Positions 1 through 43,732 of a stretch of DNA of 43,732 nucleotides are shown here, piece by piece. The stretch comes from Pyrinomonadaceae bacterium. GTDB taxonomy: Bacteria; Acidobacteriota; Blastocatellia; Pyrinomonadales; Pyrinomonadaceae. The first letter of the stretch is position 1. The number at the start of each line of letters is the position of its first letter. Location of the stretch: NCBI GenBank assembly GCA_030372865.1, contig JAUCQE010000172.1, forward strand, positions 1 to 43,732, given 5' to 3'. Made by a program: the position numbers and the translations under genes. The notes beneath the pieces were generated by a model. That model searched no databases. It was given only the letters and a program-made list of their open reading frames with translations, and was not told the DNA's origin.

Positions 1-209
1 GCTATGCGCTTGCAAAGCTGCAGCCTTTCGAAACACCGAGCCGTCCACCCGCCGGCATCGAGCTGAAATTCCTGAACGACAGTTCCTTCGCCGCCATGTT
101 CGATTTCCCATCCGACATGACCCTGCCTTCCGATGACATAGAGATCAACCGGCTGGATAATCAGGCCCTCGTCCGGTACTACGAAACTGAGTGGAGACGG
201 TTCGAATAG
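1..209 (+). CDS. 3' end of a hypothetical protein (5' part outside the window)
   Basis: Frame 3 is open from the window edge to TAG at 207-209 (..IELKFLNDSSFAAMFDFPSDMTLPSDDIEINRLDNQALVRYYETEWRRFE*). It ends 4 nt before the next gene. No family recognised. Confidence 0.4.
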   Translation, partial: YALAKLQPFETPSRPPAGIELKFLNDSSFAAMFDFPSDMTLPSDDIEINRLDNQALVRYYETEWRRFE

Positions 210-213
210 AGAG

Positions 214-1197
214 ATGAGGCGCATCAGCATTCCATTGCAGTATAAGAATCAGATCAAATCGCTATGCTGGTCGGGCGACAAATTGATCGATTATGTCGGC
301 GGTATAACCACAATTGACCTCGAAGGCACTATTTCGCAACCTCAAGTTAGTTTCACTTACCGGTTCGATGGTGCAATCGCAAGCGCGGACGGAAGGTATG
401 CAGTAATTTTTGAGTACTACGGCACAAAGGCCCTCTTGCTTCGCGATCGAAAAATTCACAGAGAGCTGAACCGGAGTTTCTACTGTGCAGACACATACGA
501 GTATCCTATTGCGTTCATAGATCTCGGCTCGGGTTCACCGGGGATCGTTCACTGTCCCGATGACTATAATGTGATCGAAATAGAATCTGCCGAGACTGGC
601 GAAAGGCTAACGAAGCCGGGTCGAAAAGATGTGGATTTCTTTCAATCCCGGCTAACGACGAGTCCAAAAACCCGATGGTTGTTGAGCGCGGGGTGGATTT
701 GGCATCCGCTGGATTCGATCATGCTTTACGATCTGTCCCACGGTTTCGAAGATCCTAGATTTTACTCGGGCCATGGAGAAGGGGAATTGGGCGATCTTGG
801 TCTCTGGGAGATATGTAACGCTGTATTTCTTTCGGACGATCATCTACTTATTTCGGGTACCGGCGATCAAACTCAGGAGGACGGTTCTGATGAGTCGGCT
901 GTCGTCGTTTACGATCTGACGAAACGAGAGATCATTTCGAGAAAGCCAATAACTGAGCCCACCGGAGAGCTCATGCCGATCGGCGATGATGTGGCGGTGA
1001 GCTTCTATCAACACCCAAAAATACTCAACTACAAAACGGGTAAAATCGAAGTTCGATGGGACGATATTGAAACAGATAAGAGGAACAGCAGTATTAGTTT
1101 CCACGAAAGAAAGGCGATCATGGCCGCCGACTTTCGGCAGAAACGATTTGCTGTTTTGGCGCCCAACTCCATCGAGGTGGTGTTCCTGTGCCCGTGA
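214..1197 (+). CDS. hypothetical protein, possibly beta-propeller-like; compositionally atypical (low GC)
   Basis: 327-aa ORF with an ATG start preceded by GAGAG. No signal peptide or recognisable catalytic motif. GC is clearly lower than in the neighbours (see findings). Confidence 0.6.
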   Translation: MRRISIPLQYKNQIKSLCWSGDKLIDYVGGITTIDLEGTISQPQVSFTYRFDGAIASADGRYAVIFEYYGTKALLLRDRKIHRELNRSFYCADTYEYPIAFIDLGSGSPGIVHCPDDYNVIEIESAETGERLTKPGRKDVDFFQSRLTTSPKTRWLLSAGWIWHPLDSIMLYDLSHGFEDPRFYSGHGEGELGDLGLWEICNAVFLSDDHLLISGTGDQTQEDGSDESAVVVYDLTKREIISRKPITEPTGELMPIGDDVAVSFYQHPKILNYKTGKIEVRWDDIETDKRNSSISFHERKAIMAADFRQKRFAVLAPNSIEVVFLCP

Positions 1198-2786
1198 ACC
1201 TTACCCGGCGAGAACTTCTGGCAACGTTCCTAGGCACGCCATTCGCGCTGGCCGCATGCGGGAGCGCTCCTGGGCGCTTCCCTGAGGGCGAGATCGTGGG
1301 ACAATCTGCGGCTTTGGGCCATGTTCTTCGTGAAGAGCGTTCGTTCGAGGTGCCGGCGGACCGTTGGCGGAATGTGCAGGTGGCGATCATTGGTGCGGGC
1401 ATCGCCGGGCTCTCAGCCGCGTGGAAACTCCGGAAGAACGGCGTCAACGACCAAGTGATTCTCGAACTTGAGAGAGAACCGGGCGGCACTGCACGATCGG
1501 GTACGGGTACGCCAGTCGGTTACCCGTGGGGAGCGCATTACCTGCCGGTGCCGTTCCGCGAAAATACGGAGCTGATCGGCCTGCTCGACGAGATGTCGCT
1601 TACCGAGGGCCGGAGTTCCGACGGCGATCCCGTCATCAAGGAACAGTTCCTCTGCCGTGAACCCGAAGAGCGCGTTTTCTATAAGGGCCGCTGGTACGAG
1701 GGGCTGTACATGCATGCCGGCGAGAGCGACGAGGACAAGCGGCAGTTTGCCGAATTTCAAAAACAAATCGATCTGTGGGTGAACTGGCGTGACGCAAAAG
1801 GCCGGCGAGCATTCGTTGTTCCGTCGGCGAATTGTTCTGACGACGCCGAGGTGACCGCGCTCGACCGCGTCTCATTTGCCGAGTGGCTTCGGCAAAAAGG
1901 GTTCACATCCGAACGCCTCATCTGGTACTGCGACTATGCCTGCCGCGACGACTACGGCCTGCGTTTAGAGCAGACGTCCGCATGGGCCGGACTCTTCTAC
2001 TTCTGTTCGCGTGTCCGCAAAAGCGGTGATGAATCGCAGCCCTTCATCACGTTCCCGGAAGGGAACGGACGCTTCGTCAGGCACCTTGCAGAGGCAGCAG
2101 GCGACCGGCTCGAACGTTCGCGAATGGCGGTCTCCGTCATTCCGACGGCAGACGGTGCAGACGTGATCACGCTTTCCGGCGGCGAGCTATTTGGCTATCG
2201 CTGCAAGAACGTCATATACGCCTCGCCCATCTTTACGGCACCGTTCGTGATCAAAGGATTTCGCGAAGTTCCGCCTTTTGACGCTGCGGCCTTTCACCAC
2301 AATGCATGGTTCGTCGCGAACCTGACCTTGCGTGATCGTCCAAAGCCGCGTTTCGCGCGTGACTTTCCGCTCGCGTGGGACAACGTGCTTTACGAAAGCC
2401 CGTCGCTCGGTTACGTAAACGCAACCCATCAGAAGGGTATCGACTACGGTCCGTCCGTTTGGACATACTATTACCCAATGTGCCGCGAGGAGGGCCCGCG
2501 TACCACGCTATTCAACTACGAGTGGCGTGAAATGGCCGACGTCTGCCTGACCGATATCGGACGTGCGCACCCTGATATTCGGGAACTTACGGAACGCGTC
2601 GATATCATGCGTTGGGGCCATGCGATGATCAGCCCCGAACCGGGCTTCATCTGGGGAAGCGAACGGCGGAAAGCACAGCTTCCATACCGCAACATTCACT
2701 TTGCTCATTCGGACCTCAGCGGGCTTGCCCTGTTCGAGGAAGCGTTCCATCACGGTTTGCGGGCGGCCGCAGAAGTTATTTCATAG
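1188..2786 (+). CDS. FAD/NAD(P)-binding oxidoreductase (amine oxidase / phytoene desaturase-like) with a Tat-type lipoprotein signal
   Basis: The N-terminus LTRRELLATFLG...LAAC resembles a twin-arginine signal plus lipobox. It carries the dinucleotide-binding motif VAIIGAGIAGLSAAWKL. GTG start overlaps the upstream ORF by 10 nt. Confidence 0.8.
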   Translation: MPVNLTRRELLATFLGTPFALAACGSAPGRFPEGEIVGQSAALGHVLREERSFEVPADRWRNVQVAIIGAGIAGLSAAWKLRKNGVNDQVILELEREPGGTARSGTGTPVGYPWGAHYLPVPFRENTELIGLLDEMSLTEGRSSDGDPVIKEQFLCREPEERVFYKGRWYEGLYMHAGESDEDKRQFAEFQKQIDLWVNWRDAKGRRAFVVPSANCSDDAEVTALDRVSFAEWLRQKGFTSERLIWYCDYACRDDYGLRLEQTSAWAGLFYFCSRVRKSGDESQPFITFPEGNGRFVRHLAEAAGDRLERSRMAVSVIPTADGADVITLSGGELFGYRCKNVIYASPIFTAPFVIKGFREVPPFDAAAFHHNAWFVANLTLRDRPKPRFARDFPLAWDNVLYESPSLGYVNATHQKGIDYGPSVWTYYYPMCREEGPRTTLFNYEWREMADVCLTDIGRAHPDIRELTERVDIMRWGHAMISPEPGFIWGSERRKAQLPYRNIHFAHSDLSGLALFEEAFHHGLRAAAEVIS

Positions 2787-2840
2787 ATCACCCGACTTTG
2801 CCTTGATGACGATAGCAGGCTTTGATATCGTAGAACGATC

Positions 2841-3227
2841 ATGAGCGATCTCTTAAAGTACAAAGGATTCTCGGCGAAGATCGATTTCTCTGCCGATGGT
2901 GAAACATTCAGCGGCCGGGTCATCGGTATCGAAGACGACGTCAAGTTCGAAGGCTCCAGCGTTCGAGAGCTGAAAAAGTCTATGAAGGACGCGGTCGAGG
3001 CATACGTCGAGAAATGCCGCAAGAAAGGCCGCGATGCGCGAAAGACCTATTCAGGTAAATTGCTCTTTCGCTTGTCGCCGGAGCTTCACGCCGGCATTGC
3101 CGACGCAGCCGCCGGCAGCGGGTTGAGCATAAACGAATGGGGACGCGACGCGCTCGAATCAGCCGTCCGTGCTGACAATCTTCGAGAGGCAAAGCGAAGG
3201 GCAGCCCGTTCGCGTAAAAAACGTTGA
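2841..3227 (+). CDS. hicB: HicB-family type II antitoxin (HicB fold plus C-terminal ribbon-helix-helix)
   Basis: YKGFSAKIDFSADGETFSGRVIGIEDDVKFEGSSVRELKKSMKDAVEAYVEKC...YSGKLLFRLSPELHAGIADAA..GLSINEWGRDAL matches the typical HicB antitoxin layout. Confidence 0.8.
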   Translation: MSDLLKYKGFSAKIDFSADGETFSGRVIGIEDDVKFEGSSVRELKKSMKDAVEAYVEKCRKKGRDARKTYSGKLLFRLSPELHAGIADAAAGSGLSINEWGRDALESAVRADNLREAKRRAARSRKKR

Positions 3228-3251
3228 TCCGATAGAAGAAACCGACAGTTG

Positions 3252-3308
3252 AAACAGGATGGACAAGATGGCGTAAATTCGCTACTCTCGCGCATCCTGT
3301 TTTTGTTT
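3252..3308 (+). terminator. stem-loop followed by a T-tract downstream of hicB
   Basis: AAACAGGATG (3252-3261) pairs with CATCCTGTTT (3292-3301) and is followed by TTTGTTTT. The 30-nt loop is large. Confidence 0.45.
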
Positions 3309-3316
3309 TCGAATAC

Positions 3317-4381
3317 GTGGAGAACGCAGTAAGACCACAACCCTGGCTTTTCTCGAGGAATATCGACCTCAGCGTTTTCCTTGGCAGCGCGGCCGTTTCG
3401 GTGCTGCTGCTCGCTGTCGGTTGGCAGGCGGGTATCCTGAACGAAGACTCGCCTGACTGGACCTGGGTCACCGCCGTTCTGCTGATCGATGTCGCACACG
3501 TCTGGTCAACCTCGTTTCGCGTCTATTTCGATACCGAAGAGTTCAAACGCCGCTTCTGGCTTTACCTACTGGTGCCGGTTTTCGGCTACGCGGTCGGCGT
3601 CGCGTTGTATTCCGAGGGCGAGCTTACGTTCTGGCGCGTGCTGGCGGTGATCGCGGTGTTCCATTTCGTTCGCCAGCAATACGGATGGGTCGCACTCTAC
3701 CGAAGAAAGGCCGGTGAGACCGCAAGGTGGACATGGTGGGTCGATGCCGCGGCAGTATATCTCGCGACCGTTTATCCGCTGGCGTTCTGGACGACCTCGC
3801 TCCCGCGTGAGTTCAATTGGTTCATTGCGAACGACTTCATCCCGCTGCCGCAGATCGTCGAACGCGTGCTTTTTCCCGCTTATGTCGCCGCCCTTTCGGC
3901 ATACTTCCTCAAATCCATTTATCTCTACTTCCGCGAAGGCTTCCTGAATATCGGCAAGGACATCGTCGTGGCCACGACCGCGGTCTGCTGGTACGCAGGA
4001 ATTGTCTTCTTCAATTCGGACTACGCCTTTACCGTCACGAACGTGATCATCCACGGCGTCCCTTATTTTGCCCTCATCTACATGTACGCGCGTATGCGTC
4101 GTGAAACGGCCGGGCCGGTCTATCGCGGTCTCTCGCAAAACTGGCTTATCTTTCTCGCTTCGCTCTGGGCACTTGCTTACGTCGAGGAGCTTTTCTGGAG
4201 CCGCGGAGTGTGGCATGAGCGGACGTGGCTGTTCGGCGCGAACTGGGACTGGGCCGAATGGAAGATGTGGCTTGTCCCGCTGCTTGCCGTTCCGCAGCTT
4301 ACGCATTACGTCCTCGACGGCTTTATCTGGCGGCGGCGTGGAAATCGCGGCGTCACGGTAGCCGAGCCTGTGGTAAATTGA
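3317..4381 (+). CDS. polytopic integral membrane protein with conserved His motifs; function unknown
   Basis: 354 aa with a GTG start and multiple hydrophobic helices. His-containing motifs: DVAHVWST, FHFVRQQYGW, IIHGVPYF, THYVLDGFIWRRR. Confidence 0.7.
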   Translation: MENAVRPQPWLFSRNIDLSVFLGSAAVSVLLLAVGWQAGILNEDSPDWTWVTAVLLIDVAHVWSTSFRVYFDTEEFKRRFWLYLLVPVFGYAVGVALYSEGELTFWRVLAVIAVFHFVRQQYGWVALYRRKAGETARWTWWVDAAAVYLATVYPLAFWTTSLPREFNWFIANDFIPLPQIVERVLFPAYVAALSAYFLKSIYLYFREGFLNIGKDIVVATTAVCWYAGIVFFNSDYAFTVTNVIIHGVPYFALIYMYARMRRETAGPVYRGLSQNWLIFLASLWALAYVEELFWSRGVWHERTWLFGANWDWAEWKMWLVPLLAVPQLTHYVLDGFIWRRRGNRGVTVAEPVVN

Positions 4382-4386
4382 TACCG

Positions 4387-4992
4387 ATGGATTCGAATAT
4401 CATCAGGGGTATCGCTGCGGCTGTTGTGCTCTGTACCTCGATTTTCCTCGCCGGCTGCAAGAGTTCAAGCAGCGGCGGCCTGCTCGGCCCTGCGGATGAG
4501 ACGGCTGCGGCAGGCAAGATCGTCGAAGACGGGAACGCCGAGCTGAAGAAGATCCGTGAGCTCTATGACCGCAACGAGGACAAGAGGCAGGAATTGAAAG
4601 CCGCGCTTGAGACCGACAACGAAGCCGAGGTAAAGCGTATCTCGACCGAGGTCGTGCAGCTGATCAACGAGGGTACGAACCTCGGCAACACCGCGCTAGA
4701 TAAGATCCGCGAAGCGCAGGAAATGCAGATCAACGATCAGTACAAGGAATACCTGCGGTTAAAAGAAGAAGCGCTCAAAAAACAGCTTGAGGCGTTTGCC
4801 CAATATCATCACGCCGCCCGCATACTTCGCGACAACTACGACCCTAAAAACGCCCAGAACCGCGACAAGGTAAAGGCGGAATTCGAGACCCGCAGCGAGC
4901 GGTACCGCGACCTAATGGAAAAAGCCCGCGACCACAGCAGCGAGGCCAACGAGCTTTACAAAGATACCGTCCGCCAGACGCGGAAGAATTAA
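4387..4992 (+). CDS. coiled-coil lipoprotein (hypothetical)
   Basis: The internal ATG at 4387 gives MDSNIIRGIAAAVVLCTSIFLAGC, a signal peptide with a LAGC lipobox. The rest is a Lys/Glu-rich helical sequence. The longer ORF from 4225 overlaps the upstream gene and is rejected. Confidence 0.7.
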   Translation: MDSNIIRGIAAAVVLCTSIFLAGCKSSSSGGLLGPADETAAAGKIVEDGNAELKKIRELYDRNEDKRQELKAALETDNEAEVKRISTEVVQLINEGTNLGNTALDKIREAQEMQINDQYKEYLRLKEEALKKQLEAFAQYHHAARILRDNYDPKNAQNRDKVKAEFETRSERYRDLMEKARDHSSEANELYKDTVRQTRKN

Positions 4993-6014
4993 AACCGCGG
5001 GGCGATGATCGCACGGCCGCCGCTTCTGGAAGGCCAGTTTATCATCCACCATGGATCGAGAAGCTGATTGAGCGGCGCGGGCTGTGCCGGCCGCATCGGG
5101 CGACTGGGCACCGGGCCATCCGGGCCGATCAGGTGTTCAAAAACTTCCTTTGATTCTTCCGGCGTCACCGAAAAGGTCTTCCGATCGCCCTTGCGGACAA
5201 CGGTCAGCGTTACGTCGCCCTCTTTCTTTTCAGAGATCGCCCGGACAACATCGGCATCGCTCGCGACTTCCTTCCCGTCGACCTCGACGATAATATCCCC
5301 CGCCTTTAGGTCGGCCTTCGCCGCGGGCGAATTTTCGCGGACCTCGCTGATCATCACACCCCCTTTCACGCCGAAGTGGTCGGCAAGTTGTTTCGTCAGC
5401 GGTGTGACGCTCACGCCGATCCGTCGCGACCCGCGGCGGAACATCAGCACATCGCCGCCCTCGCCTCGCGGAGCTCTCGGCCATACGCGTACCTGCGGCA
5501 TCTCGCCGCGAAACTCCGGGATCTCGGGCATGGGCACCTCGACCCCGCCCGGGAAACCCATCTCGCCAAATGCCGGTGCCGGCCGCTTTGCAATGGTTAC
5601 GGGCACCTCGCGTTCAGAACCGCTGCGGACGACCGTCAGCGTCACCTGATGATCGGGGGCGACCTCGCCGACCATCCGGGTCAGCTTTCGTGCACTCGTT
5701 ACCTCTTCGCCGTTAAAACGGACGATCACATCGCCCTTTTGCAGTTGGGCCTTCTCTGCAGGCGAGCCGTCCATCACCTTTTCGACTGCCACGCCACGAA
5801 CGCCGGAAAGCCCGAAAGATGCGTAGTTCTGCGAATTAACATCTACCGTCTGAACTCCGAGATAGCCTGAATTTCCATCGAAAGAAAAGGCCATTACACG
5901 CGGTGCCGGAGCAGCCGGCGGAACGGGTGCCGGCTTCGCCTCGGGTGTCTGACCAATGACAGCAACTGAAGCAGCCGCAGCGAACAAAATAAATGCAACA
6001 GATCTGCGAACCAT
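4989..6014 (-). CDS. periplasmic protein with two PDZ domains (HtrA C-terminal-like, no protease domain)
   Basis: The ATG at 6014 is preceded by GGAGG. It has a signal peptide (MVRRSVAFILFAAAASVAVIGQ). Two PDZ-like segments are present: GYLGV..GVAVEKVMDGSPAEKAQLQKGDVIVRFNGEEV and IGVSV..GVMISEVRENSPAAKADLKAGDIIVEVDGKEV. Confidence 0.8.
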   Translation of the reverse strand: MVRRSVAFILFAAAASVAVIGQTPEAKPAPVPPAAPAPRVMAFSFDGNSGYLGVQTVDVNSQNYASFGLSGVRGVAVEKVMDGSPAEKAQLQKGDVIVRFNGEEVTSARKLTRMVGEVAPDHQVTLTVVRSGSEREVPVTIAKRPAPAFGEMGFPGGVEVPMPEIPEFRGEMPQVRVWPRAPRGEGGDVLMFRRGSRRIGVSVTPLTKQLADHFGVKGGVMISEVRENSPAAKADLKAGDIIVEVDGKEVASDADVVRAISEKKEGDVTLTVVRKGDRKTFSVTPEESKEVFEHLIGPDGPVPSRPMRPAQPAPLNQLLDPWWMINWPSRSGGRAIIAPRF

Positions 6015-6126
6015 AGATTTACCTCCAAAATTTGCAGAATTGGTTATAAATTTTCTGATCAATTCACGGTGCAGGTAACAATTTGGTTGCGCCGAGCGGC
6101 GGATTTGGTTGCCTCAGGCTCAAGGG

Positions 6127-6642
6127 TCAACAAAGTGTTTGCGACATGGAGATACCCGCGATTTTTCCGTCTACAAACTCAAATTTCACGCTGCCAAGAT
6201 TTCCAGGCGTGACGTAAAAAAGAACCGTGCGGTCATCGCGTACTTCTCTGGAACTCGGCTCGCCAAATCGTGCGACAACGGCATCCATCGAATCGCCGAT
6301 CCCGACGCCTGATGCGTCCCAATCGCCCGAAGTTACCTTCATCGAAGTGACACCCTCTTCGCCTTTCCCGATCCTCAGGAGCACTATCTCCAATCCGTCG
6401 TAGACGAGCGTGCGGTGACGTTCGTTTTGATCGGAGCAGGCCTGATCCGCGCGAATGTTCTCCGTTCTTACACGCAAAGGCTTGCCGATCTTGTCGATCA
6501 CTTCGCGGTGTCCGCTGTCCTCGCCGACGCCGTTGATCCTAAGGTCTACCTCGGTCAATACTTTCTGAGCGTTCAGCCCCGTCGGCATTAGGAAAATTGC
6601 GATAAAGGTTAATACGAAAAGCGTGAGAGAAGTGATCTTCAT
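6127..6642 (-). CDS. secreted hypothetical protein
   Basis: 171 aa with signal peptide MKITSLTLFVLTFIAIFLMPTGLNAQ. No family recognised. Confidence 0.65.
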   Translation of the reverse strand: MKITSLTLFVLTFIAIFLMPTGLNAQKVLTEVDLRINGVGEDSGHREVIDKIGKPLRVRTENIRADQACSDQNERHRTLVYDGLEIVLLRIGKGEEGVTSMKVTSGDWDASGVGIGDSMDAVVARFGEPSSREVRDDRTVLFYVTPGNLGSVKFEFVDGKIAGISMSQTLC

Positions 6643-6645
6643 GGT

Positions 6646-7845
6646 TTATCCTCGCCTTAATTTCTGCAAATTCTCCGCGGCCGCTTCCAGAGTTTCGTCT
6701 TTCTTACAAAAGCAGAAACGCACCATCTGCACGCCTTCGGTGACGTGGTAAAACGATGAGCCCGGTATTACCGCCACGCCGACCTCTCGGATCATGTGCT
6801 TCGTGAACTCGATATCGTTTGCGAAGCCGAACGGCTTCGCGTCCGCCATAACGTAGTACGCGCCTTCGGGTGCAACGCAATCGAAGCCCGCGTCCTGCAG
6901 GACGGGCACGATAAAATCGCGCTTTCGCTGATATTCACGCTGGAGTTCCTCGTAATAGCCTGCAGGGAGGCTCAAGGCATACGCCCCGGCGTGCTGCAGA
7001 GGGTTCGCCGCCCCGACGGTGAGAAAATCGTGCACCTTGCGGATCGCGGATGTGATATCGGCCGGAGCGATGCAGTAACCGACACGCCATCCGGTCACCG
7101 AATAGGTTTTCGAAAGCGAATTGACCACAACGGTCCTCTCACGCATGCCGTCGATCGCCGCCATTGTAATGTGCTCGGGCCGCGTGCCGTCCTCGCGGTG
7201 ATAGACAATGTGCTCGTAGATCTCGTCCGTAAAGCACAACGCGTCAAACTCCTTGCAGAGATCAGCAATGAACTCGAGCTCGTCGCGGCTGAAGACCTTG
7301 CCCGTCGGGTTGTTCGGGTTGCAGATGATGATCGCCTTAGTACGTTCGTTGAACGCGGCCCGCAGTTCATCGCGGTCGAACTCAAAACCGTCGCCTTTTC
7401 TATGCAGCGGCACGTGACGCGGCACGGCGTCGGACAATATCGCGTCCGGCGCGTAGTTTTCGTAGAAAGGCTCGAATACGATGACCTCTTCGCCCGGGTC
7501 GACCGTCGCCATCATCGCCGCGATCATTCCCTCGGTCGAACCGCACGTGACCGTGATCTCGCGTTCGGGGTCGATCTCCAGACCGAGAAACCATTTCGTC
7601 TTCTCGGCGATCGCGTCGCGAAAGCTCTTCACGCCCCACGTTATCGCGTACTGGTTGTGGTCCGCGGCGATCGCCTCCATCGCCTTCTGCTTGATGTCTT
7701 CGGGTGCGGCGAAATCCGGAAAGCCCTGGCCGAGGTTAACGGCGCCATGCTTTATCGCCTCGCGGGTCATCTCGCGGATGACCGATTCGGTAAAGGAACC
7801 TGCTTTACGGGAGATACGCGACTTTGAGATCTTTGTCTGCTGCAT
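6646..7845 (-). CDS. PLP-dependent aminotransferase, class I/II (methionine / kynurenine-oxoglutarate aminotransferase-like)
   Basis: It carries the PLP-lysine motif SLSKTYSVTGWRVGY, plus NPNNPTGKVF and GSSFY. Start placed at the ATG at 7845; a TTG at 7863 is also possible. Confidence 0.9.
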   Translation of the reverse strand: MQQTKISKSRISRKAGSFTESVIREMTREAIKHGAVNLGQGFPDFAAPEDIKQKAMEAIAADHNQYAITWGVKSFRDAIAEKTKWFLGLEIDPEREITVTCGSTEGMIAAMMATVDPGEEVIVFEPFYENYAPDAILSDAVPRHVPLHRKGDGFEFDRDELRAAFNERTKAIIICNPNNPTGKVFSRDELEFIADLCKEFDALCFTDEIYEHIVYHREDGTRPEHITMAAIDGMRERTVVVNSLSKTYSVTGWRVGYCIAPADITSAIRKVHDFLTVGAANPLQHAGAYALSLPAGYYEELQREYQRKRDFIVPVLQDAGFDCVAPEGAYYVMADAKPFGFANDIEFTKHMIREVGVAVIPGSSFYHVTEGVQMVRFCFCKKDETLEAAAENLQKLRRG

Positions 7846-7910
7846 ACGGGAATTAAACCACAAAACGCCTGCTGTTGTACCGCTGATTTCGTCGTGATAA
7901 TTTCTAATTT

Positions 7911-8228
7911 ATGACTAACCGTATCGAAGTTTTCGAGCAGATGCTCGAGGCAGACCCCGACAACACGATGGTGATGTTCGGCCTCGCGAAGGAATATGAA
8001 AAGCTTGGCCGCCACGACGATATCATCCGCGTGCTTGAGCAATACCTAGAAAAAGCCGACGACGAAGGCAACGCCTACGGCACACTCGCCCAGGCCTACC
8101 TCGCCGCGGGCCAGCGCGAAAAAGCCATCGAAACCTACAAAAAAGGAATAGACGTCTCAATGGCACACGGCCATCCGTCAATGGCGAATGAATACAAGAT
8201 GACGCTCGATCTGGACTTGGGGGAGTAA
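7911..8228 (+). CDS. small TPR-like protein
   Basis: 105 aa of helical repeats (FGLAKEYEKLGRHDDIIRVLEQYL, GTLAQAYLAAGQREKAIETYKKGI). Confidence 0.7.
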   Translation: MTNRIEVFEQMLEADPDNTMVMFGLAKEYEKLGRHDDIIRVLEQYLEKADDEGNAYGTLAQAYLAAGQREKAIETYKKGIDVSMAHGHPSMANEYKMTLDLDLGE

Positions 8229-8247
8229 CATGTTATCAGTTTTCACC

Positions 8248-8301
8248 TATCAGCTATCAGTTATTTCGGAATAGCTGAAAGCTGAGAACTGATAGCTGAT
8301 A
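8248..8301. terminator. bidirectional hairpin between convergent genes
   Basis: Perfect 15-bp inverted repeat: TATCAGCTATCAGTT (8248-8262) and AACTGATAGCTGATA (8287-8301). Confidence 0.6.
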
Positions 8302-8306
8302 ATGCC

Positions 8307-8948
8307 TTAGGCCGCACACGCGGAGACGGTCGCCTTCTTTATCCTTACCGGTTTATCGGGCTTTTCTTCAACTACCGGGGCCTTGTTGATCGTATCGACA
8401 ACGTCCATGCCTTTTGTTAAGCGGCCGAAGGCGGCGAATTTGCCGTCGAGGTGCGAGCCGCTTCCGGCAAGTATAAAGAAGAACGTGGTCGCCGTATTCG
8501 GTTCGTCGGCACGAGCCATTGAGACGACGCCGCGTTCGTGCATTATCTTGTTCGGCTCATCCGGAATGGTCCGCCGGGCACGTGTGCCGATCTCGTAGTT
8601 CACGCCGCCCTCGCGGGTCCAGATGTTACCGCCCTGGATGATGAAACCCGGCACTACGCGGTCAAAAACGGTCGTGTCGAGCAATCCGGTCGCAACGATA
8701 TTGAGGAAGTTCCTAACGGATTCCGGAGCCTGCTCCGGGTACACTTCCATCACTATCAGCCCCGCTTCCGTATCGAACGTAACGCATTGGCCCGCCATCG
8801 TCTTAACGTCAGCACCGTCAAAGGGCTCCGCCTTTGCTGCCGGCGTCGGAGTCGGACGCGCATTTGCTTTTGCGGGTTCTTTTGTTTCCAGCTGCTGAGA
8901 ATAGACCGTCCCCGCGAGCAGCAAAGCGATCACGAAAAGCTTCTTCAT
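8307..8948 (-). CDS. secreted cyclophilin-type peptidyl-prolyl cis-trans isomerase
   Basis: Signal peptide MKKLFVIALLLAGTVYSQ. Cyclophilin motifs FDRVVPGFIIQGG, GVVSMARA, TATTFFFIL and LDGKFAAFGRL are present. Confidence 0.9.
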   Translation of the reverse strand: MKKLFVIALLLAGTVYSQQLETKEPAKANARPTPTPAAKAEPFDGADVKTMAGQCVTFDTEAGLIVMEVYPEQAPESVRNFLNIVATGLLDTTVFDRVVPGFIIQGGNIWTREGGVNYEIGTRARRTIPDEPNKIMHERGVVSMARADEPNTATTFFFILAGSGSHLDGKFAAFGRLTKGMDVVDTINKAPVVEEKPDKPVRIKKATVSACAA

Positions 8949-9021
8949 ACATCACGATTTTCCGCAAAAGCGTTTCGGGTGTAAAGTGTTTTTCAGTAAA
9001 GGTTCAACCCAGGAGTCACAG

Positions 9022-10695
9022 ATGAAGAAAGCACTCATAGTCCTCTCGCTAATACTTTCCGTATCTTTTGCCGCATACGCCCAGCGTGAGCTCGGCGTTC
9101 GACCGACCGAGACTGGCGGGCCGCTGATGCCGGAGCAGGCGGCGTATGATGTCACGTCGTACGATGTTACAGTCCGCGTCGATCCCAAGTCACAATGGAT
9201 CTCGGGCACGACCGTCATGACGGCCAAGGTCGTGCGGCCGACCGACCGCATCGTGCTGAATCTCGATTCGCCGTTCAAGATCGAACGTGTATTTGGTGAA
9301 TCAGGCGAGAAAGACCGCCAAGGCGGGCTTCGCTATGAGCACAAGGACGGAAAGGTCTGGATCTATTTCCCAAAAATGAAAGCTGCCGGCGAGGGCTTTG
9401 AGACCATCATCACCTATTCCGGCAAACCGCGTAAGGCTCCGCGTCCGCCATGGGTTGGCGGCTTTATGTGGGAGAAAACGCCCGCCGGTGCCGATTGGGT
9501 CTCGGTCGCACTGCAAAACGACGGCGCCGACCTATATTTCCCGGTCAAGGACCATCCGTCGGACAAGGCAGACCGCGTCGCGATGCACATCACGGTTCCC
9601 GACCCGCTCGTTGCGGCCGGCCCGGGCAAGTTCGAGGGCTCGACCAAGAACGCCGACGGCACGACCACCTACAACTGGCTGATGACGAACCCGATACCTA
9701 ATTACTCGATCGTCTTCAACGCCGCTCCCTACCGCACGATCGAAGACTCGATGCGGAGCATTACCGGCGAAACCATCCCGATCGTCTTCTACATCCTGCC
9801 GGAGAATTACGATCAGGGTGCAAAGCTGATCGCCGAGACCAAAAAATACGTCCAGTTCTTTGAGAAGTACAACGGCCCGTTCCCGTTCCGTTCGCAAAAG
9901 CTCGGCATTGTCGAAACGCCGCACCTCGGCATGGAGCACTCGACACTTATCGCTTACGGCAACAAGTTCAAATACAACGAATACGGCTTTGACTGGCTGA
10001 TGCTGCACGAACTCGGGCACGAATGGTGGGCAAATCTCGTGACGGCTCGCGACTGGAAAGATTTCTGGATCCACGAAGGTTTCCAGTCCTTTATGGATAC
10101 GCTATATCTCGAGCACATCGGCAAAAAGGACGCTTATTTCGAATCGATGCGTCAGCGTGCAAAACGCACGCGGAACATGCAGCCTGTTGCACCGCGTGAG
10201 CCGAAGTTCGCCTATCAGGTGTACCTCGCCGGCCCGGATTATATAAACAGCGACGGCGACATTTACGGCAAGGGAGCCGTCGTTCTCCACACGCTGCGAT
10301 ACCTGATCGGCGATGCAGCCTTTTTCCGAGCACTCAAACGGATGGCCTACCCGCGGCAGGCGATGGAGAACTGGACTGACGGCCGCCAAACCCGGCTCGT
10401 CGATACGGACGATTTCCTGAAGATCGCCGAAGAGGAATCTAAGATGGACCTCGACTGGTTTTTCGAAATGTACCTCCGCCAGCCGAAGCTTCCGCGGCTT
10501 GTCGCGGAGACCGTCGGCAACGGCATAACGCTCAGTTGGGAAACGCCGAACAAAATGCCGTTCCCAATGCCCGTTGAGGTTGAGATCAACGGCAAAACCC
10601 AACGCGTCGAAATGAAAGGCGGCCGCGGTTCGTTCAACCCTGGCGGTGCCGTACCCGAGATCGACCCGAAGGACTGGATCTTGAGAGCGCAGTAG
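9022..10695 (+). CDS. M1-family zinc metallopeptidase (aminopeptidase N-like), secreted
   Basis: The ATG at 9022 is preceded by AGGAG. Signal peptide MKKALIVLSLILSVSFAAYAQ. It has the HEXXH zinc motif HELGHEWW followed by WIHEGF. Confidence 0.85.
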   Translation: MKKALIVLSLILSVSFAAYAQRELGVRPTETGGPLMPEQAAYDVTSYDVTVRVDPKSQWISGTTVMTAKVVRPTDRIVLNLDSPFKIERVFGESGEKDRQGGLRYEHKDGKVWIYFPKMKAAGEGFETIITYSGKPRKAPRPPWVGGFMWEKTPAGADWVSVALQNDGADLYFPVKDHPSDKADRVAMHITVPDPLVAAGPGKFEGSTKNADGTTTYNWLMTNPIPNYSIVFNAAPYRTIEDSMRSITGETIPIVFYILPENYDQGAKLIAETKKYVQFFEKYNGPFPFRSQKLGIVETPHLGMEHSTLIAYGNKFKYNEYGFDWLMLHELGHEWWANLVTARDWKDFWIHEGFQSFMDTLYLEHIGKKDAYFESMRQRAKRTRNMQPVAPREPKFAYQVYLAGPDYINSDGDIYGKGAVVLHTLRYLIGDAAFFRALKRMAYPRQAMENWTDGRQTRLVDTDDFLKIAEEESKMDLDWFFEMYLRQPKLPRLVAETVGNGITLSWETPNKMPFPMPVEVEINGKTQRVEMKGGRGSFNPGGAVPEIDPKDWILRAQ

Positions 10696-10700
10696 AGCGA

Positions 10701-10735
10701 TTCAACGATGTCGTCGAAGCAGCGACGTCGTTGAA
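10701..10735 (+). terminator. hairpin downstream of the M1 peptidase gene (no clear T-tract)
   Basis: TTCAACGATGTCG (10701-10713) pairs with CGACGTCGTTGAA (10723-10735). This gives 13 pairs including one G-U, with a 9-nt loop. Confidence 0.4.
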
Positions 10736-11099
10736 TGGCTCGGAAAGAAGCGACTGAGCACATCGACCGCGGACGCTATGCCGAAGCTGACAAGACCCTG
10801 ATGTCGGTGCTCGAAAATGCTTATTATGCTTATGAGCACCGGCCCTCGGCCGCTCTCTCGCGTGCGATGCGACGCAAGAGCCGGTAGCTGATCAAACTCC
10901 GGACAACCGAGCGGCAAATGTTGAACTGGAAAGCCTGTTCGACATTTGCCGCTTCATGCGTTCCTGCGTCGATCTTTTCCCGTCGGTACGCGCAGCCGGC
11001 GTCCGCCAGGCCCACACCCAAATTGCCCGAATCACCGCTATTTGATATCCTTTTTAGTTACTCATCTATTAGAAATTTTTATTGTAAGGGTTTATTTTG

Positions 11100-13388
11100 A
11101 TGTCTACATCCGCCAAGAAGATCAAAGCAAAAGCGTCTAACAAAGCAGGAAATGGAAAAAAGGTCGTGGCCGCTAAAGAAACTGTCGGCGACGGCTTCAT
11201 CGAAAAGAAAGTGGCACCGAAATCCGCGAAGGTGACCGCAGCGGAACCGGCGACCCCAGCCACCAAAAAAGCAGCCGGAAAGCTTGAGGACAAGTATCAT
11301 GGCCTCTCGCCTGAGACGCTTATCGGCATCTACGAGACGATGTACAAGTCCCGCCGGATCGACGACAAAGAGATCCAGCTCAAGGGACAAAACAAGATCT
11401 TCTTCCAGATCTCGGGTGCCGGCCACGAGGCCGTCCTTGCCGCCGCCGCTCTTGCGATGAAGCCGGCGTATGACTGGTTCTTCCCTTACTATCGTGACCG
11501 GGCCCTGATGCTCGGCCTCGGCATGACCGCACAGGAAATGCTCTGGTCCGCGGTCGGTGCCGAAAAGGACCCGAACTCGCACGGACGCCAGATGCCGTCG
11601 CACTGGGGACATAAGGACCTCAATGTTCCTTCGCAGTCGTCCTGCACCGGAACGCAGGCTCTTCACGCCGTCGGCGCGGCCGAGGCAAGCCATCGTGCGA
11701 CCCTGCTCAAAGAACTTCAGGACAAGATCGTCGGCTATCAGAAAGACGACGTCGTATACATGTCGGTCGGCGATGGGACGACCAGCGAAGGCGAATGGTG
11801 GGAAGCGCTGAACACCGCCTGCAACCTTAAGCTGCCCGTCATTTTTCACGTAGAGGACAACGGCTACGCCATCTCGACGCCGGTCGAGGTCGGCACCGCG
11901 GGCGGCGATATCTCAAAGCTTGTTGAGGGTTTCCCGGGCCTGTTCATCCAGAAGGTTGACGGCACCGACCCGCTCGCTTCGTATGAGGTCTTCCGCAACG
12001 CGGTCGAATACTGCCGTGCCCGTAAAGGCCCCGCGTTTGTCCATTCAAAAGTAATTCGTCCCTATTCGCACTCGCTTTCGGACGATGAAAAGCTCTATCG
12101 CCCGGACGCTGAACGCGACGCCGATGCCGCGATCGACCCGATCAAGACCTGGGCCGAGTTTCTGATGAATGAAGGCCTCGCGACCTCCGAAGAGCTTGAG
12201 GCGATCCGCAAAGAGATCGACGCCGAGGTAAATAAGGCCGCTGATATCGCCATTGAGACCCCGCAGCCGGCACCGGAATCCGCATACAGGAACGTCTTTT
12301 CCCCGGATGTCGACCCGACCGATCGCCAGCTTTTCGATACTGAAGAGGGTGCTGAGCTTTCGGGCAACGCCGGCACGATGGTCGACCTTATTAACCGCTG
12401 CATGCACGAAGAGATGGAGCGCGACTCGCGGATCGTTGTCTTTGGCGAAGACGTTGCCGATTGCTCGCGCGAGGAATATCTCGAGCAGGTGAAAGGCAAG
12501 GGCGGCGTTTTCAAGGTTACGGCAAATCTTCAGCGTAAATACGGTTCAGCCCGCGTTTTCAATTCGCCGCTCGCAGAGGCAAACATCGTTGGCCGTGCGG
12601 TCGGTATGGCCATCCGCGGCTTGAAACCGGTCGTTGAGATCCAGTTCTTTGACTACATTTTCCCGGCGATGATGCAGATCCGAAACGAGGTTGCGGTGAC
12701 GCGTTGGCGCTCGGACGGCGACACGAAATGCCCGATGGTCATTCGCGTTCCGGTCGGCGGTTATCTTAAGGGCGGAGCGGTCTATCACTCGCAGTCCGGC
12801 ACAACGCTGTTCGCTCACACGCCGGGACTCAGGATCGTTTACCCGTCGAACGCACTTGATGCGAACGGCCTGCTCCGCACGGCCATCCGCTGTGACGACC
12901 CGGTGCTGTTCCTCGAACACAAGCACCTTTACCGCCAGGTCTATAACAAGTCGCAGTATCCCTCGAACGAATTTCTGATCCCGTTCGGCAAGGCGAAGAC
13001 CGTCCGCGAGGGCAATGACGTAACGATCGTTACCTTCGGTGCACTGGTCGAGCGTTCGAATCAGGCGGCCAAGAAGCTTGAGCAGCAGGGAATCTCCGCA
13101 GAGGTGATCGACCTCCGCACGCTGGTTCCTTACGATTGGGACGCGATCGTTGAATCGGTCAAAAAGACCAGCCGCGTGATCGTCGCCCACGAAGACCCGC
13201 TCTCTTACGGCTACGGTGCCGAGATCGCTGCACGTATCTCGGACGAGCTTTTCGAATACCTCGACGCCCCGGTAAAACGCGTCGGCGCGACCGACACCTT
13301 CGTCGCCTACGCTCCACAGGTCGAGGACTTCATTCTGCCGCAGTCGGAAGACGTCGAAAAGGCGGTGCAGGAACTAATGAAGTATTGA
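11100..13388 (+). CDS. fused 2-oxoacid dehydrogenase E1 component (alpha + beta, thiamine-diphosphate dependent) with a Lys/Ala-rich N-terminal extension
   Basis: The alpha part contains GHEA, YRDR and the ThDP motif [16 protein letters not shown]. The beta part contains [20 protein letters not shown] and [10 protein letters not shown]. The ATG at 11100 follows an AT-rich leader. Confidence 0.9.
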
Positions 13389-13426
13389 TCTGGTACGTGT
13401 AGCACCAGTTACTCGGAGCCAAGAAA

Positions 13427-13468
13427 ACAAAAAGAGCGGAACACTCATTTGAGTATTCCGCTCTTTTC
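13427..13468. terminator. bidirectional rho-independent terminator
   Basis: AGAGCGGAA (13433-13441) pairs with TTCCGCTCT (13456-13464). The stem is flanked by an A-run and a T-run and lies between convergent genes. Confidence 0.7.
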
Positions 13469-13483
13469 TGTGCTTTCTGAACT

Positions 13484-15283
13484 CTATTCAGCCGCGTGAA
13501 TATCGTCGCGCTTCATCACGGTCAGGAATGCCGGGAAGCCGTGCGGGATCTCGTCGTGGTGCAGTTCGCCGCCGCAGATCGAGAAGCCGTAGCCGGACTC
13601 GCGGAAAGCAACTTCGTCCATCACGGCACGCAACTGCTGCAGGCCCGGGAAGATCTGCGCCGTCTGCTGGCTCTTTCGGGGCAGCTTCTGGTCGGTCATC
13701 GCCGAGTTAAATGCAAACGTTGCCATGATCACTGCGGAACGCTTGAGGTCTTCTTCGAGGATCCGGTCGGCTACGTCCTGGGTCGTGTGCCAGGTCCTGC
13801 CGAAATACTCGACCGGGTCCTGAATGAACTGGAATCCCGGAAGCCCGACAGCGTCGAACGCCAGATGGTCCGTGCCGCTAGTGTTGTTGACGGTCACGGT
13901 CGAGGCACTCCACTCACCGAACGGCTCAAGCCAGCTCTTGAATATGGGCCGCAGAGCTTCATTGCCCTGCATGTAGATACCGCGGATCTGGCCGGTTCCG
14001 TTGTCCAGGTTGTAGTAGGCCGCGAACTTGTCGTGTGCCGGTTTAGGCGTGATCTTTCGCGGGCCGCCGCCGAATGCCGCTGCGTCCGAACCGTCGCCAA
14101 GCGTGGCAAGGTACTTTGCAACGTAACCGCGCGAGCCGAGCAGGCCCTGTTCCTCGCCGGTCCACAACCCGACACGGATCGTACGTCGCGGCTTCAGGCC
14201 TGAAGCGGCGAGAATGCGCATCGCTTCCATCACGACCGTCACGCCGGCACCGTTGTCGGTAGCACCCGTTCCGGCATGCCATGAATCGAGGTGGGCACCG
14301 ATCATCACGACCTCATCCTTGAGGTCGGTTCCGGGAATCTCGGCGATTGTGTTGTAGCCCTGCGTGTCATCGTCGTAGAACTTGGTGGCCAGGTCGACGG
14401 TCATCTTAACGGGAATGCCCTGCTTCACCATTCGGAGCACGCGGTTGTAAAGTTCTGCCTCCGCTACGACCTGCGGGATCGTTGCCGGTGCATTCTTCGA
14501 ATAAACCCTGACGCCGCCTGCGAACGGGTTTCCGCCTGCCGGAGCGGCTGCCGGCGGAAGGCTCGCACCCATTACGCGAATCGTACCTGCATCAACACCG
14601 CCGCCCGCATCCACGAGCATCGCTGCGCCTTCTTCGTAATAAAATCGCGTCTTTCGTTGGTTGAAACGCATTTCAGCCATAGCTTGCTGATTCGGCTGCG
14701 GCCGCTGTGCAGGCGCTTGCGGTTTCGCGCTTTCCATTTTCGCCAGGTCTTCATCCGAGTTCCGTGTCGCGATCGCCTGGAAACCCGGCTTGATCTCGCG
14801 TTCTGATTGCGTGAAGATGATCGCACCCTTCAGCTTGCCCTTGTATTTCTCAAGGCCGGCTTCATCGGCAGCGTCAACGTAAACGACCGTTCCTGTAAGC
14901 GGTCCGTTGGTCGAAGGCGACCAGGCTTTCGGGTACGCACGGAACGGGATAGTTCCTTCGGGCATCTCGACCGATGCGGTGAAACGCTCGAGCTCCCATC
15001 CGCGGCCGAACTCGCCCCACGGGTCAACGGCGGCATTCTTCATGCCCCATTTCTCGAGCTGTTCCTTGGTCCAATTGTTCGCGCGACGCTGCGCGGGTGA
15101 ATTCGTCAAACGCGGGCCGATCACGTCCGTCAGATAGCGGATCGTCGCAAGCGCTTGCGAACGGGTCATACCTTCGTCTTTGATCTTGGAAATAGCTGCG
15201 GCATCGGGCGCCTGCGCGATCGCAAAGCCCGGCAGCAGCAACGCGGCCATTACAAGCAAAACAAAATTCTTTTGTCGAAACAT
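13484..15283 (-). CDS. M28-family aminopeptidase with PA domain, secreted; unusual Cys/His-containing C-terminal tail
   Basis: The ATG at 15283 has AGGAG 8 nt upstream. Signal peptide MFRQKNFVLLVMAALLLPGFAIAQA. M28 metal-ligand contexts IGAHLDSW, ATDNGAGV, WTGEEQGL and GTDH are present. Confidence 0.85.
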   Translation of the reverse strand: MFRQKNFVLLVMAALLLPGFAIAQAPDAAAISKIKDEGMTRSQALATIRYLTDVIGPRLTNSPAQRRANNWTKEQLEKWGMKNAAVDPWGEFGRGWELERFTASVEMPEGTIPFRAYPKAWSPSTNGPLTGTVVYVDAADEAGLEKYKGKLKGAIIFTQSEREIKPGFQAIATRNSDEDLAKMESAKPQAPAQRPQPNQQAMAEMRFNQRKTRFYYEEGAAMLVDAGGGVDAGTIRVMGASLPPAAAPAGGNPFAGGVRVYSKNAPATIPQVVAEAELYNRVLRMVKQGIPVKMTVDLATKFYDDDTQGYNTIAEIPGTDLKDEVVMIGAHLDSWHAGTGATDNGAGVTVVMEAMRILAASGLKPRRTIRVGLWTGEEQGLLGSRGYVAKYLATLGDGSDAAAFGGGPRKITPKPAHDKFAAYYNLDNGTGQIRGIYMQGNEALRPIFKSWLEPFGEWSASTVTVNNTSGTDHLAFDAVGLPGFQFIQDPVEYFGRTWHTTQDVADRILEEDLKRSAVIMATFAFNSAMTDQKLPRKSQQTAQIFPGLQQLRAVMDEVAFRESGYGFSICGGELHHDEIPHGFPAFLTVMKRDDIHAAE

Positions 15284-15351
15284 CAAAAAGGCTCCTAATT
15301 AGGTTTTTCCGGAGAGGTTAGGGTAATACGCAAAGAATAAACTCTTTGTTT

Positions 15352-16167
15352 CTAATTCGGAAATTGGTTCGTGACGAGGCGATAGATCCCGGTGTCGAGA
15401 CGTTCGGCAAAGCCCTCATTGACCAGTTCCGCATTCGCCTGCCCCGACACGGGCCGGCGGAACCCGAACCGGCTTGAAAGCTCGCCGCGAAGCGTCAGAC
15501 CCGCTAACGACAAATAGGCACGCGCGATCTCGCGAACCGCGTCCTCGTACTTCAACTTCACTTTCATCTCGGCAGGAAAGCGTGCTTCGGCAAGCGTCCA
15601 GATGTAGGTGAACTTCGGCACGTAGAGCACTTCCTGCGGGATCACCTTCATCCTCTTTTGTAGTTCGTCAACCGCCTTTGTGAGCGAAGTACGGTCGAGG
15701 CCGGTCGCGTCGCGAAGATCGGCGGTCGCCATCTCCCATTCTTTTCGAAGAACTTTCAGGACGCGGCGGGCGTTCTCCGACAACAAACTGGCCTCCTCGC
15801 TCTTCGTGCATCCCCAAATTACGTTGAACGCCGGGATCATCCTTTTTGCGAGAAACATCGAATGTCCCTTCCATACCTTGCCGTAATAAACTCGTCCGCG
15901 GGCGACCGTCTCGTCCTTTAACACCCAGGCGAGACTCGCCTCCGGGTCTTTCTGCACGTTTCGCGGCATATGTGCGTCGCGGCGTCCGCAGACGGCGGTG
16001 TAAACCGAAGGCATCTTCTTGCGCGAGTCGGTCATTCCCAGGCAGAACCCCAGATCCTCGACCATCGCCTCGACCTCCTCAACGCGTTCGACACGCAACT
16101 CATCCTCACGCCGCCATTTACGGTCGCGGTACTGTTCAATGTCTTCGGTTATTTGGAACCCGTGCAT
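15352..16167 (-). CDS. cytoplasmic winged-helix-like protein (possibly YcaQ/AlkZ-related); function unknown
   Basis: The ORF begins 18 nt after the upstream TPR gene (ATG 16167, or TTG 16176). The segment ARRVLKVLRKEWEMATADLRDATGLDRTSLTKAVDELQKRMKV looks like a wHTH. The family call is weak. Confidence 0.55.
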   Translation of the reverse strand: MHGFQITEDIEQYRDRKWRREDELRVERVEEVEAMVEDLGFCLGMTDSRKKMPSVYTAVCGRRDAHMPRNVQKDPEASLAWVLKDETVARGRVYYGKVWKGHSMFLAKRMIPAFNVIWGCTKSEEASLLSENARRVLKVLRKEWEMATADLRDATGLDRTSLTKAVDELQKRMKVIPQEVLYVPKFTYIWTLAEARFPAEMKVKLKYEDAVREIARAYLSLAGLTLRGELSSRFGFRRPVSGQANAELVNEGFAERLDTGIYRLVTNQFPN

Positions 16168-16185
16168 GCAGCTCAATTTCCGGGA

Positions 16186-17415
16186 TCATTTACAAGGATT
16201 CTTAACCTCGATCCCGTCCTTTAACGCGGCCGCTTCATCCTCTTTTGGGCCGGCCACATCGCGAAGCTTGCAGCGAATCTCGCCACGCCGTTCAAAGTCG
16301 CCGCCCCAGCCGTTTACCCGCACGAGAATGTCCAGGTCAGGCAATGCCTCTTTATACAACCCTTTAGCAATGAAAGATTCTGCACGGTAGAAATACGGAT
16401 GGACCGTTTGGGTCCAGTCATCCGGGTCGTCGAACGGCGTCGCTGGCTTTCCGCCGCTCATCGCGTCTGCGATATCGATCGCTTTCGTCGCGTCTGCGAT
16501 AGCGGCGTCATAACGCTTCAGGTCAAAATTAACCGAGGCACGTTCCCGATAATAGTAGTACAGATTCGACCGTTTACAAGAGCATTCATCGATAGCCTTG
16601 GTTAGGCGTTCAAGGCCTTCTACCGTATACGCGTCATTCACCTGCGGGCCGCGTAAAACATCGGCCCTGATGCGATGGAACCGAAAGTTCAGCGGTAGTT
16701 CGCGAACTGCTTTGTTCAAAACAGCGAGTGCCTTGTCGCCTTGTTGAAGTTGAAAATAGACGTCGAGTGCGGCCTCGTATATGTCGGCCTCTTGAGGGGA
16801 AAGACGCAAAGCGGTCTCGAGATCTGCGGCCGTCTTGTCCCAGTAAGAGCCGGTTGTGTCGTCATGAAATCCGGCCCGTTTTAAGAACAGCCGGCCAACT
16901 CCCGGAGCTCGCTTGATAACGGCGTCGATATCCGTCATTCGTTCGGCCAGCGTCTTATGCGAATCAATGTGTGCGAAAAGCTTTTCAAAGTTGCGGCTTG
17001 CGAGCGGCCCCTCGCCCGGGTCGCTTGTGGTGAGGACCTTCGCAAAATCGGCCAAGGCACCGCTATGGTCGTTCAACAGCAACTTGGCGCGTGCCCTCAG
17101 CTCGTACGCGTCACGGATGCTGCCGCCGGGATAGACGCCCATTTGCGTTTCGGCCGTGCCGCCCGGTGCCCACCACCGCTCGCGAAACGCCACGATCTCG
17201 TCCAGAGAACGAACCGTCGCTACCGTCGCCGATCCGCGATCGACCTCTGCCGTCAGGCCTTCAAACCTGAGGTTCATTTGCTCGACTGCCGCATTCAGCT
17301 GCTTTACTGTTTCAGATTGTGCGGCCGCAACAGATGCGGAAACCAGCATCGCGAACGATATAGCAAAAAGTTGTAGAAGCGACGGGATCCGCTGCCCGCG
17401 AACGATGAACTCCAT
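16186..17415 (-). CDS. secreted TPR-repeat protein
   Basis: Signal peptide (..LLQLFAISFAMLVSASVAAAQ). Several TPR-like helical pairs are present (e.g. YYRERASVNFDLKRYDAAIADATKAIDI, YFYRAESFIAKGLYKEALPDLDILV). Confidence 0.75.
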   Translation of the reverse strand: MEFIVRGQRIPSLLQLFAISFAMLVSASVAAAQSETVKQLNAAVEQMNLRFEGLTAEVDRGSATVATVRSLDEIVAFRERWWAPGGTAETQMGVYPGGSIRDAYELRARAKLLLNDHSGALADFAKVLTTSDPGEGPLASRNFEKLFAHIDSHKTLAERMTDIDAVIKRAPGVGRLFLKRAGFHDDTTGSYWDKTAADLETALRLSPQEADIYEAALDVYFQLQQGDKALAVLNKAVRELPLNFRFHRIRADVLRGPQVNDAYTVEGLERLTKAIDECSCKRSNLYYYYRERASVNFDLKRYDAAIADATKAIDIADAMSGGKPATPFDDPDDWTQTVHPYFYRAESFIAKGLYKEALPDLDILVRVNGWGGDFERRGEIRCKLRDVAGPKEDEAAALKDGIEVKNPCK

Positions 17416-17466
17416 ATGACGTAGCTGAGACTGACTGCGGCTCCAATTCTACCGCAGTACGACGAT

Positions 17467-17494
17467 AAAAAAAGAGACGGCGCAGGACCGTCTC
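17467..17494 (-). terminator. rho-independent terminator of the 17520-19169 gene
   Basis: GAGACGG (17474-17480) pairs with CCGTCTC (17488-17494). On the minus strand the stem is followed by T7 (A-run 17467-17473). Confidence 0.7.
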
Positions 17495-17519
17495 ATTTGA
17501 TTCGTGCAGTTAAATTACT

Positions 17520-19169
17520 TTACCGGTCCTCATTCGGCCGGTCACCGGGCCGGATCGGCGATGAGCTCTCAACGGTCAGGGTCGCCCCCGGCATCAGGCG
17601 TACGTCGTCACGGCCCATTATCGCGACCGAACCCGCACCGGCACCGCCGCCGATGATCGCCCCAAGCACCGCTCCCTTGCCACCGCCCGCGATCGCCCCG
17701 ATCACGGCACCAAGGCCGGCACCGATGCCGCCGCGTTTCGCGGTTTCCTTTGTCTGGCTGTCACCCTTGGCGGTTCCTTCGGCGTCGATCTTAACGTCCT
17801 TACCCGCCTCGTCTTTGATCGCCTTCAGATTGCCTGCAAAGTCATATGTCTTGCCGTCACGCAGCGTTATGCGTTCAAAGTTAAAGGTCACATTCGACCG
17901 TCCCGAAACCTGGCCCGATCGCCCGACGCCGGTGATGTAGCCCTCAATGACGGCACCGCGGAACTCCATCGGAGACTGGACCGTCATCTTGAACCGGTCG
18001 TTGTTTTGCGAGACCTTTGTGTTGATCTCGTTATCGAGCAGGCCGATAATAACTGTGCCGTTCGGCACCAGGTATTCACCGATACGCGGCTGGCTAAGCG
18101 TCGGGTTCGGGCTATTCGATCCGGTGCGGTCATTCGCGTCGCTGCTCGAATATCCGCCGCCCGTATTGTCACGGTAGTCTGTGTTGTCAGAAGCATTGTT
18201 ACTCTCGTTGATGCCGAGACCCGCGACATTGTCCGTACGGCTGTAAACGCTTTCCGCGAACACCGTTTCATCCAAATACTCGGTCGTGATCCGGCGGGTG
18301 ACCTTCAGCCCGCGGCCGCCGTTCTCCGATGAAAATATCACCGTATAATCGCTCTCGCCGCCGAGGCTTGAAAGGGTCAGTTCGCCGTTGGCGAGCGTTG
18401 CCCGGACGCGGATGGTCCGGCCGTCGACGTTCTCGGTGGTCTCGCGACCGTTCGCAACAAAGCTCGTCGGCCCGCTCGTGGAAGACGCGATAGTCACGTT
18501 GCTGCCGCGAACACTAAGCGCGATCTCATTCGGTGCTGATAGTTTTGACTCGAGGTCCTGTTGCTGCGACGCGTCGACGCCGAGGGCGGAAATTATCTCG
18601 TCCACCTTCTCGCTGCGGCCGGCGTCAAGCCGATAGGTGCCGGTCAGTTCCGACACGGGGCCGGAATAAACGGGCTGCGGTCTGTCATAGTCATTGTCGC
18701 TAACATTTCCGGAGACGTTCGAAATTCGGCCCGTCCAATCGGGCGTTACGCCGTAGTTGGCCGCAAGCCGGTCGATCAACCGCTCAATGTCCGTCCAGGT
18801 CGATTCAATGCGCCGGCTTTGCGGGTTTGCCCGCAAAAAGCCCTTGACGTCGTTCGCCGCCGTGACGATCTCCTGAACGTCGTTCCGATTCTCTCGGCGA
18901 AGTCCCAAATTCGACTCGAATGCGGCGATCTTGTCCTTTAGGTTCGAGGTGCTCGCGGTGGCATCTTCGATATCCTGCCTACTGGCAGAAGTTCCACGCA
19001 GCTGAAACCGAAGTGTGTACTCGAAATCGTCTACTTTCGTATTAAGGCTTCGGAGCGTGTCCCTCACCTCACGAGTGTTGACCCGCTGAGCCGACGCAAC
19101 CCCGGATGAAGCCAAAACAAGCGAAAACACGGCCGCAAACAATGAAATCCCACGATAAATGCGATGCAT
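17520..19169 (-). CDS. secreted protein with a C-terminal glycine-zipper (2TM-like) domain
   Basis: The ATG at 19169 is preceded by GGGAGAG. Signal peptide MHRIYRGISLFAAVFSLVLASSGVASAQ. The C-terminus is GIGAGLGAVIGAIAGGGKGAVLGAIIGGGAGAGSVAIMGRDDVRLMPGATLTVES. Confidence 0.75.
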   Translation of the reverse strand: MHRIYRGISLFAAVFSLVLASSGVASAQRVNTREVRDTLRSLNTKVDDFEYTLRFQLRGTSASRQDIEDATASTSNLKDKIAAFESNLGLRRENRNDVQEIVTAANDVKGFLRANPQSRRIESTWTDIERLIDRLAANYGVTPDWTGRISNVSGNVSDNDYDRPQPVYSGPVSELTGTYRLDAGRSEKVDEIISALGVDASQQQDLESKLSAPNEIALSVRGSNVTIASSTSGPTSFVANGRETTENVDGRTIRVRATLANGELTLSSLGGESDYTVIFSSENGGRGLKVTRRITTEYLDETVFAESVYSRTDNVAGLGINESNNASDNTDYRDNTGGGYSSSDANDRTGSNSPNPTLSQPRIGEYLVPNGTVIIGLLDNEINTKVSQNNDRFKMTVQSPMEFRGAVIEGYITGVGRSGQVSGRSNVTFNFERITLRDGKTYDFAGNLKAIKDEAGKDVKIDAEGTAKGDSQTKETAKRGGIGAGLGAVIGAIAGGGKGAVLGAIIGGGAGAGSVAIMGRDDVRLMPGATLTVESSSPIRPGDRPNEDR

Positions 19170-19334
19170 ATTAAACTCTCCCAAAACCATCACCGAAAAC
19201 GGCCGAACGGGCCGCACCACGTAAGAAGCATTTTACATACCAAACGTTGTTCGGTCCCCCGCAAATCTCCTTTGCCTACAGTGCTTTGTGTTAAACTTTC
19301 CGTACATTCACGCGAAAACAGAAGGGAAATTGTC

Positions 19335-19760
19335 ATGGAACAATCGGCTTATAAAGCAACCGTTAAATTTGCAGGCGACGAGATGTTTGTCGGCACCAGC
19401 CCGAGCGGGCATGCCTTTGCCATTGATACAAAAGGGGATAGGAAATCGGCACCGACGCCGATGGAGATGCTGCTCGTTTCGGTGGCGGCATGCACGGCCG
19501 CGGATGTTATCTCCATCCTGCAAAAGAAACGTCAGGACGTGACGGAATATTTGGTCGAGGTAACCGGCACGCGGGCAGAGGAGCATCCAAGGAAGTATAC
19601 CGCGTTCAACGTCCACCATATCGTGCGCGGACGCGGCATTTTGGAGAACGCAGTCGCGCAGGCGATCGAACTATCCGACACGAAATATTGTTCGGTCGCC
19701 GCGACCGTCCGCCCGACCGCGGAGATCACTACGACCTTTGAAATAATCGAAGCCGAATAG
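19335..19760 (+). CDS. OsmC/Ohr-family peroxiredoxin-like protein
   Basis: The ATG at 19335 follows GAAGGGA. It has the OsmC pattern PTPMEMLLVSVAACTAADV ... LSDTKYCSVAATV with the two conserved Cys. Confidence 0.9.
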   Translation: MEQSAYKATVKFAGDEMFVGTSPSGHAFAIDTKGDRKSAPTPMEMLLVSVAACTAADVISILQKKRQDVTEYLVEVTGTRAEEHPRKYTAFNVHHIVRGRGILENAVAQAIELSDTKYCSVAATVRPTAEITTTFEIIEAE

Positions 19761-19811
19761 GCAGTCGCCGCATCTTGGCATACCGCTCTCCAGGAACAAC
19801 TCAGACCCGCA

Positions 19812-22040
19812 ATGATGAAACCGCTATTCACACTTACTTTTGTCATATACGTCGCTCTCACGGCCATAACATCGACGGACGCCCAACGTCGCGCGACAGG
19901 CGTTCCTCTCGAAACCCAGGTCCGCATTCTGAAGGCGGAAGACGAACGGCGTTTCGATACGGTTCTTGAAGGCTTGCTTAAGGACCCGAGCGAGGCCGTG
20001 CGTGTCCGTGCGGCGCTTGCTGCGGGGCGTATTGGCGATGCCGCAGCGGTTCCTTCGTTAGTCAGGCTCCTTGCGTCCGATCGATCAGAAAAGGTGCTTG
20101 AGATGGCGGCATTCGCTCTTGGCGAGATCGAATCGATCGATGCCGCCGACGCGATCCTGCGGTTGATCGGCGAAACCGGCAAAGCCATGATGCCGAACGC
20201 CGCGAAGGCAAACGTCCGCGGCCGCCTCGCTGAAGCCGCCGGTAAGATCGCCGCGGCGAATGTGAAGCATGCAAAGGCAAAAGACCTCGGTCAGGCAATC
20301 GTGTTCACACTCGAAGCAGAGGATCTCAAAAAGGCGAAGCAGGATAAAGAGACGGTACTGCTCGCCCTAACTGCAGCTCTTCGTGCGCGGCCCGAAGGCG
20401 CGGCCGAGACGGTCGCAAAGTTTCTTGTAAACCTTGACGCTCGCGTTCGGGCCGACGCAGCGAACACACTCGCGCGTCTCCGGGCGAAGAATGCCAACGA
20501 AGAATTGCGGGCGATGCTCGCCTCTGATCCGGACCCCGTCGCTCGCGCCAACGCCGCTCGAGCATTAGGTGCCGCCGAAGATAAAGAAGCTCTCGAAATT
20601 CTTCTGAAGGCCGCAACCGATGACACCGATCAGCGCGTTCGGGTTTCCGCAGTCCGCTCGCTCGCATCTCTAAAAGACGCGAAAGCGGCTGAGCCGCTGC
20701 TGTCGCGCGCCGAAAAGATCTTTGCTCTTTACAAGGCCTCCCATAAAGCCGACGTGATACCAAGCGAGAACAGCGAATTCGCCGAGGTCGCCGTTACGCT
20801 TGGCCGTCTCCTGGCAAATACCCGGAACGAGCGGGCCGTAAATCTTTTTCGCGAATACGGCAAGCTAGATAAAGGCCGCACGCCGGAGGTTTACATCGCC
20901 CGCCTCCGCATCGCTCCGGGACGCGGTGACGGCGGAGGACAGGAGCTAACGAGTTGGCGGCAATATAGCACGCTCGCTCAGCTGATCGGCGAAGTGGCCT
21001 CGCTCGAACCGACCGACGAAGAAGGCAAAGCTTTCAAAGCGCAGGGCCCGGCAGTTGTCGGCCCGCTCGCCCGTGCTTACGCCACGGCAGATCCCTCAAA
21101 TGAGGGCGAATTGATGCTTGCCGGCCCCGAATTGCTGTCGGCATACGCGAAGTTCAAAACCGAGGATCTCGACGCTGTTCTGCGCGACGGCTTAAAGAAC
21201 AAAGACACCTTCATCCGTGCGACGTCCGCGTCGCTGCTGGGCGATCAGCCTGCGTCGAAAGAGAACCTTGACGCGCTGAACAAGGCGATGGAATACGCGA
21301 TCTTCAACGATCGTGAGTACAACGACGCGGTGCTCGCCACGCTCGAAGCCCTTTTCAAGCTCGACAAGAAAGCGGCAGTTCCCGCGATGGAACTCGGTGC
21401 CGGTTCTTTGGATCATCTTGTTCGCCGGCGAGTTCACGAGATGATGAACGACGAATCATTCAAAGGCGTCGAGCTTACTCCAATCTTGAAAAATATCGAT
21501 AAAGCTCATCTCCTCCGCGTAAAGCCGCACGCCGGCAGGGGAACGAAGATCGGCCAGGTTCTCAATACCGATGCCGATTATCGTCGTGCCGCCTCGCGGA
21601 AGAACGGAACGGTCAAGGCCGTCCTCACAACGCAGAAGGGAAATTTCACGATCGACCTTTTGCCGGAAGACTCGCCGCTGACTGTAGATAATTTCGTAAA
21701 GCTTGCGAATGCGAAATACTTTGACGGGCTTGAGGTCCACCGAGTCGTGCCGAATTTCGTGATGCAGGACGGCGACGCTCGCGGCGACGGAAACGGCGGC
21801 CCCGGTTGGTCGATCCGCTGCGAGATAAACATGGTCGATTACGGCCGCGGAGCGGTCGGCATGGCCCTGAGCGGTAAAGACACCGGCGGCTCACAGTGGT
21901 TCGTAACCCACTCGCCGCAACCGCACCTGGACGGCGGCTACACCGTCTTCGGCCAAGTGAACGAAAAGGACATGGCTGTCGTAGATAAGATAGTTCGAGG
22001 CGACAAGATCCTGACCGTTCGCATAACTGAGAACCGCTAG
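19812..22040 (+). CDS. secreted HEAT-repeat protein fused to a C-terminal cyclophilin-type PPIase domain
   Basis: It has a signal peptide. Repeated HEAT-like units are present (VRVRAALAAGRIGD, ARVRADAANTLARL, PVARANAARALGA, QRVRVSAVRSLASL). The C-terminal domain carries HRVVPNFVMQDGD, GAVGMALSGKDTGGSQWFVT and LDGGYTVFGQV. Confidence 0.85.
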   Translation: MMKPLFTLTFVIYVALTAITSTDAQRRATGVPLETQVRILKAEDERRFDTVLEGLLKDPSEAVRVRAALAAGRIGDAAAVPSLVRLLASDRSEKVLEMAAFALGEIESIDAADAILRLIGETGKAMMPNAAKANVRGRLAEAAGKIAAANVKHAKAKDLGQAIVFTLEAEDLKKAKQDKETVLLALTAALRARPEGAAETVAKFLVNLDARVRADAANTLARLRAKNANEELRAMLASDPDPVARANAARALGAAEDKEALEILLKAATDDTDQRVRVSAVRSLASLKDAKAAEPLLSRAEKIFALYKASHKADVIPSENSEFAEVAVTLGRLLANTRNERAVNLFREYGKLDKGRTPEVYIARLRIAPGRGDGGGQELTSWRQYSTLAQLIGEVASLEPTDEEGKAFKAQGPAVVGPLARAYATADPSNEGELMLAGPELLSAYAKFKTEDLDAVLRDGLKNKDTFIRATSASLLGDQPASKENLDALNKAMEYAIFNDREYNDAVLATLEALFKLDKKAAVPAMELGAGSLDHLVRRRVHEMMNDESFKGVELTPILKNIDKAHLLRVKPHAGRGTKIGQVLNTDADYRRAASRKNGTVKAVLTTQKGNFTIDLLPEDSPLTVDNFVKLANAKYFDGLEVHRVVPNFVMQDGDARGDGNGGPGWSIRCEINMVDYGRGAVGMALSGKDTGGSQWFVTHSPQPHLDGGYTVFGQVNEKDMAVVDKIVRGDKILTVRITENR

Positions 22041-22162
22041 TCACAGAGAGCACGGAGATCGCTGAGACGAGTGACGTACTGATTCACAAGTTATTGGTGT
22101 TGCGGTTGCGGTGTAAAGAGAATCTCTCTGTGAAATCTGTGGTCTCTGTGGCAGATACTCCT

Positions 22163-22654
22163 ATGAATGATTCGAAACTAGCACGCCGGCAGGTTGAGGT
22201 TGAAGAGGGTCTCGATAATCTCGCGCATTATCTTGACGGGCTGTTTCGCATTCCCGGAACCGGCTGGCGGTTCGGGCTTGATTCACTGATCGGTTTGGTG
22301 CCGAACGTCGGCGACACGCTTACCTCGTTCGCTTCGTTTTACATTCTGCTCGCAGGGGTCCGGTACGGCGTGCCTAAGATTACGCTCCTCCGCATGGCGT
22401 TCAACATCGGCCTCGATTACGTTGTTGGCACCGTTCCGTTCATCGGCGATGCGTTCGATTTCTTTTGGAAGTCGAACAAGCAGAACATGGACCTGATCCG
22501 CACGCGGGCGACCGGTCGAAAGGGCACGACGTCCGATTATCTATTCGTGTTTGCGATCATCGGCCTTCTCATCCTGTTGCTCGTCGCTTCGATACTGATA
22601 AGCATCTACATCATCGGCGCCATCTTCTGGGAGATCTTTTCGGGGAATATTTGA
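22163..22654 (+). CDS. DUF4112-family membrane protein
   Basis: LDGLFRIPGTGWRFGLDSLIGLVPNVGDTLTSFASFYIL ... VPFIGDAFDFFWKSNKQN is the characteristic DUF4112 core. Start placed at the ATG at 22163. Confidence 0.8.
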   Translation: MNDSKLARRQVEVEEGLDNLAHYLDGLFRIPGTGWRFGLDSLIGLVPNVGDTLTSFASFYILLAGVRYGVPKITLLRMAFNIGLDYVVGTVPFIGDAFDFFWKSNKQNMDLIRTRATGRKGTTSDYLFVFAIIGLLILLLVASILISIYIIGAIFWEIFSGNI

Positions 22655-22680
22655 CGGCCCGGGTTTGATTATAGAAACGA

Positions 22681-22710
22681 AAAAGGCAGCTTATTTCTAA
22701 GCTGCCTTTT
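22681..22710. terminator. bidirectional rho-independent terminator
   Basis: AAAAGGCAGCTTA (22681-22693), loop TTTC, TAAGCTGCCTTTT (22698-22710). It lies between convergent genes. Confidence 0.8.
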
Positions 22711-22737
22711 GTTGCGTACCGCTCGACTCGTTACGGG

Positions 22738-23217
22738 TCAAGCTTGAGCTTCAGCGGCTTGCGAAGCGAACATCTTGTCGAGTGCCGTCTGCAGGACGCC
22801 GATACCGAACTCGCCGGCGGCACGCGTCTTCAGCTTTCCTTCCGCGTCGAAAAGATAGTAAACCGGGACCCAGCCCTGCTCATTAAGAAACGCGTCTTTC
22901 AACTTGTGCAGGCTGTCGACGGCGCAGACCTCTTCGATCTTGTTATCGCCGATCGCCTGGTTTACGGTATCGAGGTCTGTGTCGGCCTCGTATCGCGGCA
23001 TATGGACCGCAATCGTCTCAAGACCCATTGCACCGTACTTCTTCTTTATCTCGTTCAACTGCGGCATCTTGTCTTTACAGATCCCGCATGACACCGCCCA
23101 GAAATGCACGAGCGTCGGTTTTCCTTTTATCCTAGCTTCTGTTTCCTCTTGCGAGCCGTTGAACCAGGTCGTTGCACCTTCGAGCGACGGCATCGCGTCT
23201 CCTATTCTCATTGGCAT
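22738..23217 (-). CDS. cytoplasmic thioredoxin-fold thiol:disulfide oxidoreductase (TlpA/ResA-like, CxxC)
   Basis: It has the redoxin motif LVHFWAVSCGICKDKMPQL (C-G-I-C) and no signal peptide. It starts 33 nt downstream of the GrdB-like gene on the same strand. Confidence 0.85.
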   Translation of the reverse strand: MPMRIGDAMPSLEGATTWFNGSQEETEARIKGKPTLVHFWAVSCGICKDKMPQLNEIKKKYGAMGLETIAVHMPRYEADTDLDTVNQAIGDNKIEEVCAVDSLHKLKDAFLNEQGWVPVYYLFDAEGKLKTRAAGEFGIGVLQTALDKMFASQAAEAQA

Positions 23218-23250
23218 GATGTTATAAATCCCCTTGTATTGATTGATCTT

Positions 23251-23985
23251 TTATTTCTTTCCTACGCTGACCGGTTCGTGATACTCACCATATTCCGGAT
23301 ATTCCATCGTGACCACTTCGCCGGGGCGAGTATTTTGGGTCAACTGATAAAGCGCATCTTTTACGATCTGCCGCTGCAGCGAACGCATTCCCGGTTTGCC
23401 CAGTGAATTTCCGATCTTAAACCCGTTCGGGTAGATCGCACGCGGCGGCCTCATCTGTGCTGAGACCTGCGGGCTGACCGTGACCAGCACCGTCGGAATT
23501 CCAAGCATCTCGATCTCTCTCTGTACCGCGACGACCGTGCGGTGGCAAACGTTCGGTCAGCCGCCGGTCAGCAGTACGATGTCCGCCCGCGAACCCTTGT
23601 CTATTTCCGACGCGATCGCCGGTGCCGTCTGGTCATACATGTCCTTGAGCCGCATTGTGTAGCCCATGAACCCGACGTGCTTTCTGGCAACGCCGCCGAT
23701 AAAGCCTTCCTCGACCAGATCGTTCAACACGTCGATCGGGAAGACGACATTGATATCCTGGTCGGCGTCCGCATGGTCGTAGTGATGGTGCGTCACCATC
23801 AGGTCGGCCGAAGAAACATCTTCGCCCATCACGCGATACGTTAGGTCGCCGAGCTCATCGGCCGTGTTGAATGGCTCTTGGTCTTTCCGGTGCACGCCTG
23901 CCGCAGTCACGATCGCGACGGTTGCATTCGAAAGATCGCCTTCGAACGGCGTGAATGGAACGCATTTTCTGGATAAGTTTGCCAT
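23251..23985 (-). CDS. short GrdB/PrdB-family (glycine/sarcosine/betaine/D-proline reductase selenoprotein B-like) protein with an in-frame TGA read as selenocysteine
   Basis: Track ORFs 23557-24000 and 23251-23508 are in the same frame, separated only by TGA at 23557-23559. The joined sequence reads ..RADIVLLTGG-U-PNVCHRTVVAVQREIEMLGIPTVLVT.., which resembles the Sec/Cys redox region plus the xxEIExxGIP segment of GrdB. Start is the ATG at 23985 (a TTG at 24000 is possible). Confidence 0.7.
23525..23543 (-). promoter_or_regulatory. candidate bacterial SECIS-like stem-loop for the GrdB-like gene
   Basis: In the mRNA, ACCGC-ACGGUCGUC-GCGGU starts 14 nt after the UGA. The 9-nt loop contains GGU about 21-23 nt from the UGA. 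The stem is only 5 bp. Confidence 0.3.
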
Positions 23986-24001
23986 TTCAAAACCATACAA
24001 A

Positions 24002-24059
24002 AAGGCCGCAGATCCGGTCGGAGCATCTTCCGCGATGTCCCTGACTTTTCTGCGGCCTT
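24002..24059 (-). terminator. long imperfect hairpin plus U-tract between the Sec-peroxiredoxin and the GrdB-like gene (terminator or attenuator)
   Basis: AAGGCCGCAG (24002-24011) pairs with CTGCGGCCTT (24050-24059), with inner helices (GUC-A-GG/CC-GAC and CAUC/GAUG). On the minus strand the stem is followed by TTTTG. Confidence 0.45.
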
Positions 24060-24078
24060 ATTCCAAAAACTGCTGTCG

Positions 24079-24543
24079 CTACAACTTTCTCAGAACATCG
24101 AACAATTCTTCGTTGTCCGGCTGGTCTGAGATGTCGTGGATATCGATATAGGCGATCTTGCCTTCCTTGTCCACGATGAAGAGGGCACGTTCGGTAATAC
24201 CGTCTGCCTCGCGCCATGCTCCGTAGCTTTTGGCGACCTCTCCTTTCGGGTGAAAATCGGCTAGCAGCGGATAATTGATACCGCCGAGCGATTTCGCCCA
24301 TGCGACGTGCGATGGAATACTGTCGACTGAAATGCCCAGAACCTGGGCATCATATCCTTCGAAGCGTTCTGTATCTGCTTCGTAGGACGGCATTTGCACC
24401 GTTCAAACGGGCGTCCAGTCGAGTGGGTAGAACGCGATGACCACGTTCTTCTTGCCCCGGAAATCCGAAAGCCGCACCTTGTTTTCTTTGTCCAGGTGGT
24501 TCGGCAGTTCGAAATCCGGAGCCTGATCTCCAATGTTTAACAT
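24079..24543 (-). CDS. AhpE/Bcp-like peroxiredoxin with an in-frame TGA (selenocysteine) at the peroxidatic Cys position
   Basis: Track ORFs 24403-24621 and 24079-24399 share a frame. The TGA at 24403-24405 gives ..[26 protein letters not shown].., placing it exactly where the Prx motif PxxxTxxC has the catalytic Cys. The ATG at 24543 is preceded by AGGAGA ([14 protein letters not shown]..). Confidence 0.75.
24355..24387 (-). promoter_or_regulatory. candidate bacterial SECIS stem-loop for the Sec-peroxiredoxin
   Basis: In the mRNA, UCCU-A-CGAAGC [AGAUACAGAAC] GCUUCG-A-AGGA forms 10 bp with one A/A mismatch. It starts at the 16th nt after the UGA. The 11-nt apical loop lies 27-37 nt from the UGA. 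Confidence 0.4.
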
Positions 24544-24558
24544 AGAGTCGTCTCCTAT

Positions 24559-24638
24559 TTGATTATCAAGAACTCTTTCGGCTAAAAAGCTGCCTACGAC
24601 TAGCTTACAACCGAATGCCACCGGGATTCAATTATCAA
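24559..24638 (-). promoter_or_regulatory. two GATAAT-containing Fur-box-like motifs upstream of the Sec-peroxiredoxin gene
   Basis: In gene orientation, TTGATAATCAA (24559-24569) is a 5-1-5 palindrome abutting the RBS. TTGATAATTG (24629-24638) lies just after the upstream terminator. Confidence 0.3.
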
Positions 24639-24645
24639 AATTCGA

Positions 24646-24667
24646 GGGGCGGACCTGCGTCCGCCCC
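24646..24667 (-). terminator. rho-independent terminator of the 2-Cys peroxiredoxin gene
   Basis: GGGGCGGAC (24646-24654), loop CTGC, GTCCGCCCC (24659-24667). On the minus strand the stem is followed by TCGAATTTT. Confidence 0.75.
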
Positions 24668-24683
24668 AAGCTTGTGAAACCGG

Positions 24684-25265
24684 TTATACCTTCAGGTTTT
24701 CCTGGCCCGGCTTCCAGTCTGCCGCACACAGGCCGCCGGTCTGCAGGCCCTGCAGCACGCGAAGCGTCTCATCGACCGAACGTCCGATGTTCAGGTCGTG
24801 AACGACCGAGTACTGAAGAACGCCTTCCGGATTGATGATGAAGAGGCCGCGAAGGGCGACGTTATTCTCTTCAACAAGGATGTTGTACGCACGTGCGAGC
24901 TTGCCGCCGATGTCCGAAGCGATCGGGTACTTAACGCCCTCGATGCCGTTCTTGTCCTGCGGCGTCTTGAGCCATGCACGGTGCGAGTGGACCGAGTCGG
25001 TCGAGATACCCAGAACTTCAGCGCCGACGCCCTGGAATTCTTCGAGGCGGTCCGAGAAGTGGATCAGCTCGGTCGGGCACACGAAAGTGAAGTCGAGCGG
25101 GTAGAACAAAAGAATCAACCATTTGCCCTTGTAATCAGAAAGCTTGACGTTCTCGGCAAGGGTTTCGATGTTCTTGGTCGAGGGCATGTTGAAATCCGGT
25201 GCGGGCTGGCCGACCTTGGCGAGAGTGACAGTGTTCTCTAATGCAGTACCAGTAGCTGTTGACAT
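24684..25265 (-). CDS. typical 2-Cys peroxiredoxin (AhpC/Prx1 subfamily)
   Basis: LILLFYPLDFTFVCPTE carries the peroxidatic Cys. The C-terminal GGLCAADWKPG carries the resolving Cys. The ATG at 25265 is preceded by AAGGAG. Confidence 0.92.
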   Translation of the reverse strand: MSTATGTALENTVTLAKVGQPAPDFNMPSTKNIETLAENVKLSDYKGKWLILLFYPLDFTFVCPTELIHFSDRLEEFQGVGAEVLGISTDSVHSHRAWLKTPQDKNGIEGVKYPIASDIGGKLARAYNILVEENNVALRGLFIINPEGVLQYSVVHDLNIGRSVDETLRVLQGLQTGGLCAADWKPGQENLKV

Positions 25266-25314
25266 TTATTTGTGTAACTCCTTGTTCTGTGATTATTTAT
25301 GATCTAAACCGCAC

Positions 25315-25369
25315 GGGACGCGGAGAACCTTAGGTAACGAGAGTTCTCTCAAACGCTCAGCCGCGTCCC
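25315..25369 (-). other. structured intergenic element between the Fur-family gene and the 2-Cys peroxiredoxin gene
   Basis: GGGACGCGG (25315-25323) pairs with CCGCGTCCC (25361-25369). It encloses an inner GAGAAC/GTTCTC helix. No clear U-tract follows on the minus strand. Confidence 0.35.
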
Positions 25370-25382
25370 TGTTGCGATCTTT

Positions 25383-25838
25383 TTAATTATTGCTTGCGCA
25401 ATCGGGGCAAAGTCCCCTTAACGTAAACTCCAAAGATTCCGGCTTGAACCGCGAATTCTTCGCGGCCTGCTTTACGAGGTCGGCCGGATGTTCCATTTCA
25501 ATATCGACCAGCTTGCCGCAAACTGTGCAGATCGCATGGTCGTGGCGGTGCGTCATCTTGTCGAAACGGCTCGCACCGTTGCCGAACTGGATCTCCGCGA
25601 TATGGCCCGCTTCTTTCAAATACCGCAGGCTGTTATAGACCGTCGCAAAGCTGATCGATGGCAGCATTTCTTTCGCCGCCGCAAAAACTTCGTTCGCTGT
25701 CAGGTGAGCGTCCGCCTCGCGGATCGTCCGCAGGACGACCTCACGCTGCCGCGTCAACCCCAATGCAGATATTGCTTTGTCTTCCACTTTCTTAATTCCT
25801 TGAGTGCCCGCAGGCGGACACAATTCTAAGTTGGCCAC
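25383..25838 (-). CDS. Fur-family metalloregulator (PerR-like by context)
   Basis: It has a wHTH segment (LTRQREVVLRTI..HLTANEVF..ISFATVYNSLRYL), a His cluster THRHDHAIC and two CxxC pairs (CTVCG, CPDC). GTG start. Confidence 0.88.
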   Translation of the reverse strand: MANLELCPPAGTQGIKKVEDKAISALGLTRQREVVLRTIREADAHLTANEVFAAAKEMLPSISFATVYNSLRYLKEAGHIAEIQFGNGASRFDKMTHRHDHAICTVCGKLVDIEMEHPADLVKQAAKNSRFKPESLEFTLRGLCPDCASNN

Positions 25839-25851
25839 TTTCGAACTAGAG

Positions 25852-25866
25852 TTAGAATAATTCTAA
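25852..25866. promoter_or_regulatory. perfect 7-1-7 inverted repeat (Fur/PerR-box architecture) upstream of the Fur-family gene
   Basis: TTAGAAT-A-ATTCTAA lies 14 nt upstream of the GTG start. It has the same 7-1-7 geometry as Fur-family boxes. An extra AATTCTAA half-site lies at 25822-25829. Confidence 0.55.
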
Positions 25867-25971
25867 TTCAAAAACAAGTCAAGTTCACACACCATCAAAT
25901 TGCTCTCTTGGATATTTGGGGCATTAGGACGTTTTCAAAGCTCTTGGGGCAACATTATCAGGCAAACAAAA

Positions 25972-27087
25972 TTATCGTTCAGGTTTTACGATCAGCTTTC
26001 GCTTCGCTTCGACTACGAGGCCCGGGCGTTTTGAGGTGACCGTTATATTACGTTCGCCCAGCTTTTGGGCGAACGACACCTTCGGCTGGTAAGTCAGCAC
26101 GTAGCCGCCGTCGATGATCCGTACAACCGCAGCTGTCTTCTCGACCATTTCTTCCTTCGTGGTCGGAATGATCATCGTGCCGTTCGTGTTCTCGGTAAGC
26201 GTTAAAAGCTGGTTCTCCGCAAGCTCGAGGTCCGCTTTCCGCCGCTTCATCGTGTCCAAATGCTTGCGGTCGAGGCTGATGGTCGGCCCGACCTTCGGAG
26301 CGGTTGCGATGTCGCGTGCGCCGTTCGGCAGCTGCTGCGCTATTTCGGGCGGAAGTGCGGGTCTCGGCGGCGCTTTCGAAACGGCCTTCGTTCGCGGCTC
26401 GATGTCCGTGATCTCCATCCGCGTGTAGCTGATGACGTGGACGTTTATATCTGTAGCGAGCAGGTCTCGAAATATCTTTTCTCTCGAACGCGGGTCGCGA
26501 AAGCTATCCGTGCCGTCGGTTATCAGCACGAGGTGGCGGTTCTCCACGCCTTCTTTTGTCAGCAGATCAGCGCCGAGCCGGACCGCATCAAGAAACGCCG
26601 ACCGGAGCCCGAACTTCGTCCGGTTGATCGCCGCAAGCGTCTCGCCTTTGTCCGTCGTCCATTCGGACACGATCTCAGCTTTGTCCGAGTACTGCATTAT
26701 CGCGACCGAATCCTCGGGCCGCAGGCCGGCAACGAGAGCCGCCGCCGTTTTCCGCGTTTGGTCCAGCGACTTTACCCAACGGAGTTCACCGCCCGTGTCC
26801 ATCACGATCAAGACGCTTGCCGGTATTCTTCTAAGGCTCGCCGGCTGATGAAGAATATCGTTCTCCGTGATCACGAGATCCTCGGCCCGCACATCTTCAA
26901 AGAAATTGCCGTTCTCGTCGTACGCGAGAATGTTGATCTTTACCTCTTCGGTCTCGACGCGTTCGGGTGTGTCCTCGGGCGTTGGCGTCGGCCTCGTGCG
27001 TCCGCTCTGGGCGTTCGCAGCCACGGCAAATACGAGCAACGCAAGCAGCGTCAAGCCGAATCGAAATTTCCCGAGAGACGTGGTCAT
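25972..27087 (-). CDS. secreted VWA-domain protein (degenerate MIDAS)
   Basis: It has a signal peptide. VWA-like core: VLIVMDTGGEL ... HLVLITDGTDS. Confidence 0.8.
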   Translation of the reverse strand: MTTSLGKFRFGLTLLALLVFAVAANAQSGRTRPTPTPEDTPERVETEEVKINILAYDENGNFFEDVRAEDLVITENDILHQPASLRRIPASVLIVMDTGGELRWVKSLDQTRKTAAALVAGLRPEDSVAIMQYSDKAEIVSEWTTDKGETLAAINRTKFGLRSAFLDAVRLGADLLTKEGVENRHLVLITDGTDSFRDPRSREKIFRDLLATDINVHVISYTRMEITDIEPRTKAVSKAPPRPALPPEIAQQLPNGARDIATAPKVGPTISLDRKHLDTMKRRKADLELAENQLLTLTENTNGTMIIPTTKEEMVEKTAAVVRIIDGGYVLTYQPKVSFAQKLGERNITVTSKRPGLVVEAKRKLIVKPER

Positions 27088-27134
27088 TAAGAATAGGATG
27101 CCCTATGCGAAGTTAGGTTTGCACTGATGGAGAA

Positions 27135-28205
27135 TTACAGACGAGGATGCGAACGAACGAACTGGATGAGGTTGCCGACGTACTCCCGGAAATTCGGACA
27201 GCGGACGCCGTACGGCACGAGCAGTTGGTCCGCGATCGAGGTGTCGTATTCCTGCTTGATAAAGAAATACGGAACGCCGGAGTGCGGCAGGCCGGTCAAA
27301 GTCGGCGTCATACCCATCATCAGAGTTCGCTCGACCATGTCGGCAGACGGATGAAAGAGCGACCCGCGGCCGGTCATGGATTCTGCGATCGCGTCGAAAA
27401 GCTGTGCGGTCGTTAGCGGGTTCGGGTCTGCCAGTGCGACCGTCATCCCGATCGAACTCGCATCGCCGCTGAGTCTCGCTATACCCTCAACGACGAAATC
27501 CACCGGAACAAGATTGAGGGTTACGTCGCGATTACCGACGTTCAAGAACCGCAGCAGGTGCGGTGCCTTACGCAGGTAATTGATCAGGTAATAAATGCCG
27601 TCGTATTTCGCTGTCTGCCCGGTCGCCGAGTCGCCAACAACGACCGAGGGACGAAATATCGTGACCGGAAGTTCCTCCTTCAGGTTCTCGACTTCGATCT
27701 CAGCGAGATACTTTGTCTCCTCGTAGAAGTTGCGAAATCCCGCGTCGTGCTCGAGTTCATTCTCAAAGATGCGGCCCGTCCGTTTTCCGGCGACGTAGCA
27801 CGTCGAGACATAGTTATACCGTCGTAGGTTCTTCACCTCTAATGCGAACTCATTGACGTTCTTCGTGCCATCGAGATTTACGCGAAAAGCGAGATCGCGG
27901 TCGACCGCGAGGTCATAGACCGCCGCAAGGTGATAGATCGTGTTCGTCTCCGCCCGCAGGACCTCAAGGTCTTCGTCGGCGATTCCCAGGTGTGCGAGGG
28001 AAATATCACCTTCGACCAAGGCGAAATTCTCCTCCGGTGTCTCGGTTGCTGCCGCGATGCGCTCGACGGCCCGCATCGCCGACTCGACGTAAGGTTCTTG
28101 TACGAGGAGGTAGAACTGGACATCCGGCCGTGCGAGGCGCGCAACCAGCCGCTCCGCGATAAAGCCCGGAAAGCCCGTCATAAAGATGGTCTCGGTGAAA
28201 GACAT
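27135..28205 (-). CDS. SDR-superfamily NAD(P)-binding protein, thioester/fatty acyl-CoA reductase-like
   Basis: The ATG at 28205 gives MSFTETIFMTGFPGFIAERLVARL, a Rossmann TGxxGxxA-like motif. It also has YVSTCYVAGKR and YEETKYLAE (the YxxxK context). Confidence 0.8.
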   Translation of the reverse strand: MSFTETIFMTGFPGFIAERLVARLARPDVQFYLLVQEPYVESAMRAVERIAAATETPEENFALVEGDISLAHLGIADEDLEVLRAETNTIYHLAAVYDLAVDRDLAFRVNLDGTKNVNEFALEVKNLRRYNYVSTCYVAGKRTGRIFENELEHDAGFRNFYEETKYLAEIEVENLKEELPVTIFRPSVVVGDSATGQTAKYDGIYYLINYLRKAPHLLRFLNVGNRDVTLNLVPVDFVVEGIARLSGDASSIGMTVALADPNPLTTAQLFDAIAESMTGRGSLFHPSADMVERTLMMGMTPTLTGLPHSGVPYFFIKQEYDTSIADQLLVPYGVRCPNFREYVGNLIQFVRSHPRL

Positions 28206-28260
28206 GAATCTAATTTTAACCCAACTGCTTTCCCCGGCCAGAGACGCCGCAACAAAAAGA

Positions 28261-28276
28261 TTTCCACCTGTGGAAA
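28261..28276. promoter_or_regulatory. 7-2-7 inverted repeat in a divergent intergenic region (candidate operator)
   Basis: TTTCCAC-CT-GTGGAAA lies between the SDR gene start (28205, minus) and the small ORF start (28323, plus). Confidence 0.3.
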
Positions 28277-28322
28277 ACTGTGCTAAGGTTTTCTTAAGCT
28301 TACATTTACGCGGAGCATTATT

Positions 28323-28538
28323 ATGGCGGAGCCAGCAGCAAATTCCGAGAACGGCAATGGCAGCGGCCAAAGTTCTGAGTTGATGGAACCGCGATGGGCC
28401 GTGATCTCGTTCGAACGGGCGGAGGCAACAGGCCTCACATATCCGGCCGCGGCTGCAAAACTCGCTGAGCTCGAAGCCGAAGGCATACCGGGCCTTTGCG
28501 TCGTCGCGGATGAGGCGGCCAAACGCGTCAGCGGCTGA
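28323..28538 (+). CDS. small hypothetical protein (71 aa)
   Basis: ATG ORF in an otherwise empty slot. Its stop abuts the convergent quinone oxidoreductase stop. No family recognised. An internal ATG (MEPRWAVISFE..) is also possible. Confidence 0.4.
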   Translation: MAEPAANSENGNGSGQSSELMEPRWAVISFERAEATGLTYPAAAAKLAELEAEGIPGLCVVADEAAKRVSG

Positions 28539-29522
28539 TCACCACTCGAGCACGACTTTTCCGAAACTGTCGTTCGATTCAAGATAGGCGTGTGCCTCGG
28601 CGATCTCCGCGAAATTGAAAACGCGGTCCACGTTCGGCACCAACTGCCCCGTCTCGAGCAGCGGGACCACCTCGATATCAAACGCCCGCATCGCCGCCGC
28701 CTTTTCCTCGATCGACCGTGCTCGAAGAACCGTCCCGGTTATCCGCAGCCGCTTTGCCAATGCAAGACCGAGGTCGAACTCGGCCGACTTTCCGCCCGTC
28801 AGACCTACAAGCATCAACCGCCCTTTCAATGCGAGGCTCTTCAGGTTTTCCTGAAAATACGACGCCCCAACCAGGTCCAAAACGACATTTGCACCGTTGC
28901 CGTTTGTCGCTTTCATTACCGCGTCGGAGAACGCGCCGGCCGATGCATCTATCGCATGGTCAAGTCCAAATTCTGCGCAGCGTTCAAGCTTTTCCACCGA
29001 TCGAGACGTACCGATCACCGTCGCACCCATCGCCTTTCCGATCTGCAGCGCCGCAAGCCCCACGCCGGAGCCCACGGCATGTACGAGCAGTGTTTCGCCG
29101 CTCTTGAGTTCTGCTTGCGTCACGATCGCGTCATAGGCGGTGACATAAACTTCAGGTACCGCGGCGGCTTCCGTGAAGCTTAGGTTATCTGGGATGCGCG
29201 CTAGAAGTGACGCGTCGATTGTCAGGTATTCTGCTTGGGCCTCTCCGGCCGTTATGCCGAAAACGCGGTCGCCCTTTGCCAGCTTGAAAATGCCGCCGCC
29301 CGTCTCAACGATCTCGCCTGCGAATTCAAGTCCCGGTATCTCCGGAGCATAGCCGGCCGGCGGCAGGTAGAGCCCGCGTCGCTGCAGCAGATCGGCACGG
29401 TTCAGGCCCGCCGCACGCACGCGAACGGTGACCTCGCCGGGGCCTGGCTCGTTCGGTTCCGGCACCTCACGTATCTCGAGGTTCTCCGGGCCGCCGAATT
29501 CTGCGATATAAACGGCCTTCAT
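28539..29522 (-). CDS. NAD(P)H:quinone oxidoreductase (medium-chain dehydrogenase/reductase, zeta-crystallin/PIG3-like)
   Basis: It has MKAVYIAEFGGPENLEIREVPEP, LNRADLLQRRGLY and the nucleotide motif LVHAVGSGVGLAALQ. Its start lies 4 nt after the TolC gene stop. Confidence 0.88.
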   Translation of the reverse strand: MKAVYIAEFGGPENLEIREVPEPNEPGPGEVTVRVRAAGLNRADLLQRRGLYLPPAGYAPEIPGLEFAGEIVETGGGIFKLAKGDRVFGITAGEAQAEYLTIDASLLARIPDNLSFTEAAAVPEVYVTAYDAIVTQAELKSGETLLVHAVGSGVGLAALQIGKAMGATVIGTSRSVEKLERCAEFGLDHAIDASAGAFSDAVMKATNGNGANVVLDLVGASYFQENLKSLALKGRLMLVGLTGGKSAEFDLGLALAKRLRITGTVLRARSIEEKAAAMRAFDIEVVPLLETGQLVPNVDRVFNFAEIAEAHAYLESNDSFGKVVLEW

Positions 29523-29526
29523 CAGC

Positions 29527-31293
29527 TTATTTTCGAAGCATCGTAATGTCGTTGTCCTTCAGCGAATTACCGGTCGCCCGCTGTAGGTCGGCGATCGCCT
29601 TGTTAAGCTCTGTCTGTGCCCGCAGTTCGTTGCTGCGTGCCGCGGTCAACGCGGTCTGCCGCTCAAGCACCCTGTATATATCGGACTGGCCCGCGTCGAG
29701 CTTTCGCTGTTCCGATTCGTACTGTTTCGCCGAGTTCTCACGGGCAATAGCCGCCGCACGAAGCCTTGCCTCCGCGGTGCGAAGAGCCTGTATCGCGTTC
29801 CGAACCTCGACCTGAATACTCTGCTCGATCTGCTCGCGCTGCGTCTCAAGCCGTTCGCTTTCCACCAGCGACCTGCCAAGCTGTGCCCTCGCCGTCCTGT
29901 CGCCGAACAACGGCAAGTTGAACTGCACGCCGATCCGAAACGTTGGGTATTTGTTTGCGAAGATATCGGAATAAGTAGAGCTCGCGCTTCCGACACTCTG
30001 CAGAAGTGCCTGCTGCGCGGCGGCAGCGTTCTGGCATTCCGGCGTGGTCGGGTTCTGCTGACACTCCCTCAGCAGCGGATTCGTAAAGTTCGGGTTCAGG
30101 CCGCCGCCAACCCCGGAGGAAGAATAGCTCGCGACGACGTCTATCTGCGGCTGGCTTTGGTTCCGGTAGTAACGCTGATCGACCTCGTTAATGTCTTTCT
30201 GCACCCTGTTTAGCTCGAGTTCCGGCCGGTTCTCCATCGCCGTCGTGATCGCTTCGGTCAACGAGGTTGCCGGTGCTTTCAGATCGACAGAATCGATCGG
30301 TGTTATCGATTCGTTCCAGACCGCGTTGTAACGGTTCGGCGAGATCAGGTTCTTCAAGGCATTCTCGGCCTGGGTCACGACGTTCAATGCATCGTAGACA
30401 GATTGCTCGAAATTTGCGACCTGTGTTTCCGCAGCAACGATATCGATCGGTGCTAGCTGGCCTTCCTCGACTAGACGGCGATTGTGTTCAAGCTGCTGCT
30501 TTGCATCCCGAACGCCGTCCCGTTGAACCTGAAGGTTTCGCAGCGCGAACGTCAGGTCCCAATATGCACGCTGGACGTTCGTGATTATCTCAATCGAACG
30601 CTGCCTGAACTGTACGTCCGTCAGCGAGAGGTTTCGCTTGGCGATCTCGATCGTCCGGCGCGGCTGGTCAAAGCCGCGGCCGCGAAACAACGGCTGTGTA
30701 ATGCTAAAATTCACACCCGAATTGTACTGCGGGCTAATGATCGAGATCGGATTGTCGGTTGAAACGCGCTGATTGTTGGCTGTTGCCCGCAGGATCGTGC
30801 CGAAACTCGGAACGTAGGCTGTGAAGCCCGCATTGCCGACGATCGATTCATTCGAAACCTTCGTTATTTGAGGCGCAAAGAAGCTGATGTTTGGCGTCGT
30901 CGCTTTTTCATAATACGTCTCGCCCGAGAACCGCGGCTGGAAATAGCCGCGAGCGGCCATCAGGTCAAACTCGGCGATCTTTACGTTCTTCCTAGTCACC
31001 TCGATGTCCTTGTTGTTTTCAAGTGCCAGGGCAACCGCCTCGCGGACGGTCATCGGACGCTGTGCGGTCATATCGACGCCGACGCGGCCGAGGTCCGGCA
31101 GCGAACGGTCCTCGGAGGAATAGTTCGGTGCGATCGAGGGAACGCCTTTCAGGTTCTCCGGAGCGACCTCCTGTTTATCGTCGACGACCGGAGACGGCGA
31201 CGGCGTAGGAGTCGGCGTCGGGTCCTGTGCGGCCGATGTGCCGCCAAACAAGGCGACGCCGAGGATAAATGCGAATATAAAACGCGGATACAT
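29527..31293 (-). CDS. TolC-family outer membrane efflux protein
   Basis: 588 aa with a signal peptide and a Thr/Pro-rich linker. It has two long coiled repeats typical of outer membrane factors, and it sits downstream of RND/MFP genes. Confidence 0.9.
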   Translation of the reverse strand: MYPRFIFAFILGVALFGGTSAAQDPTPTPTPSPSPVVDDKQEVAPENLKGVPSIAPNYSSEDRSLPDLGRVGVDMTAQRPMTVREAVALALENNKDIEVTRKNVKIAEFDLMAARGYFQPRFSGETYYEKATTPNISFFAPQITKVSNESIVGNAGFTAYVPSFGTILRATANNQRVSTDNPISIISPQYNSGVNFSITQPLFRGRGFDQPRRTIEIAKRNLSLTDVQFRQRSIEIITNVQRAYWDLTFALRNLQVQRDGVRDAKQQLEHNRRLVEEGQLAPIDIVAAETQVANFEQSVYDALNVVTQAENALKNLISPNRYNAVWNESITPIDSVDLKAPATSLTEAITTAMENRPELELNRVQKDINEVDQRYYRNQSQPQIDVVASYSSSGVGGGLNPNFTNPLLRECQQNPTTPECQNAAAAQQALLQSVGSASSTYSDIFANKYPTFRIGVQFNLPLFGDRTARAQLGRSLVESERLETQREQIEQSIQVEVRNAIQALRTAEARLRAAAIARENSAKQYESEQRKLDAGQSDIYRVLERQTALTAARSNELRAQTELNKAIADLQRATGNSLKDNDITMLRK

Positions 31294-31316
31294 AAAACTC
31301 CCTCTATGAAAGTGGG

Positions 31317-34300
31317 CTATTGTTTACCGAATAGCGTGCCTGCCGCCGTTGCGAACCTGCGGCGGATACCGCCGAAAAGCCAATCCGATGCGCGGCCTAT
31401 ACGCTGGAACATTCTCAGCTCGCTGAGGTCGTCGAAGATCGAGTAGAAGACCGGTACCGCGAGCAGCGTCAGCAGAAGACACAGCGTCTGGCCGCCAACC
31501 ACGAGCACGCCGATCGAGCGGTTCGTGCCCGAACCCGGGCCGGTCGAGATCACGAGCGGGATCATACCCGCGACGAGTGCGATGGTTGTCATCAGGATCG
31601 GACGCAGACGGTCGCGGTTTGCCTGGATGATCGCTTCATAGCGGCTCATGCCGTGTGACCTAAGGTTGTTCGTATGGTCGATCTGCAGAATCGCGTTCTT
31701 CTTTACAACGCCGAAGAGCAGCAGCAATCCAAGCCCCGAGAAGATGTTCACCGTTTGTCCGGCGACAAGCAGGCTGACGATGCCGAACGGTACCGACAGC
31801 GGCAACGTCAGCAGGATCGTCACCGGGTGGATGAACGATTCGAACTGTGCCGCCAGCACGATGTACATAAAGACGAACGACAACGCAAAGGCGAGCAGGA
31901 AGTAGAATCCGGCCTTGCCCATCTCCTTCGACTGGCCGACGTAACCTGTCGTGTATCCCGCCGGCAAGTTCAGCGTCTTGACGAAACTGTCTATCTCTGT
32001 GGTGATGCTCGCGGCGGAACCGCCCGGCTTTGTATTTGCGAGCAGTGTCACCTGCCGCTGCCGGTTCACGCGGTCGATCGAGCTCGGGCCGGTGCCTGAT
32101 TCGACTTTGACAAGCCGGTCGAGCGTGACCCAGCCGACCTTTGAAGACGGCACGATCATTCGGGACAGGCCTTCCACATCAGTGCGAAAATTGTTCTCGG
32201 CCCGCACGACCACCTCATACTGCTCACTGCCGGCATTGAAGGTCGTGGCTTCCTGGCCGGCAACAAGCGTGTTCAGGGCCTGCGAGATATCGCCCACCCG
32301 GACGCCAAGGTCGGCTGCCTTGTCGCGGTCTATCTCAAGCCGCAGTTCCGGTTTGCCGCTGATGAGTGTTGAGTCAACGTCCACGGCGTCCGGGATCGTC
32401 TTCATCTTTTCCAGGATCTTCGCCGAATACGCCTCAAGCTGTCTCAGATCCGGGCCTGAGATCAGGAACTGTACGTTCGCGTTCCTGAAGCCGCCGCCCG
32501 AGAATGCCTGTACCTGTTGAACGCCGGTGCGAAGCTCGGGGAAATCCTTGAGCAGTTCACGCGCGTCCGACATCAACGCTTCCTGCGACTTGTCGCGGTC
32601 GGCGATGTCGGTGAGCTTCACATAGATAGTGCCGTTGTTGACCACCTGTGCCTGGCCGCCGCCGACGGTTGCAAGCGTATCCGTTACGCCCGGCATCTGC
32701 CGTATCCGCGAGGCGACCCGCTCCATCACCTGTGATGAAGCACCGAGGCTGTAGCCCTCAGGGGCACGCACCGAAACTTCGAACTGCGACTGGTCATCGA
32801 CCGGAAGGAAGTTCTTGCCGACGAAATAGAACAGCGGGAAGATCGAGACAAAGGTCACGATACAAAGCGTCACGATCACCCATCGGTGCCCCATCGAAAA
32901 TCGGAGCATCGCCGTATAAACATTGTCGATATGGCGGAACCAGCCGGCCTGTTTCGAATCGTCGCTGTGCGGAGCATCGAGCTCCTCGGCGTCTCGGCCT
33001 TCGGCTATCTCGTGTGCCTGGTCCTCGGAGACCGAGTGCTTCCGCTTGATAAGGCGGGCTGCAAGCATCGGCGTCAGCGTGAACGAAACGATCAGCGAAA
33101 CGCCGACCGCGAACGCCGCCGTCAGGCCAAAGCTCGACATGAACCGGCCGATGATTCCCTGCATGAATCCGATAGGCACAAACACCGCCATAAGCGACAG
33201 CGTCGTTGCCAAAACGGCAAGGCCGATCTCACGCGTCCCTTCGATCGCAGCCTGGAACGGCTCCATGCCTTTCTCTTCGACGAATCGGTAAATGTTCTCG
33301 AGCACGACGATCGCGTCGTCGATAACGATACCGACCATCAGCGTCAGGCTGAGCATCGTGATGGAGTTCAGCGTGTAGCCCATTGCGTACATCAAACCAA
33401 AGGTTGCGATAATGGACGTCGGGATAGCGAGGGCCGAGATGAACGTCGACCTGAAGCTCCAAAGGAATAGGAAGACGACGATCGCCGCTAGGATCGAACC
33501 GACGATCAAGTGCTCCTCGATTGCGGCAAGCGAGGCTTCGATAAAGATCGAGTTGTCACCGATGACCCGCATAGAGTAGTTTGCGGGAAGCGATGACTGA
33601 ATCTCAGCAAGGCGCGCCTTTATCTCGTTCGCGACCGCGACCGTGTTCTGGCCGGACTGCTTCGAAACGATAAGCGTGACTGCCGGCTGGCCATTAAGGC
33701 GGGCCTCTGAGCGGAGTTCCTCGGCACCGTCCTCGACGCGGCCGATATCCTTGATCTTTACCTGATAACCGCCGCGGGTCGCGACGACCAGTTCGTTGAA
33801 ATCGTCGACCTTCTGGATCTTACCGACCGTTCTGAGGGCTGTCTCCTTCTGCCCTTCGTCAAGGCGGCCGCTAGGGAACTCGATATTCTGGAAACGAAGT
33901 GCGGTGGAAACCTCTGCCGGCGTGATGTTGTACGAACGCATCTTGTCCGGGTCGACCCAGACGTTTATCTGCCGCTCCTGGCCGCCGATCATCGTCACCT
34001 GGCCGACGCCGTTCACCGACTCGATCCTTTCCTTTACCTTGTTCTTCGCCGTCTCGGTCACTTCGCGGAGCGACGTCGGGGCTGATATAGAGATACGCAG
34101 AACCGGAGCCGCGTCCGTATCCAGCTTCTGCACCGTCGGCTGCTCGGCGGTGTCGGGAAGGTTCGGGATAACGGTCTGAATACGGTTCTCGACCTCGGTC
34201 GATGCAACGTTGACGTCCTTTTCCAGAACGAACTGCACAAACACCTGCGAGACGCCCTCGACAGAGCTCGAGCGAAGTTCGTCGATACCGCTGATGGTGT

Positions 34301-34517
34301 TGACCGCTTCCTCGATCTTTTCGGTGATCTCGGTCTCGATCTCCTCCGGCGAAGCACCCGGGTTTACGACCGTCACCGTGATCGTCGGAAAGTCGATCTT
34401 AGGAAAAAGGTCGAGCCCGAGGCTGAAGAACGAAAATGTCCCGACCACCACGAGCGAAAGGATCAACATCGTGGCGAAAACCGGCCGCTTAACACAAACT
34501 TCTGCTAACCACTGCAT
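31317..34517 (-). CDS. RND efflux transporter permease (AcrB/HAE1-type)
   Basis: 1066 aa. The N-terminus [20 protein letters not shown] and the motif [15 protein letters not shown] are present, with a 12-TM, two-large-loop layout. Confidence 0.95.
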
Positions 34518-34586
34518 AAAGATCTATTCCAATGAGAGAACCCTCTATAAAACCCTACGGCCGTCCGGCCGCCGGGACATGTTCGT

Positions 34587-35927
34587 TTATTGGGCAACGA
34601 AAACACCGTCGCTCAGCAGGTTAAGGTTGCTGGTCGCGACCATGTCGCCTTCAATGACTCCGTTCTTTACCTGGATCATGTTGTTCTCGAGCAGCCCAAG
34701 CTGAACGATCTGTTCGCGAGCAGCGCCGTCTTTGATCACATAAACCCGGTTGATGTCGCCGTCGGTCTTGACCGCCGCGACCGGTATCATCACGGCTGCT
34801 TCGGGCTTCGACTGCGTGATCCGGACCGTCGCGAACTGGCCCGGCTTGAGCAGGCCGTCGACGTTCTGTATCTCCGCCTCGACCGTTAGCGTCCTCGCCT
34901 GCGCGTTCAGCGACGGTGCGATGCGGACGACCGTTCCCGCAAAATTGCGGTCGGGATAGGCACTCGTCTGCAGCGAAACGCCCTGGCCCGTTGCGACCTT
35001 GCCGACATTCTGTTCCGGGATGTCGATCTTTACCCGCAGCGTTGATGTGCGGACGATCGTGGCGATCTTCGAGTTCGGCGTGTTCGGCGTGATGTACTCG
35101 CCAAGGTCGGCCGTCCGCTCTGCGACAAAGCCGCTGATCGGGCTCCGAACCGCCGTGTCGGAAACTCCCTTTTCCGCCTGCGAGACCTGGGCTTCGGCGG
35201 CCCCAACCGCTGCCCTCGCGGCACCTGCCGCGGCACGTGCTGTCTCGACCGCCGACTGTGCCGTGTTGATAGCACGTATTGCTACTGCGGCGTTCGAGCG
35301 AGCCTCGTCGAGCTGCCCGAGCAGGGAGTCACGCTGAGCTTTCCGCTGGTCGTAAATGGCACGTGAGACGTCGCCGGTCTCAAGCAGCCTTTCGGTTCGG
35401 CGAAGTTCCTTTTCTGCCAGCTCGAGCTGGGCCGTTATCGACTTTACCTGCGAAAAGTCCTTTATCTGGAACGTTTCGCCGTCACGAACGCCGAGCCGGG
35501 CCTGCGTCTGGCGAAGGCTCGCGATCGCCTGTTCGACGTTCGCATCGGCCTGTGCCACCGCCTGCCGCGACTGGTCGAGCTGTGCCCGTGCCTGTTCTAG
35601 CCGTATCGCCGCGTCACGCGGGTCAAGCCGGACAAGGACGTCGCCCTGGTTGACGTAGCTGCCGATATCGAAATTAACCTCGACGATCTTGCCGCCGACC
35701 GCAGGTGCGACGTCCGTCTGCGCGTCACCGGCGAGGTTGCCGGTCGCCTCAATATAGGAAGGTATCGGCTGGACCACGGCCTGCGCCGTTGTTACCGTCA
35801 CGGTCGCCGGCTGTGTGTTAGTGTTGTTCGCGGATGCCGAGTTCGCGGTCGACCCGCAGCCCGACGCGAAAAGAGCGGCTGCCGTGACCGTCAATACCGT
35901 TGCGTAAAAAACTATTTGACCTTTCAT
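34587..35927 (-). CDS. RND efflux periplasmic adaptor (membrane fusion protein), lipoprotein
   Basis: It has the lipobox LFASGC and a coiled-coil hairpin. Barrel motifs include GDVLVRLDPRD and SPISGFVAER. Confidence 0.9.
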   Translation of the reverse strand: MKGQIVFYATVLTVTAAALFASGCGSTANSASANNTNTQPATVTVTTAQAVVQPIPSYIEATGNLAGDAQTDVAPAVGGKIVEVNFDIGSYVNQGDVLVRLDPRDAAIRLEQARAQLDQSRQAVAQADANVEQAIASLRQTQARLGVRDGETFQIKDFSQVKSITAQLELAEKELRRTERLLETGDVSRAIYDQRKAQRDSLLGQLDEARSNAAVAIRAINTAQSAVETARAAAGAARAAVGAAEAQVSQAEKGVSDTAVRSPISGFVAERTADLGEYITPNTPNSKIATIVRTSTLRVKIDIPEQNVGKVATGQGVSLQTSAYPDRNFAGTVVRIAPSLNAQARTLTVEAEIQNVDGLLKPGQFATVRITQSKPEAAVMIPVAAVKTDGDINRVYVIKDGAAREQIVQLGLLENNMIQVKNGVIEGDMVATSNLNLLSDGVFVAQ

Positions 35928-35966
35928 CGTCTTAAGATAAGTACCTGCTGTCGAAGGCTGTAAAAA

Positions 35967-36581
35967 CTATTTCGAGATACCGTTCAGCAGAATGTCCGCA
36001 AAATTGCTTGCCGCTTCGTCGTTCGTCACGTTCAGCAGCTTGCGATTTTTGTCCCAGAGCATGTTGTTGAGCGAGTGATGGATGAGCATTCCCATAAAAG
36101 CCCTAACGGCCACCCGCGGGTTTACGTTCCGCATCGCTCCGTCCTTTTGCCTTTGCTCAATGTATCCGCCGATAAAAACGTAAAGCTTCGCGATGAACTC
36201 GGTGGCGAACCGCTCCGCGAGTTCGTGCTCTTCGAGGGCCGCGTAAAACAGCAGCCTCATAAACCCCGTGTCTTCCTGGTGCTTTTCAAGTGCCCGTACG
36301 GCGAGCAGGTGAAACACCTTGTGGTCGTCCTTCGCAGCCATCGCGGCCTCAAGATCGGCATTGCCTTCCCACGGGAATTGGTGCTCGCCGCCCTCACACA
36401 CCTTGCTGTGCAGGATCGCCCCGTAAAGCTCGTCCTTGCTGGCAAAATGCCTGAAGACCATCGCCTCCGAAACGCCCGCTGCCTCGGCTATCTTCTTTGT
36501 GGTCGTCCCCGAAAAACCGTTCCTTGAAAATAGTTCTACCGCCGTGTGCAATATTTGCTCGCGCCGCATGTCGCCGGTCAT
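35967..36581 (-). CDS. TetR/AcrR-family transcriptional repressor
   Basis: RREQILHTAVELFSRNGFSGTTTKKIAEAAGVSEAMVFRHFASKDELY is a canonical TetR HTH. Start is the ATG at 36581 (or 36569). The longer ORF to 36704 is rejected. Confidence 0.88.
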   Translation of the reverse strand: MTGDMRREQILHTAVELFSRNGFSGTTTKKIAEAAGVSEAMVFRHFASKDELYGAILHSKVCEGGEHQFPWEGNADLEAAMAAKDDHKVFHLLAVRALEKHQEDTGFMRLLFYAALEEHELAERFATEFIAKLYVFIGGYIEQRQKDGAMRNVNPRVAVRAFMGMLIHHSLNNMLWDKNRKLLNVTNDEAASNFADILLNGISK

Positions 36582-36643
36582 TCGGGTGCCGCGATCGCAA
36601 TTAAAGAAATTTTTAATAATTTCGGTCACTGTTAATTCGGTCT

Positions 36644-36661
36644 TAAGTAAGTGCTTACTTA
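36644..36661. promoter_or_regulatory. 8-2-8 palindrome, candidate TetR operator upstream of the tetR-efflux operon
   Basis: TAAGTAAG-TG-CTTACTTA lies about 65 nt upstream of the tetR start, in an AT-rich region. Confidence 0.45.
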
Positions 36662-36954
36662 CCAATAAGACGTAAGATTTACAAAGTGAAGTGTTCGTTG
36701 TCAAGCGAAAAAATTTATTTCCCTCAGAACACCGCGTCAGTCGATCCGTTCAACACGCAGCAGCCTGAACTATTTAACGCGTAAAAGCATGGCCGCACGT
36801 TTCATCAAGACGAAAATCGCGAACAAATGCGGCCCCGGTTTCGTTACAACTAAGTGAGTCCGGCCGTCATCGGATAACAGTTCGCGGCAACAAGGGATTT
36901 CGGTAATTTGCCGAGTTCGGATTCTATACAAGGATTTGGAGGTAACAGGAGCTA

Positions 36955-37302
36955 ATGTCTGAGTTTGAAACTGAGGTAAAGAAAGCGGAGAAGGAATTGG
37001 AACAGGGCCTTATGGCGGTCGAGCCACAATATAATAAGGCGGGAGAGGACGAGTTTTTAGGAGATATCAGGATGCAGGCACAGGAATACGGGCAGAAGTT
37101 TCAGGACGCGGCCTCAAAGGCACGCGATTTTGCGAGCGAAAAATTCTCGTACGCGGGCGAAAAGCTCAAAGAGCTGCAGAGCAAGGACCCGAAAGAACTG
37201 GTCGAGGACGCGAAGGAGTTCGCACGTCAGAAGCCTGGCCAGGCGATCCTGATCTCGGCGGCATTCGGCCTGGTCGTCGGCTGGATCCTGAAGCGCAAGT
37301 AA
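36955..37302 (+). CDS. DUF883 (ElaB/YqjD-like) tail-anchored stress protein
   Basis: The RBS region is GGAGGTAACAGGAGC. The body is helical and Lys/Glu-rich, with the typical C-terminal anchor KPGQAILISAAFGLVVGWILKRK. Confidence 0.8.
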   Translation: MSEFETEVKKAEKELEQGLMAVEPQYNKAGEDEFLGDIRMQAQEYGQKFQDAASKARDFASEKFSYAGEKLKELQSKDPKELVEDAKEFARQKPGQAILISAAFGLVVGWILKRK

Positions 37303-37330
37303 AACGGCCCGAAATACGTTGAAGCCAAAG

Positions 37331-37367
37331 AAAAAGGCGGCCCGGTCGTGGGCCGCCTTTCTTTTTT
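37331..37367. terminator. bidirectional rho-independent terminator
   Basis: GGCGGCCC (37336-37343) pairs with GGGCCGCC (37350-37357). The stem is flanked by A5 and TTTCTTTTTT and lies between convergent genes. Confidence 0.8.
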
Positions 37368-37731
37368 ACTCCTGAGCGTGAATAAGCCGCCGCGTACTCT
37401 CGCCGAATAACACGTCGATCTTTCCATCGCCAACCAGCGCCGTCACCTCGCCGCGGCCAAAGACCGAGTGGGTCATTGCCTGGCCCTTGCGGTACTTTTT
37501 GTTCCGGTCGTAGGGAGCGGCCGTCGGGGCCTTTCCGCCGGAGACTGAGGTCTTCACACCGCGGTTAAAGGTGCTTGCCGTTCCGCATACCGTACACGAG
37601 GCTTTTGTGATACGGCCCAATTTCGTGACCGTGTCTATCGTGTGCTGCTGTTCACCGTCGCAGCCGGAGCACAACATCGTTATCTCCGACCCTGCTGCAT
37701 AACCGTCATTTTTCATAATTCTACCTGCCAT
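37366..37731 (-). CDS. small Zn-ribbon protein with a DUF3553 / UvrD-C-terminal Tudor-like domain
   Basis: The ATG at 37731 is preceded by AAGGTGAT and lies 4 nt after the helicase stop. It has CSGC...CTVC cysteine pairs. The C-terminus reads GQAMTHSVFGRGEVTALVGDGKIDVLFGESTRRL. Confidence 0.65.
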   Translation of the reverse strand: MAGRIMKNDGYAAGSEITMLCSGCDGEQQHTIDTVTKLGRITKASCTVCGTASTFNRGVKTSVSGGKAPTAAPYDRNKKYRKGQAMTHSVFGRGEVTALVGDGKIDVLFGESTRRLIHAQE

Positions 37732-37735
37732 TATA

Positions 37736-38929
37736 TCACCTTCGCCTCCGTGAGCGGCCAAAACCACGCAAAGTACGCTTCGGACCGGTCGAAATAACCG
37801 GAGCCGCGACCGTGCCGCCGAATTCCGGCAGCAGAACGCGTTCGACCGGTTCTCCGATCAGCTTTTCGATCGCCCTGATGGACGGTTCCTCGACCGCCGT
37901 GAAGAGCGTTATCGCCCGTCCGCTGTTGCCGGCACGGCCGGTGCGGCCGATGCGGTGAACATAATCCTCCGGTGCCTCGGGAATATCGTAGTTGATCACG
38001 TGCGAGACCGAATCGATGTCGATGCCGCGTGCGGCAACGTCCGTCGCGACCAGAATGTTCGTCCGTCCGTTCTTGAACGCCCTCAGGGCAGCTTCACGCT
38101 GCGACTGCGAACGGTCGCCGTGTATACGGTTCGATTTGTGGTCCCATTTCTCGAGAACATTCGCGAGCCTGTCGGCACCACGCTTCGTTCGCGTAAAAAC
38201 CAGCACGCGCTCGAACGGCTCGGTCTTGAGCAGATCGAGAAGCAGCGGCATTTTATGCTGCTGTGCCACGGGGTAGGCAAACTGCTCGATCGTGCGAGCA
38301 GCCTTGCCACGCCGGCTAACTTCTATAAACTCCGGATCGCGGACGATATCCAGTGCGATGGCTTCCATCTCGGGCGACATCGTCGCCGAGAAGAACAGCG
38401 TCTGACGCTCTTTCGGCAGTGCCTTTACTATGCGCTTGATCGCCGGCAGAAAGCCCATGTCGAGCATCCGGTCCGCTTCGTCAAGGACGAGCGTAGAAAT
38501 GCTGTTGAAATTGACCATGCCCTGTTCCATGAAGTCCATCAGCCGGCCCGGCGTCGCGATCAGGATCGTAACACCGCGTTCGAGTGCTTCGGTCTGTTTT
38601 CCGTAGCCCGAACCGCCGATAATGGCTGCGCTCGTGATGCCCTTCGGGGCAAAATTCCGGCATGCCGCTTCGATCTGAAGCGCAAGCTCGCGCGTCGGTG
38701 CGAGGACCAGAACAGAGGTTCCTTTTGTCTTGCGGGCCTTAAGCCGCTGCAAGATCGGCAGCAGAAATGCCGCCGTTTTCCCGGTGCCGGTCTCGGCACA
38801 TGCGATGACGTCCTGGCCATCGAGCACGATCGGGATCGCTTCGTTTTGTATAGGTGTAGGCTGGTTGTAGCCCAATTGCTCGCACTTTGCCGTAAGGAAC
38901 GGCTGCAAGCCAAGTTCAGTAAATGTCAT
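37736..38929 (-). CDS. DEAD-box ATP-dependent RNA helicase
   Basis: It has the Q-motif context FTELGL..PTPIQ, plus AETGTGKTAAF, PTRELA, DEAD, SAT and HRIGRTGRAG, with an Arg-rich tail. Confidence 0.93.
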   Translation of the reverse strand: MTFTELGLQPFLTAKCEQLGYNQPTPIQNEAIPIVLDGQDVIACAETGTGKTAAFLLPILQRLKARKTKGTSVLVLAPTRELALQIEAACRNFAPKGITSAAIIGGSGYGKQTEALERGVTILIATPGRLMDFMEQGMVNFNSISTLVLDEADRMLDMGFLPAIKRIVKALPKERQTLFFSATMSPEMEAIALDIVRDPEFIEVSRRGKAARTIEQFAYPVAQQHKMPLLLDLLKTEPFERVLVFTRTKRGADRLANVLEKWDHKSNRIHGDRSQSQREAALRAFKNGRTNILVATDVAARGIDIDSVSHVINYDIPEAPEDYVHRIGRTGRAGNSGRAITLFTAVEEPSIRAIEKLIGEPVERVLLPEFGGTVAAPVISTGPKRTLRGFGRSRRRR

Positions 38930-39084
38930 TAATTGTTTTCGAATCAGCAAAAGTTCGCAGATAACCCGCCGGACACACTCCGGCCAGGGAAATTCGATCT
39001 TTCAGTGTTATTGAAGAAGTTATCTAACGGTGGGTAAAACTTTCGGTGTAACGGTTGCAGCGAACGACCAACGCGAGAACGGCC

Positions 39085-39105
39085 CAAAAAAGGAAGGCCA
39101 CTTCC
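39085..39105 (-). terminator. short hairpin plus U6 downstream of the ABC importer operon
   Basis: On the minus strand, GGAAG-UGGC-CUUCC is followed by TTTTTT (plus-strand A-run 39085-39091). Confidence 0.5.
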
Positions 39106-39235
39106 GACAGGAATAAACGAACCAACTCCCGCATCGTCCATACCGCTCTTCACAATGAAGGCGAATCTACCGTCGACAAAACAGAGTAGGAATTTTCAAA
39201 TTATTAGAATACCTTAATTCTCGCCGCGTTGCAAT

Positions 39236-40777
39236 CTATTTCTTACTAAGGAACTCGCGGGCGATATCGGCGGGCCGCCGTCCCTTGCCGTCGACCTCGT
39301 AGTTCATTCGCCGCATGTCATCGGTCGAGATCGAATTATTAAGTTCTGCGAATACCTCTTGCAGGTTTCCGGCTGACGCACGGCGGGCAATGTAGACAGC
39401 CTGATAAGGCGGGAAAAATCTTCGGTCGTCCTCAAGCTGAAAAAGGTCGAGTGCCGCGATCAGCCCGTCGGTCGAATTCCCCGCGATGATATCGACCTCG
39501 CCGCTTTGAAGTGCCCGGTACGTTAGCGAAAGGTCCATCTCACGCGGCTGTTTATCGAATCGGAAACCATAGGCCTTTGCGAATCCCGCATAACCGTCCG
39601 CCCGCGACATAAAGTCCTGGCCGAAACCCGCTTGCCAACCGGCCGAGACGGGCACGGCGTCGGAAATTTTCGTCAGGTTCTGTTTCCGCGCGACGTCGCC
39701 GCGGACCAGGATCGCGAAATCATTCGCGAACCCGAGCTGCGGGCTCAGTACGAGGCCAAAGCGTTCGCCGTATTCGGCTGCCGTTTGGTCATATACTGCC
39801 TGCGGATCAGTCAGCGGGTCACGCTTCAGGATCGCCGTGAATGCTGTGCCGGTATACTCCGGATAAACATCGATCTGGCCCGCCAGCAGCGATTCGTGCG
39901 GCAGGTTGCCGCCGAGCTCAAAGCGACGCTCAACGCTAATGCCCTTTGCCTCAAGCGACTGGGCGAGAATCTCCGCAAGAATGACCGATTCTGTAAAATC
40001 TTTCGACCCGACAACTACGCGGGCCTTGCTCTCACTGCCGGTTACACTCGTTCCCGTGGATAGAAGAGGAGCGGAGACCGCCAGCAATAAAATAACGCCG
40101 CCGAGTGCTGCAGCTATCACCCGCCGCCTTCGTTGTTTGGAGCGTTCTCCGATCGCGAATGAACGTTCGAGTTGCCCGAGTGCCAGATCAAATAACAGCG
40201 CGAGCAACGCTGAGGCGATCGCACCGGAAAGCAGCAGGTTGTTGTCGTTTTGCCTCAAGCCGCGGAAGATATACGTCCCGAGCCCGCCCGCTCCCACCGC
40301 AGCAGCGATAGTTGCGACGCCGACGGAAATCACGACAGCGACCCTGATGCCTGTCAGGATCACCGGCATCGCCAGCGGAAGTTCGACCATGCGCAGCCGC
40401 TGTGCTCCGGTCATTCCCATGGCGTTTGCCGCCTCCCGAATGGCCGGGTCGATGCCGGAGATTCCGGTTACCGTGTTTCTGATCACCGGCAGCAATGCGT
40501 AAAGGGCGAGGGCGATGACCGCGGTCGTTGCCCCGATGCCGCCAATGAACGGGATCGGTATCAAAAGGCCGAACAGGGCAAGGCTCGGCACGGTCTGCAT
40601 CACATTTGCGAAACCCAGGACAGGTGCCTGCAGGCGTTTCTGCCGCGTCAAGATTATTCCGAGCGGCAGTCCGATCGCCACGGCGATCACCGTCGCGACG
40701 AGAACAATGACCACATGCTCCCGCGTCAACGCAAGCAATTCCAGCCAGTTAGCTTGTACGAATTCAAGCAGTCCCAT
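39236..40777 (-). CDS. ABC transporter fused permease / substrate-binding protein (osmoprotectant: glycine betaine/choline/carnitine type)
   Basis: The N-terminal half is a permease with an EAA-like loop (AIREAANAMGMTGAQRLRMVELPLA). The C-terminal half resembles an OpuAC/OpuCC-type binding domain (VVGSKDFTESVILAEI, YPEYTGT). Confidence 0.88.
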   Translation of the reverse strand: MGLLEFVQANWLELLALTREHVVIVLVATVIAVAIGLPLGIILTRQKRLQAPVLGFANVMQTVPSLALFGLLIPIPFIGGIGATTAVIALALYALLPVIRNTVTGISGIDPAIREAANAMGMTGAQRLRMVELPLAMPVILTGIRVAVVISVGVATIAAAVGAGGLGTYIFRGLRQNDNNLLLSGAIASALLALLFDLALGQLERSFAIGERSKQRRRRVIAAALGGVILLLAVSAPLLSTGTSVTGSESKARVVVGSKDFTESVILAEILAQSLEAKGISVERRFELGGNLPHESLLAGQIDVYPEYTGTAFTAILKRDPLTDPQAVYDQTAAEYGERFGLVLSPQLGFANDFAILVRGDVARKQNLTKISDAVPVSAGWQAGFGQDFMSRADGYAGFAKAYGFRFDKQPREMDLSLTYRALQSGEVDIIAGNSTDGLIAALDLFQLEDDRRFFPPYQAVYIARRASAGNLQEVFAELNNSISTDDMRRMNYEVDGKGRRPADIAREFLSKK

Positions 40778-40784
40778 TCACCTG

Positions 40785-41525
40785 TTAACCGATGGTCTCC
40801 AGATATGCCCGGGCAAGCGGCACGTCCGCATCGGAAAACTCCTCCGGCGACCCGAGAAAAACTATCTGTCCGTGATCCATCAGAGCAATACGAGAACCGA
40901 GCAGCATCGCCTCATGCAGGTCGTGCGTGACGAAGACCGCCGTCATCCCGAGGTCTTTCGTCAGCTCCGCAAACTCTCGCTGCAGCCGCGTCCGCGTCAG
41001 CGCGTCGAGCGCGCCGAATGGTTCGTCCAATAAGATAAGTTCTGGCTCAGCCGCCAGTGCACGTGCAACGCCGACCCTCTGCCGCTGCCCGCCTGAAAGC
41101 TCGTGCGGCAGACGGCCTGCGAACTTTGCGGGCTCAAGCCCAACTAGAGAAAGAAGTTCTTCGGCCCGCTCCCGCTTTCTTCCCGAATCCCAACCCGCTA
41201 GCGTCGGGACAATCGCGACATTCTCCGCCACGGTCATGTGGGGAAACAGCCCGCCTTCCTGCATCACGTACCCGATCCGCCGACGCAGTTCTATCGAGTC
41301 CTGATCGAGCGTGTTTCTGCTAAAGACCTCGATCGTTCCGGCAGTCGGCTCGATCATCCGGTTGATCATCTTCAGCGTCGTCGTTTTTCCGCAGCCCGAT
41401 TCGCCCAAAAGCACGACGACCTCGCCCTTTCCTATCGAAAGATCGAGGCCGTTCAATATCTTGGTGCCGCCCGCCTCATACGAGACCGAGCGGAAGACGA
41501 CTGGGAATGTTGAAACGTCCGGCAT
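40785..41525 (-). CDS. ABC transporter ATP-binding protein (OpuCA/ProV-like, without CBS tail)
   Basis: It has Walker A GESGCGKTT, the signature LSGGQRQRV, Walker B ILLDEPFGALD and an H-loop VTHD. Confidence 0.92.
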   Translation of the reverse strand: MPDVSTFPVVFRSVSYEAGGTKILNGLDLSIGKGEVVVLLGESGCGKTTTLKMINRMIEPTAGTIEVFSRNTLDQDSIELRRRIGYVMQEGGLFPHMTVAENVAIVPTLAGWDSGRKRERAEELLSLVGLEPAKFAGRLPHELSGGQRQRVGVARALAAEPELILLDEPFGALDALTRTRLQREFAELTKDLGMTAVFVTHDLHEAMLLGSRIALMDHGQIVFLGSPEEFSDADVPLARAYLETIG

Positions 41526-41579
41526 TCGCGTGCCCGAATTCTAACACTTCCGGCGTTTCAATTGGAATGGGTACAAATT

Positions 41580-41614
41580 GGGAGAAAGCCGGCTCCCCAC
41601 AAACCGGCTTTCTC
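41580..41614 (-). terminator. 12-bp hairpin downstream of the 41663-43105 gene
   Basis: GGAGAAAGCCGG (41580-41591) pairs with CCGGCTTTCTCC (41603-41614). The U-tract is weak. A second hairpin, GACGCC/GGCGTC, lies at 41622-41638. Confidence 0.55.
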
Positions 41615-41662
41615 CAAGCGGCGACGCCTGTCCGGCGTCACCGGCATCGACCAGAGCAAATA

Positions 41663-43105
41663 CTACGGATCTCTGATCGCAATAAGGTCGAGCCCGGTGA
41701 TCGTATCCTGTACCTGGACTGCGATCACGGGCGGGTCAAATCGGTACCCTTTGGCCTGCGGAGTCATCACGTACATTTCACCGACCGGGATCGCCGTCAG
41801 CGTGTAGTAGCCGAAACCGTTCGACCGGGCATAGTAAACTTCGGATCCATTACCGGCCTGAAATGTGATCAGCGCATTTCGGACAGGCATTCCGGTCTCA
41901 TCCGTGATGCGGCCGCCGACCGTAACCTCAGCAGCGGTCGGACCCGTTATCGCGTTCACGAACGTACACGTGACGCTTTCGCCTTCCTCGAGGTTCACGG
42001 TCAGCCGCAGTGCCTCGAGATCGACGATGTTGTTGTTCGTACCCGAGCCACCGTTTGCGTCGCTCGTGCAGAGCACATCGGACAGCGTGAAAAAGCCCGG
42101 ATACGGGGTTTCGGTAAAGGTCGTCTGATTCTCCGTTCCGAAGTAGATCAGGTTCCCGAACGTTATCGTGTTCGGATAGTTGACCAGCGGAAGCCCGTCG
42201 TCGTCGAGCGTAAAGTTCGAGACGCCCGGCCCGGTTGCCGTGAAAACGAACGGAAAGATCGTGTTCGGGACCGCGTCCTTGATTATCGTGATCCGTCCCG
42301 GAAAGATCGCGGCGGAGTTGGAAAGCGAGCGATCCTGGTTGCCGCCCGCACCGTTCAGGTCGAGTAACCGCATGTGGTACGAGGCTCCGGGAATGGCTAT
42401 CGCCGAGTGGTCAAATCCCCAGTCGTACCGCGTCGAGATATGCCCGCCCCATGCAAGGATGGGGTCGGTCGACGTCGCAAGGAACGTGAGCGTTATGCGC
42501 GTCTGGCTTGCCGAGTCATAAGTACCCGTGACCGTGTATGCGGAAACACCCTGCAGGATGCTGCCGAACAAAGTGAAATCACCTGGTTCCTGAACGATGT
42601 CATCCGCGGTACCGAGCACACCGTCATTGCCCGCCGCAACCAGCGGATCGAGCGGGATCGCCCAGGTCGTGTAGACCATCGGGTTGCATCCGGCGACGTC
42701 CGTGCACGGGTCGGCGTCCGTTTCGCTTCGGTTATAGGTGGTCAAATAGTCGAGCGCGTGCTTTGCCGCGCTGTTCTCCGTTGTGTCCCATTCGATCGTC
42801 ACCGTATAGGTGCTGCCCTGCTGGAGGCCCGAGAACCTCAGACGGTAGGGAACTGATTCGCCTTCCAGAAAATGGGCTTGATTATGATTAAGATTTCCGT
42901 TGACCCATGCTTTTGCTTCGCAAGGTACGGGCGTTCCCAATGGCCCGTTGGCACATTGGTCGAGGTCGGCTGCTTCGTTGAGCATGACCTCGCTCTTTTG
43001 CATATAAGTTCTGCTCTTGTTGATCTGTGCTGTCGCCGCGAGAGCTGTTGACAACACGACCATCAAGATAAAAAGCATTTGAATTGTCAGTGTTCGTTTC
43101 AACAT
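41663..43105 (-). CDS. secreted protein with a prealbumin-like fold segment and a C-terminal carboxypeptidase-regulatory-like domain
   Basis: It has a strong RBS (GAGGAGGT) and a signal peptide. The segment ITIIKDAVPNTIFPFVFTATG..FTLDDDG is present. The C-terminus reads GGRITDETGMPVRNALITF...GYYTLTAIPVGEMYVMTPQAKGYRFDP. Confidence 0.75.
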   Translation of the reverse strand: MLKRTLTIQMLFILMVVLSTALAATAQINKSRTYMQKSEVMLNEAADLDQCANGPLGTPVPCEAKAWVNGNLNHNQAHFLEGESVPYRLRFSGLQQGSTYTVTIEWDTTENSAAKHALDYLTTYNRSETDADPCTDVAGCNPMVYTTWAIPLDPLVAAGNDGVLGTADDIVQEPGDFTLFGSILQGVSAYTVTGTYDSASQTRITLTFLATSTDPILAWGGHISTRYDWGFDHSAIAIPGASYHMRLLDLNGAGGNQDRSLSNSAAIFPGRITIIKDAVPNTIFPFVFTATGPGVSNFTLDDDGLPLVNYPNTITFGNLIYFGTENQTTFTETPYPGFFTLSDVLCTSDANGGSGTNNNIVDLEALRLTVNLEEGESVTCTFVNAITGPTAAEVTVGGRITDETGMPVRNALITFQAGNGSEVYYARSNGFGYYTLTAIPVGEMYVMTPQAKGYRFDPPVIAVQVQDTITGLDLIAIRDP

Positions 43106-43111
43106 GAGTAC

Positions 43112-43152
43112 CTCCTCGCTGGCATTGGCTGGCCTGCATCGAGGAGTGCAGG
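43112..43152 (-). promoter_or_regulatory. possible SD-sequestering switch in the 5' leader of the 41663-43105 gene
   Basis: The anti-SD CUCCUCG (43140-43146) can pair with the SD CGAGGAG (43112-43118). Alternatively it can sit in the loop of a CCUGCA/UGCAGG hairpin (43133-43152). Confidence 0.3.
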
Positions 43153-43375
43153 ATGGAAGGAGATTGGACGATGCGTTATGCCGAGTCCTGTTTCAGCCGC
43201 CCGGGAAGTTCGCGGGCGTGGGCAAGAAGCCCGTTTCAAAGCTGGTGAGAGGCGGGCCGTTCTCATTTGGCCCCAAGCACTGCTAATTATCGCAACCGAT
43301 ATGCCAAATGGCCCCGTCGCTATGTCGAATCAGCACACCGATCAACAATACCTCCAGGATTCCAGAAAACAATGT

Positions 43376-43391
43376 TGTGAATAATTTCACA
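43376..43391. promoter_or_regulatory. perfect CRP/FNR-type palindrome TGTGA-N6-TCACA
   Basis: TGTGAATAATTTCACA lies in the 384-nt intergenic region. It is about 50 nt downstream of the upstream terminator and about 270 nt upstream of the 43105 start codon. Confidence 0.5.
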
Positions 43392-43438
43392 CTCTGCGCG
43401 TGAATTTGTTCGCTAAGGGGCGACATGGAGCAAATAAT

Positions 43439-43465
43439 AAAAAGGACAGGCCTTTCAGCCTGCCC
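43439..43465 (-). terminator. rho-independent terminator of the partial glycine-zipper gene
   Basis: On the minus strand, GGGCAGGC-UGAAAG-GCCUGUCC (7 of 8 pairs) is followed by TTTTT. Confidence 0.6.
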
Positions 43466-43489
43466 TCTTTCCCAAAAGCGTGGCGAATT

Positions 43490-43732
43490 TTACCAACGCT
43501 GTCCGACGTTCGTGTTCGGGCCGGTAGCGGTTATCTGAAACTCGCTGCCCGGCTGCAGGTCGATGTTATTGCGTCCCTGAATTAGGACCGACCCCGCACC
43601 TGCACCTGCTCCGACGCCGGCACCGATCGCTGCGCCTTCACCGCCGCCAACGACCGCACCGATGATCGCTCCGATCACCGCGCCGATACCGGCACGCGTC
43701 ACGGTACGCGTCGTCTGGCTGCCGTCGCGAAC
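43490..43732 (-). CDS. 3' end of a glycine-zipper domain protein (paralog of 17520-19169; 5' part outside the window)
   Basis: The frame is open to the window edge (VRDGSQTTRTVTRAGIGAVIGAIIGAVVGGGEGAAIGAGVGAGAGAGSVLIQGRNNIDLQPGSEFQITA..). It is colinear with the C-terminus of the 17520-19169 product. Confidence 0.7.
   Translation of the reverse strand, partial: VRDGSQTTRTVTRAGIGAVIGAIIGAVVGGGEGAAIGAGVGAGAGAGSVLIQGRNNIDLQPGSEFQITATGPNTNVGQRW

Follow-up and report, generated by a model that had tools for sequence, protein, structure and literature searches.

The window analysed here, a 43,732-nt stretch of Pyrinomonadaceae DNA, very probably contains the gene for a true selenoprotein, namely a peroxiredoxin of AhpE-like type (Sec-Prx) in which an in-frame UGA at residue 47 would specify selenocysteine (Sec) in place of the peroxidatic cysteine (Table 1). 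This judgement draws on comparisons among related sequences, from which we infer the insertion of selenium itself. Peroxiredoxins with Sec as the peroxidatic residue have been established for 20 years, and the core claim is therefore not new. The Prx (TxxU) proteins are an established selenoprotein family and the Acidobacteria are recorded as Sec users (PMC1794560, PMC1088965, PMC2398784, PMC13188914); our literature searches on Sec use in the Blastocatellia/Pyrinomonadaceae found nothing.

The open reading frames at 24403..24621 and 24079..24399 (minus strand) lie in one frame and are divided by the TGA at 24405..24403 alone. As the initial annotation had proposed, reading through this codon from the ATG at 24543 yields a product of 154 aa, and the AGGAGA that it reported before this ATG is indeed there. 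With U replaced by C, the product matches the Pfam AhpC-TSA profile (PF00578) from end to end (139.4 bits against a cut-off of 26, E 7.5e-41, profile positions 1-124 of 124), in agreement with the suggested redoxin assignment. The active site reads P40-L-D-W-T44-P-V-[UGA]47, which fits the PxxxTxxC pattern, and Arg119 is invariant in the homolog alignment. The predicted colinearity with AhpE was also borne out: the Mycobacterium tuberculosis protein (PDB 1XXU) aligns over residues 1-144 (1XXU residues 1-141, E 1.3e-26), and its catalytic Cys stands exactly opposite the TGA, where the motif had been said to place it. Among the best 120 database clusters, all those of at least 75% identity are TGA forms, and 35 clusters at 73% or less carry Cys in this column. 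It should be said that phmmer gives the Prx1-type chain 5ZTE an E-value (1.3e-27) close to that of 1XXU, so that the assignment to the AhpE subfamily is based on its length and colinearity. The product in the window has zero Cys residues in the whole protein and a Cys at position 78 occurs in 47/79 orthologs; hence there is no conserved resolving Cys, which makes this a predicted "1-Sec" peroxiredoxin. Its score against the PrxU equivalog model NF040737 (81.4 bits) is below the cut-off of 270 and places it outside that equivalog.

The same codon is TGA in 80/80 GTDB species-representative genomes and TAA or TAG in none. These species-level relatives are Pyrinomonadaceae/Blastocatellia MAGs at 73-88% identity, all of them Acidobacteriota, in keeping with the non-clostridial genome that had been suspected. 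TGA is found at this column in 21 more divergent metagenome forms as well. No two of the 79 Sec-Prx coding sequences analysed are identical; every one contains a single internal stop and no frameshift. Amino-acid identity is 79% before the TGA and 80% after it, with synonymous differences outnumbering non-synonymous ones by about 2:1 on either side; on these figures, both halves of the ORF are under equal purifying selection. Public gene callers cut the gene into pieces of 46 and 104 aa, and the TGA forms among the best 120 clusters comprise 60 fragments of 104-105 aa that start right after the stop, together with alternative-code calls that read the codon as W (19 clusters) or G (1 cluster).

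Table 1. Features of the Sec-Prx locus, in window coordinates.
Feature	Position	Strand	Details
Perfect 7-1-7 palindrome	25852-25866		TTAGAATAATTCTAA; upstream region of the PerR-like gene
Fur-family PerR-like regulator	25383..25838	-
Ordinary 2-Cys peroxiredoxin, AhpC type	24684..25265	-	FVCPTE and C-terminal resolving Cys
GC-rich hairpin	24646-24667		after the 2-Cys Prx gene
Shine-Dalgarno-like AGGAGA	24551..24556	-	7 nt 5' of the ATG at 24543; read off the sequence
AhpE-like 1-Sec peroxiredoxin gene (Sec-Prx)	24079..24543	-	154 codons and TAG stop
In-frame TGA, predicted Sec codon	24403..24405	-	residue 47; P40-x-x-x-T44-x-x-U47
H1, "spacer" hairpin	24356..24386	-	20-50 nt from the U of the UGA; MFE folds
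H2, probable SelB-binding SECIS hairpin	24331..24351	-	G-AUGCCCAG-GUU-CUGGGCAU-U
PrdB-like (GRDB family) gene, second predicted selenoprotein	23251..23985	-	244 codons
In-frame TGA of the PrdB-like gene	23557..23559	-	LLTGG-U-PNVCH
Canonical bSECIS of the PrdB-like gene	23525..23543	-	ACCGC-A-C[GGUC]G-UC-GCGGU
Cytoplasmic thioredoxin-fold protein	22738..23217	-	WAVSCGIC; Pfam Redoxin/Thioredoxin
Strong intrinsic-terminator-like hairpin	22681..22710	-	13 bp and T-run; ends the Prx / PrdB-like / Trx-like unit

RNA hairpins 3' of the Sec-Prx UGA

Two hairpin domains follow the UGA. The distal one, H2, has a stem of 8-9 bp, a GGU-type apex with a GUN (or GGUNC) loop and an energy of -12.8 kcal/mol; its stem starts 52 nt and its loop 60 nt from the UGA. 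Across 76 distinct sequences, 99.5% of its cells are paired, and at two pairs there are compensatory changes from G-C to A-U, in 15 and 22 sequences, which partly follow clades and GC content (CAA/TTG versus CAG/CTG), so that the independent events are fewer than the cell counts imply. H1, which in the window reads CCU-A-CGAAGC / 11-nt loop / GCUUCG-A-AGG, is present throughout as a domain, with a sequence and register that differ by clade. The loop of H1 begins 26 nt after the UGA and in many sequences is without a GG/GU pattern. Codon usage is constrained in both: in H2, Asp65 is GAT in 77/77 sequences and Leu69 is limited to CTG/TTG, while in H1 Arg60 is CGC in 77/78 (0.10 bits, where the gene's remaining Arg codons have 1.6-2.2 bits). 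The gene's two most frozen degenerate codons lie one in H1 and one in H2.

All of the 100 Sec forms examined keep 7-8 of the 8 H2 pairs, against 4-7 in 17 Cys forms (Fisher p ~1e-15), one of which, L081, retains 7/8. The mean energy of H2 is -11.2/-10.4 kcal/mol in Sec forms versus -3.5 in Cys forms, and the synonymous-shuffle z is -2 to -3 in the former and about 0 in the latter. The stability of H1 similarly exceeds that of synonymous shuffles in Sec forms and does not do so in Cys forms. Judged from these alignments, the RNA 3' of the Sec-Prx UGA is under selection.

The relation of these hairpins to the known elements is less straightforward. The published bSECIS model calls for a UGA-to-loop distance of 16-37 nt, a loop of 3-9 nt, a stem of 4-16 bp and an MFE below -7.5 kcal/mol (PMC13188914). 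H2 resembles the consensus of the bSECISearch model in its stem, its energy and its small loop opening with G and then U, and differs from it in the 60-nt spacing and in having a second conserved hairpin domain, H1, in between. On the bSECIS check proposed in the initial annotation, H2 thus agrees in stem, loop and energy, but not in position. As H2 is too far from the UGA, and H1, which lies within the prescribed distance, has in its window register a loop of 11 nt that is too large, neither hairpin fits the model cleanly; a subset of real bSECIS likewise fails it (PMC13188914). The variable H1 appears to bridge the gap between the UGA and H2. At its tip, CCA-GGUUC-UGG, H2 is reminiscent of the Escherichia coli fdhF hairpin. 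The fdhF apex is GCA-GGUC-UGC. No SECIS or other relevant family emerged when 23200-24700 was compared with Rfam, with E-values of up to 10 admitted. Single-sequence folds also produced an ACGGU/GCCGU hairpin at +3..+18 after the UGA; it is unconserved across orthologs and was rejected as a SECIS.

The PrdB-like partner gene and other neighbours

A PrdB-like gene lies 3' of Sec-Prx in 76/76 loci with enough downstream DNA, and other phyla have the pair as well, as Cys/Cys versions. The initial annotation had set this locus apart from the grd-linked PrxU and had overlooked that the next gene belongs to the GrdB/PrdB family and, with a TGA of its own, is a predicted selenoprotein; a connection with grd genes is thus echoed here. 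The PrdB-like gene (Pfam GRDB, E 6.9e-11) is homologous to PrdB/GrdB (TIGR04483, TIGR01918, PF07355) over about 220 residues, with its predicted Sec at the family's Sec position. It is nevertheless under both curated cut-offs of the PrdB/GrdB models (194.5 against 300 bits for TIGR04483 PrdB; 61.4 against 65.45), and differs from that family in its U-P-N-V-C motif, in its constant pairing with a peroxiredoxin and in its company: the PrdA, GrdE and GrdA domains are absent from every long ORF of the window and from the called genes of six related loci (L082, L083, L142, L144, L146 and L147). Its lineage is described as aerobic.

At the Sec column of this gene, TGA stands in 71 and TGT in 2 of 73 loci, and TGC in L142, L082 and L083; Sec/Cys interconversion is frequent. 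The hairpin that follows fits the bSECIS model fully, its stem starting 13 nt and its loop lying 18-20 nt from the UGA, and 98.2% of its cells are paired across 73 sequences. The synonymous sites within it are frozen in Sec forms and altered in the Cys forms L003, L015, L082 and L083. A gene with an in-frame TGA and a GGUC hairpin of textbook form, degraded where the gene has Cys, suggests that this lineage decodes Sec elsewhere too. For this region RNAalifold returned a weak and different structure; the ACCGC/GCGGU hairpin read by hand fits far better.

The AF2 model of a PrdB-like homolog, P0122, is confident (pLDDT 90.9). A Foldseek comparison with the PDB had no significant match (best E 0.02, TM 0.38) and phmmer with the family found no PDB match, so that neither search offers a structural hint to function. 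In the literature, too, searches turned up nothing relevant on an operon of prx and prdB or on a "PrdB-like" partner.

The other neighbours are less constant. The gene for the thioredoxin-fold protein is the last before the terminator and is linked to the Prx/PrdB-like cluster in a subset of loci only; it is possible that this protein is a member of the redox relay. The ordinary 2-Cys peroxiredoxin beside Sec-Prx, correctly recognised at the outset, adjoins it in just three of the 80 genome loci (L001, L014 and L058), in the last two on the opposite strand. Its best NCBIfam match is the PrxU model NF040737 (159 bits). Allowing up to 3 mismatches, the regions upstream of ahpC and of Sec-Prx contain no copy of the palindrome that precedes the PerR-like gene.

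Other readings of the UGA

Systems that recode UGA to Cys have been proposed for some bacteria. Such a system, with a Cys-charged tRNA-Sec-like tRNA and a SelB-like factor, is the alternative that survives best, and even so we consider it very improbable. Sequence data alone cannot tell Sec from Cys at a SECIS-dependent UGA, which leaves room for this reading without giving it specific support, and the frequent Sec/Cys interconversion in the partner gene could also be taken in its favour. Nevertheless, Prx TxxU and PrdB are both established selenoprotein families (PMC13188914), the SECIS of the PrdB-like gene has the classical GGUC apex, and there is no obvious gain from a UGA with a SECIS when a TGC/TGT mutation suffices. 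With respect to the Sec machinery itself, the window and 1.3 Mb of related loci yielded neither a tRNA-Sec, for which ARAGORN was run on the window and 80 loci, nor selA, selB or selD, for which the E. coli proteins served as tblastn queries. This is as expected for unlinked genes, and Sec decoding is accordingly a prediction.

It is even less likely that the UGA is a true stop followed by a restart at the ATG four codons on (Met51), giving a 104-aa fragment that acts alone or as a split protein with the 46-aa piece. All of the 79 close Sec forms do have ATG as codon 51, and gene callers do annotate the 104-aa fragment. However, this fragment is without the active-site Pro, Thr and peroxidatic residue, the Cys-form homologs are single polypeptides, and the conserved H2 hairpin would be left unexplained. 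Moreover, codon 51 is Ile in some divergent Sec forms (QIP in L105 and L114), which means that the restart codon is not universal.

If UGA had been reassigned, genome-wide or locally, to Trp or Gly (code 4/25), this would account for the W and G calls mentioned above; on other grounds the idea is hardly credible. Those entries stem from short metagenome contigs, where callers choose an alternative code, and a peroxiredoxin would be inactivated by Trp or Gly in place of its catalytic Cys, the residue that the real homologs have. In the window, TGA terminates 10/34 long ORFs and just two in-frame TGAs appear to be coding; by this count its genetic code is standard and TGA is an ordinary stop elsewhere. 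Finally, the notion of an ordinary Cys-peroxiredoxin inactivated by a nonsense mutation, to which the split gene in public assemblies might seem to point, is already refuted by the comparative data, with the same-codon TGA in all species, never TAA or TAG, 79 distinct coding sequences free of further stops or frameshifts, equal purifying selection on both sides of the TGA and a conserved structured RNA downstream. The combination of TGA conservation, downstream RNA structure and coding constraint argues for a Sec codon and not for decay, and the pseudogene test in sister species agrees with the earlier opinion that the gene is not decaying.

A possible two-selenoprotein module

Taking residue 47 as Sec, the anatomy of the transcript suggests how it might be inserted. 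SelB carrying Sec-tRNA(Sec) would bind H2 through its conserved GGU apex, and a folded H1 would fill most of the gap, so that the base of H2 would come to lie some 10-16 nt after the UGA, roughly the position of E. coli-type SECIS hairpins. In the protein, following the mechanism established for peroxiredoxins, Thr44 and Arg119 would activate the selenolate, which would attack the peroxide and become a selenenic acid, to be reduced in turn by an external partner. The best candidate for this reductant is perhaps the product of the next gene, the PrdB-like selenoprotein with its U-x-x-x-C motif, and the CxxC thioredoxin-fold protein encoded after it may take part.

Among the known systems, the Prx (TxxU) family (Kryukov and Gladyshev 2004; Zhang et al. 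2005, 2006, 2008; PMC1088965, PMC1794560, PMC2398784) shares with the protein of the window the AhpC-TSA domain (pfam00578) and Sec at T-x-x-U; its Cys homologs are widespread and Cys-to-Sec conversions are documented. These surveys mostly covered marine reads and the genomes of anaerobes, whereas the clade described here is made up of soil and sludge Pyrinomonadaceae/Blastocatellia. They employed a 16-37 nt SECIS window, outside of which the hairpin of this clade falls, and they make no mention of an operon with a PrdB-like selenoprotein. The view that Sec-peroxiredoxins are rare must be given up, as the GOS metagenome alone has 253 such genes (PMC2398784). Sec for the peroxidatic Cys is also found in the PrxU of Eubacterium acidaminophilum (Söhling et al. 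2001, as cited in PMC13188914), the only Sec-Prx known to have been characterised biochemically. The PrxU model NF040737 has 233 positions and the protein of the window is a 154-aa, AhpE-like 1-Sec form.

A parallel in the same length class is AhpE of M. tuberculosis (Rv2238c, PDB 1XXU/1XVW; 153 aa), whose Cys45 is aligned with the UGA. AhpE works by a 1-Cys mechanism and so depends on an external reductant, in its case mycoredoxin-1/mycothiol. AhpE uses Cys; the peroxiredoxin of the window has a predicted Sec, and its candidate reductant is the PrdB-like selenoprotein.

Joining these strands, we tentatively suggest, as a reading that has perhaps one chance in three of being correct, that Sec-Prx and the PrdB-like protein form a two-selenoprotein peroxide-reducing module, in which the U-x-x-x-C centre regenerates the 1-Sec peroxiredoxin, and that this Prx clade employs a two-hairpin SECIS whose spacer, H1, makes it possible for the SelB-binding stem-loop to lie 60 nt away from the UGA. 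If this is true, the "orphan proline reductase PrdB" selenoproteins of ocean and soil metagenomes would be peroxiredoxin reductases and not amino-acid reductases. The counts of PrdB and Prx selenoproteins are nearly equal, at 42 versus 43 in the Sargasso Sea and 235 versus 253 in GOS (PMC2398784 for the GOS Prx). A two-hairpin class of SECIS would, moreover, escape consensus-based searches; the geometry seen here suggests that bSECIS models of 16-37 nt under-detect some bacterial selenoproteins.

The public annotation of Sec-Prx is systematically wrong, consisting of 46-aa and 104-aa fragments or of W/G alternative-code read-throughs. Recognising the gene for what it very probably is would give back to a whole family of abundant soil bacteria an antioxidant enzyme that is predicted to be functional, and its invariant pairing with the PrdB-like gene offers a testable function for the abundant orphan PrdB selenoprotein family.

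The peroxiredoxin gene and its surroundings

The gene on which this analysis centers encodes a selenocysteine (Sec) peroxiredoxin of the AhpE-like type (Sec-Prx). Sec at the peroxidatic position had been proposed in the initial annotation, and this reading is borne out by the conserved TGA, the Sec/Cys pair and the constraint on the sequence. The ORF list confirms that the gene is split into two minus-strand pieces of one frame (24403..24621 and 24079..24399). Read through, it gives the expected product of about 154 residues interrupted by a single TGA, and the AGGAGA described ahead of the ATG is also present. The junction around the stop reads gac tgg acg ccc gtt TGA acg gtg caa atg (minus strand), and the motif is P40-x-x-x-T44-x-x-[UGA]47. 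With Cys substituted for the stop, the product hits two Pfam families, Redoxin and AhpC-TSA, and the AhpC-TSA match spans the full profile (E 7.5e-41, positions 1-124 of 124). In a PDB search, AhpE from Mycobacterium tuberculosis (1XXU and related entries) aligned to residues 1-144 (E 1.3e-26) with its catalytic Cys opposite the stop; Prx1-type chains, longer by about 50 residues, had similar scores. Throughout the homolog alignment the catalytic Arg (R119) does not vary. Since the product has no cysteine whatsoever, it would be a "1-Sec" enzyme. Identity as a PrxU equivalog was rejected (NF040737, 81 bits against a cut-off of 270).

Features of the Sec-Prx locus
Feature	Position	Strand	Remarks
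Palindrome TTAGAATAATTCTAA	25852-25866		perfect 7-1-7; upstream of PerR-like gene
PerR-like regulator	25838..25383	-	first in minus-strand order
2-Cys AhpC	25265..24684	-	between PerR-like gene and Sec-Prx
GC hairpin	24646-24667		after 2-Cys AhpC, before Sec-Prx
AGGAGA	24556..24551	-	read from sequence
Sec-Prx	24543..24079	-	ATG 24543, TAG stop 24081..24079; 154 codons, one internal stop
In-frame TGA of Sec-Prx	24405..24403	-	sole internal stop on translation
H1, probable spacer hairpin	24386..24356	-	within Sec-Prx
H2, candidate SelB-binding hairpin	24351..24331	-	within Sec-Prx
Inverted repeat AAGGCCGCAGA...TCTGCGGCCTT and T-run	23999-24062		14 nt, 36-nt loop; between Prx stop and PrdB-like start
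PrdB-like gene	23985..23251	-	GRDB family PF07355; one in-frame TGA
TGA of PrdB-like gene	23559..23557	-	ADIVLLTGG*PNVCHRTVVAVQREIEM; LLTGG-U-PNVCH
SECIS hairpin of PrdB-like gene	23525-23543	-	GGUC apex, pairing across relatives
CxxC thioredoxin-fold gene	23217..22738	-	after PrdB-like gene
Strong terminator	22710-22681	-	after thioredoxin-fold gene

The palindrome ahead of the PerR-like gene is a possible autoregulatory Per box; ahpC and Sec-Prx have no comparable site before them, even with up to 3 mismatches allowed. The AhpC/PerR linkage to Sec-Prx occurs in only a minority of loci. The inverted repeat downstream of Sec-Prx may act as an attenuator or partial terminator inside the gene pair.

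Conservation of the in-frame UGA

A protein database search with Sec-Prx gave 7096 matches (E <= 1e-20), of which we have classified the top 120 clusters. Sixty of these clusters are fragments of 104-105 aa (87-97% identity) that start at a Met four codons past the stop. Another 35 full-length entries, all at most 73% identical, have Cys exactly at the UGA column. A further 19 full-length entries have W there and one has G (P0001-P0009, P0012-P0016, P0018, P0025, P0056, P0057, P0073 and P0092); these are code 4/25 gene calls on short contigs, and hence TGA once again, because the callers switch code on such contigs and translate the Sec codon as Trp or Gly. Most other public gene calls break Sec-Prx into pieces of 46 and 104 aa. 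Both the Trp/Gly calls and the split gene are a systematic annotation artefact for this clade.

The genome scan (one genome per species) produced 80 loci with 73-88% identity, nearly all of them from MAGs labelled Pyrinomonadaceae, Blastocatellia or Acidobacteriota, and all 80 (L023 and L033 included) have TGA at the peroxidatic column. The 79 coding sequences analysed are all different and have one internal stop apiece; amino-acid identity is 79% before the stop and 80% after it, and on either side synonymous differences are about twice as frequent as non-synonymous ones. TGA is an ordinary stop in the window, where it terminates 10 of the 34 long ORFs, and only two coding-looking in-frame TGAs occur in its entire length. 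This conservation, the constraint on both halves and the normal use of TGA exclude a sequencing error, a recoded genome and a pseudogene, the last of which the initial annotation had asked about in sister strains. Seeding a metagenome scan with a Cys form brought in a further 21 TGA forms, more divergent than those above, and 17 Cys forms.

Sec use has been recorded for Acidobacteria generally (PMC1794560, Table 2); we found nothing in the literature specific to Blastocatellia. Searches of the window and of 1.3 Mb of DNA from related loci turned up no selA, selB, selD or tRNA-Sec. The predicted selenoprotein encoded next to Sec-Prx provides an independent line of evidence for the decoding of UGA as Sec in this lineage.

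RNA hairpins downstream of the UGA

Two conserved hairpins, H1 and H2, stand out in an RNA alignment of 79 sequences from the UGA to +110. In H2, columns 56-63 pair with 67-74 (AUGCCCAG-GUN-CUGGGCAU); 99.5% of the cells are paired, at two pairs both bases have changed, from G-C to A-U (15 and 22 distinct sequences), and sliding the partner columns makes the pairing collapse. A synonymous-site profile of the entire gene places its two most frozen degenerate codons in these hairpins: Asp65 in the H2 5' arm is GAT in 77/77 (0 bits, against 0.64-1.0 for other Asp codons) and Arg60 in the H1 3' arm is CGC in 77/78 (0.10 bits, against 1.6-2.2 for other Arg codons). Codon choice is limited to CTG/TTG at Leu69 and to GGC/GGT at Gly70. 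All 100 Sec forms retain 7-8 of the 8 H2 pairs, whereas the 17 Cys forms retain 4-7 and never 8 (Fisher p ~1e-15, phylogeny ignored); the mean H2 energy of the Cys forms is -3.5 kcal/mol, and the two Sec sets have means of -11.2 and -10.4 kcal/mol. Compared with shuffles of synonymous codons, H1 and H2 both reach z scores around -2 to -3 in the Sec sets; in the Cys forms the scores are about 0 (H2) and -0.8 (H1). This test is conservative because Sec forms dominate the codon pool. The codons for the A-Q-V-L-G motif (GCC CAG GUN CUG GGC) are inherently self-complementary, perhaps the origin of H2.

The H2 apex (CCA-GGUNC-UGG) resembles both the classical SelB-binding apex and that of the PrdB-like gene's SECIS. 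The H2 loop starts 60 nt from the UGA, outside the 16-37 nt that the consensus bacterial SECIS (bSECIS) needs (PMC13188914, section 5). H1 occupies the gap. Its core in close relatives pairs GAAGC with GCUUC around an 11-nt loop; the interval also folds in other subclades and in every divergent Sec form, with different sequences and registers, into an irregular hairpin whose outermost pair joins ~13-20 to ~50-54 and which ends 1-4 nt before H2. Folding of H1 back on itself would bring the H2 base to a point ~10-16 nt from the UGA. From this RNA anatomy we infer that the Prx SECIS (24331-24386, minus strand) appears to consist of two hairpins, a sequence-variable spacer followed by the conserved GGU-apex H2 as candidate SelB hairpin. 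Rfam has no family matching the region.

A conserved pair with a candidate PrdB-like selenoprotein

The initial annotation had missed the PrdB-like gene, which lies directly next to Sec-Prx on the same strand. The closest family to its product is D-proline reductase PrdB, yet it scores under the curated cut-offs (194.5 bits against 300 on TIGR04483; 61.4 against 65.45 on TIGR01918). Of 73 related loci, 71 have TGA at its Sec column and the other two have TGT. The hairpin ACCGC-A-C[GGUC]G-UN-GCGGU begins 13 nt past the UGA, has 98.2% of its cells paired and conforms fully to the consensus bSECIS; its synonymous sites, frozen among Sec forms, are changed in the Cys forms L003, L015, L082 and L083. 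Locus L142 (GCA_036399835.1, 6001-6741) has TGC and a still intact "fossil" hairpin (CACCGCACGGTCGTTGCGGTC), apparently a very recent Sec-to-Cys switch; the adjoining Prx keeps TGA and is one 154-aa product in the NCBI gene table. A confident AF2 model of the family (m7d8ca94d6cd5, from P0122; pLDDT 90.9, pTM 0.89) has no significant PDB fold neighbour (best Foldseek E 0.02, TM 0.38), nor does the family match any solved chain in sequence.

A PrdB-like gene follows Prx in 76/76 genome loci of sufficient length (four other contigs, which end within ~320 nt, were excluded). The pairing recurs in many divergent metagenome loci, in some with a gap down to ~25 nt, and a Cys/Cys version, Cys-Prx then PrdB-like, exists in L082 and L083; the loci compared were L001-L080, L082, L083, L089-L113, L144, L146 and L147. 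A reverse test took as seeds three Cys-form PrdB-like proteins from distant sources (50-59% identity; one is named Ktedonobacteraceae). In 3/3 the gene adjoins an orthologous AhpE-like Prx that shares 47-54% identity with that of the window. Cys/Cys pairs therefore also occur in other lineages, among them the record named Ktedonobacteraceae. Locus L081 (GCA_046262295.1, 10001-10465), from a Pyrinomonadaceae MAG, has a Cys-form Prx with 7/8 H2 pairs and H1 intact, but no PrdB-like partner, a PFK gene being next. In L142 a PFK gene lies downstream of the PrdB-like gene; given this order, L081 may represent a recent Sec-to-Cys conversion plus partner loss.

No PrdA, GrdE or GrdA domains were found in the window or the paired loci examined. 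In surveys, Prx (TxxU) is a selenoprotein family distinct from "proline reductase PrdB" and similar to it in abundance (PMC1088965, PMC2398784). The near-equal counts of Prx and PrdB genes in both marine surveys, 43 against 42 (PMC1088965, Table 1) and 253 against 235 (PMC2398784, Table 2), are what would be expected of a paired module. The pair is not among the operons in the selenoprotein-operon section of a 2026 review.

Selenocysteine peroxiredoxins have been known since 2001-2005 and are abundant in metagenomes, so Sec-Prx adds a member to a known family. What merits follow-up is the SECIS with its SelB-type hairpin 60 nt from the UGA, behind a spacer hairpin, and the invariant pairing of Prx with a PrdB-like selenoprotein. 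Judging from gene context, the PrdB-like protein may be the dedicated reductant of the 1-Sec/1-Cys peroxiredoxin, and a conserved pair with no PrdA, GrdE or GrdA nearby suggests a role as peroxiredoxin partners for the "orphan PrdB" selenoproteins.
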